64,000 nt of DNA. It comes from Eledone cirrhosa (taxonomy: Eukaryota). Of the stretch, positions 1 to 64,000 are shown piece after piece. Below the pieces are notes generated by a model. The model saw nothing but the letters and a program-made list of their open reading frames with translations. It was not told where the DNA came from and did not search any database. Both the position numbers and the translations under genes were made by a program. The stretch covers positions 49,414,001 to 49,478,000 of the forward strand of contig OZ024744.1 of assembly GCA_964016885.1 (NCBI GenBank), given 5' to 3'. Each line of letters begins with the position of its first letter. The first letter of the stretch is position 1.

Positions 1-420
<420 letters not shown>

Positions 421-785
421 ATTTCGTTTCTGAATTTGTTTAGCAAGATTCTTTGTCTGAAAACGTGTGTTGAAACCGATGTTGTTATACTTTGGGAGGG
501 TCATGTTGCCAATAAGAAACACATGCACCAGTTGCTTTCACTTCAATTTATTATAATAAATTTATAAATTTAGAAATTTAGACATTTCCGGTTGGTTGGA
601 TGGTTCCACAACCAGATGGTTGTATATATATTGTCAAAGTTCTTTCGTCACACATTCTGTTAGCTCTTCAGTGACTGGGGCTTCTTTTCTTTGTTTTTGT
701 GCCTCTCCTTTGTTCTGTCCTACGCCATCTTGTTTCTGTGTGTGTGTTTCTTATTGGCAACATGACCCTCCCAAAGTATAACAAT
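421..785 (-). mobile_element. PLE family A pseudo-LTR fragment with a short inverted end
   Basis: 421-742 is the reverse complement of about 3585-3915; 743-785 repeats 3812-3855 in the opposite orientation. Confidence 0.85.
633..676 (-). ncRNA. minimal hammerhead ribozyme (PLE-A type, stem II partly mutated)
   Basis: minus strand reads gtca CTGAAGA gctaacagaatgtgtgac GAAA gaac TT tgac. Confidence 0.65.
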
Positions 786-788
786 ATA

Positions 789-820
<32 letters not shown>

Positions 821-822
821 CC

Positions 823-859
<37 letters not shown>

Positions 860-871
860 CTATATATATAC

Positions 872-936
<65 letters not shown>

Positions 937-941
937 ATACC

Positions 942-1005
<64 letters not shown>

Positions 1006-1041
1006 CATAATACCTATATATATACCTATATATATATATAT

Positions 1042-1506
1042 GAGGTATAAGAATCAAAGAACTGTTCAAAACATTATTGTGCTTACAGCTGTTTCCTCCA
1101 AACCGAGGTTTGGATTCTTCGGAGCAATTTATTAATGCATGGACAGTTATATGACCTCCTTTTCAGCCGAGAGACATACCAATACATATTAAAACATTGA
1201 TACATATTCAAACATTGTGGGTCAACATTCATTACAGAATTTAGAGTGGCAGTACACACTTCGAGATTACATTTATATTAATAGGTACAATCAAAAATCA
1301 AAAATATAGGTTAAAATACAACATGGAGATAAGCGGTTATATAGTGCAAATGCTCTGTAAATCATCTGATGTTTTTACATTGAGCTACTTAACTTACTGG
1401 TAATAAGGTAGTAATACATTACTGCCTACCACTATTTAGGGTGTGTGTAAAATACTTATAACTGCTTAAGGTTTTGTATTTACATAACCATAAATAGTAT
1501 AACTAA

Positions 1507-1510
<4 letters not shown>
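1042..1510 (-). mobile_element. non-coding TA-flanked repeat carrying a hammerhead motif (pLTR- or retrozyme-like, family 3)
   Basis: homologous to 30592-30897 and 31050-31470; no credible ORF; (TA)n on both sides. Confidence 0.65.
1080..1126 (-). ncRNA. minimal hammerhead ribozyme, U4C core variant
   Basis: minus strand reads tgct CCGAAGA a tccaaac ctcg gtttgga g GAAA cagctg TA agca; 7-bp stem II, palindromic stem III, GUA site. Confidence 0.7.
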
Positions 1511-1579
<69 letters not shown>

Positions 1580-1584
1580 ATACC

Positions 1585-1634
<50 letters not shown>

Positions 1635-1701
1635 GAAGGAAATGTGGTAAGGAACCAGGTGGGCCATAACGCACCAAAGTACTTGGGGTCTTACTTGTTC
1701 C

Positions 1702-1733
<32 letters not shown>

Positions 1734-1823
1734 TATATGTACATATATATATACATATATATATATTTATATATATACATATATATATGTACATATATAT
1801 ATACATATATATATATTTATACA

Positions 1824-1892
<69 letters not shown>

Positions 1893-2064
1893 TTATATAT
1901 ATATTTATATATCTATATTGTTATACTTTGGGAGGGTCATGTTGCCAATAAGAAACACACGCACCAGTTGCTTTCACTTCAATTTATTATATATTTATAA
2001 ATTTACAAATTTATAAATTTCTGGTTGGTTGGATGGTTCCACAACCAGATAGTTGTTTATATAT

Positions 2065-2109
2065 AGTCATAGTCCTTTCGTCACACACTCTGTGACCTCT
2101 TCAGTGACT
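2065..2109 (-). ncRNA. minimal hammerhead ribozyme (inverted pLTR copy)
   Basis: reverse complement of 3655-3699. Confidence 0.8.
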
Positions 2110-2110
2110 T

Positions 2111-3454
2111 GCACATGCGGTAGGGGCCAGCATAAAACTAACCCTTAAGGAACATATGTTCAAATTTAATGGAAAAACATATGCCCAAGAGGAAGGAGCA
2201 GCAATTGGTGTTAGCATTGCAGGCGACATAGCTAACTTATTCATGGTATGGTGGGACAGTAGACTTAAACTTAAAGAACAATTAGAAGACAGCTTAACCC
2301 TGATAATGTACTCCCGCTACGTAGATGATATAAACATCGTAGTTAAGACACGCCCACTAGAGAACAGTCAGGAACTAGAGAAAAACAATGGAAAGCATCC
2401 AGCAAATAGCAAACTCCATCCACCAGAGCATTAGAGTTACTATAGACTACCCAAGTAGACACCCCAACCATCGATTACCTGTACTAGACACAGAGCTCTG
2501 GTTAGATACCATTAACAACCAAAAACAAATCCTCCATTCCCATTATGCCAATCCCATGACTTCCAAACATCTGATCCACCGAAACTCGGCCATTTCGGAC
2601 CATACCAAAATCAACATATTGATTGCGGATTTGGTACGGGTGATGAGAAATGTGTCCCGCATGTGCAACCCCGAAGAACTAGAGAGACACATACAACACT
2701 TCATCCACTGTATGCAGTTCTCTGGCTACAATCAGAGAGATAGAATCAGAGTGTATAGAGGAGCCAGAACCAAATGGGAAAAAATGGTAAATAATGACAT
2801 AAATGGGACCTGCCCCTTGTATAGGAGCAAATTTTGGAATAGAATAGAAAGAACAAGGAACAAGGCTAATAGAATAAACTCATGGTATGATAGCAATACA
2901 TACCAGAGTGTAATGTTCATCGATACAACCCCTAGAGGCGAACTAGCCTACAAATTTAGAAGGGCCCTAAATAAACATAAACTCAATATTAAGATAGTAG
3001 AAAGACCAGGTACCTCCGTAAAAACACTTATTAGCAAGACATACCCTTTTCAAAGACCCTCATGTATAGATAAGAAATGTATAACCTGTAAAATAAGCCC
3101 CCATATTAACTGTAAAACTGTAAAACTAGAAATGTAGTGTATAGCATAAGATGTACTGAAGGACAATGTAGAAACAAAAATATAGTGTACATAGGTGAGA
3201 CAGCTCGTAGTATAGGTGAACGGATAAATGAACACTGGCGAGACCTTCAAGATAATAAAGAATCATCTGTACTCTACCAACATGCTAAGATAAAACACAA
3301 GGGTAAATTAGAGAACATAGAAATAAAAATAGAATCTACACACAGAAAAGATGGAATGTTTAGACAAATTACAGAGGCAATAAACATAAAAGAATTACAA
3401 CCAAAATTAAATAGAAAATATGAGTGGAACAGCAACATCACAACTTATAATTAA
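2111..3454 (+). pseudogene. frameshifted PLE reverse transcriptase + GIY-YIG endonuclease
   Basis: FKFNGKTYAQEEGAAIG, YSRYVDD, LPVLD and YSIRC..C..YIGETARSIGERINEH motifs; frameshifts near 2385 and at an 8-nt duplication (tgtaaaac, 3111-3126) that the 58640 copy lacks. Confidence 0.92.
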
Positions 3455-3654
3455 GGACAAAATGAAAACACACACATAGAACAAACAACCAACCAATAAC
3501 ATGTAAATAAATAAACAAATAGATAAATGAACATAAACACACACAGACACCCGGATGTGGCGCATGCGCAAACAGAGCACACAACACACACACAGAAACA
3601 AAATGGCGTAGGACAGAACAAAGGAGAGGCACAGAAACAAAGAAAGGAATCCCC

Positions 3655-3699
3655 AGTCACTGAAGAGGTCACAGAGTGTGTGACGAAAGGACTATGACT
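3655..3699 (+). ncRNA. minimal type-I hammerhead ribozyme in PLE-A pLTR
   Basis: agtca CTGAAGA g gtcaca gagtg tgtgac GAAA ggac TA tgact; stem I agtca/tgact, 6-bp stem II, CUA site. Confidence 0.85.
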
Positions 3700-3911
3700 A
3701 TATATAAACAACTATCTGGTTGTGGAACCAACCAACCAGCCAGAAATTTATAAATTTATAAATTTGTAAATTTATAAATATATAATAAATTGAAGTGAAA
3801 GCAACTGGTGCGTGTGTTTCTTATTGGCAACATGACCCTCCCAAAGTATAACAATATCGGTTTCAACACACAATTTCAGATAAAGAATCTTGCTAAACAA
3901 ATTCAGAAACG

Positions 3912-4843
<932 letters not shown>

Positions 4844-5396
4844 ATGGTGGCTGCCAACTCGTTTTCGAGTACGGCCACTACTTTATATCCATGTAGGAGA
4901 ACCCCTACCGATGCGCTGAACGAGTGTGACTTTTTAGTCCAGCCAGCGACTTGAAAACTCTGGTACAAACACTACACTTGTGACAATTATTGACACATAG
5001 TGCTGGGCCCATGGTACCATGTGACGACAAGTGCAGAGAGATCTCCAGATATAAAGCAATGCCTGTGCCGTGAAGCTTTTATAGTGAGCAAAGGCACTGC
5101 ACAAAACCAGTCCCACTCTCTTAACCAAGATGATATTTACCAAAAAGAAGAACAAGTCAACATCATTGAATACCATCAGGGTTGCAGGTGTTATATCAGA
5201 GTTTTCCTTCTCCTAGAATTCTGCCTTGACAAAGGCTAAGGGGTCATCTCTCCCTGTGATTTTGGATGGCTATTGACTCTTAAGAGCCCTTTCGCCCTTT
5301 GACAGGTTTTGTTTTTAGTCCTGCAGGATGTCCAAAGCCACCCTCCTCACCAAGAAACCTTGGTGGGGTTGCCAGTTTAGTCGCCAACGACCCGAC
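4844..5396 (-). mobile_element. non-coding retroposon with (AT)n tail, resembling RTE 5'-UTR sequence
   Basis: near-identical copies at 48465-48879 and 48953-49563 share the same 3' end and have different 5' ends; ggagaaggaaaactctg motif. Confidence 0.6.
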
Positions 5397-5437
5397 ATAC
5401 ATATATATATACATATATATATACATATATATATATA

Positions 5438-5985
5438 TCCTCAGCATTCTCGTGTAGCACCCATCCACCATCTGAGTGAGTTTCTTGGTCAGTGTCCAAG
5501 TCTCAGACCCATACAGCAGCACAGACTCCACTACAGCAATGAAGAGGTGGACCTTCAGGTCTCTACGAATGTCCGACTTCCACACCGATCTGAAGCTGTG
5601 GCATGCCACCCAGGCCTTGCTCTTCCTCTCAACCACATCATCTCCGTATTCCCAATCTTTGCTCCCAACATTAATCAGTATACACTGAGGGTGAAAAACT
5701 CAGAGCTGTATGGGAGCATCCCAAAAGTCAGCTCAAAAGTGACACAGAGGAGACTGAGGTTAGCTGGACATGCTCACCGACATCCAGAGTTGACATTGCA
5801 CTCAGTGCTCCTTTGGGAGCCTCTACATGGACACACTAGAAGTGGAAGTCCAAGGTTAACGTATGTTGATGCCCTAAGGACAGACACTGGTCTGTTGAAG
5901 ACGCAGGACATGGCAGCGATAATGAGGGACAGAGACCGCTGGAGAGAACTCGTCCATGGATCTCGGGAATTTTAACCGCCTTAGA
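5438..5985 (+). mobile_element. RTE-like LINE 3' fragment with 5' inversion
   Basis: minus-strand 5438-5665 encodes ESVLLYGSETWTLT..GCYTRMLR; plus-strand 5685-5975 encodes the downstream QRRLRLAGH..LLWEP..G. Confidence 0.85.
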
Positions 5986-6381
5986 TAGATAGATATATAT
6001 ATATATAAATACCGACGAAACCATGGTAGAGGTAACTAAATATGTTCACTTTTCTCCTAGTTTATTTTACACCTAATTCTGTTTAGTTGACTGTATATCA
6101 GGACTATTTATACACGCTGTCGAAATACTCGATAAATACTCCGTCGCAACCGACACGAAGGGCTGCTTTCGGTTATTTGTCGGAGATTTCTTCATAGAAG
6201 CCTTTATTATTATAGCTTGGTCTAATCGATTTTTATATGGTTAATTATGCTAATTGGGAGAGGAAGTGATATATATTTTATCTGTTGATTCTATAGACAT
6301 GTTTTATGATATATAGCTCTGATTATTTAATTTATTAACTCTTCATTGAGCCACAAAGTGACCCGTTGCAAAACAAATATA

Positions 6382-6420
<39 letters not shown>

Positions 6421-6422
<2 letters not shown>

Positions 6423-7441
6423 GTAGCAGCAAGTGCCCATAAAATACTAGCTCTTTCAACTGCGCAGAGGGCTCTATAGAAATAGTGGACAGCTTCCGTT
6501 ACCTGGGTGACAAAATCAGCAGTGGGGGAGGGTGCTCTGAAAGTACAGTAGCTAGAGTCAGAACTGGATGGAAAAAGTTCAGAGAGCTTATACCACCATT
6601 AGCCGCTAAAGGGTTCTCCCTAAAAATGAAAGGCAGGTTGTATGATGCCTGCATACGAACATCAATGTTGCATGGCAGTGAGACCTGGGTATTGTGTGCA
6701 GAGGATATTTGCAGACTAGAGAGGAACGAAGCTTGCATGCTTCGCTGGATGTGTAATAGTGATATACGTGAACGGCAAAGCATAAACAAACTAAGGAAAA
6801 AATTAGAAATAAGAGGGATCAGATGTTGTTTACTCGAGAGAAGGCTACGTTGGTATGGACACGTGATGCGCATGAAAGTCGATAGCTGTATAACAAAGTG
6901 CAGGGCAATAAAGATAGACGGTAGCCACGGAATAGGCAGACCTAGAAAAACCTGGGACGAGCTGATAAACTCCGACCTCACACACTTACACCTCTCCAAG
7001 TCAATGTCACTGGACCGAGACCTTTGGCGGTACTCAGTAATAGAGAAGACGCGCCTTACCTAAATACATAGTAAAACCTACTACAGTCAGTAGGCATCTC
7101 TAACAAAATACACCCCTCCCCCTCCCACCCCATCCACACCGCCCCCTTCTATGTAAAGTTATGTTGGTGCCACACCATCCAGGCCGAAACAAATGAGATC
7201 GTGTAGGTGTCACGACAAAAAAAACACACAGTCCACGCTGTAATGTGGCCGTGTAGGCAACACGGTAAAAACCTCCCAGACCCACACTGTAAATGTGGTT
7301 GGTGTTAGGAAGGACATCCAACTGTAGAAAACCTGCCAGACAGTCCTATGCGAGCAAGACAATCACTCTTGCCTCAAGTGGGTTAACCCCCGTCCAAACC
7401 CATGCAAGCGTGGAACACGGACGTTAAACGTTGATGATGAT
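6421..7441 (+). mobile_element. RTE family A LINE, 5'-truncated
   Basis: [34 protein letters not shown] (ORF 6485-7063); 3' UTR ends in (TGA)n. Confidence 0.92.
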
Positions 7442-7464
7442 ATATATATATGCATGTAAACCTT

Positions 7465-7530
<66 letters not shown>

Positions 7531-7588
7531 TATATACATATATATATACATATATATATACATATATATATATATATACATAAATATA

Positions 7589-7662
<74 letters not shown>

Positions 7663-7704
7663 CATATGTATACATATATATATATATATACATATGTATA
7701 CATA

Positions 7705-7736
<32 letters not shown>

Positions 7737-7894
7737 CACATATATATATACATATATATATACATATATATATATACACATATATATATACATATATATA
7801 TATACATATATATATACATATATATATACATATATATACATATATATATATATATATACATATATATATACATATATATATACATATATATACA

Positions 7895-7928
<34 letters not shown>

Positions 7929-8025
7929 CATATATATATATACATATATATATATACATATACATATATATATATACATATATATATATACATATATATA
8001 TATACATATATACATATATATATAC

Positions 8026-8058
<33 letters not shown>

Positions 8059-8099
8059 CTTATATATATATATACTTATATATATACATATATATATAC

Positions 8100-8134
<35 letters not shown>

Positions 8135-8173
8135 CTTATATATATATATATACATATATATATACATATATAC

Positions 8174-8206
<33 letters not shown>

Positions 8207-8215
8207 CATATATAC

Positions 8216-8246
<31 letters not shown>

Positions 8247-8248
8247 CT

Positions 8249-8334
<86 letters not shown>

Positions 8335-8372
8335 CATATACATATATACATATACATATATATATATACATA
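7442..8372. repeat. imperfect (TA)n array
   Basis: direct reading. Confidence 0.98.
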
Positions 8373-9014
8373 TAATTAAGTTAAAAATGTACATCCACAT
8401 ATGCATACTGAAATACTAGTGTGTATATGAATACACACACGTATACATATGTAGGTGTACCAAGTCTTTCACTGGTCGCTTTACAGTGAGCGGCCCAGCT
8501 ATTCTGTATGTAAACACACAGACAAACCGGTTTTTAGAGTCATACTGGTTTTTGGGGGAACACCTACCCCCTATTCTCCAGAAAGCCAGACAAGGAATAT
8601 TGAACTAGTTTCGTTGTTGTTAAAACTCATCAGCAATATTTACCTATCTACCGGCCTTTCTGGAGAATTGTAAAAGCACATATCGTTATATGCTTTTTCT
8701 ATGAAAATTAGTAGTGGGCAGACTATTTTGCATAGAGTGTGAGTACGCACCGGTTCAGCGGAGACGATAAAAACAAATAACGAAACGAAATTAAATTTCG
8801 TTTCGTTTGTAACTCACTTTTGTATGACTGACGCTTAAACAATTAAGTTAAAAATGTACATCCACATATGCATACTGAAATACTAGCTGGGCCGCTCACT
8901 GTAAAGCGACCAGTGAAAGACTTGGTACACCTACATATGTATACGTGTGTGTATTCATATACACACTAGTATTTCAGTATGCATATGTGGATGTACATTT
9001 TTAACTTAATTGTT
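8373..9014 (-). mobile_element. non-coding ~465-bp retrozyme/pLTR-like unit with terminal direct and inverted repeats (family 5)
   Basis: about 8375-8418 repeats directly at about 8840-8886; 8884-9011 is an inverted copy of 8374-8501; contains a hammerhead. Confidence 0.75.
8596..8640 (-). ncRNA. minimal type-I hammerhead ribozyme
   Basis: minus strand reads aatattg CTGATGA gtt ttaacaac aac GAAA ctag TT caatatt; perfect 7-bp stem I, palindromic stem III, GUU site. Confidence 0.85.
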
Positions 9015-9052
9015 TATATTAATTATATATATATATATTTATATATATATAC

Positions 9053-9103
<51 letters not shown>

Positions 9104-9175
9104 ATATATATACATATATATATACATATATATACATATATATATATATATACATATATATATACATATATATAC

Positions 9176-9206
<31 letters not shown>

Positions 9207-9428
9207 CATATATATATATACATATATACATATACATATATACATATATATATACATATATATACATATATATATATATACATATATATATACATATATA
9301 TATACATATATATATACATATATACATATACATATATACATATATATATACATATATACATATATATATACATATATATACATATATATATATATACATA
9401 TGATACATATACATATATACATATATAT

Positions 9429-9461
<33 letters not shown>

Positions 9462-9479
9462 TATATATATACATATACT

Positions 9480-9515
<36 letters not shown>

Positions 9516-9580
9516 CTTATATATATATATATACATATATATATACATATATACTTATATATATATATATACATATATAT

Positions 9581-9613
<33 letters not shown>

Positions 9614-9650
9614 TAATATATATATATATACTTATATATATATATATACT

Positions 9651-9700
<50 letters not shown>

Positions 9701-9702
9701 CT

Positions 9703-9781
<79 letters not shown>

Positions 9782-9867
9782 ATATATATATACATATACA
9801 TATATATATATATACATATATACATATACATATATATATATACATATATACATATATATATATACAT

Positions 9868-9914
<47 letters not shown>

Positions 9915-10107
9915 TATATACATATATATATATATATACATATATATATACATATATATATATATACATATACATATATATATACATATATATATATATA
10001 CATATATATATATACATATATATATATACATATACATATATATATACATATATATATACATATACATATACATATACATATATATACATATATATATATA
10101 TACATAT
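9015..10107. repeat. imperfect (TA)n array
   Basis: direct reading. Confidence 0.98.
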
Positions 10108-11819
10108 ATAACTTTGAATAACTTTGAAATGTTTTGGTCAGTATTGGCCCAGGCCATGTCTAACTTAATAGCACCACCTGGCGAAGTCTTTCAATTCAGG
10201 ATTTGGGCACCATGGCCCATTCGAGAAGAGAATTACTGTTTGCGGAGACATATCCGGGTGTGGGTGGTTTGTCCGGGATTACTTGGAGGAATTTGTCCAA
10301 AGACTTCTTGAATTTTGTGTGGTCAGTTTCTGTTTTGACGTGTCCTGGTGTGATGTTGAAGAGAGCAGGGCCGATTGAGGTGAAATAATTGTGCCGTATT
10401 GTTGTTATGAGTTGCGATTTAGATTTTTGAATGGGACGGATAGCACGGGGCCCAAGCCTTGGGTGTATCTTAAAGGCGATGCCAACATCATTGGGCAGTG
10501 ATGATGGAACATTTTCCACATCATGCAGATAATATAACGCTCACGGCGACGTTGGAGTGAGTAAAGTTTCAGGTTTTCCAATCGACCCCAGTAGTCAAGG
10601 TCTGACATGCCATCTATCTTTTTCGTGATTGCCCTTTGAGGAGCTTCAAGTTTCATGATACTTTGTTTCGTGTGGGGAGACCACAGTGGACAACAGTATT
10701 CAAGGTGTGGTCGGGCGAAAGTAGAGAAGAGAAGGATAATGGTGCGGGAATCTCTCGACTGGAAGGTTCTGAGGATCCAGGAACACATTCTGCGGGCCAT
10801 GTCAACTTTGCTGCTTATATGCGTGGTCCAGCTTATGTTGCTGTCCACGGTTACTCCCAAGTCTCTGATGTTGTTAGATGCCACGAGAGTTTCCCCGGAG
10901 GGAAGGGAGTACGGGAGTTTCAGAGCATCCTCTTTTCCAAAGTGGATCAGTTCGAATTTGTCTTCGTTCAGTAACATGTTGTTCTTTTCTGCCCATTGGG
11001 TAACAGCCAGTAGGTCTGACTGAAGGCTTATCCGGTCATCCACGCCATTGATGACCTTTTGGAGCTTGGAATCATCAGCGAAATTTTAATGTTGCTGTGT
11101 TTGATGATGTCAGTGATGTCATTAATATAGATGATGAAGAGAAGTGGGCCCAACACAGTGCCTTGTGGGACTCCACTACTGACTTTGGCTGGGCTTGATT
11201 TGACTCCCTCAACTACAACATGTTGGGTTCTGTTTGACAGGAAGCTCTTGATCCACTGCAGCAGCTTTCCAGTGACACCAATATTGGCAGCTTTCTCAGT
11301 AGAATGTTATGATCAACCCTGTCAAAGGCCTTGCTGAAATCAAGGTAGATAACATCAGTGTTGGAACCCTCTCCCAAGGCTCTCAAAATGTCATCAAAGT
11401 GATGCAGTAGTTGCGTCAGGCAATCCCTTCCATTACGGAATCCATGCTGGTTGGAGTTCAGCATATTGTTACTCTCAAGGAAGTGGGTCATTCGCGATCT
11501 CACCACTCGCTCAAATACCTTAATGATATGAGAGGTGAGTGAGATTGGACGGTAATTCACGGCAAGGGATTTGTTTCCCTTTTTGAAAACTGGGACAACA
11601 GACTGGGATAGAAGGTTTTCTGGCACATATCCAGCATCCAGTGAGTTCCGCCACAGATTGGCAAGAGGAGAAGCAAGTTGGTGTTGACACGCCTTCAGGA
11701 CACAAGCAGGGAACCTATCGGGACCTACTGCTGAATTATGCTTGATTTCCTTTATTGCCGCCAAGACATCAGGGGCGCCAAACGTTATGTCCGATAAGGT
11801 GTAATGGGGAGTAACATCG
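10108..11819 (-). mobile_element. CR1-group LINE family C, 5'-truncated and frameshifted RT
   Basis: [32 protein letters not shown] motifs split over ORFs 11213-12172, 10405-11043 and 10196-10519; near-identical to 28342-30055. Confidence 0.92.
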
Positions 11820-12661
<842 letters not shown>

Positions 12662-13669
12662 TGCAACAACATCCCTCACTAGCTATGCTGATGACACTAA
12701 GGTAGCACAGGCAATCAAAAACCCGGCTGACGCTGCCCTCTTACAGCAGGATCTGGATGCCATATACAGATGGGCGGAAGAAAACAACATGCAGTTTAAT
12801 GCTGGCAAATTCCAAGCCCTACAATACAAACCTGCAAACACAAACACAAATATAGCGGAACACAGCTACACAGGACCAGGAGGGACCGATATCCCCGTGT
12901 CAAAATCGATACGAGACCTGGGCATAGACATGAGCGATGATGCATCTTTTTCTTCACACATCATGAAGGTGGCGACAGCATGTAGACGATTCGCTGGCTG
13001 GATCTTGAGGACTTTCCTTACAAGAGATCGAGACACCATGTTGACACTGTGGAGGACTTTTGTCCTAAGCCGCCTGGACTACTGCTCCCAGCTGTGGTCA
13101 CCCCATAGTGTCAAACTAACCACAGAGCTTGAGGCAATCCAGCGAAGCTACACCAAGAGGATTGCCAAGATGAGGGAGACAAGCTACTGGGAGAGGCTGA
13201 AGGAACTGAACCTCTACTCCTTGGAGCGAAGACGGGAGAGATACGCAGTGATCTACATGTGGAAAATCCTGGAGGGACTAGCACCAAACTTTGGCATTGG
13301 GAGCTGGACCAACCGTCGAACAGGACGTCACTGTGTGGTGCCAAAGGTCCCGTCTTCCACATCTAGAATAAGGAGCAGGTATTGCAATAGCCTGGGATTC
13401 AAGGGCCCTCAACTCTTCAACAGGCTGCCGAGGCATCTGCGAGACTTGCATGACGTGGAGGTGGATGTCTTTAAGAAACATCTCGACACCTTGTTATCCA
13501 GGATCCCGGATGAGCCCACAGCAAGACACGAGGGAAACCTAAGGGCAGCAGCAACAAACTCCCTCCTACACCAGTGGCCAACCTATACAGGCTGGAGATA
13601 AAATGTGTAGCAACAAGGGCGGTGCCCCAGCATGGCCTCAGCCGGATGGCTGAAACAGGTAAAAGAGTA
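12662..13669 (+). mobile_element. CR1-group LINE family D, 5'-truncated
   Basis: [35 protein letters not shown]; tail ggtaaaagagta. Confidence 0.92.
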
Positions 13670-13838
13670 TATACATATTTATATATACATATATATATAT
13701 ATACATATACATATACATATATATATATATATACATATACATATTTATATATATATATATATACATATACATATTTATATATATATATATATACATATTT
13801 ATATATATATATATATACATATACATATTTATATATAC

Positions 13839-13909
<71 letters not shown>

Positions 13910-13974
13910 CATATATATATATACATATATATATATATACATATATATATATACATATATATATATACATATAC

Positions 13975-14021
<47 letters not shown>

Positions 14022-14082
14022 CATATACATACATATATATACATATATATATATACATATACATATATATACATATATATAC

Positions 14083-14131
<49 letters not shown>

Positions 14132-14218
14132 TATATACATATACATATATATATACATATATATATATACATATATATATACATATATATATACATATAT
14201 ATATACATATATATATCT
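13670..14218. repeat. imperfect (TA)n array
   Basis: direct reading. Confidence 0.98.
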
Positions 14219-14372
14219 ATCTAAGGCGGGTAAAATTCCCGAGATCCATGGACGAGTTCTCTCCAGCGGTCTCTGTCCCTCATTATCGCTGCCATATCCT
14301 GCATCTCCAACAGACCAGTGTCTGTCCTTAGGGCATCAACATATGTTAACCTTGGTCTTCCTCTTCTAGTGT
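14219..14372 (-). mobile_element. 3' end of the RTE-like family seen at 5685-5985
   Basis: reverse complement of about 5832-5985. Confidence 0.85.
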
Positions 14373-14394
14373 GTCATATATACATATACATATA

Positions 14395-14427
<33 letters not shown>

Positions 14428-14444
14428 ACATATATACATATATA

Positions 14445-16452
14445 TAAGATCAAAAGATGGTTAAAGGAGTTCCATGTATTTTATTATGTGCATTTCAAAA
14501 ACAAACATCATCATGCAATAATATTTGTTTTTTCATCAGATAAAACAGGAGAACATGATATGAAGGCTAAAAAACACTTGTGGATAGTGCAGTTTTAAAT
14601 CAACATATGAAAAGTAGTTTTAGATTGATGTGTGACATTGGGAAAAATATTTTATTTAGAGAGGGGGGTGGGTGGAAAGGATGAAAAAAGGGGAGAGATG
14701 AGAGTGAAGGTGGAGAGGGAGAGATGGGTGATAGAGAGAAAGAGATAGTTTTTATAACTGAGAGAAGATATATTGTTTTACATAGAGAGGTTGAAAACCG
14801 TTGGAAGATAATGTATAAATTAAAAGAATTTGAAAATTAACGAAGGGAAAAATATGTACGAGGAAAAAATATTTTATTTAGAGAGGGGGGGTGGAAAGGA
14901 TGAAAAAAGGGGAGGAGATGAGAGTGAAGGTGGAGAGGGAGAGATGGGTGATAGAGAGAAAGAGATAGTTTTTATAACTGAGAAAAGATATATTGTTTTA
15001 CATAGAGAGGTTGAGAACCGTTGGAAGATAATGTATAAATTAAAAGAATTTGAAAATTAACGAAGGGAAAGAGAGGGAGTTGATATGTATTGAGATTAAA
15101 AAGTTTGAAGATAGAGAGAAAAAATAATAATTGCGGATGAATGTTCTAACGTCAAAAAGGTGTATGTTTATAAGTATTATGGCAATTTCAAAATTAACGA
15201 AGAGAAAAGTTTGATGATGGAGAGAAAAAATAATAATAATTGCGGATGAATATTCTAACGTCAAAAAAACAAATGTATATGTTATGAAGGATTTTACAAG
15301 GTGAAGATAGAATGAGGGTAATGAGTAAACAAGTATTATAGAGTGTATAATGCCCTTTGAAGTAAGGTAGGAAGATGGGTATATTTTAAAGAGGTGTATG
15401 TATGTGTGCCTTTGAGAAAAGATTCTAAATTGATAAAGAATTGAATATTAGCTGTATACTTTGTGAAAAGTCCTATGGAATTTATGCAGGCAGATAGAAA
15501 ACAAATCTGTACGTTATAGAATCTAGATTAGAGATAATGGTAAATTTTTCATTTAGGCAGAGATTACAGATTTTAGATAGAGAGCTGTTCAAGTATGAGG
15601 ACGCAGAAGAAACCTTCTTCCAAAAGATGGTATATTTAATGTTTTTGTCTTTCAAGGACCATATTAGTTCTGAGAGAGCCGTGTTGGTTCTTTTAAGTTT
15701 GTATTTAAAAGATGAATGATGATTATAGAGACGAGCTTTAAAAGAGGTGGAAGTGGAGCCAAAATAGGTGAAGGAATTGGTGCTAGTTATAACTTTACAT
15801 TCATAAATTAAGTTTTTATCAAGACAATGGTTGTTGAGAGGACATTTATTTTTAATGCGGCAGTTGCAATTAGAGAGATTATCAACTTCTCTATGTAAAA
15901 CAATATATCTTTTCTCAGTTATAAAAACTATCTCTTTCTCTCTATCACCCATCTCTCCCTCTCCACCTTCACTCTCATCTCCTCCCCTTTCCTCATCCTT
16001 TCCACCCCCCCTCTCTAAATAAAATATTTTTTCCTCGTACATATTTTTCCCTTCGTTAATTTTCAAATTCTTTTAATTTATACATTATCTTCCAACGGTT
16101 TTCAACCTCTCTATGTAAAACAATATATCTTCTCTCAGTTATAAAAACTATCTCTTTCTCTCTATCACCCATCTCTCCCTCTCCACCTTCACTCTCATCT
16201 CTCCCCTTTTTTCATCCTTTCCACCCACCCCCCTATCTAAATAAAATATTTTTCCCAATATCACACATCAATCTAAAACTACTTTTCATATGTTGATTTA
16301 AAACTACACTATCCACAAGTGTTTTTTAGCCTTCATATCATGTTCTCCTGTTTTATATGATGAAAACACAAATATTATTGCATGATGATGTTTGTTTTTG
16401 AAATGCGCATAATAAAATACATGGAACTCCTTTAACCATCGTTTGATCTTAT
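14445..16452 (-). mobile_element. 5'-truncated PLE (probably Hydra clade) with a ~570-bp inverted pLTR
   Basis: 14445-15014 is inverted at 15881-16452; the GIY-YIG coding region lies between; UTR has ~220-bp and ~110-bp tandem repeats. Confidence 0.85.
15482..15880 (-). pseudogene. GIY-YIG endonuclease fragment of a PLE
   Basis: CNCRIKNKCPL..CL, LIYECKV..YFGST, FKARLYNHHSSF, LSELIWSLK, CNLCLNEK; the CxCx5C motif fits Hydra-clade PLEs as I recall them. Confidence 0.85.
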
Positions 16453-16542
16453 ATATTATGTATACTCCAGTCCTACAAACTGTAGAGTGCTTCTTATCCG
16501 ATATCTGCATGGCTTTATTGTACTACAATAAAACTCACCTCC

Positions 16543-18471
<1,929 letters not shown>

Positions 18472-18588
18472 TAATAAGAGGAATTCCAACTTTGTCTGAT
18501 TTACTCGTTTTATTTACAATCCTTTAAAATATATATAATGGTATTATAATGAAATAGTATGATAGAATATTAAATTCTAAGTGTTAAT

Positions 18589-18627
18589 TGAACAAGTACT
18601 TTCATGCTTTCGCAATCTTCAGGTTCA
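18589..18627 (-). ncRNA. minimal hammerhead ribozyme (inverted pLTR)
   Basis: reverse complement of 19303-19341. Confidence 0.85.
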
Positions 18628-19302
18628 TGATATGTGGTGACAGTCGAGTTTGCAATTTTCAACTGTAATGAGATGGGTAAATTTCCTACCTTTTATACAT
18701 TTTATACAGAGAAAAGTGGCTCCAGAATGCAAAGCCCTGTAAACTGTATTTCGACCAATCAGTGTGTAGTTTCACTGAATTACTACAGCTGATTGGTTTA
18801 AGCGTCACGGCTGGTTGAGCATGCTAACGACCAATAGTCATATCCAACGTATCAATTGTTTTGCTTTTTTGAAATGATGAAAATAGCATTTTCTATTAAT
18901 CATCACCATCAACATCACTTTTATTATTATTATTATTGTTGTTGTTGTTGTTGTTAGTGGTCGTGGTCATAGTGGTAGTAGAAGTAATACCCCTAGGCGT
19001 TATTATTGTTCATTTAGCTTGGGTTTGAATTTATCAATAAAATTCTTTTCTTTGATTTCAAAAAAGCAAAACAATTGATACGTTGGATATGACTATTGGT
19101 CGTTAGCATGCTCAACCAGCCGTGACGCTTAAACCAATCAGCTGTAGTAATTCAGTGAAACTACACACTGATTGGTCGAAATACAGTTTACAGGGCTTTG
19201 CATTCTGGAGCCACTTTTCTCTGTATAAAATGTATAAAAGGTAGGAAATTTACCCATCTCATTACAGTTGAAAATTGCAAACTCGACTGTCACCACATAT
19301 CA

Positions 19303-19341
19303 TGAACCTGAAGATTGCGAAAGCATGAAAGTACTTGTTCA
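19303..19341 (+). ncRNA. minimal type-I hammerhead ribozyme (5' pLTR)
   Basis: tgaac CTGAAGA t tgc gaaa gca t GAAA gtac TT gttca; GNRA-capped stem II, palindromic AAGTACTT stem III, CUU site. Confidence 0.88.
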
Positions 19342-19545
19342 ATTAACACTTAGAATTTAATATTCTATCATACTATTTCATTATAATACCATTATATATA
19401 TTTTAAAGGATTGTAAATAAAACGAGTAAATCAGACAAAGTTGGAATTCCTCTTATTAATATAATCTTCTATACACAATCATACACACCCGTGTATATTT
19501 ACCTATCTATATCTATATATATATTCCTATTGTGTATATGCCAAC

Positions 19546-20895
19546 ATGTCTGGAAAGCAACAAATGAAACCAACAGAATCAGAAAGAATTCTAAAGGAGA
19601 TATCATCGAAATTATCAACACTTATCACGATGATGGACACACAATCCTCTATTTTAAAGGAAATAGAAAAACAATCTACAGACGGAAAACTTATAACTGA
19701 ACATATAAACTCTGAAATTAAGAATTTAGCTGAAATTATACCAACAGTTATCAAAGATACAAGAGAAAGCCTACCACAACCCCCTTGGATGTCAGAAATA
19801 AACGAAAGAAATTTGGAAAACAAAACACATCGAATAAGAAAAGAAATGTGGAAGACATGGAAAAAATTCCTTAACATAAGAAAACAAAATTTCTGGAAAG
19901 CATACAGATGCGAAAAATATGTCGAAACACATTCGAAATGGCTCTCTCTAACGGCACCCATACTCCCTCGTAAATACCTAATTACAGAAATTGCAGGAGA
20001 ACCAGAAGAAGAAACAAAACTCCGATGGGAACTTACATTGACAAAATTCAGGACCGACATCTCCATTTCTGAATGTAAACAATCCCGCTACAAAGCCAAA
20101 TATGAAGCTATTGATGACCAAATTGAAGTTGAAATTTCAAAGCTAACTGCTGGTATTATAGCTGAAAAACTACGAGAACTATGGATCGGAGATATCTCAA
20201 AAGAAGAAAACAAATCGAGAAAGGTATGGCAGCAGAAACAATTATTTCTCGATGAATATGCTGCAAATTACGGTAAAGACTCTGGAACCCTGAGAAAAAG
20301 CATTAAAAGTGGACAATCTCATCAACACAACATACGCCAGAACACGTGCCAACACAAACACTCACCTTACCTTGAATCAAAGAAGAACTACGGTAATAAC
20401 TCTTCGCTTTTTCTACAAAAACACCCTATCGCACACAACATGAACAAAAAGCACAAACACGATAGGTATTCCTTTGACCAGACCATGAGAAGTAGTAAAA
20501 CCAGGAGATCATTCTCAAGATCTCAACAGAGACTACCAACAAGGAATGTGGAAACAAAACGTAGAATAACCAGATCACTCTCAAGATCTCAACAGAGATT
20601 GCCCACAAGAAACTGGACGAAAAAACGATCTAAACCTGAAAGCAAACCTAGGTCATTTTCCCAGATTGTTAAAAATAATGCTAACAGGAAGAAAAATAAT
20701 ATACAGAATACCAAAAATAGGACAAAATACATAACGAAACCAAATATAATATCACGACCAAAAGTTCATCAAGCGAACACCAACAGGAATATAAATCCTG
20801 AACAGAGAAAAATTCATTTTTTAACGTCAGGACAACAAAAACCGGAAAAAGAAAAACTCCAGGAGGAAACATACCCAAAACAGCTGTACACGTAG
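19546..20895 (+). CDS. PLE ORF1, 449 aa: helical/coiled-coil N-terminus, basic R/S/K-rich C-terminus
   Basis: uninterrupted 1350-nt ORF in AT-rich DNA; starts ccaacATG just after the pLTR; duplicated SRSQQRLPTRN repeat. Confidence 0.85.
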   Translation: MSGKQQMKPTESERILKEISSKLSTLITMMDTQSSILKEIEKQSTDGKLITEHINSEIKNLAEIIPTVIKDTRESLPQPPWMSEINERNLENKTHRIRKEMWKTWKKFLNIRKQNFWKAYRCEKYVETHSKWLSLTAPILPRKYLITEIAGEPEEETKLRWELTLTKFRTDISISECKQSRYKAKYEAIDDQIEVEISKLTAGIIAEKLRELWIGDISKEENKSRKVWQQKQLFLDEYAANYGKDSGTLRKSIKSGQSHQHNIRQNTCQHKHSPYLESKKNYGNNSSLFLQKHPIAHNMNKKHKHDRYSFDQTMRSSKTRRSFSRSQQRLPTRNVETKRRITRSLSRSQQRLPTRNWTKKRSKPESKPRSFSQIVKNNANRKKNNIQNTKNRTKYITKPNIISRPKVHQANTNRNINPEQRKIHFLTSGQQKPEKEKLQEETYPKQLYT

Positions 20896-23129
20896 ATCCT
20901 AAAATAATTAATTTATCTAAAAGAGATCTTGACAATGATGAAATGCAAATTCTGTCAAAAGGACTGAAATTCACACCGACTCCAACAGTCAACCACCAAG
21001 AACTGAAGGAGGATACCCAAGAATTCTGTCGAAAATTACGTCTTGTAGAATTCTTCGCTGATAAAAATAATGAGAGTGATGAATCACTAGTAAAGAATAA
21101 ATCAAATTTCACTCCGCCAAAAGGAAGAAATATCTATCTCGACCAATACATTGACATCCTGTCTAAATTTCCTCTTAGACATAATACTAATGTTAGGCCA
21201 AACATTAACAAATCAGAAATGTCTGCACTTAAACGTATACAAAATGATAAAACAATAATAATTAAACAAGCAGATAAAGGGGGTGCAGTTGTTATAATGG
21301 ATACTGAATACTACAAGGATTTGGTTGAGGAACAACTGAAAGACACAACATTCTATCATGAAATACCGTCAAATATAGACCACAACATCATGAAGAAGAT
21401 CAACAACCTGGCTTCAAAATACCACAACTCATTTACTGATAAGGAAAGAGACTACATCACCAATTTTGAGCCGAAACCCAGCAACCTGTATGGCCTACCG
21501 AAAGTTCACAAGTCAAAAGAAATACAACTGGCAGTAAGAGAACAAAACAGTGAGTACATTAAATTATTACACCCAAAAGACTTAAAACTTAGACCTATTA
21601 TAGCTGGTCCAACATGCCCCACTCACCGTCTAAGCAATTTTGTTGACATTATTTTGAAACCACTATGTATTCACATACCCAGTTTCATCCGGGATGATAT
21701 CGACTTCCTGTTCCATCTTCCCAAAACCACGGAAACGAATTCACTTCTACTCAGTTTTGATGTGGTAAGCCTTTACACCAACATTACACATGATTTAGGA
21801 ATAAAGGCGGTTAAATACTGGGTGGAAAAACATAGAGAAGTGATTCCCATTAGATTCACAGCGCCATTTATATTAGACGCAGTTAAACTTATTCTGGAAA
21901 ACAACACTTTCTTCTTCAATGGAAAGAATTACATCCAAATTAGAGGCACAGCGATGGGAACGAAGTTTGCTCCCGTTTACGCGAACTCTGTAATGGGATA
22001 CTTAGAACAACAACTCTACCAAGAAATAGAGGAAAAATATAGTACTGACTTTAGAAAGTACATTGAAAAATCTTGGAAGAGATACCTTGACGACTGTTTC
22101 ATCATCTGGACAGAATCTTTAGATACTCTGGATGAGTTCAATATCCTCCTGAATAACCTACACCCATCTCTCCAATTCACAAAAGAGATGAGTAGGACCA
22201 AATTACCATTCCTAGATATAATGATAATCAAAAACGACACCACCATTACCACGGATATATATTATAAACACACAGACACCCATCAATATCTGAATTTTAA
22301 GTCGTGCCATCCACCTCATACAAAACGCAACATCCCATACTGCCTAGCCAGAAGAATTTGTACCATTGTAGAAGATACGAATACCAGGTACAAACGCCTA
22401 ACAGAACTAAGAGAATTTTTGCTCAAACAAAAATACCCATCTCTACTTATAGAAAATGGCATACAGCGGGCTATAAAAATACCTATACAACAACTTAGAA
22501 CAACCCAAAGAAGAAGAAACCAAGAACTGGTCATACCATTTATAATGACACACAACCCATGTCACCAGAATATCTTCAACACTGCCAAAGCAAACCTACC
22601 GATCATTGCTCAAAGTAATGAATTAAAAGGCTTAATCACAGATCGATCTTTGACTCTTAGTAAAAGACAGCCAAAAAATTTGAAGCAATTGCTAACAAAA
22701 GCAAAGTTTGACCTTAACAACAAAGACCAATCATTCACTGTATCTAAATGCAATGATAATCGATGCGGCACATGTCAATCCATACACGCCGGTCAATATA
22801 TGAAAACAAAAACTGGAAAAATATTCACAAATGCAAATATGAACTGCAAAAGCAGAAATCTAGTTTACTGCATTAAATGCCCGAATTGTGAAGAACTATA
22901 TGTCGGTCAAACTGGAAATGCACTATCGGAACGTGCACGGGTACACCGTCAACAAATCAGAGACCCAAATGTCCGTCAGATACCCCTAAGCGGCCACCTG
23001 GCAACATGTGGTCAGGGAATATTTATAATATTCCCATTCTACAAATTACACAGCCCAAATGAAATCAAGAGAAAAATCAAAGAAAAGAATTTTATTGATA
23101 AATTCAAACCCAAGCTAAATGAACAATAA
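20802..23129 (+). CDS. PLE reverse transcriptase + GIY-YIG endonuclease (first ATG at 20943; probably entered by -1 frameshift)
   Basis: KIINLS..ILSKGLKFTPTP, KQADKGG, YGLPKVHK, LRPII, SFDVVSLYTNI, GTAMG, RYLDD, CxxC, LVYCIKC..YVGQT; no internal stops; frame is open from 20802. Confidence 0.95.
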   Translation, partial: TEKNSFFNVRTTKTGKRKTPGGNIPKTAVHVDPKIINLSKRDLDNDEMQILSKGLKFTPTPTVNHQELKEDTQEFCRKLRLVEFFADKNNESDESLVKNKSNFTPPKGRNIYLDQYIDILSKFPLRHNTNVRPNINKSEMSALKRIQNDKTIIIKQADKGGAVVIMDTEYYKDLVEEQLKDTTFYHEIPSNIDHNIMKKINNLASKYHNSFTDKERDYITNFEPKPSNLYGLPKVHKSKEIQLAVREQNSEYIKLLHPKDLKLRPIIAGPTCPTHRLSNFVDIILKPLCIHIPSFIRDDIDFLFHLPKTTETNSLLLSFDVVSLYTNITHDLGIKAVKYWVEKHREVIPIRFTAPFILDAVKLILENNTFFFNGKNYIQIRGTAMGTKFAPVYANSVMGYLEQQLYQEIEEKYSTDFRKYIEKSWKRYLDDCFIIWTESLDTLDEFNILLNNLHPSLQFTKEMSRTKLPFLDIMIIKNDTTITTDIYYKHTDTHQYLNFKSCHPPHTKRNIPYCLARRICTIVEDTNTRYKRLTELREFLLKQKYPSLLIENGIQRAIKIPIQQLRTTQRRRNQELVIPFIMTHNPCHQNIFNTAKANLPIIAQSNELKGLITDRSLTLSKRQPKNLKQLLTKAKFDLNNKDQSFTVSKCNDNRCGTCQSIHAGQYMKTKTGKIFTNANMNCKSRNLVYCIKCPNCEELYVGQTGNALSERARVHRQQIRDPNVRQIPLSGHLATCGQGIFIIFPFYKLHSPNEIKRKIKEKNFIDKFKPKLNEQ
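20817..20823 (+). promoter_or_regulatory. candidate -1 ribosomal frameshift slippery site U_UUU_UUA
   Basis: ORF1 codons caT TTT TTA; a -1 slip enters the RT frame, which is open from 20802. Confidence 0.75.
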
Positions 23130-23507
23130 TAACGCCTAGGGGTATTAATTCTACTACCACTATGACCACGACCACTAACAACAACAACAACAACAATAAT
23201 AATAATAATAATAAAAGTGATGTTGATGGTGATGATTAATAGAAAATGCTATTTTCATCATTTCAAAAAAGCAAAACAATTGATACGTTGGATATGACTA
23301 TTGGTCGTTAGCATGCTCAACCAGCCGTGACGCTTAAACCAATCAGCTGTAGTAATTCAGTGAAACTACACACTGATTGGTCGAAATACAGTTTACAGGG
23401 CTTTGCATTCTGGAGCCACTTTTCTCTGTATAAAATGTATAAAAGGTAGGAAATTTACCCATCTCATTACAGTTGAAAATTGCAAACTCGACTGTCACCA
23501 CATTTCA

Positions 23508-23546
23508 TGAACCTGAAGATTGCGAAAGCATGAAAGTACTTGTTCA
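23508..23546 (+). ncRNA. minimal type-I hammerhead ribozyme (3' pLTR)
   Basis: identical to 19303-19341. Confidence 0.88.
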
Positions 23547-23720
23547 ATTAACACTTAGAATTTAATATTCTATCATACTATTTCATTATAATACCATTAT
23601 ATATATTTTAAAGGATTGTAAATAAAACGAGTAAATCAGACAAAGTTGGAATTCCTCTTATTAATATAATCTTCTATACACAATCATACACACCCGTGTA
23701 TATTTACCTATCTATATCTA

Positions 23721-24512
<792 letters not shown>

Positions 24513-26218
24513 CACTCTTTTACTCTTTTACTCTTTTACCTGTTTCAGCCATCCGGCTGAGGCCATGCTGGGGCACCGCCCTTGTTGCTACACATTTTAT
24601 CTCCAGCCTGTATAGGTTGGCCACTGGTGTAGGAGGGAGTTTGTTGCTGCTGCCCTCGTGTCTTGCTGTGGGCTCATCCGGGATCCTGGATAACAAGGTG
24701 TCGAGATGTTTCTTAAAGACATCCACCTCCACGTCATGCAAGTCTCGCAGATGCCTCGGCAGCCTGTTGAAGAGTTGAGGGCCCTTGAATCCCAGGCTAT
24801 TGCAATACCTGCTCCTTATTCTAGATGTGGAAGACGGGACCTTTGGCACCACACAGTGACGTCCTGTTCGACGGTTGGTCCAGCTCCCAATGCCAAAGTT
24901 TGGTGCTAGTCCCTCCAGGATTTTCCACATGTAGATCACTGCGTATCTCTCCCGTCTTCGCTCCAAGGAGTAGAGGTTCAGTTCCTTCAGCCTCTCCCAG
25001 TAGCTTGTCTCCCTCATCTTGGCAATCCTCTTGGTGTAGCTTCGCTGGATTGCCTCAAGCTCCGTGGTTAGTTTGACACTATGGGGTGACCACAACTGGG
25101 AGCAGTAGTCCAGGCGGCTTAGGACAAATGTCCTCCATAGTGTCAACTTGGTGTCTCGATCTCTTGTCCGGAAAGTCCTCAAGATCCAGCCAGCGAGTCG
25201 TCTGCACATTGTCGCCACTTTCATGATGTGTGAAGAAAAAGATGCATCATCGCTCATGTCTATGCCCAGGTCTCGTATCGATTTTGACACGGGGATATCA
25301 GTCCCTTCTGGTCCTGTGTAGTTGTGTTCCACTACATTTGCGTTTGCAGGTTTGTTTGGAGGTTTGTATTGTAGGGCTTGGAATTTGCCAGCATTAAACT
25401 GCATGTTGTTTTCTTCCGCCCATTTGTATATGGCATCCAGATCCTGCTGTAAAAGGGCAGCGTCAGCCGGGTTTTTGATTGCCTGTGCTACCTTAGTGTC
25501 ATCAGCAGAGCTAGTGAGGGATGTTGTTGTATGTACTACAGAGGGCATGACTGAGAGAGCCACCAAAAACAGTAGTGGTCCCAGGACTGTCCCCTGGGGC
25601 ACCCCACTTGTTATTGGTGTTTCCTTTGAGAGGGCCCCATTTGCTGCGACTGCCTGGCTTCTGTCCCTTAGGAAGCCATGCAGCCACTCACCTACTTTTC
25701 CAGTTATGCCGAGTCCGTGTAGTTTGTGACATATCATTCCGTGGTCGACCTTGTCAAAGGCCTTCGCAAAGTCAAGATATACCACGTCTACATGTGAGCT
25801 GTCTAGTAGTTGTCTCAGTACCCAGTCGTAGTGATGTAGCAGCTGTGTAAGGCAGCTTCTTTCTGGGCGGAAGCCATGTTGCGTGCTAGTCAGGTGGTCA
25901 TTTTCCTTGAGGAAAGTGATCAGTTTCTTTCTGACGACTCGCTCCATGACCTTACTGATATGCGACGTCAGGGAGACTGGCCTATAGTTTTTGGCCACCG
26001 CTCTGCTACCTCTTTTATGGATAGGGCATATTGTGCCTTCTTTCAGCTCCCTGGGTAGTACACCGCTAGCCAAGGAGCTTCTGAAGAGCATCTTCAGTGG
26101 AGTTGCTAAGGCCCGCTTACATATTTTTAAGAGAAGTGCTGGGAATCCATCAGGTCCAGCAGAAGAGTCTGTTCTAATTTCATCAATGGCGTACACCACA
26201 TCCTCCTTCGTTATGTCT
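24513..26218 (-). mobile_element. CR1-group LINE family D, 5'-truncated, RT motif mutated to SADD
   Basis: ORF 24520-26199: [41 protein letters not shown]; (TAAAAGAG)n tail. Confidence 0.93.
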
Positions 26219-26373
26219 ATGTATTTATATATATATGTATATATATGTATTTATATATATATATGTATATATATGTATTTATATATATATGTATATATAT
26301 GTATTTATATATATATATGTATATATATGTATTTATATATATATATGTATATATATGTATTTATATATATATG

Positions 26374-26404
<31 letters not shown>

Positions 26405-26691
26405 TCATATATATATGTATATATATATATATTCATATATATATGTATATATATATATATTCATATATATAAGTATATATATATATATTCATATATATAT
26501 GTATATATATATATGTATATATATATATGTATATATATATATGTATATATATATATATTCATATATATATATGTATATATATATATATTCATATATATAT
26601 ATGTATATATATGTATATATATATATTTTCATATATATATGTATATATATATATGTATATATATATATGTATATATATATATATGTATATA

Positions 26692-26736
<45 letters not shown>

Positions 26737-26794
26737 GTATATATATATGTATATATATATATATGTATATATATATGTATATATATATGTATAT
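26219..26794. repeat. imperfect (TA)n array with TG interruptions
   Basis: direct reading. Confidence 0.98.
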
Positions 26795-30055
<3,261 letters not shown>

Positions 30056-30190
30056 TTTGTTAGAGATGCCTACTGGCTGTAGTAGGTTTTACTATGTATT
30101 TAGGTAAGGCGGGTCTTCTCTGTTACTGAGTACCGCCAAAGGTCTCGGTCCAGTGACATTGTCTTGGAGAGGTGAGGTGTAAGTGTGTAC

Positions 30191-30221
<31 letters not shown>

Positions 30222-30251
30222 CATATATATATTTATATTTATATATATATG

Positions 30252-30312
<61 letters not shown>

Positions 30313-30528
30313 TCATCATCATCATCATCATCAACGTTTAACGTCCGTGTTCCACGCTTGCATGGGTTTGGACGGGGGTAGTCCCGCTTGAGGCAAGAGT
30401 GATTGTCTTGCTCGCATAGGACTGTCTGGCAGGTTTTCTACAGTTGGATGCCCTTCCTAACACCAACCACATTTACAGTGTGGGTCTGGGAGGTTTTTAC
30501 CGTGTTGCCTACACGGCCACATTACAGC
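30056..30528 (-). mobile_element. two RTE family A fragments (30056-30186 and 30310-30528) separated by (TA)n
   Basis: match about 27146-27270 and 26795-27013. Confidence 0.85.
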
Positions 30529-30530
30529 TA

Positions 30531-30588
<58 letters not shown>

Positions 30589-30591
30589 TAT

Positions 30592-31470
30592 ATGAAATAT
30601 AAGAATCAAAGAACTGTTCAAAAAATTTTTATGCTTACAACTGTTTCCTCCAAACCGAGGTTTGGATTCTTCGGAGCAATTTATTAATGAATGAACACTT
30701 ATATGACCTCCTTTTCACCCAAGAGACATACAGATACATATGCAAATATTGTGGGTCAACATTCATTAAAGCATTTAGAGTGGCAGTACACACTTACAGA
30801 TTACATTCATATTAAAAGATACAATCAAAAATACAGGTTAAAATACAACATGAAAATAAGCGGTTATATAGTGCAAAGGTTATATGTGTGGCAAGCACTA
30901 CTGTTTTTGGTGGCTCTCTCAGTCATGCCCTCTGTAGTACATACAACAACATCCCTCACTTATGTGTAGTAGAAGCACTTAAGTAGGTAAACCTACTTAA
31001 GTGCTTCTACTACACATAACTCTCTGCCACACTATATAAACAAGACGCACGTGCTTGCCACACATATAACCTTTGCACTATATAACCGCTTATTTTCATG
31101 CTGTATTTTAACCTGTATTTTTGATTGTATCTTTTAATATGAATGTAATCTCTAAGTGTGTACTGCCACTCTAAATGCTGTAATGAATGTTGACCCACAA
31201 TATTTGCATATGTATCTGTATGTCTCTTGGGTGAAAAGGAGGTCGGAAACAGTTGTAAGCATAAAAATGTTTTGAACAGTTCTTTGATTCTTATATTTCA
31301 TATAACTGCTCTGTAAATCATCTGATGTTTTTACATTGCGCTACTTAACTTACTGGTAATAAGGTAGTAATATATTACTGCCTACCACTATTTAGGGTTT
31401 GTATAAAAATATATATAACTGCAAAAGGTTTTTGTATTTACATAACCATAAATAGTATAATTAATACTAT
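30592..31470. mobile_element. family 3 hammerhead repeat in an inverted arrangement with captured spacer sequences
   Basis: 30592-30897 is inverted at about 31052-31302; 31305-31470 matches 1351-1510. Confidence 0.75.
30632..30678 (-). ncRNA. minimal hammerhead ribozyme, U4C core variant
   Basis: same fold as 1080-1126; stem III reads cagttg. Confidence 0.65.
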
Positions 31471-31591
31471 ATATATATATATATATATATACATATATAT
31501 ATAAATATATATATATATATACATATATATATAAATATATATATATATACATATATATATAAATATAAATATATATATGTATATATATATG

Positions 31592-31666
<75 letters not shown>

Positions 31667-31719
31667 ACATATATATATAAAACATATATATTTCAAAAGG
31701 AAAAAGAAAAAAAACTCTG

Positions 31720-32330
31720 TACAAAGAACGTTTTTAAATGAATGCTTGGAACAGCCTTCTCAAAAAAGTTATTTTGGAGGCATTTTTGATAAGTATACAC
31801 ATATCTACACTCACACACTGTACTCAGGGAAGTGTGTATAATAACGACGCTGCACATATATACACAGATGAAAAAAAGAAAGATCTACACATAGGCATTT
31901 ATACCCTCACACAGACATGTTCATACAATTACATCCACCCAGACATGTGCATACACGTGCGCATGCATATCTGCATGAACGCACATACATGTATCTGTGC
32001 ATGCTCATATCGAGGGCGCATACTTGATTAATACCCTCCCATACGTATACACAAGTGCAGCTGTGCACATGGTGCACATAGTATTATATGGGACAGCGTT
32101 CTTGAGGCTAGGACCCAGCTCGATCATGAGGCGATATAAGCCTGAAAGTGCATGTACAATATGCATAAATGTTATAGCCGCATAGTATCCTTGCGCTAAT
32201 CACATATAACTTGGGTGGCACATATATATTAAAAAATGCTTGTAAGTACATAAAATAAAATAAAATGCTGGAAAAAGGAATGTATACATGACAAGGACAT
32301 TATTGGGGTGTGCGTAAAGTTGCATAAAAT
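31720..32330 (+). repeat. unclassified interspersed repeat, diverged copy at about 56915-57425
   Basis: shared blocks such as ttcttgaggc.ggaccca..gcgatataagcctgaaagtgcat and ctggaaaaaggaatgta. Confidence 0.6.
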
Positions 32331-32390
32331 ACTTACGTCCGCTTTTCCCTGCTTGCAATTTTCTTCAGTAGCTATATATAATTATATATA

Positions 32391-34526
32391 TAGCTACTGA
32401 GGAAACTTGTGGCTGGAGCAGAGGTCCAACCAGACAGAGAGTGACCTGGTGGTGGAACAGCACAGTAGATAGGGCTACTAATAGACAAAAGACTAGCATG
32501 GAATGCTTGGAAAAATAGTGCGAGTAGACTGATAGACAGCTACTAAGAAAGAAGCTAGATGTCAGGTGTACTTAGCATGCAGGGAGGCTGAGAGTAGGAG
32601 GTTTGCCAATGTCCTGCGACGGGAAGATCAGAGACGTGCAGTGTTCCGCATTGCAAGGCAGTGTGTCAGTGTAAATCAGGATGTTGTTGGAAATAAATGT
32701 GTCCGAAATAAATGTGTCCGAAATGATGCTGGTGTACTTAATATCACTAATGATAAGAAAAAGGAGGCTTGGAAATGTCATTATGAGAGACTGATGAATA
32801 TGGAGAACGAATGGGAGAGAGAGAAATTACCCTCAGTAGACCTGACAGAGGGTCCAGCTATTGAGATTGACGAATATAGGGTACAAGAGGCTATTAAGGA
32901 AATGAAAAATGGTAAGGCTGCTGGACCATCGGGGATAGTTGCTGAGATGCTGAAGGCATCAGGAGAAGTAGGTGCTAAACTGGTTGCATACATCGTCATT
33001 CAAGCTATATATGGTGTAGTCATACCCAAAGACTGGTGTAGCAGTATTGTCAAAAATCGTTACAAAGGTAAAGGGGATGCTCTAGAGAGGAGCAATTATA
33101 GGGGCATAAAACTGATGGATCAGGTTATGAAAGTGGCAGAAAGGATATTAGCACAACTAATTAGAGAAAGGGTCAAACTAGATGAGATGCAGTTTGGTTT
33201 TGTACCTGGGAAAAGTAGAACAGATTCCCTCTTCTTAGTGAGAGGTTCTTGGAGAAGAATAAGCTACTATACTTAGCCTTTGTGGAGTTAGAGAAGGCCT
33301 TTGATAGGGTACCCTGATCTGTCATCTGGTGGTCCTTAAGGAAACTAGGTGTAGAGGAATGGCTTGTGAGGGAAGTGCAAGCTTTGTACAGGGGTGCTGT
33401 CAGTAAAGTGAGGTAAGGAATGGAGATTAGTGAGCAATTCCAGATACAAGTAGGAGTGCATCAGGGCTCAGTCCTCAGCCCACTCTTGTTCATTATAGTC
33501 CTCCAAGCCATAACGGAGCAGTTTAAGACTGGATGCCCATGGGAACTTCTCTATGCTGATGATCTGGTTCTTATATCAGAATCAGTAGAGGAGCTAGAGA
33601 ATAAATTCCGGCTTTGGAAACAAGAGGACTGAGAGTGAACCTAGCTAAGACAAAAGTGTTGATAAGTAGAAAAGAGGACAAAACCCTGATTCCATCAGGG
33701 AAATCGCCATGTTCGATATGTAGGAAAGGAACTGGCATAAATTCCATAAAATGTATGCAATGTTCTTGGGTACACAAGAGATGTAGTGGGATAGCAGGCA
33801 AACTAACAGGTAAGGAAAACTACGTATGCCGTAGATGTACAGGGAAATTTGACAGTAGGTGTCGCAGTGATAGACACATTTTTCAAAAGCAGGTAGGTTC
33901 TATAGAAGTGGTTGATAACTTCCGATATTTAGGTGATCAGAATAGCATGGGAGGGGCTGTTCCAAGTACATAGTATCTAGAATAAGGATGGGTTGGAAGA
34001 AGTTTAGGGAGCTGCTTCCTTTGTTGACAAAGAAGGGTTTCTCCCTGCGTACAAATGGCTGGTTATATGATGCCTGTTTGAGATGCCCGATGCTGCATGG
34101 TGAGACATGGGCAGCAACTGCAGAGGATATGCTACGGTTGGATAGAAAAGAAGCAAGCATGCTCCGTTGGATGTGCAATGTCAATGTATGTGAACGACCA
34201 AGCATAGATGAGTTGAGAGAGAAATTGTGTATAAGAGGGATAAGTTGCAGTGTGCAGGAGAGAAGACTGCGATGGTATGGAGATGTGATGCGCATGGAGG
34301 ATGACCGCTGGGTAAAGATGTGCCAAGAAATCCCAGTAGAAGGAAGACACAGTAGAGGTAGACCACGAAAAACATGGGCAGAGGTGGTGAGAGCAGACCG
34401 CAGATTGCTAAAGCTTAGGGAGAAGATGACGAAGGGCTGTGACAAGTGGAGAGATGCTGTGCTGAATAGGACCTGTCCCACCCTTGCAAGCAGGGAAAAG
34501 CGGTTGTAAAATGATGATGATGATGA
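32391..34526 (+). mobile_element. RTE family B LINE, 5'-truncated and degenerate
   Basis: GKAAGPSG, NYRGIKL, QFGFVPGKS, GVHQGSVLSP, YADD, RRLRWYG; multiple stops; (TGA)n tail. Confidence 0.92.
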
Positions 34527-34899
34527 TACATACATATACATATACATATATATATATATATATAAATATTTATACATATACATACATATATACATACACT
34601 AAGTGTTCTACTACTTCAGATATATAGCACCAGTGTTTTTCCACTATATATATATATATATACAGTGGCAGAACACTGGTGGATTATATCTGCATTAGTA
34701 GAGCACTCAGTCCATGGGACAAGTTTGGTAGGGGTGGTTCCACAACAGTTAGCACACTTTTTCCGAGAATAATTTGTTTCAACTCAAGCAAATGTTGGCG
34801 TTAGGAGGGGAGTAAGAAATTGTGCCCGATAAGCCACTTCGAACCAGATTCCTGGATGATAGTCTGACTCTATTGAGCCATAAAAGTGGTCACGACAAA

Positions 34900-35385
34900 G
34901 ACTTAAAAGCAACATTTAATGAGTTAAAACTTAGGATCACTGTAGCTACTAACCTTACCAGTGTAGGTTACTGAGACATTAATTTAGATCTTCGAATACA
35001 TACTTTCAGACCCTTACATAAATTTAATGAAAATTTAACTTACATACTTACAAAGACTCATGCCACCCACCTACAATCTTCAAAAACTTTTTGAAAAATA
35101 TCGGCACTAGAATCTCTAACCTCTCCTCTAATAAGGCCATCTTTGACAGAATGGCACCCTATTACAATGCAGCTTCTCTGGCATAATTTCTTACTCCCCT
35201 CCTAACATCAACACCAGTAAAAAGAAGCAATGCAAATAAAAAAAATAATTTGGTTCTCCCAGCTCTTCTCACTTAATGTTAAAACTAATGTAGTTAAAAT
35301 ATTCTTAGCTCTCCTAGATAAGCTCTTCCCCACAGGTCATAAATACTGTTCTATCTTTAACAAACACAGGGTGAAACTCAATTTC
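34900..35385 (+). pseudogene. degenerate PLE RT C-terminal/thumb fragment (Hydra-like)
   Basis: piecewise translation gives LRITVATNLTSV, SCHPPTIFKN..NIGTRISNLSSN, IIWF..FSLNVKTNV.KIFL.LLDKLFP.GHKY..IFN. Confidence 0.7.
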
Positions 35386-35614
35386 CTACTGAGACAGGGG
35401 TAACATCTGTATGATCCATTGATATATTGTCTGGACTATTCCAGGATTTTCCATTTTATTTTATGTGGGACTCCTTTAAGATAAAGATGAATTAGGTGTA
35501 AGTGTCACACTGCTGCTTCATGAAGTCAGTGTACAGTTTATAGATGTTGGCATATTTAGGTGTTGAAACCTAACATAGCACAATGCATGTTATGTGCATG
35601 AACAACAATAATAG

Positions 35615-35880
35615 TAATAATAATAATAATAATAAGGCTTTCTTTATTAACCACAAGGGTTGACATAAAGTATAACAGTAAGGACAGCACAGGATGGGAC
35701 AGCACAGGATGGGACAGCACAGGATGGTACAGGACAGTGCAAATGGGCAATTTTGTGTATAAAAAACAAAAACAAAGGATGTAACAAAAAAGAAAACAAA
35801 GGAAAAAATCCCCAAATGGAGGGAGACTTCCGAGTGTCACTCGTGGAGAAAGCTCACAAAAAGCCACGGTAATCCTGACT
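35615..35880 (-). mobile_element. LINE 3' UTR (Tx1/L1-like) with a 15-bp minisatellite and (TTA)n tail
   Basis: minus strand ends tgtggttaataaagaa..(att)n, as at 62465-62510. Confidence 0.5.
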
Positions 35881-36014
35881 GAATTCTACTATAGGCACAA
35901 GGCCAGCAATTAAATCGATCCCAGTGCATTACTAGTACTTTATTTTATGGACACACAATTTGGGCGCTGGTTCACACACACATTCATTTATATACAATTA
36001 TCTATATCTATATA

Positions 36015-36566
36015 TCTATATATAATATAGAATATTGGAACTTCCATCATCCTTTTGAGAAACGTGGACCCGCTACTTCTATGCAATGACACACTTTACA
36101 GCCAGGAAGATGATGACCCATCTCCTAGGGGTCACTGTTCTTGTAGGTAATCATCAAGGAGAAAATACATTTATTTCCAAGATTCCTCTACCGAACTACC
36201 TTTCAAATTCTCAAGACTTCAGTTCCCTGCTAGAGCCAATTTTGCTATGACCATAAATAAAGCTCAGGCACAAAGTCTCAAAGTTGTAAAATTGAATATG
36301 AGAGAATCGGTTTTTACCGATGGACAGTTATATATAAGTTGTTCACGAGCGGGAACACGTAGAAATCTTCATATATTATGCATGAATGGTAAAATGAAGA
36401 ATTTGGTGTATCTGGAAGATTTATTATTGTTTTCTTTTTTTTGTCACACACACCACGGTCTCACCTCATACTGTAAACCAGACAAACATCCAATACAGTC
36501 ATTTTCTCTTCTACCTGTCTTCTTTTTACATCTGTTTATCCAGGTGAAGCTGGGTATGTCACCTAG
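36015..36566 (+). mobile_element. internally deleted Helitron
   Basis: 5' TC, 3' CTAG preceded by hairpin ccaggtgaagctggg, A|T insertion site; Pif1 helicase C-terminal motifs RLQFP..FAMTINKAQ.QSL, GQLY...SR. Confidence 0.85.
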
Positions 36567-36589
36567 TAATATATATATAACCATGTGAT

Positions 36590-36816
36590 GAATATGGCTG
36601 CAAGAATGAGCATTCAATACCGAAGTAGAGTTTAATAATTGTTTCTATTTTGCGCACAAGGCCAGCAATTATCCCAGTACATTACTGGTACTTTATTTTA
36701 TCGATCCCGTAAGGATGAAAGGCAAAGTTAACCTCGGCGTGATTTGAACTCAGACCATAAAGGGCCGAAACTCTTTGCTGCTAAGCATAGTGTCTGACTC
36801 TCTACCGATACTGCCA
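36590..36816 (-). mobile_element. SINE family 2 (other copies about 47375-47530 minus, 63830-63995 plus, fragment 35885-35950)
   Basis: B-box-like gagttcaaatc and shared core ttaactttgcctttcatcct..gataaaataaagtaccagt. Confidence 0.7.
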
Positions 36817-36953
36817 ATCCCTATCCATAGTACAGATTATTAGGCACACACATGTATACACACACACACATGTATATATATATACACATACATACACAGG
36901 TGTATATATATACATATATATATAAATGTATATATACATATACATAAGCACAT

Positions 36954-36984
<31 letters not shown>

Positions 36985-37454
36985 CATGTATAATATATAT
37001 AAGGAGAGAGATCTGTTATTGATAAACCAACACAATTTGATAAGCACGAACATGTGATTGATTTTTTTAGTTTGAGATCAATAGAGGTTCACATATCTGG
37101 GTGATCAATATGTTTTTCATACCAATTAGAGGTGGTGGTAGTGGCAACGAATATACACGCATGTATATTTGAATATATGTGTGTGTATGTATATATGTAT
37201 GCATGTATAGAGAGAAGGAAAGTTGGAAAGGTAAGTATTTGTATGCAAATACATAGAATACACACACACACATATACATATATATATACATATACATATA
37301 CATACATATGGATATATATTTATACACATGCACACATACTTACATATCTCCACACATGTGTAGGCATGTATCTACTTTTGAATATATATATATAGATTTT
37401 CACTCGAGACAGAGTTATTTATATGCATAGAAAATGCTGTAAATATATATATAT

Positions 37455-37520
<66 letters not shown>

Positions 37521-37525
<5 letters not shown>

Positions 37526-38220
37526 CCACTCTGAATAAAGACTGATACAGGAAGGAGATGACCCTTGAGTCCAGCGTTGAACATCTCAAGTGCCCGTGGC
37601 ATGAAGAATGCACCCAGTCCATGCTGTAAAGTGATTGGTGATAAAAGATTCAAACTAATTGCGTATACAGTACTAACACTAGTGCAAGTGTGGCTCACAT
37701 AGCCAAGTGCGAGAACCCCTTGACCATCATCAATCGCACACATTTATTCCTTCCCAGGTACAATAAAAGAATACTAGAAGACATAATTTTTACTGTCAGG
37801 TAACACCTCCAAACTGTTACTCTCAATGTTGGCACACTGAAAGATGAGGAGAAATTGTGGAAATGTTTGAGAGCAGATGAATGGATATATGGTTGAGGAG
37901 GTAAGATAGAGGGCTGAGTCAACAAGACCACTCACAGGCAAACAACATAGATACAAGCTCTACAGGGTAGGAAATGATGATGGAGTAGGTAGAGTAGGAA
38001 TACCTGAGAAGTAGATAATTGAGATAGTTACAGTAAGAGACAGAATTATCCAACTTAGAATAGACATAGCCAATAGAAGGACAAAACTTATCTCTATATG
38101 CCATAAGCAGAACTGTGTGAAGAAGGAGAGGATTGTTTCTATGAAGAACTTTTACAGGCAACTGATTATGGTTCAATAAATCAAGAGAGAATGAACCTCT
38201 TGGAATTCTGTGATGGAAAG
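37521..38220 (+). mobile_element. degenerate RTE 5' region and APE endonuclease remnant
   Basis: TLNVGTLK, GNDDGVGRVGI and LLEFCD-like blocks. Confidence 0.6.
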
Positions 38221-38456
38221 CTTTCCTTTGAATAAAGCGGTTCTATTTCTATATTAAATTTGTTGTTTACACTCTACTAACGTATTGAGTACCTTACTTA
38301 CTGTGGTTACCCCCGACACTGGACAAGGGGCTCACACACACACACATATAAATCAATGATGATTTTGTATATAAACCTCATTTGATCAGATTTCATGAGA
38401 GTATGTTGGTTAGCATATGATCTTTACAGCCAAATTTCGTATATATATATATATAT

Positions 38457-38616
38457 ACTTTGGGAGGGTCATGCTGCCAATAAAAACTCATGCACCTGTT
38501 GGTTTTCACTTCAATTTATTACAAATTTCCGGTTGGTTGGTTGAATAACAGGATGATTGTTTATATGTCAAAGCTCTTTCAGATAAGAATTCTTGCAAAA
38601 CAAATTAAAAAACGAA

Positions 38617-38618
<2 letters not shown>
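38457..38618. mobile_element. rearranged PLE-A pLTR end fragments
   Basis: 38457-38575 is the minus-strand pLTR; 38577-38618 matches 3875-3915 on the plus strand. Confidence 0.75.
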
Positions 38619-38655
<37 letters not shown>

Positions 38656-38659
<4 letters not shown>

Positions 38660-39805
38660 GGAAAGGCGTAGGTAGAAACTCCATCTTATGTCCCAAATGC
38701 AAAGTATGGGTGCATAAAAGATGTAGTGGGATCACAGGTAAGCTAACTAAGAACATAGACTTTACATGTGGCCGGTGTTCTGGTGCAATAAGTAGCAGCA
38801 AGTGCCCACAAAATACTAGCTCTTTCAATTGCGCAGAGGGTTTTATAGAAATAGTGGACAGCTTCCGTTACCTGGGCGATAAAATCAGCAGTGGGGGAGG
38901 GTGCTCTGAAAGTACTGTAGCTAGAGTCAGAACTGGTTGGAAAAAGTTCAGAGAGCTTATACCACTATTAGCTGCTAAAGGGTTCTCCCTAAAAATGAAA
39001 GGCAGGTTGTACGATGCCTGCATACGAACAGCAATGTTGCATGGTAGTGAGACCTGGGCATTGTGTGCAGAGGATATACGCAGACTAGAGAGGAACGAAG
39101 CCTGCATGCTCCGCTGGATGTGTAACAGTAATATACGTGAACGGCAAAGCATAAACGAACTAAGGAAAAAATTAGAGATAAGAGGGATCAGATGTTGTTT
39201 ACTCGAGAGAAGGCTGCGTTGGTATGGACACGTGATGCGCATGAAAGTCGATAGCTGTATTACAAAGTGCAGGGCAATAAAGATAGACGGTAGCCACGGA
39301 ATAGGCAGACCTAGAAAAACATGGGATGAGCTGATAAACTCCGACCTCACACACTTACACCTCTCCAAGACAATGTCACTGGACCGTGACCTTTGGCGGT
39401 ACTCAGTAACAGAGAAGACCCGCCTTGCCAGTAGGCATCTCTAACAAAATACACCCCTCCCGCCGCCACCCCCACCCCATCCACACCACCCCGTTCTATG
39501 TAAAGTTATGTTGGTGCCGCGCCATCCAGGCCGAAACAAATGAGATCGTGTAGGTGTCACGACAAAAAAACACACAGTCCACGCTGTAATGTGGCCGTGT
39601 AGGCAACACGGTAAAAACCTCCCAGACCCACACTGTAAATGTGGTTGGTGTTAGGAAGGGCATCCAACTGTAGAAAACCTGCCAGACAGTCCTATGCGAG
39701 CAAGACAATCACTCTTGCCTCAAGTGGGACTACCCCCGTCCAAACCCATGCAAGCGTGGAACACGGACGTTAAACGTTGATGATGATGATGATGATGATG
39801 ATGAT
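38656..39805 (+). mobile_element. RTE family A LINE, 5'-truncated
   Basis: [33 protein letters not shown]; (TGA)n tail. Confidence 0.92.
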
Positions 39806-40689
39806 ATATAAGTATATATAAACCTATAGATGAAATATTTATTATTAGCACAGATTAAAAGTTTAATCAAACAATTTTTGTTTTCACGGTAAAACGTGAT
39901 ATTTTGAGACTTAGATATATCAACCAGTGGATGTAGATGTAAATATTTTGAAAAAATTAGGAGCAAATATTGCCTTTAAAAAATAGGAAGTGAAAATGTT
40001 CTCTTGGGATACGGCAAAATGTTTGCGAAGAGAATAACAGATCTAATTATATCGTTAAATGAAAAAAATCAGAAAGCTAATTTTATTTTTAAATTAACTG
40101 AATATTTTCCTGCAACAATGTATAGAAAAATTGTTAATAGAAGTAATGTGATTAAATATAAAGGTACTGAGGGTTACAGTGATGGTAGTGACAGTGATAA
40201 TGATAGTGATGATGATAATAATGGTAGTACTGATAATGATGGTGGTGATAGTATTGATAATGATAAAGACATGCTTTAGCCTCACAAGGCAGGTTATATA
40301 GAGACGGTGTCTCAATAAAAACACCAGTGGGGAGGGAAAAAGCTCTGCAAACCACTCTCATAGAATCATGATGCAAAACAATAACAAAATTGTTAACAGC
40401 GGGAATGAGGCTAGAACCAATCATTGTGAAGGTACCTTTCCCAGCATGCATCTAAATACAAATAGATGAAGGAAGAGTATGCTACACTGTATGCCATGAA
40501 AGGGCAAAACTGGAAGGAAGCTATAGAATATGATGATGCACTGTGGACTTTTGGATGTCAGAAAGAAAACTAATGAATCAAGTGAGGGTGATTAGGAAGA
40601 AGGGCTGGTTAACTGATGTAGAAATATCTCGGATTAGTTAACACTTAAAGGAACCTGAAGATGAACTACAAAGGGAGGTTAGAGCAAAT

Positions 40690-42735
40690 GCTGAAGCCGT
40701 CTCTACAGTTGAAGGTAGATAGAAAGATGGGCAGCAGGAGCAGGGAAATTGTGATAAAGCTGCTAGGGCTACAGAAGAGGGATGTTATTCATTGAACCCT
40801 GGTACGGCTGAGGATAAGAATGGTGATTTAAGAGGAGGGAGTTATTTGGATGATGAGTTGCTTGAGTTACATAGATGGCTTATGGATTTGAGAAGAAAGA
40901 ATCCCAATGAATATGAGAAAGGTGGATAGGAGGAGGATAATTGAAACTACAAAAAAAACAAATATTGTCATACAACTCATCCAGACAGAAGACTTAACAC
41001 AAACTAGAAATCTCAGCCAAGCTGTTGTACTGCTTGTAAAGGAACAAATGTAACTGACAAGCATTAAGCAGAGTAAGGCAAAAGAACCTTGGTGGAAACG
41101 ACACATTGAAAATGTCATAATGTGGTTAAGGCAAGATCAAAATGAAATTGAGCAGTGGCTTAGAGGAAAGTGGTAAAATGGGAAAAAGGCTGATCGAGAA
41201 GCACTAGACAAACCATATAAAATACGAAAGAATGGATTCTATACAGTAATAGAACAGATAAAACAGAATTCTCTCGAAAAGCCAGAATATAAGGATATAT
41301 GTAAATAGAAATAAACAATCCGAGGAGAATAGGTTGTTCCAAAATAATGCAAAAAAAAAAAAAAATGGACTACCAATGTGGAAAGCAAGGGCCATTCATA
41401 AACCATCTTCTGTTTATGGATGACCTGAAACTGTTTGGGAAGTCTGAAAACCAAATAGATGTAGCAATGATATTGGTATGTGATTTGGGATTTCCAAATG
41501 TTCTGTGCTCAACAAGAAATGAAGGAAGAAATCAGCCTGTAGTGGATTATGACTGCCATCAAGAGAAACCATGGAAGAACCAGAAGATAATGGCTATAAA
41601 TATTTGGGGATCTTAGAGTTAGATGATATTTTGCATGCAGAAATGAAAGAAAAGGTTAGAGGGACATATTTAAAAAAAGGAAAAATGATTTTAAAATCCA
41701 ATTCGAATGCAAGAAATCTGGTCACTGCAAAGAATATCTGGGCAGTTGCAGTGGTTAGATATAGTGCATCCATTCTCAGGTAGACTGAATAAGAAATATC
41801 AAAATTGGATAGAAAGGTGAGAAAGTTAATGACATTATATGGAGCTTTACACTTTAAAGCAAATGTTAATAGACTATACATGAAAAAAAAAAGAATGGGG
41901 GTAGAGGCCTCATCAGTGTGGATCATTGTGTAAGGAGTGAAAGGAGAACACTTGTAGAATATTTGGTAAACAGTGATGAAGAATTGTTGCAATAAGGAGC
42001 TGAATATATGGGTATAATTGCAGTAGAAATGGTTGGAAAAGAAGAGTTTAACCCTTTAGCATTTAAACCGGCCATAACTGGCCAGAATTCTCTCACCTCT
42101 TCCTGTTCAAATTGGCTGTAACTAACCACTCATACTGATGTTAAGGTATTGTTCTCAAAATAAATAATATCAAAATCTCATAGATTCGATATTATATGAG
42201 GTAAAGACTTTACCATGAAAATACAATAGTAAATATAGAATAACATAAATGCTAAATGGTTAACCAAAAGGTTGAAGAGAAAAGAAAAGATTTAGGAATT
42301 AGAATGCATGGTCAGTTTGAAAGAAATACACAGGATATCAAAGACAAAACAACATCGTGGACATAGCTTAAGCACAGCGAAAAACCTTATAGTTGCAGTG
42401 CAAGACCAAGTTCCTGCTTCCAATTCGATGAAGTGTAACATCTACAAAACATCTGACAACAAAAAATGCAGGCTCTGTAGAAAGAATGTGGAAAATGTAA
42501 CCCACTTGGTAAGTGAATGTGAGAGCCTTGCATGAAAAGAATACAAGAGCCACTATGATATCTATACTTAGATTGGCTTTTATGTTGTAAATACCAATAT
42601 GAAATCAGAGAGAATTGGTATGAGCATGAGCCTTGGAAAGTAATGCAGGAGGATGAGAAAGCAATGAGATTCCGGGATTATGATTTTCAAACCGATACAA
42701 TAATTGTGGTGTTGAACAAGAAAAACAAATACTGT
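40690..42735 (+). mobile_element. degenerate R4/Dong-like (restriction-like endonuclease) non-LTR element
   Basis: INHLLFMDDLKLFGK, YKYLGILE, WAVAVVRYS, AVQDQ..KCRLC..HLVSEC zinc knuckle, DFQTD; many stops and deletions. Confidence 0.8.
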
Positions 42736-43069
42736 CAGAACATATACCCGCATACACGAAAAAATAGGGTTGATGTTTATATATATACCCATCATTTCAC
42801 AAATCATAACAAACACTGTATATTTTGTCGATCACCAGTCTGAGGAGCAGATCAATAATAGAGTTAGGTCCATAAATTCTATGGGTGACTCTGAGCTAAT
42901 TCTCTGTGAAACATGCTTAACAGGTTAAGACAATAAAAAACTAACTACATGTAAATGAAACTTCATCATTTTCCTTAATATATACACTCTGTCTGTGTAT
43001 CTAGTGCTTACTTTGGTACCACCATCGATAATTCACTGAATCAAATACATTATATAAATATATATATAT

Positions 43070-43420
43070 GTGGAGGCACATGGCTTAGTGGTTAGAGCAT
43101 TGGCCTTGTAATCGAAAGGTTGTGAGTTCAATTCTCAGACCGGGTGATGTGTTGTTTCCTTGGGCAAGACACTTTATTTCACATTGCTCCAGTTTACTCA
43201 GCTGTAGAAATGAGATGATAGGGACAGGGGTCCCTATCATTCCACTGCAAAGTGGTCGTGGAGGTACCACGGCAAAAAAGCATCCAGCACTCACTGTAAA
43301 TGAGGTTGGTGTTAGGAAGGGCATCCAGCTGTAGAAATCAAGCCAGAATCAGTTCCAGTCCCACCCTTGCAAGCAGGGATAAAGCGGACGTAAAATGAAA
43401 TGATGATGATGAATGATGAT
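43070..43420 (+). mobile_element. tRNA-headed SINE family 1
   Basis: A box tggcttagtgg, B box gagttcaattc, RTE-like tail with (TGA)n. Confidence 0.9.
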
Positions 43421-43432
43421 ATATATATATAT

Positions 43433-43630
43433 AAATAGGAAAAAGTATGACCACGACGGCAGAGCTCAAGCTGTTTCGACGGCTATTTCTGGACTCAGAA
43501 AGAGTCATCGAAACGGCTTGAGCTCTGCCGTCGGTGTCATGCTTTTTCCTATTACCCCCTCTACTACCCTAAGTATTGAGTAATCTGGTGCGTTATGGTC
43601 CACCTGGTTCCTTACCACATCTCCTTTGTT
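43433..43630 (+). mobile_element. short retroelement 3' end with a 5' fold-back
   Basis: 43434-43552 is an imperfect hairpin; 43575-43630 matches the reverse complement of 1632-1690. Confidence 0.6.
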
Positions 43631-43658
43631 ATATGTATAAATATATATATATATATAT

Positions 43659-44843
43659 CAAAAGGCCTTAAAATTAACCTGTCTAAGACTAAAGTTCTAG
43701 TTTGTAGGAATGAAAATAGGGCGCTGGTCCCATCCGGGAAATGGCCATGCTCAGTGTGTAGGAAAGGAGTAGGTAGAAACTCCATTTTATGTCCCAAATG
43801 CAAAGTATGGGTGCATAAAAGATGTAGTGGGATCACAGGTAAGCTAACTAAGAACATATATTTTATATGTGGCCGGTGCTCTGGTGCAATAAGTAGCAGC
43901 AAGTGCCCACTAAATACTAGCTCTTTCAATTGCGCAGAGGGTTCTATAGAAATAGTGGACAGCTTCCGTTACCTGGGTGACAAAATCAGCAGTGGGGGAG
44001 GGTGCTCTGAAAGTACAGTAGCTAGAGTCAGAACTCGATGGAAAAAGTTCAGAGAGCTTATACCACTATTAGCCGCTAAAGGGTTCTCTCTAAAAATGAA
44101 AGGCAGGCTGTATGATGCCTGCATACGAACAGCAATGTTGCATGACAGTGAGACCTGGGCATTGTGTGCAGAGGATATACGCAGACTAGAGAGGAACGAT
44201 TTGCATGCTCCGCTGGATGTGTAATAGTATTATACGTGAACGGCAAAGCATAAACGAACTAAGGGAAAAATTAGAAATAAGAGGGATCAGATGTTGTTTA
44301 CTCGAGAGAAGGCTATGCTGGTATGGTCACGTGATGCGCATGAAAGACGACAGCTGTATAAAAAAGTGCAGGGCAATAAAAATAGATGGTAGCCACGGAG
44401 TAGGCAGACCCAGAAAAACCTGGGACGAGTTGATAAATTACGACTGCACATACACCTCTCCAAGACAATGTCACTGGACCGAGACCTTTGGCGGTACTCA
44501 GTAATAGAGAAGACCTGCCTTACCTAAATACAAAGTAAAACCTACTACAGTCAGTAGGCACCTCTAACAAAATACACCCCCGTCCCACTACCCCCACTCC
44601 ATCCACACCACCCCTTTCAATGTAAAGTTATGTTGGTACCACAACATCCAGTTCGAAACAAATGAGGTCGTGTAGGTGTCACGACAAAAAAACACACAGT
44701 CCACGCTGTAATGTGGCCGTGTAGGTAACACGGTAAAAACCTCCCAGTTCAACAGTGTAAATGTGGTTGGTGTTAGGAAGGGCATCCAGCCATAGAAAAC
44801 CCGCCAGACAGTCCTATGCGAACAAGACAACCACTCTTGCCTT
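43659..44843 (+). mobile_element. RTE family A LINE, truncated and frameshifted
   Basis: GLKINLSKTKV, WPCSVC PHD-like finger, DSFRYLGD. Confidence 0.92.
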
Positions 44844-44849
44844 CAATTT

Positions 44850-45140
44850 TCTGTTGTTAAAGGGGTGTTAGGCGCCGGTTAGTGATCTCTCTCTCTTTGT
44901 CTTTTTAGATAAATACATAGCTATAACGTCGCGCCCTTATAATATCTGTCTGTAATGAAAACAATGTTTTCGTTGCTGACGTATTATCTTCGTTGTTTTC
45001 CGTTCATTGCCAGGGAACATCTTCACGAACCAAAGTATCATCTTCCTGTTTTCCTTTTGATTTTTTTTAGTTTCAGCAGATCCCGTTAAGGGTGAAAGCA
45101 GCGATTCTTTACTTAAACTTTAATCTGTTATTTTAATATA
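44850..45140 (+). repeat. unclassified TA-tailed repeat, second copy at about 55785-56120
   Basis: shared 3' block gatcccgttaagggtgaaagcagc..aaactttaatctgttattttaata followed by (TA)n. Confidence 0.65.
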
Positions 45141-46144
45141 TATATATATATAATTATAATTTCTTGTACAGATATTTTTGCATACACAATAACAAAACAT
45201 AAACAAACGTATTTATCTCACAAAAGCACATTGTGCTGCCGATATGCCACCCAAAAAGTCCCACTACTTTTGGCACAAGGCCAACAATTACATAGTCAAC
45301 GGTTCGGAAATCACATGCCTCACTGACGAGTTTACTCCTTACTCTACCAGTTAGTCTTAGTGTACTTCGTCCTGCTTTTAGGTCATCCCTTGAAGGAAGA
45401 GATACTCCATTGGCCGAAATACTGCGAAAGCAGCAAGAAAAAGAACAAGGCGGGCAAACGAATTGTCAGTGGAATCTGCTATTCGACGGTCGCAAGATGC
45501 TGAAAGTACTGCCACCAGAAGAGCACTTAAAACAGACAACCAACAAACTATTCGCCGAACCATGTCAGCTTTGCAATGTCTATCAACAAATCCCAGGGTC
45601 AGACCCTAGCTGTTGCTGGTCTTCTTTTGGAAGAGTCATGTTTTTCATACGGGTAACTATACATTGGCTGCTCAAGAGTGGGGAGCAACACAAATCTCTT
45701 TGCATATGCCCGACACGGAAGAACAAGGAACATTGTGTACAAGGAGGTGCTACAATCATTGTTTAGGTAGGCGAGGCAGAAGGGGATATACATGATTGAC
45801 TGAAGAAGGACGATACTGTGTTAGTAGTACAACCAATAGCTGCTATCACACCAACAGCAGCAAAGACAACAACAAAAAAGAGGGGGAATGCAATTACATG
45901 CTTTTGAAAAATCTTAATGGAAAATTATTTGCCTAAGCACTAAATGTAGACACCATCCCCAGGCCGAGGTATTCCGTACTTCTCTGTACTGTTTCAGAAA
46001 GGAGGGATAAACATGCCAATCTATGTTTTTGTTTATATAAATATATATATATACATATATATAAATATACATATATATACATATATATAGATGTATATAT
46101 ATGTATATATATATTTATATAGACACTCATATATATATATATAA

Positions 46145-46643
46145 TCTGGGTGATGTGTTGTTTCCTTGAGCAAGACATTTTATTTCACATTGCTCCAGTT
46201 TACTCAGTTGTAGAAATGAGATGATAAGGACTGGGGTCCCTGTCGTGGAGGTGCCACGGCAAAAAAGCACCCAGCACTGATGATGATGATATATATATAT
46301 ATATCATCATCATCGTCATTTTACGTCCGCTTTTCCCTGCTTGCAAGGGTGGGACAGGAACTGATTCTGGCTTGATTTCTACAGCTGGATGCCGTTTCTA
46401 ACACCAACCTCATTTACAGTGAGAGCTGGTTGCTTTTTTTGCCGTGGCACCTCCACTACCACTTTGTAGTGGAATGATAGGGACTCCAGTCCCTATCATC
46501 TTATTTCTACAGCTGAGTAAACTGGAGCAATGTGAAATAAAATGTCTTGCTCAAGGAAACAACACATCACCCAATCTGAGAATTGAACTCACAACCTTTC
46601 GATTGCAAGGCCAATGCTCTAACTACTAAGCCATGTGCCTCCA
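46145..46643. mobile_element. two SINE family 1 copies tail to tail (46145-46290 plus, partial; 46304-46643 minus, full)
   Basis: homology to 43070-43420. Confidence 0.85.
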
Positions 46644-46696
46644 CATATATACATATATATATATGTATATATATATACATATATATACATATATAC

Positions 46697-46731
<35 letters not shown>

Positions 46732-46810
46732 CATATATACATATACATATATATATATACATATATACATATACATATATATATATATATATATTTATAT
46801 ACATATATAC

Positions 46811-46893
<83 letters not shown>

Positions 46894-46955
46894 ATGTATA
46901 TATACATATATTTATATATATATACATATATATATTTATATATATATATATATAT

Positions 46956-47350
46956 CATTTTGTTTCATTCTATTCCATTTATCGTTTTCGGTGCGCCCAG
47001 CCGACTGAACTCACTCGATATGCAAATTAAACTGCTCAGCCATTAATATGCATAAGGAAAGTATATACATTCAGACGTTCAACCATCTGGCAGGAAGGTA
47101 TACAATGCTGACGATAGCTAATAAGCTTGAAACTAATACATCGTTCCTGTGTCAGTGTTGAACAAAAAGGTGACGTGGTTGCCTAAACACTGTACAGCGT
47201 AATTCGGGCTGTTTGTTTGTTTACGCCGTAATAAATATTCGGTAAACCGATACGTACATATATATATATGAGTGTATGTATATATATACGTACTACTGCA
47301 CGTTTGTATACATATATGTATGTACGTATACATACATACATACTTATATA
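46956..47350 (+). mobile_element. diverged family 4 hammerhead unit
   Basis: homologous to 50150-50540; motif at 47104-47144 reads CTGACGA tagctaataagctt GAAA ctaa TA with stem III mutated. Confidence 0.7.
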
Positions 47351-47624
47351 TATATTTGTTTCTACTTTTGATACAGGCCAGCAAATAACCAGTACATAAT
47401 TGGTACTTTATTTTATCGACCCCATAAGAATGAAAAGCTAAGTTAACCTTGGCGGGATTTGTACTCAGATCATAAAGGGACATAACTCTCTGCTTCAAAG
47501 CATGGCGTCCGAATCTCTACCAATACTGCTGTGATTCAGTGAATTACTGATGGTGGTTCCAAAGTAAGCACTAGATACAGATTAAGGAAAATGATGAAGT
47601 TTCTTTTACATGGAGTTAGTTTTT

Positions 47625-49563
<1,939 letters not shown>

Positions 49564-49565
49564 TA

Positions 49566-49682
<117 letters not shown>

Positions 49683-49700
49683 TATATGTATATATATAGA

Positions 49701-49742
<42 letters not shown>

Positions 49743-49750
49743 TATATGTA

Positions 49751-49833
<83 letters not shown>

Positions 49834-49870
49834 GTATATATATACATTCAACAATCTGGCAGGAAGGTAT

Positions 49871-49913
49871 ACGTTGCTGATGATAGCTAATAAGCTTGAA
49901 ACCAGTACAGCGT
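49871..49913 (+). ncRNA. minimal hammerhead ribozyme
   Basis: acgttg CTGATGA t agct aata agct t GAAA ccag TA cagcgt. Confidence 0.8.
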
Positions 49914-50292
49914 TCCTTTGTCAGTGTTGAACAAACGAGCAATGATGGTTGCTAGACACTACGGCTTAATACGGGATGTTTGTTTACAAACACACCGAGC
50001 ATTATAATAAATGTTCGGTGAATCCATACGTACATATATATATGTGTGCATGTATGCATATATATATATACATACTACTGTACGTCTGTATGCATGTATG
50101 TATGTACGTGTACATACTTATATTTAAGTAACAGCCGTATTAAGAGTGGGAAATGAAATTTCGTTTCATTTTTTCCGTTTATCGTTTTCAGTGCACCCGG
50201 CCAATTAACCCACTCGATATGCAAATCGGGCTACTCGGCCGTTAATATGCATAAGGTAAGTATATACGTTCAACAATCTGGCAGGAAGGTAT

Positions 50293-50335
50293 ACGCTGCT
50301 GATGATAGCTAATAAGCTTGAAACTAGTACAGCGT
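50293..50335 (+). ncRNA. minimal type-I hammerhead ribozyme
   Basis: acgctg CTGATGA t agct aata agct t GAAA ctag TA cagcgt; perfect 6-bp stem I, palindromic stem III, GUA site. Confidence 0.88.
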
Positions 50336-50571
50336 TCCTTTGTCAGTGTTGAACAAACGAGCAACGATGGTTGTTAGACACTACGGCTTAATACGGGATG
50401 TTTGTTTACAAACACATCGAGCATTATAATAAATGTTCAGTGAATCCATACGTACATATATATATGTGTGCATGTATGTATATATACATACTACTGTACG
50501 TCTGTATACATATATGTATGTACATGTACATACTTATATATATATATATATAAATATATATATAAATATAT

Positions 50572-53462
50572 ATCATCATCATCATCATCATCTTTTTACG
50601 TCCGCTTTTCCCTGCTTGCAAATGTAGGACGGGTCTTATTCAGCACAGCATCTCTCCACTCATCACGGTCCATCGTCATCTCCACCGTGAGCTTCAATGA
50701 TCTGAGGTCTGTTCTCACCACCTCCGCCCATGTTTTTCGTGGTCTACCTCTACCACGTCTTCCTTCAACTGGCATTTCCTGGCACTTCTTCCCCCATCTG
50801 TCATCCTCCATGCGCATCACATGTCCATATCACCTCAGTCTCCTCTCCCATACACAGTTTCTCAGACACAGCTTCTCTCTCAACACATTTATGCTGGGTC
50901 GTTCACGCACATTTACACTGCACATCCAATGGAGCATGCTTGCCTCATTTCTCTCCAGCCGTCGCATATACTCTGCAGTTCCTGCCCATGTCTCACTACC
51001 ATGCAGCATCGCGCTCCTCACACAGGCATCATACAACCAGCCTTTCATATGCAGAGAGAAACCCTTCTTCGTCACAGAGGAAGCAGCTCCCTAAACTTCT
51101 TCCAACCCGTCCTTATTCTAGATACTATGGCTTCGGAACACCCTCCTCCCATGCTAATCTGATCTCCTAGGTACCGGAAGCTATCCACCACTTCTATAGC
51201 GCCCTCCTGCATTTGAATAATGTGTCTATCAATGCGACTTTTACTGTCTAATTTCCTTGTACATCTACTGCATACATATTTCTCCCTACCTGTTAGTTTA
51301 CCTGCTATCCCGCTACATCTCTTGTGTACCCAGGATCTGCATTGTGTGCATTTTATAGAATTTATGCCAGTTCCTTTTCTGCATATTGAACATGGCCATT
51401 TCCCTGACGGAATCAGAGTTTTGTCCTCTTTTCTACTCATCAACACGTTTGTCTTAGCTAGGTTCACTCTCAGTCCTCTTGCTTCCAACTGCTGTTTCCA
51501 TAGCCAGAATTTATTCTCTAGCTCCTCTACTGATTCTGCTATAAGAACCAGATCGTCAGCATAGTGAAGTTCCCATGGACAGACAGTCTTAAACTCCTCT
51601 GTTATGGCTTGGAGGACTGTAATGAACAAGAGCAGGCCGAGGACCGAACCTTGATGTACTCCTACTTGTATCTGGAATTCCTCACTAAACTCCATTCCTA
51701 CCCTGACTTTACTGAGAGTACCTCTGTACAAAGTTTGCACTGTCCTCACAAGCCATTCCTCAACACCTAGCTTCCTTAGGGACCACCAGATGACAGATCG
51801 GGGTACCCTATCAAAGGCCTTTCCTAGGTCAACAAAGGCTAAGTATAGTGGATTATTTTTCTCTAAGAACCTCTCTTGCAATTGTCTCACCAAGAAGAGG
51901 GCATCTGTTGTACTTTTCCCAGGTACAAAACCAAACTGCATCTCATCTAGTTTGACCCTTTCTCTAATTAGTTGTGCTAATATCCTTTCTGCCACTTTCA
52001 TAACCTGATCCATCATTTTAAACCCCTATAATTGCTCCTCTCCAGAGCATCCCCTTTACCTTTGTAGCAATTTATGAGAATACTGCTGCACCAATCTTTG
52101 GGTATGACACCACTATATATAGCCTGATTGATGATGCGTGCAACCAGTTTAATGCCTACGTCCCCTGATGCCTTCAGCATCTCAGCAACTATCCCCGATG
52201 GTCCAGCAGCCTTACCATTTTTCATTTCCCTAATCACCTCTTGGACCCTATATTCGTCAATCTCAATAGCTGATCCCTCTGTCGGATATACTAAGGGTAA
52301 TTTCTCTCTCTCTCATTCGTTCTCCACATTCATCAGTCTCTCATAATGACATTTCCAGGCCTCCTTTTTCTGATCATTTGTGACACTAAGTACACCGGCA
52401 TCATCCCGGATAAATTTATCTCCAACAACATCCTGATTTGCATTGACACACTGCCTTGCAATGTGGAACACCGTTGCAGAACATTGGCAAACCTCCTACT
52501 CTCCGCATGCCTGCGTGCTAAGTACACCTGACGTCTAGCTTCTCTCTTAGTGGCTCTATATTCTTCCCTACACCCACCCTTTTTCCAAGACTTCCATGCT
52601 AGTCTTTTGTCTCTGATGGCCTTATCTACTGTGCTGTTCCACTACCAGGTCACTCTCTGTCTGGTTGGAGCTCTGCTCCAGCCACAAGTTTCATCAGTAG
52701 CCTGCAGCAAGTTGTCACGTAAGAAATTCCAGTTATTATCTATGTCATACGTCTCTAAATCGTCTTCTTTTTCGTCATATACATCTTGAAGGGCTTTCCT
52801 AAATTTGTATTTTAGTGAAAAGTCTCTTAGCTTTCAGACCTTTCTTCTCCACACCTTCCTGTATGTCTCATTCCATCTCTTGCTTACTGAGATATCACTA
52901 ACGACTAACCTATGCTGTGGGGTACATTCTTCTCCAGAGTATGCCTTGGTATTAGACACTATCTGCCCGTCCCGCTGCCTAACTAGTAAGAAGTCAATCT
53001 GGCTTATGTGCTCACCAGGTTTGTAGGTTATTAGGTGATTGGCAGGTTTCTGGAAGTTTGTGTTGCAAATAGTCAATGTACCTGCATCACAAAATTCAAG
53101 AAGTCTCATTCCTTCCTCATTTCTTGAGCTGTAACCGTGCCCACCATGTACCGCAGTGTAACCATCCTGGAGCTGTCCAACATGACCATTGAAGTCTCCT
53201 GCTAGCATAATGATGTCTCCGTCCTCTGTCATTGCTGTTGTTTCTAAAAGTTGCTCGTAAAAGCAGTCTTTCTCATCTTTGCCTAGGCCTGCTTGGGGAG
53301 CATAGGCCGAGATGATTGTCAGTAGTCTCCTGCCTACAACTAATCTAAGCTTAATTATTCGATTACTAACTCAAACTACCTCTATTGTCTTATTGATCCA
53401 TTTCTCAGCCAGGAAAATGCCTACTCCCCCTAACCCATCATCCTTACCTACCCAGAATAGCT

Positions 53463-53463
<1 letters not shown>
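50572..53463 (-). mobile_element. RTE family B LINE, near full length (APE + RT), frameshifted
   Basis: AGDFNGHVG, QIDFLL, QHRLVV (APE); FVDLGKAFDRV, GVHQG, YADD (RT); (TGA)n tail. Confidence 0.93.
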
Positions 53464-53499
<36 letters not shown>

Positions 53500-53503
<4 letters not shown>

Positions 53504-54152
53504 GGAAAAAATGAAACGAAATTTCATTTCCCACTCTTAGTACGGCTGTTACTTAAATATAAGTATGTACACGTACATATATATATGTATACAGACGGAC
53601 AGTAGTATGTAAATATATATACATACACACATATATACATATGTACGTATGGATTCACCGAACATTTATTATAATGCTCGGTGTGTTTGTAAACAAACAT
53701 CCCGTATTAAGCCGTAGTGTCTAGCAACCATCGTTGCTCGTTTGTTCAACACTGACAAAGGAACGCTGTACTAGTTTCAAGCTTATTAGCTATCGTCAGC
53801 AACATATACCTTCCTGCCAGATTGTTGAACGTATATACTTACCTTATGCATATTAACGGCTGAGTAGCCCAATTTGCATATCGAGTGGGTTAATCGGCCG
53901 GGTGCACCGAAAACGATAAACGGAATAAATGAAACGAAATTTCATTTCCCACTCTTAGTACGGCTGTTACTTAAATATAAGTATGTACACGTACATAGAT
54001 ATATGTATACAGACGTACAGTAGTATGTATATATATATACATACATGCACACATATATATATGTACGTATGGATTCACCGCGTTCCTTTGTCAGTGTTGA
54101 ACAAACGAGCAACGATGATTGCTAGACACTATGGTTTAATACGGGATGTTTG
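53500..54152 (-). mobile_element. family 4 hammerhead tandem unit, minus strand, with an inverted terminal piece (54081-54152)
   Basis: reverse complement of the 49845-50540 unit. Confidence 0.8.
53763..53805 (-). ncRNA. minimal hammerhead ribozyme
   Basis: minus strand reads atgttg CTGACGA tagctaataagctt GAAA ctag TA cagcgt. Confidence 0.8.
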
Positions 54153-54618
54153 GTTAAGAGGTGTCTACTGACTGTAGGTTTCGCTTTGTACATAGGCAAG
54201 GCGGGTCTTCTGTATTACTGCATAGCGCCAAAGATCTTGGTCCAGAGAGGTGCAAGTGTGTAATGTCGGAATTTATCAGATCGTCCCAGGTTTTTCTGGG
54301 TCTACCTACTCCGTAACTTCCATCAATTTTGATCACCCTGCACTTTTTTATACAGCTGTCATCTTTCATGCGCATCACGTGGCCATACCAACGTAGTCTT
54401 CTCTCAAGTAAACAGCATCTGATCCCTCTTATTCCTAATTTCTCACTTAGTTCAATTATGCTTTGCCGTTCATGTATATTACACATCCAACGGAGCATGC
54501 ATGCTTCGTTCCTTTCCAGTCTGCATAGGTCCTCGGCACGCAATGCCCATGTCTCACTGCCATGCAGCATTGGTGTTTGTATACAGGCATCATACAATCT
54601 GCCTTTCATTTTTAGAGA
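54153..54618 (-). mobile_element. RTE family A fragment
   Basis: [30 protein letters not shown]. Confidence 0.88.
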
Positions 54619-54719
54619 GATCATCAGCGTTTTACGTCCGTTCTTCCACACTAGCATGGGTTAGATGGGTTGTCCTCTTGTGGCCAGTGCCCGGTCGGCT
54701 GACCTAGTCATGCTCATAC

Positions 54720-54990
54720 GGGAACTGATTTTGGCTGGATGCCCTTCCTAACACCAACCTCATTTACAGTGAGTGCTGGGTGCTTTTTTGCCGTGGCACC
54801 TCCATGACCACTTTGCAGTGGAATGACGGGGACCCCAGTCCTATCATCTCAATTCTACAGCTGAGTAAACTGGAGCAATGTGAAATAAAGTGTCTTGCTC
54901 AAGGAAACAACACATGACCCTGTCTGAGAATTGAACTCACAACCTTTCGATTGCTAGCCCAATGCTCTAACCACTAAGCAATGCGCCTTC
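54720..54990 (-). mobile_element. SINE family 1
   Basis: homology to 43070-43420. Confidence 0.85.
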
Positions 54991-55009
54991 ATGTATATAC
55001 ACACATATA

Positions 55010-55785
<776 letters not shown>

Positions 55786-56165
55786 TCTTCGTTTTTTCGT
55801 TCATTGCCAGAGAACGTCTCTATGCACCACCTAAGAGAACATTAATCTACGACCTCTTTTATACCATAAACGTGGTTCTGTCTTTGCGCGTAATTGTTTT
55901 TCACCGCTCCTATTAATGACGTATTATTCGTTTTTTCCCGTTCTTTGCCAGCGAACGTTTCTACGAACCAAAGTATCGTCTTCCTGTCTTCCTCCGGTTG
56001 CAACGTTTTTTGAAATATCCAGTTCTGCGTTTACAGATTGACTTTGTTAGTTTCAGAAGATCCCGTTAAGGGTGAAAGCAGCAATTCTTTGCTTAAACTT
56101 TAATCTGTTATTTTAATAAATATGTGTATATATATATATATATGTATATGTGTATATATATATAT

Positions 56166-56206
<41 letters not shown>

Positions 56207-58427
56207 ATTGGTGTGGGAAGCTTAAAGCATCTGTAAGTGGTATGCCGTTTGAGCACTTGATGCTCCTACAGAGCAGAGTATGATATCACATAAGAAACGG
56301 AGAATCAGTGTTTCGACGAATAAAATTTATTATACATATTACAATCATTTCTCTGGCGACCAGCTCGAGGCACGATCGATGTAACGATCGAAACTGACTC
56401 TGAAGTCGCAAGGTCCTCAGATACGTCTCGATACTACAAAGCAGAGTTTCCAAATGTCCAGTTACACCCGCGGCCTTCACTCGGCAGCTTAGATCCTGTT
56501 GTTGTCATTCGATGAGTGCTCAAGAATTGTACATATCATCGTTATTTTTGGCCACTCATGGCTGTCATATATTTGGTTCCTTTCATTTGCCACCTGTCAA
56601 TCAATTACTGCTGTAGGAGGTAAGGGGTTGTATGATTGAACCGCTTGCACCCTGTCGCAGCCTTCTCAACCTGTAAACGCCCACACCCATGTCCATGTTT
56701 CATGCAGGCGAGATACATATGGGCACTTATACACCCACAGAGATCATGTACGCACCCGCAACTGTATTATATGCGACAATCACAGTAAATACTGAATGTG
56801 CAGCGAATACTTAGAAAGAATTTTTTTAAATGGCAAAATATTTAAAAGAACGTTTCAGAAAAACACACCCTCAAAATACCTTAAAGAACACACATTTAAA
56901 AATAAAACCTATAAAAAGAACGTTTTTAAAAAAGAATGCTTGAAATAGCCTTTCAAAAAAGTTATTTCAAAGGTATTTTTGATAAATGTACATGTATACA
57001 CATGCATATGTGCGTGCACACACATACATATATGTACCCGCACATGGGCATGCTTATACATCTCAAAAAAAGCACATACTTGATGAATACCTACACATCC
57101 ACACACACATGCAACTGTGCACTTGGCGCATAAAATATTATATGAGACAACATTCTTGAGGCTTGGACCCAACCCATTCATGTAGCGATATAAGCCTGAA
57201 AGTGCATACACAATATGCAATAGCTATGTAGTAGCCATGCCCTAATCACAGATAACATGGGGGGGCACATATATAAATGCGTGTACGTACATAAAATAAG
57301 CTAAAATACAATAAGATAAAATAAAATACTGGAAAAAGGAATGTAAATATGACAAAGATGCAGAGGGGGTATCTGTTCACGCCACCTGGACATTATTGGG
57401 ATGTGCTAAAAGTTGCATAAAATACTTGAGGACTGTGATGCATAGGGTTATATAGGATACAGAAGGACTGACGATCCAAGGTACTGGGTAAGAACCTGCA
57501 CATCAACCATGCACATGAGACAAGTTTCATGACTGGGGACACAGGGGACCGTGTGTGCATACACAAACAAGTTATATATATTGTGAATGTGTAGAATATC
57601 CTTTTCATAATAGTATATATGAAATGTACATGGAATGGATGCATACATGGAATATATCGGGAATGTATAGAATATGTGTTTCATAACAGTGTATATGAAA
57701 TGTACATGGAATGGATGCATAAGCGGAATATACCAGCGGCTTGTGTTGTAGGTATGTATATAGCAACGGCAGGCACAGTTAGAATTAAGTGCAACATTAA
57801 CCTTAAGACCAGCATCAAGTCCAACATTAAAGTTACAAATTAAACATCACAAATCGAAAATTAAAAATTAAAAATTAAAAATCAAAATTCAAATTCAAAT
57901 TCAAAACCACACATAAGGTTGTAAGCAAAATCAGACTTATATTGAATTGGTGTCCCCAAATTGGTGGGATGGTGTTATCCAAGGTACGTTATGAGGTATG
58001 CATCGTTGGATCTGTCGTTGATATCAGCATGTTCCGCCTTGCATTCATAGGTATGCTGTGGCATATTGTGGTCCACTGCATGGGACCCACCTGGCATTGT
58101 CATATTGGTAGTGCCTTAGATAGACTCATCCAGTATCACTAAATTGGAGAGCGTGCATTTATGTTGGTGTCTGCAGGCCATGATGATTTCAGATTTGAGG
58201 GTTGACTGCGTCACCCTTTAGTTTTACTATCTCCAATAGCCTTGGACAGGCACAACTTGCACCTCATCTCACCAGCCGAGTATGTATTCGCGCGCTGGAC
58301 AATTCTCCAGCTGAGGTCAAACTCTGTGCCACTGTCTTTGAACGAGTTTTACATCCGTTCTTCCATGCTAGCATGGGTTAGATGGGTTGTCCTGTTGCCG
58401 GTCGGTATTTATTGCTATAAATTTATA

Positions 58428-59356
58428 GCAATAAATACCAGAGTGTAATGTTCATCAATAGAACCCCTAGAGGTGAACTAGCTTACAAATTTAGAAGGGC
58501 CCTAGATAAAGTTAAACTAAATATTAAGATAGTGGAAAGACCAGGTACCTCCATAAAAACACTTATTAGCAATACATACCCTTTTCAAAGACCTCCCTGT
58601 ATAGATAAGAAATGCATAATCTGAAAATTAAGCCCCCATATTAACTGCAAAACTAGAAACATAGTATATAGCATAAGATGTACTGAGGGACAATGTAAAG
58701 ATAAGAATATAATGTACATAGGTGAGACAGCTCGTAGTATAGGAGAACGATTAAATGAACACTGACGAGAGCTTCAAGATAGAAAAGACCCATCAGTACT
58801 CCACCAACATGCTAAAATAGAACACAAGGGAAAATTAGAGAACATAGAAATAAAAATAAAATCTACACACAGAAAAGACGCAATGTTTAGACAAATCACA
58901 GAGGCAATAAACATAAATGAACTCCAACCAAAATTAAATAGAAAATATGAATGGGATAGCAACAGCACAACTTACAATTAAGGACAAAATGAAAACACAC
59001 ACACATAGAACAAACAACCAACTAGTAACATGTAAATAAACAAATAAAAACACACACAGACACCCGGATGTAACACATGCGCAAACTAAGCACACAACAG
59101 ACACAAAAACAAGATGGCGTAGGACAGAACAAAGGAGAGGCACAAAACAAAGAAAAGAATCCCAGTCACTGAAGAGGTCACAGAATGTGTGACGAAAGAA
59201 CTTTGACAATATATGAACAACCGTCCGGTTGTGGAACCAACCAACCAACCGGAAATTTACAAATTTCTTAAATTTATAAATTTAATTTTTAATAAATTGG
59301 AGTGAAAGCAACTGGTGCGTGTGTTTCTTATTGGCAACATGACCCTCCCAAAGTAT

Positions 59357-59362
<6 letters not shown>
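58428..59362 (+). mobile_element. PLE family A fragment (GIY-YIG with stops + pLTR)
   Basis: homologous to 2893-3855. Confidence 0.9.
59164..59207 (+). ncRNA. minimal hammerhead ribozyme (PLE-A)
   Basis: gtca CTGAAGA g gtcaca gaatg tgtgac GAAA gaac TT tgac. Confidence 0.8.
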
Positions 59363-59411
<49 letters not shown>

Positions 59412-59432
59412 CATACATCTATATACATTTAT

Positions 59433-60155
59433 ACAGTGTGGCGCAGATAAATCTGGAATTTTAATGAGGCAACAGCGCCGTGACATCACAGCATAGCGCA
59501 ATTTCGAGAGCTGCATTAGAGAGTACTACACCTCAATAGCTGCCTGGCCATTGACACATGAGGTGTTTAGTAGTTGACATGTCTTCAGAATATGATCGTC
59601 GAGCTGCTGTTGTGGAGAACCCTTGTACAAAGCCAAGGAAATCATTGAATGGTTTAAATACCCTAAAACCATGGTCTACAATCTTGCAAAGACATATGGG
59701 GTCTCAGACGACAAGGACAATTTCAGGTCAGAATACACAACTCATAAGAAGTGCTCTGATGTCACCAGGACACCTGAGTTTATCCCCGATAGCCTCCGCC
59801 TTGGTACTAACGGCTATGTGAGGCTCCTCTACAAGCACATCAAGCCTTGGGTGGATAGGGCAGCTATTGGGAGCCCATGCATCTTTCAACAGGACTCTGC
59901 TCCCATCCACAAGGCCAGGACCACCAAGGCCTGGCTCTTCACCAACATGCCATACCACTGATCGCCCGGCTTATGGCTCCCTCATCGCCAGACTGTAATT
60001 CCCTCAATTATTTTGTGTGGGGCATCTTGGAGAAAGAGGTGAACAACACCAAGGAGGCTCTCAAGGCAGCCATCAAGGATGCCATGGCCAACATTGACAA
60101 GGCCTGCTCCAGCCTCCGGTCTGGAGAAAGTAGTGGCTGCTGATGATGACCACAT
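59433..60155 (+). mobile_element. Tc1/mariner-superfamily transposase remnant
   Basis: FQQDSAPIHKARTT..WL and SSPDCNSLNYFVWGILE motifs; begins ta|cagtg. Confidence 0.8.
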
Positions 60156-60589
60156 TTAGTGATTGTTGTACCTTATATATGAGTCTAACTGCGAATAAAG
60201 TTTCATTGTGGCTGACTTTTCAACTTTAATGCAACATTTCATGTTGGTTCTTTGTTCTAGCTTGATGTTCATGATGTAATTATGGATCTGCACATGGATG
60301 TGATCAGAAAACCAGCAATTTAATAACTCACGTTGTAAACACGATGTCAACACAACACTAACTTATGACAGTTACAGCTAACTATCACAGCATGTCCAAC
60401 TCTGTGCTGCCATCTGTTGATGCTACAGAGCTAGCCAGGAAACTTTTTGATACCCCCTTCTTATATACACAAACACGTATACACACACACATACAAATAC
60501 ACACACACACACGTATATATATATACATAAACACATATATACATATACACATGTATAAAAAGGTTGATGGAAGCTATAGAGTATGAAGA

Positions 60590-61110
60590 GCTAGGAATAC
60601 TTGGAATGAGGTGATAAAAGCTGACCTTACACAATTGCACCTCTCAAAGGCAATGACACAGAATCAAGATCTCTGGTGTTTTGCAGTAATATAGAAGACC
60701 CGCATTCCCATGTGCACAGGTTGAAGCATACATCTTGTATGCACTACCTTCCCTCTTCCCCTTCCATACACACCCCTAACAAACCTCTCCCATCCACATT
60801 CCTCTGCCTCATGCACCTCCCATGTCGTAATTTATCACCCAGGCCTGAACACTTTGCCCCTCACACACACCCCTAAATCTACCTCAAAGAGCCCAGCCCG
60901 CACTGTAAAGTGGTCATGTAGGTTTCATGACAAAAGTGCCCAGCCCACATTGAAAAATGGTTATGTAGGTGGCACAACAAAAAGCTCCAAGCCCACACTG
61001 TAAAGTGGTCGTCTAGGTGTTATGACAAAAAGCCCCCAGCACACATTATAAATGTGGTTGATGTTAGGAAGGGTATCCAGCCGTAGAAACTAAACCAAAA
61101 CCAGTCTTGT
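60590..61110 (+). mobile_element. diverged RTE-A-like 3' end
   Basis: TWNEVIKADL.QLHLSK-like block and gttaggaagggtatccagccgtagaaa tail. Confidence 0.6.
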
Positions 61111-61739
61111 ATGAGTAAGTCAAGGTCATCAGGCCTGGCTTGTCTGCCAATGGGGCAACTTGTCTTACTTGCTACACTATAGCTGTAGAAATGAGTTGCG
61201 ATGCCACCTGTGTCAAGTTGTGTCAAGCATTGCTTCCCCCTTGGACAACACCGGTGGCATGGAGAGAGGAGACCAGTATGCATAGGCAACTGCTGGTCTT
61301 CTACAAACAATCTTGCCCAGACTTGTGTCTCGGATGGGAACTTTCTATGTGCAAGGGCATCTTTAACCTTTACCCATTATATATATACATATACATATAT
61401 ATAAACCATAACTATATAACAACTACATTATATACTCTGGCTTATAGTTTAGGCCTCCAGGCCTCTATTTTTTCATTACAATTATCTCTTTCCCACATAT
61501 GTATTCCTTTTAATTTATTTGATATATATTCACTTCTTGGTATTGGTTATAATATTCACAGTTGCTGCAAATCTGTGGTCAAAGTGGGGTTGGAAAGAGA
61601 GGGCTGTCACTACTACTATAACAACTACTGACTGCCAGGGAGGAGGGGAAATGGACTACTAGCTGAGTTTATTACTACAATGATGACTTGCTACACTAAA
61701 CATCTGGTGATAGTATCATGAGGCTGGAACTGAGAAGCA

Positions 61740-62510
61740 TTTCCACCATAATTTTTAGGGTCATACATTGGCCGGCCATGGAAGAAAGAACAGCATACGT
61801 TCGTTCAGCTGTCACCCTGTATCACGAAAAAAAAAAATTATTTTTAAGGAAGATTTTGGATTTTTTAAATTTGAGTATTTTTTTGAGGAACTATCAATGT
61901 TTTCAAGTTTTTATAGGTTTTGCTGTCTGAAGAGTTCAGGCTATCATAACTGATAGACCTCAGTAAAAAGTGTCCAAGCATTGCTGACTTCTGTGTTCAT
62001 GTCGAACATCTGTTGTTGCATGTAGAACAAATCCAGTTATCAACCGAGTCCATTGTGAAGGTTGTCCCGCCGCCTCTTTTAGTTACGAAGAGCAGGCTGT
62101 TTTTATCTGTCTTGTGGCCATAGCAAAAGAAGTTGTATGGTGGACATGATGGAAAGGGTTGAAGACAAGCACATTCCTCTTTGGCGAGGCCCTGATTAAC
62201 TTCTTCAGGTTTCACTTGAAGAGGAAAATCAGGGTGGAAAGAGAAGTGCTTCCTTAAAAAGCAATTTGTTGAAAGGTGGGTGAGAGAAGCAAGCATGGCC
62301 CCACTCTGAGTGTGAGCCTGTAGATTGAAAGAGAACAACTGGGACAAGGCATTTACCCTAGAGATCGTTAACATTGTTAACATTCATTTACATGCAAAAC
62401 CCACACACCAACATACACTCTATGTTTCATCCTGTACTGTCATGTTTTTCTTGATGTATACCTTTTGTGGTTAATAAAGAATCCATTATTATTATTATTA
62501 TTATCATTAT
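61740..62510 (+). mobile_element. degenerate Tx1/L1-like LINE 3' end
   Basis: IQLSTESIVKVVPPP and GEALINFFRFHLKRKIRVERE blocks; aataaa followed by (att)n; clade assignment from memory only. Confidence 0.5.
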
Positions 62511-62999
62511 TATTGTTGTTGTGGTTGTTTTTCCTTTTCCTTCAGTATTGTTTCCGTTTATTGCCGAGTGTCTTCCTGACACCTAGGGCAAATAAAGTCA
62601 CTGTAAGCCAGTTAACATATCATATTGATTATATATATATATAGAGAAAGAGAGAGAGACAGAGAGCTATACACATACATATACATACACACACATCCAT
62701 ATATATACACATTCATACACACACATACACATATACAGACAAATATACATATATACACGCACACATATATACAAGTACATACATACATCTCATACATATA
62801 TATATATAGATATACATACACATATGTATACATACATATTAATAAAAGATATCCATGCACACACACACTCATCCACACATACATATAAGGAGGGATATCA
62901 TTCTTACAGAGATAGTGCTCTACTCACACACACATCCTCACAAGGAAGGATATCATTCTCACAGAGATAGTGCTCTTCTCAATACGTGTGCAGTACCAG

Positions 63000-63830
63000 T
63001 CAAAATATGTTTGGCACCTCTTGCAGAGAGGGTAAACCAGGAATCATTCTCAAATATTGTTCTGTTCCTTTCTTGATCATTCCCAGTCCTCCCACAACCA
63101 CTGGTATTGTAATGACCTTGAGGTGCCACATTTTCTCAATTTCAAAAATTATATTTTCTTAGCTTGTCAAATTCTTTTGCCGCGATATTGTGATCACATG
63201 GGATGCTTATATCACTCAGTAAACAGACCTTGCTATGTTGATCTTTTACCATGATATGTGGTCTATTAACTTTTATGGTCCGGTCAGTATGTACAGGAAA
63301 GTCCCAGAGAATTGTTACTTTTTCTCCTTCAGTTACAGCCTCAGGGTGATGATTGTACCACTTGTCAGTAGCTTTGATTTTATAATGCCGACATATTACC
63401 CAGTGTAGATATTGGCCAACTCTGTCATGTCTATATTTGTACTCTACTGGGGCTAAAACTTTACATCCAGAAACTAGGTGGTCCACTGTTTTAACCTCAA
63501 CATTGCAGAATCGGCACTTTGGTTTTACTCCATTTCTCATCACATTAGCCTGGTAATTCCATGTCAGTAAGCTTTGATCTTGGGCAGCTAAGATGAAGCC
63601 TTCGCTCTTTGCTTTTAGCCCTGAGCTATGTAGCCACTGATGGGTGTGCTTTTGGTCAACATCAGCTTGTTTGCTACTGGCCACATATTTGCCATGCAGA
63701 GGTTTCTGTTCCCACTTTGATGCTAATTGCTCGCCCTTTTGCTTTTGCCATTAATTTTATATGCTTAGCAGCATCTGTTGCAACAGTTTCCTTTATCTGT
63801 CCAGCCTGAGTATCCAGCATGAGATCGGTA
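63000..63830 (-). mobile_element. R4/Dong-like non-LTR element 3' fragment
   Basis: EGFILAAQDQSL, KCRFC..DHLVSGC..YKYRHD, ILWDFPVHTD..NRP zinc knuckle and restriction-like endonuclease motifs. Confidence 0.85.
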
Positions 63831-64000
63831 GCATTGACGCCATGCTTTGCAGCATAGAGTTACACCCCTTTCTGTTCTGAGTTCTAATCCCGCTGAGGTT
63901 AATTTTGCCTTTCATCCTTACGGGGCTGATAAAATAAAGTACCAGTAATGCACTGGGATAATTACAGGCCTTGTTTCAAAAGTAGAAACAATTATTATTA

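Follow-up and report, generated by a model that had tools for sequence, protein, structure and literature searches.

How the RT-endonuclease of a Penelope-like element (PLE), a kind of retrotransposon, is made when its frame lies in the -1 register to an upstream ORF1 is the question raised by this locus of Eledone cirrhosa. The window analyzed was the whole 64,000-nt stretch of DNA, for which an earlier note had proposed a gag-pol-like expression of a two-ORF element through a U_UUU_UUA slippery site. Comparison of the sequence with its genomic copies and relatives leads us to put at roughly 85% the probability that programmed -1 ribosomal frameshifting gives an abundant ORF1 protein plus a minor fusion of 1194 aa.

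Anatomy and class of the element

The element in the window is an intact, active, endonuclease-bearing (EN+) PLE of the Neptune type, young and multi-copy; it is called Neptune by its linker and motifs, this linker being found also in Nematis and Naiad, the rows of our RT tree being all unnamed with no named Neptune reference among them, and Neptune itself having been reported as paraphyletic (PMC8557442). Because the family is young and intact, as evidenced by hundreds of near-identical copies, a full-length element is available for work on a poorly understood PLE mechanism. Pfam searches of the RT-EN frame identified RVT_1 at aa 301–439 (E 4e-6, below the curated cut-off) and GIY-YIG at aa 687–773 (E 4e-6), which localized the endonuclease to the C-terminus; a search of PDB sequences with RT-EN gave no match. 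The RT motifs KIINLS, KGLKF and DKG are present, as is a CCHH motif with CxxC between GIY and YIG (LVYCIKCPNCEELYVG ... RVH ... GH, compared with rows of the PMC8557442 supplement), and the long linker between RT and EN, which resembles the Neptune rows, possesses the CX2-5CxxC pattern. The Hydra clade (no CCHH; DKT, RWK, CxCX5C linker) was ruled out by the CCHH, DKG and GLKF of the element, Naiad/Chlamys (N-terminal GIY-YIG) by the C-terminal position that Pfam assigns to this domain, and Athena/Coprina/Terminon (no endonuclease, telomeric) by the presence of GIY-YIG and by copies dispersed inside chromosomes. The element also differs from a canonical single-ORF EN+ PLE in having ORF1 and RT-EN in two frames.

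A blastn self-comparison revealed pseudo-LTRs (pLTRs) in both direct and inverted arrangement. TA repeats are entered at the equivalent position 19463, where many contigs exit the element. A minimal hammerhead-like motif, of the type described in PMC4209133, occurs in three identical copies, the other two at 19304–19340 (+) and 18590–18626 (-); its core in the pLTR is visible by eye, Rfam gave no match, and the MFE fold does not produce the motif.

Table 1. Features of the element and their positions in the window
Feature	Position	Strand	Details
(TA)n microsatellite			adjoins the left side of the inverted pseudo-LTR
Inverted copy of the element 3' end (pseudo-LTR)	18467..19058	-	blastn self-match, 23074-23668 vs 19058-18467
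5' partial pseudo-LTR with tail	19055..19524	+	99.8% identity to 23260-23729 over 470 nt
ORF1, 449 aa	19546..20895	+	ATG 19546, TAG 20893-20895
Predicted hairpin around slippery site	20796..20832	+	z -3.67; not a feature of the whole clade
RT-endonuclease frame, 775 aa	20802..23129	+	-1 frame; opens after TGA 20799-20801
Slippery heptamer U_UUU_UUA	20817..20823	+	His-Phe-Leu in ORF1 phase
C-x4-C-x2-C linker motif before GIY-YIG domain	22749..22775	+	Neptune/Nematis/Naiad type; compared by eye with the alignment in the PMC8557442 supplement
3' pseudo-LTR ending near 23668, with tail and a following (TA)n	23130..23729	+
Minimal hammerhead-like motif	23509..23545	+	read by eye: GAAC/GUUC stem, CUGAAGA, short stem II, GAAA, palindromic GUAC

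The ORF1 protein is predicted to fold into a helical coiled-coil/bundle domain (about residues 1–250; model pLDDT 92, six helices) that is followed by a basic, low-complexity tail with 24% K+R and 5% D+E. We found 396 homologues. Pfam gave 0 families for the query and one marginal match in 51 members, no Atlas match was above 0.77, PDB sequences gave weak coiled-coil-type matches only, Foldseek returned no match at E 0.001, and structure comparison yielded generic helical-bundle matches only (Z up to 9.0, rmsd 6.3 over 123 residues). The sequence and structure searches matched this all-helical protein to neither a gag capsid nor a zinc knuckle; hence the term "gag-pol-like" in the earlier note holds for the expression logic and fails for the protein. 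No homology was detected with the ORF1 of L162 and L173 or with the N-terminal parts of 10 single-ORF relatives, for which hhalign gave the ORF1 profile a probability of 0.4%, and there was no match in ORF1-based scans of metagenome and genome contigs or in an RT scan of viral contigs. ORF1 is under purifying selection, since shared differences among older copies are richer in synonymous changes (11/24 within ORF1 residues 1–260) than singletons (36/170).

The frame junction and its conservation

ORF coordinates bore out the claim that the two frames, ORF1 and RT-EN, share 94 nt, the second being in the -1 register, and that TTTTTTA is phased there as X_XXY_YYZ. The first ATG of the RT frame (20943) lies 3' of KIINLS (20901–20918), as had been stated, and the length of the fusion on a -1 slip was recomputed as 426 + 768 = 1194 aa. 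TTTTTTA occurs once in the 3584 nt spanning both ORFs, and from base composition ~0.002 phased sites would be expected in the overlap. ORF1 contains two further generic heptamers in X_XXY_YYZ phase, one at 19887, outside the overlap, and CCCAAAA at 20874, inside it. The copies of the T run, a check that the earlier note had suggested, comprised 300 exact T6 matches vs 3 T7, so that frame-joining runs make up ~1% of copies. Of 160 gapped-pattern matches, all of the 100 listed had a 6-nt run (95 T6, 5 with substitutions), and family E gave 46 T6, 2 T7 and 2 T5 (n=50). No indels at the T run at 5% or more were listed in the contigs of 4 runs; three of these runs belong to a single study and possibly stem from the source sample, and rare variants are lost from such contigs. 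The two-frame layout is not an assembly error or a private mutation.

The same overlap and heptamer, which the earlier note had proposed to look for in related families, are conserved across a diverged clade. Five other families of the genome carry the same phased heptamer (RT 46–50% identical in the four measured). Of 60 loci from diverged families of the genome, 51 allowed the junction to be placed, and in every one of these TTTTTTA lies 56–93 nt before IINLS; the phase is right in 45, and four of the other six have private indels in homopolymer runs. A copy of family B' is broken. The junction is covered by 61 of 81 public loci, and TTTTTTA, found in 12 of these, is in phase in 12/12; ten of the 12, from metagenomes, fall with the six own families into one RT clade (21 rows, support 100/100). 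Other clade members have variants in the same register, namely A_AAU_UUA (L123), U_UUU_UUG (L127, L152) and U_UUU_CGA (L148). T5 runs were seen in L154, L177 and L180, and L157 has no ORF1 upstream. Ten relatives in which the RT frame is open for 224–316 codons upstream (single-ORF) have no such slippery site.

The site can also be followed in the proteins. Of the 90 ORF1 homologues of at least 300 aa, the tails of which are otherwise unrelated, 70 have Phe-Leu within their final 45 aa; the two windows upstream give 7 and 5, and shuffles 6.9. The residue before Phe-Leu is never Q, K, E, M or W (0/70, vs 22% background) and is always one with a codon able to end in U; the nominal P of 2e-8 for this residue overstates the effect because the sequences are related. 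Of the 20 homologues without Phe-Leu, seven have FF or FR and others could come from broken copies or from gene models. The 150 ORF1 homologues listed (of 396) are all ≤706 aa, and the 120 best RT-EN relatives measure 517–817 aa although up to 1357 aa were permitted; a protein search found no fused ORF1-RT proteins of 787–2245 aa, a result of little weight.

In the window family no 3' stimulatory structure was found 5–9 nt past the site (z +0.48 and +0.87; simple stems only). RNAfold returned the same weak ccgga/tccagg pairing as the earlier note had described and placed it no better than shuffles (z +0.87). Neither was a conserved 3' stimulator found in the clade, where z is -2 or lower in 3/18 junctions (simple stems only), and a stem enclosing the slippery site was rejected as a clade feature, 4/19 junctions being comparable (shuffle p of 0.04 or less).

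Frameshifting weighed against other readings

Since the site and its phase are conserved across a diverged clade, they constitute a comparative signature of programmed -1 frameshifting; the slip itself, the ratio of ORF1 to fusion and an RNP role of ORF1 are inferred. ORF1 and the RT-GIY-YIG protein would be separate frames on one RNA; most ribosomes would read ORF1 and stop 23 codons past Phe-Leu, and a minority would slip by -1 on U_UUU_UUA (tRNA-Phe/tRNA-Leu) into the ORF1-RT-EN fusion. Each enzyme molecule would then be accompanied by many molecules of an RNA-binding/packaging protein with a coiled coil and a basic tail, as in gag/gag-pol. As no common 3' stimulator was found, efficiency may be low or may rest on the heptamer plus family-specific context.

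Splicing, a route that the earlier note had itself named as fatal to its proposal, would make RT-EN from an RNA in which the T tract serves as polypyrimidine tract and the next AG as 3' splice site. Donor, upstream ATG and phase are all compatible in the window, where a pLTR exon ATG-TAT-AAA-AG/GTAGGA (donor 19241) joined to CAG/G (20830/20831) would give an in-frame Met-Tyr-Lys-Arg-RT-EN; 14/17 T6A sites are followed by G, making the acceptor-like TTTTTTAG, and a codon starting with G follows Phe-Leu in 48/70 homologues. PLEs are known to keep introns, a 5' UTR intron included (PMC8557442). However, splicing leaves unexplained that ORF1 always reads the tract as Phe-Leu and that it consists of exactly six T without C. 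In L141 the first AG comes only at +76, in L127 the run is T6G and none of the first five AGs is in phase 2, and 3/70 homologues cannot form a phase-2 AG before the stop. Among scored donors inside ORF1 of 10 families, phase-2 donors number 0/14 (generic matrix), and an upstream ATG-plus-donor exists in 3/10 families (upstream cover being short in four). One gene model from Pinctada, P0332 (1086 aa), speaks for splicing, since it fuses ORF1 and RT and leaves the junction out; it also omits the conserved IINLS, which is what a predictor would do to bridge a frameshift. No conserved route by splicing was found, and we regard splicing as improbable, though as the foremost of the rivals.

Transcriptional slippage, whereby RNA polymerase (or the RT of the element) would add U within T6 and bring some RNAs into frame, is more improbable still. 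A run of six is short for polymerase slippage, and neither the codon phase nor the terminal A would be required, yet one phase is kept in 12/12 public sites and six own families; the A_AAU_UUA of L123 lacks a long run. T7 and T5 copies at 1–4% speak for it, as does RT slippage reported at the HIV U6A site (PMC5737442). We give an equally low standing to Phe-Leu being a protein motif of the ORF1 C-terminus, with RT-EN made by reinitiation or by a non-AUG/internal start: 19/70 homologues end exactly 10 residues past Phe-Leu and some relatives have Met before IINLS, but all DNA sites are TTT then TTA/TTG after T, whether a residue may precede Phe-Leu depends on how its codon ends and not on its chemistry (N, H and D occur, Q, K and E do not), and the RT frame is always open over the site, mostly without ATG there. 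A reading as a homopolymer error in the assembly, or as a single-ORF element that is dead in this copy, could draw on fused copies with frames of 1096–1289 codons in the genome. The fused copies examined, however, each carry a separate indel or deletion (L086 +16 C, L102 +1 A, L104 +1 C; the alignment of L101 stops before the junction), and independent assemblies are in the same state; the clade-wide heptamer and the 300:3 copy ratio refute this reading.

Implications and comparison with known systems

Frameshifting as the preferred reading would have wider consequences, for which we see about even odds: a large clade of EN+ PLEs, not described so far and common among bivalves and other marine animals, would make RT-endonuclease only by -1 frameshifting at U_UUU_UUA without a fixed RNA stimulator, from an unnamed coiled-coil ORF1 family; in the same scenario a second PLE lineage, set apart from the first and with an ORF1 resembling an esterase, would use U_UUU_UUA or U_UUA_AAC, so that among telomerase RT relatives this control would have arisen, or been retained, more than once. 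The two-frame clade breaks the rule of one ORF with endonuclease and two without, and points to a control over protein ratio like that of retroviruses in a class of retroelements without capsid. Annotated RT-EN proteins of the clade would be N-terminally incomplete, and dozens of natural animal U_UUU_UUA contexts, many of them stem-less, are at hand for testing frameshifting on the heptamer alone.

Athena/Coprina EN-minus PLEs and Terminons share a coiled-coil ORF1 upstream of RT with the window element; they are telomeric and lack an endonuclease, whereas the window element carries GIY-YIG, occurs dispersed, and showed no conserved hairpin or pseudoknot in a search that covered simple stems. 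T6A frameshifts have reportedly been seen in the coiled-coil/RT pairs of Athena/Terminon PLEs. Figure legends describe ORF1 as separable by a frameshift with pseudoknot, apparently in endonuclease-less PLEs (Craig et al., 2021, PMC8557442; preprint). EN+ PLEs are described as single ORF and endonuclease-less ones as two ORFs (PMC6431247; PMC8557442), and we found no account of a frameshift in an EN+ PLE in the literature searched, a scope that leaves out Repbase/Dfam and some key primary PLE papers. Neptune EN+ PLEs (Arkhipova, 2006, via Craig et al., 2021, PMC8557442) share with the window element an RT followed by a C-terminal GIY-YIG with CCHH, the CX2-5CxxC linker, tandem/inverted pLTRs, (TA)n insertion and possibly the hammerhead-like motif, but are described as single ORF, unlike the separate ORF1 frame here (PMC8557442; PMC6431247). 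Chlamys elements of Chara braunii are likewise two-part, being EN+ PLEs with a separate gag-like upstream ORF1; they differ in the N-terminal EN, zinc-knuckle ORF1 and plant host, and the supplement rows describe no frameshift site for them (PMC8557442). Compared with HIV-1 gag-pol, the PLE clade has no conserved stem-loop, an ORF1 fold that is not gag-like, and no protease, RNase H or integrase. What the two have in common is the U_UUU_UUA heptamer, often followed by G, and a mixed Leu/Phe would likewise be expected at the junction (PMC5009743).

The element and its T run in the source genome

The positions that the earlier note had assigned to ORF1, the RT-endonuclease (RT-EN) frame, the phased heptamer and the late first ATG all proved correct in the window sequence (see table). 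The element carries two pseudo-LTRs (470 nt, 99.8% identical) and a terminal copy in inverted orientation, and is flanked by (TA)n; by eye, every terminal repeat contains a hammerhead-like motif, for which Rfam returned no match. A confident predicted fold (pLDDT 92) places six long helices in ORF1 residues 1–250, structure comparison of this model gave no specific structural match, and a basic tail lies C-terminal to the helical part; we infer that ORF1 may be an oligomeric RNA-binding protein. A 38-nt duplication within the tail (copies 89% identical) produces a repeated SRSQQRLPTRN peptide. Other RT fragments were noted by eye elsewhere in the window, among (TA)n/(TACA)n microsatellites.

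Coordinates of features in the window and of loci of a second PLE lineage
Feature	Position	Strand	Remark
ORF1	19546-20895	+	449 aa
RT-endonuclease frame	20802-23129	+	open, -1 register relative to ORF1
TTTTTTA heptamer	20817-20823	+	X_XXY_YYZ phase
First ATG of RT-EN frame	20943	+	downstream of KIINLS
38-nt duplication	20506-20543, 20572-20609		ORF1 tail
Stem across heptamer	20796-20832		
RT fragments (LINE-type, one PLE-like)	24520-26250, 28431-30059, 12603-13601, 51072-53370, 2379-3137	-, -, +, -, +	by eye
Second lineage, L162	819-2459		
Second lineage, L173	569-2245		
Second lineage, L165	1-2436		

Positions 20600–21100 are identical in the best 40 of 1585 candidate copies in the 3.0 Gb source genome, a sample biased toward the best-scoring. 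Unbiased pattern searches of the genome found T6 in 300 copies versus T7 in 3, a 6-nt run was present in 100 of 100 listed among 160 gapped-pattern matches, and no indel at the T run was listed in contigs from four public runs, which may include the source sample. T6 is thus the family state, and the homopolymer error or private mutation considered in the earlier note was not borne out. The site is mostly kept in older copies (91–99% identity). When differences common to at least four of 30 older copies were set against singletons, synonymous changes were more frequent among the common ones: 11/24 versus 36/170 in ORF1 1–260, 10/22 versus 37/130 in the ORF1 tail and 14/21 versus 64/270 in the RT. 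Summed contig depth, which is not copy number, climbs steeply from 5' to 3' along the element, as expected from 5'-truncated copies. Public run X5 yielded short pieces 97–100% identical to the element (window 19400–23250) from a second organism or study, which may reflect a close relative, contamination or transfer.

Conservation of the junction in related elements

Queries with distant ORF1s identified five further families in the same genome, four of them with an RT-EN about 46–51% identical to that of the window. Of 60 own-genome loci, 51 allowed the junction to be placed; all 51 have TTTTTTA, 45 of them in the correct phase. Fusion into one long frame is confined to single copies carrying private indels. 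Scanning metagenome and genome contigs for RT gave 81 loci, of which 61 cover the junction; 12 have TTTTTTA, in phase in every case. An RT tree was built from 44 rows without named references (near-duplicates and loci with <200 aligned residues excluded). It unites the six own families with 15 public loci in a single clade (100/100 support). T6A is present in 10 of these 15; variant junctions are A_AAU_UUA (L123), U_UUU_UUG (L127, L152) and U_UUU_CGA (L148), and L157 has no ORF1 upstream. Related loci outside the tree (L154, L177, L180) have T5 runs. The U_UUU_CGA junction of L148 lies ~70 nt ahead of position 820 and is in the -1 register; it encodes a Tyr-Phe-Arg variant that proteins P0116 and P0128 also have. 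An ATG is present in the RT frame of L148 at this point as well. Ten relatives of canonical layout, their RT frame open 224–316 codons upstream, have no heptamer site, and no relation of their N-termini to ORF1 was detectable.

At the protein level, ORF1 residues 1–270 retrieved 396 relatives from 1.84 billion representatives (up to 706 aa among 150 listed). Phe-Leu occurs within the last 45 residues of 70 of 90 homologues of at least 300 aa, whose tails otherwise share nothing, compared with 7 and 5 in two windows upstream and 6.9 in shuffles (maximum 17). The residue preceding Phe is Gln, Lys, Glu, Met or Trp, exactly the residues lacking a codon that ends in U, in 0 of 70 cases (background 22%). 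Seven of the 20 homologues without Phe-Leu have FF or FR; Phe-Phe near the ORF1 end of P0051, P0055, P0069 and P0278 would be consistent with U_UUU_UUU/C variants. The ORF1 stop lies at least 9 codons past Phe-Leu in 70/70 and exactly 10 in 19/70, a distance perhaps tied to ribosome spacing. By source name, RT-EN relatives (517–817 aa, best 120) belong mostly to bivalves (Mytilus, Saccostrea, Crassostrea, Pinctada) or to assemblies of bivalve symbionts, where host contamination probably accounts for them. PLE proteins annotated as bacterial, from gill symbionts and a MAG (P0152/P0160, i.e. OOZ57813.1 and OOZ57814.1; P0164, P0222, P0247, L201), most likely represent host DNA within bacterial assemblies.

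A second PLE lineage (L162, L173, L165; 100/99 support) stands apart from the main clade. Its ORF1 is long, of another kind, and stops shortly past a phased heptamer. L162, with a strong hairpin, and L173 have U_UUU_UUA and RT frames that end without GIY-YIG; L165 has U_UUA_AAC followed by TAA, a GIY-YIG-like end and an 812-codon ORF1 that gives a NADAR match (E 6e-17) and a GDSL-like one (E 4e-5). Their sister loci L168 and L197 have no heptamer.

Probable frameshifting and its alternatives

The heptamer and its codon phase are fixed, the -1 frame is always open at the site and mostly free of ATG ahead of the first RT motif, and the spacing from heptamer to IINLS (50–185 nt), like that to the ORF1 stop, varies without constraint; together these form the signature of programmed -1 ribosomal frameshifting. 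Judged from sequence, the conserved junction is very probably such a site, at which a slip would give a 1194-aa product whose junction residue is Leu or Phe, as in HIV-1 (PMC5009743). Folding against shuffles, limited to simple stems, revealed no 3' stimulator common to the junctions: only 3 of 18 reached a z of -2, and the window family folded no better than shuffles, in agreement with the earlier note's view that a strong downstream hairpin is lacking. In the window family a stem can form across the heptamer, between its upstream flank and the bases immediately 3' of it; such a stem is also found in L124, L125 (strong in both) and own-genome family E, and is absent from most families.

The serious rival is that a spliced RNA makes RT-EN. 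Fourteen of 17 sites read TTTTTTAG, and an ATG in the pseudo-LTR of the window family with a donor at 19241 would keep the reading frame if spliced to CAG|G at 20830; across families, however, an upstream ATG plus donor occurs in only 3 of 10, and none of the 14 donors scored inside ORF1 in 10 families is phase 2. Moreover, L141 has no AG until +76, L127 reads T6G, and splicing gives ORF1 no reason to keep the Phe-Leu phase. One Pinctada gene model does fuse the two frames, but it loses IINLS. Transcriptional slippage on the T run and separate initiation of RT-EN each leave both phase and codon choice unexplained.

Place among Penelope-like elements

The motifs of the window element match those of Neptune-type PLEs in the supplement of PMC8557442, which upholds the label Neptune-type given earlier; with an RT tree of rows that carry no reference names, the element is a putative member of Neptune proper. 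In PMC8557442 and PMC6431247, EN+ PLEs are single-ORF and two-ORF PLEs are EN-less. The Fig. 1 legends of PMC8557442 and of its preprint describe a frameshift and pseudoknot setting ORF1 apart, in a clade that the legend text leaves unnamed. The comparison also took in PMC3846280, PMC5408684, PMC5718144, PMC6515669, PMC4209133, PMC5009743, PMC5737442 and bioRxiv 10.64898/2026.07.22.740005; neither these nor the literature searches yielded a report of frameshifting in EN+ PLEs, and an earlier mention elsewhere is possible. The overlapping-frame layout in an EN+ PLE is real and conserved, and should surprise specialists in PLEs and recoding while being open to direct test; the mechanism that it very probably reflects is of a familiar type, with precedent within PLEs.

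Follow-up and report, generated by a model that had tools for sequence, protein, structure and literature searches.

A conserved, separate first ORF in a two-ORF Neptune-type Penelope-like element of Eledone cirrhosa, very probably joined to its reverse transcriptase by -1 frameshifting

The 64,000-nucleotide stretch of Eledone cirrhosa DNA analyzed here (the window) carries a young Neptune-type, endonuclease-bearing (EN+) Penelope-like element (PLE) with two ORFs. The first of these, ORF1 (19546..20895, forward strand; 449 aa, ATG to TAG), is a real, conserved and separate first gene. Considered as a whole, the evidence is probably best explained if ORF1 is a Gag-like protein that serves in packaging and is fused to the reverse transcriptase (RT) through a -1 frameshift. 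The RTs of PLEs form the sister group of telomerase, and we know of no account of the way in which these elements package their RNA. With several hundred ORF1 relatives, a confident structural model, a set of conserved residues, a site for frameshifting and a candidate docking motif in hand, ribonucleoprotein (RNP) assembly and cis-preference become testable in these elements.

The host element is complete and bounded by (TA)n tracts. Its 5′ pseudo-LTR (pLTR; 19055..19524, forward strand) is identical at 469 of 470 nt to its direct partner, the 3′ pLTR (23260..23729, forward strand), and an inverted partial copy of the element’s 3′ end forms an inverted pLTR (18467..19058, reverse strand), both direct and inverted arrangements thus being present. 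The RT-GIY-YIG frame (20802..23129, forward strand; 775 aa from stop to stop) is in the -1 frame relative to ORF1, and Pfam matches within it were to RVT_1 (E 4.2e-6, below the curated cut-off) and GIY-YIG (E 3.8e-6). A Cys-rich linker, C-x4-C-x2-C, precedes the endonuclease and fits the CX2-5CxxC motif placed between RT and endonuclease in the definition of Neptune and Nematis, as given in the consulted sections of PMC8557442. Each pLTR also has one minimal hammerhead-like motif, recognized by eye from a 5-bp stem I, a CUGAAGA core, a short stem II and a palindromic stem III. These motifs are located at 19303..19341 (forward strand) and 23508-23546, with an inverted copy ending at 18627; despite them, a Rfam search of the window returned no hammerhead match. 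The RT with its C-terminal GIY-YIG, the Cys-rich linker, the pLTRs, the (TA)n flanks and the hammerhead-like motif are shared with the Neptune EN+ PLEs as described in those sections of PMC8557442. Unlike the canonical EN+ PLEs, which are single-ORF elements according to the abstract of that paper, the window element has two overlapping ORFs. The nearest named homologues are from bivalves.

ORF1 is more than a chance open frame, since it recurs widely both within and beyond the genome. A search of the 3-Gb genome yielded at least 150 matches to the ORF1 core with 91–100% identity, and the same 476-aa open frame is present in 42 of them (with one internal stop in 3 of the 42). A query of ORF1 residues 1-266 against 1.84 billion representatives recovered homologues that fall into 395 clusters (50% identity, E ≤ 0.001). 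Of the 150 listed, those at full length are mostly 340–470 aa. Between families, dN/dS on the core is ~0.2–0.3 where dS is measurable, for example 0.36/1.7–1.8 for family B versus F, 0.40/1.4 for C versus F and 0.80/2.8 for the window family versus B, with dS saturated in many other pairs. ORF1 is therefore under purifying selection.

These results bear out most of what the initial annotation had read from the letters. It described a 449-aa ORF with heptad-like helices, a Trp-containing middle, a basic tail and a duplicated RS unit, all of which are present at 19546-20895. It recognized no named domain, and the Pfam scan of ORF1 gave no family above cut-off; across 141 ORF1 family members, no Pfam family was matched by more than one member. 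Its view of a separate, conserved ORF1 with coiled coil and basic tail agrees with the 395 clusters, the purifying selection and the AlphaFold helix, and two of the checks that it had proposed, for homologues and for dN/dS among families, both came out in favor of that view. It had also raised the case that the ORF is simply the ordinary N-terminus of single-ORF Neptune proteins. Taken literally this does not hold, as none of the best 120 RT relatives exceeds 817 aa (1357 being allowed) and the ORF1 core HMM matches none of them; ORF1 is not fused to the RT in these proteins.

The AlphaFold model of ORF1 residues 1-259 (pLDDT 90.4) is all-helical and contains no beta strand. The predicted fold consists of a heptad helix and a three-helix bundle. 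The N-terminal heptad helix, a predicted coiled coil, spans aa 11-43 (19576..19674, forward strand) and is followed by a second modeled helix at aa 47-72. The heptad strings quoted in the initial annotation are present in ORF1, and in the 141-row family alignment the helix shows a 3-4 hydrophobic pattern at positions 16, 19, 23, 26, 30, 33, 37, 40 and 44; its profile matches to coiled coils are weak, the best having an E of 0.014. The conserved core, aa 80-241 (19783..20268, forward strand), is modeled as an elongated three-helix bundle. Its conserved residues include W105, R112, P141, K143, E152, D190 and W213, and the Trp residues at 105, 117, 132, 213 and 228 are 77–97% conserved in the family alignment. 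A structural search with the ORF1 model gave no specific fold match.

The remainder of the protein is a basic, low-complexity and presumably disordered tail (20281..20892, forward strand). Residues 311-449 are 27% K+R and 6% D+E, the pI from residue 310 onward is 11.8, and the tail is net positive in 87 of 88 homologues. Within it lies a duplicated 14-aa unit, RS(F/L)SRSQQRLPTRN (20506..20547 and 20572..20613, forward strand), which was not seen in the tails of related families that were read. The window tail has 10 RS/SR dipeptides versus 5.0 expected (p = 0.018), an enrichment due to the duplication of this unit. The 88 tails together hold 309 such dipeptides, where shuffling gives 263 on average and at most 316; 10 of the tails have RSRS-type runs. 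The RS-repeat domain is not conserved in the family, nor is there an RRM. Because the tails are only weakly RS-rich, the label “SR-like”, which the initial annotation had applied to the tail, describes the duplication in the window family. Regulation of such a tail by SR kinases, which that annotation had thought possible, is likewise not supported as a trait of the wider ORF1 group.

The overlap of ORF1 with the RT frame contains a U UUU UUA heptamer that lies in frame with ORF1 (T TTT TTA, 20817..20823, forward strand), a candidate -1 frameshift site that the initial annotation had missed, as it had the conserved tail motif treated below. The heptamer is of the HIV-1 type, and the arrangement presumably resembles retroviral Gag-Pol. 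T6A is kept, with no indel over 200 nt, in 30 of 30 fetched copies, a set that includes the window and tandem pairs. When loci were collected with a pattern of RT motifs only, so that the heptamer was not required, 29 of the 30 obtained were PLEs; at these in-genome loci T6A is in the -1 frame in 20, out of frame in 5 and altered in 4. The 20 include 13 of the 16 loci of two families not selected for the heptamer. A decayed single-copy locus has the heptamer in the RT frame. Sixteen external loci were also examined. All eight of those with an ORF1 homologue possess T6A or T6G in the -1 frame, and the heptamer is absent from external locus L147.

The same site is visible at the protein level. 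Phe-Leu is found within the final 45 aa in 71 of 88 homologue tails, compared with a mean of 3.4 and a maximum of 9 in shuffles. It is never preceded by K, E, Q, M or W, whose codons cannot end in U (0/71; background 22%). It is situated 11–42 residues from the ORF1 end and never closer, with a distance of 12 in 17 of the 71 and a second cluster at 23–25; that of the window family is 25. Since the heptamer is in frame in 30/30 copies and recurs in further families and species, it is very likely that a -1 frameshift joins ORF1 and RT in a gag-pol-like manner, with a fusion product of about 1,190 aa. Over the 50–90 nt after the heptamer, folding without pseudoknots gave no clear stimulatory RNA structure (raw energies of -2.6 to -5.8 kcal/mol), and the downstream folds in relatives are variable.

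Homopolymer runs are prone to indels, and the element could in principle be a single-ORF PLE broken by one base, with ORF1 as an artefact of decay or assembly. The predicted protein P0028, annotated as a single protein, might be cited in favor of this idea. It joins ORF1-like and RT parts and retains the Phe-Leu, yet it skips the IINLS motif of the RT frame, and the join looks like what a gene model would make. One other predicted protein, P0138, holds both parts, and there the RT precedes ORF1, an order as in tandem copies. The junction is common to all 30 copies, to other families and to loci of other species, and a fused RT is absent among the best 120 relatives. The artefact is thus refuted, with a probability that is practically nil.

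The U-run could instead act as a splice acceptor, such that an intron removes most of ORF1, a 5′ exon joins the RT frame and ORF1p is made from unspliced RNA. In agreement with this, the site is T6AG in families B, C, D, F and G, where the AG always falls in one RT phase; an AG of that phase also occurs 6 nt further on in the window family, and PLEs keep introns according to the consulted sections of PMC8557442. Nevertheless, there is no adjacent AG in L095, L099 and L172 (T6G) or in L105 and L109 (T6A-T), and in 23 of 70 proteins the residue after Phe-Leu has a codon that is unable to start with G. Furthermore, a splice acceptor need not hold the ORF1 frame, yet Phe-Leu is in frame in those 71 tails of very different lengths. 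Splicing is consequently regarded as quite improbable.

Separate synthesis of the RT, by termination-reinitiation or a non-AUG start and with ORF1p never fused, has a similarly small probability. Family C does have an RT-frame Met just before the IINLS motif, and this motif is kept in 36 of the best 120 predicted RT proteins, most of which start at a nearby Met as called. However, in the window the first ATG of the RT frame (20943) is downstream of the conserved IINLS motif, and no Met occurs between heptamer and IINLS in families A, B, F and G, nor in any of the 8 helical-ORF1 loci from other sources. Separate synthesis also leaves the conserved in-frame heptamer unexplained. If the RT is instead reached by frameshifting, RT-only annotations that begin with an internal ATG leave out some 430 residues of the N-terminus.

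In family C (L047, L051, L058, L085), the length of a C-run 3′ of the heptamer differs between copies, which puts some of them out of frame. A separate PLE group (L105, L107, L108, L109, L113, L116) has a long, different ORF1 that ends in esterase-like motifs, recognized by eye as GDSN ... DGxH, with no Pfam match in the 5 members scanned. This group also meets its RT at a -1 heptamer, T6A in four members and TTTAAAC in two, and in L116 the Phe-Leu is only 3 residues from the ORF1 end. Three members have FPxL near the N-terminus.

With respect to the origin of the ORF1 core, the metagenome scan also recovered single-ORF PLEs in which a domain of 135–175 aa is found before the same NLS motif. 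The set comprises 16 metagenome loci (alignment A3), and the name Penelope/Poseidon-type was assigned to it by us. This N-terminal domain (NTD) was modeled with a pLDDT of 91.3 and helices at 6-17, 19-50, 67-109 and 112-153. The two models have a near-identical predicted helix pattern, namely a long helix, a short turn after an IP motif and two more long helices, and the NTD, like ORF1, lies just upstream of the NLS/KGL motif. Their top two structural neighbors, 3lg7_A and 1s94_B, are identical and in the same register, and 17 of the top 50 neighbor chains are shared, three-helix bundles being a generic type of fold. The NTD profile scores >5 bits on 30 of 131 ORF1 cores versus 1 of 131 reversed cores (the cores being related and non-independent), and the IP motifs are aligned in most of these matches. 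In contrast to these likenesses, ORF1 has an added coiled coil, a 200-aa basic tail and a frame that differs from that of the RT. Profile-profile comparison (hhalign) is not significant (probability 0.9–2.7%, E about 0.05), and the real score was beaten by 1 of 60 block shuffles, or 3 of 40 with a deeper alignment.

On balance, these data lean toward an origin of the ORF1 core in the NTD of the single-ORF Penelope/Poseidon-type PLEs. In the consulted part of PMC11167929, the region that corresponds to it in the Poseidon element PAc is called a putative nucleic-acid-binding domain. The initial annotation’s alternative of an ordinary single-ORF N-terminus would then be half right in spirit, with the core probably being such a domain split off by a frameshift, and the case would illustrate how a single gene can develop a gag-pol layout. 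An RT tree built by a quick method from 33 rows unites the helical-ORF1 elements (SH-aLRT 95) and separates helical-ORF1, esterase-like-ORF1 and single-ORF elements into three groups; without a root or named references, it does not give the direction of change. It is unlikely that the core of a frameshift-fused ORF1p is an independently acquired helical module for membrane, chromatin or nuclear targeting instead of RNA packaging. Against such a module, the tail is net basic in 87/88 homologues, and the place of ORF1 at the gag position, together with its NTD-like helix pattern and IP register, points to the role of the NTD.

The tail motif missed earlier is SFSQIVK in the window (aa 370-376; 20653..20673, forward strand), where F takes the place of Y in a conserved S/T-Y-A-x-V-V motif. 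The strict pattern, which was composed after the sequences had been inspected, occurs in 46 of 88 tails (shuffles 0.3, max 3), and a looser pattern in 41 of 88 (shuffles 2.5, max 9). K or R follows the motif in 31 of the 46, at a position outside the search pattern. The motif is absent from the checked copies of families B, C and F and from L095, those of B and C being broken. According to the consulted parts of bioRxiv 10.1101/2024.11.01.621267, PMC12823453 and PMC13293227, the RACK1-binding helix of LARP4 CR2 reads SYAEVC, the key residues of ZAK RIH are Y611, V615 and R616, and RACK1 on the 40S subunit, at its blades 5-6, is the partner of both. The ORF1 motif resembles these helices in its S-Y-A-E-V core, its Y-x3-V-R spacing and its low-complexity setting, and differs from them in being present in about half of the tails and in having F for Y in the window family. 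The FPxL partner motif is near-absent (1 of 150 proteins). By analogy, the motif might dock on ribosomal RACK1 and keep newly made ORF1p next to the mRNA that encodes it, a suggestion that we view with slightly more doubt than confidence. The two newer claims made here, NTD origin and RACK1 docking, are testable but unproven.

The role of ORF1 as an RNP scaffold, as had been proposed initially, is likely and in keeping with the gag-like placement of ORF1 and with its probable excess over RT. Most ribosomes would stop at the ORF1 end and yield a basic protein that coats the element RNA, self-associating through its predicted N-terminal coiled coil and binding RNA through the helical bundle and the basic tail, both putative RNA-binding parts. 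A minority would slip at the heptamer to produce the ORF1-RT-endonuclease fusion, and the shared coiled coil would bring RT and endonuclease into the same particle. The tail motif may tether new ORF1p to the translating ribosome, so that its own mRNA is favored. A broader and far more speculative proposal, which is probably incorrect in at least some part, is that a large PLE lineage made a stand-alone Gag-like protein from an ancestral N-terminal RNA-binding domain by means of a -1 frameshift and equipped it with a coiled coil and a helix for RACK1 docking. ORF1p on the ribosomes of its own mRNA would capture RNA in cis and might also adjust its own frameshift where ribosomes queue behind the stop codon of ORF1, from which the Phe-Leu keeps its distance of at least 11 residues.

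Several known systems share parts of this layout. Athena reportedly frameshifts to its RT, and we know of no frameshifting in L1. The Athena/Terminon EN-deficient PLEs, as described in the consulted part of PMC6431247, likewise have an extra coiled-coil ORF; unlike them, the window element has an endonuclease and is dispersed, and it is set beside Athena by description. Esterases have been reported in Neptune-like PLEs, and the esterase ORF of these elements and ZfL2-1 ORF1p, in the accounts consulted in PMC5408684 and PMC3905857, resemble window ORF1 in having a gag-position coiled coil and an Arg-rich stretch instead of an RRM. The SGNH esterase domain is missing from window ORF1, whose model is all-helical and which has no Pfam match. 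The likeness to LINE-1 ORF1p drawn in the initial annotation stands as an analogy only. A separate first ORF and an N-terminal coiled coil are common to both (PMC3905857, in part). The coiled coil of L1 ORF1p is parallel and makes it a trimer, and an RRM and CTD follow it, but window ORF1 has no RRM, CTD, zinc knuckle or capsid fold and its model no beta strand.

EN+ PLEs are treated as one-gene elements in the portions of the literature consulted, and the two-gene layout departs from that. The Fig. 1 legend of PMC8557442 states that a frameshift with pseudoknot can set a coiled-coil ORF1 apart, the clade being unnamed, and the layout may thus already have been drawn there for Neptune. The frameshift reading is well supported and possibly in print to that extent. 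In the accessible part of the supplement, ORF1 is mentioned only for two Chara elements, and a killifish Neptune is recorded, in the extract available, with an unassigned 420-nt ORF1. No description of the ORF1 family was found in the consulted portions of the literature on such elements, including PMC6431247, PMC5718144, PMC3846280, PMC6515669 and PMC5537684. The ORF1 family of two-ORF Neptune-type elements is apparently undescribed so far.

Many copies of the element sit as inverted or tandem pairs or arrays (L011/L012, L013/L015, L014/L025, L018/L019, L026-L029), as is typical of PLE insertions. The window also contains a fragment that resembles the RT thumb region of another PLE type (2379-3137, forward strand) and a PLE-like GIY-YIG fragment with a different Cys pattern (15482-16072, reverse strand). 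Non-LTR RT copies or fragments lie among (TA)n tracts at 10405-12346, 24520-26250 and 28431-30059 (reverse strand) and at 12603-13601 (forward strand), with further RT fragments spread over 32536-54660. Finally, PLE sequences occur in contigs labeled as bacterial genomes or symbionts (L172-L177, P0159, P0163, P0221, P0246, P0266), where they most likely represent contamination by host DNA.
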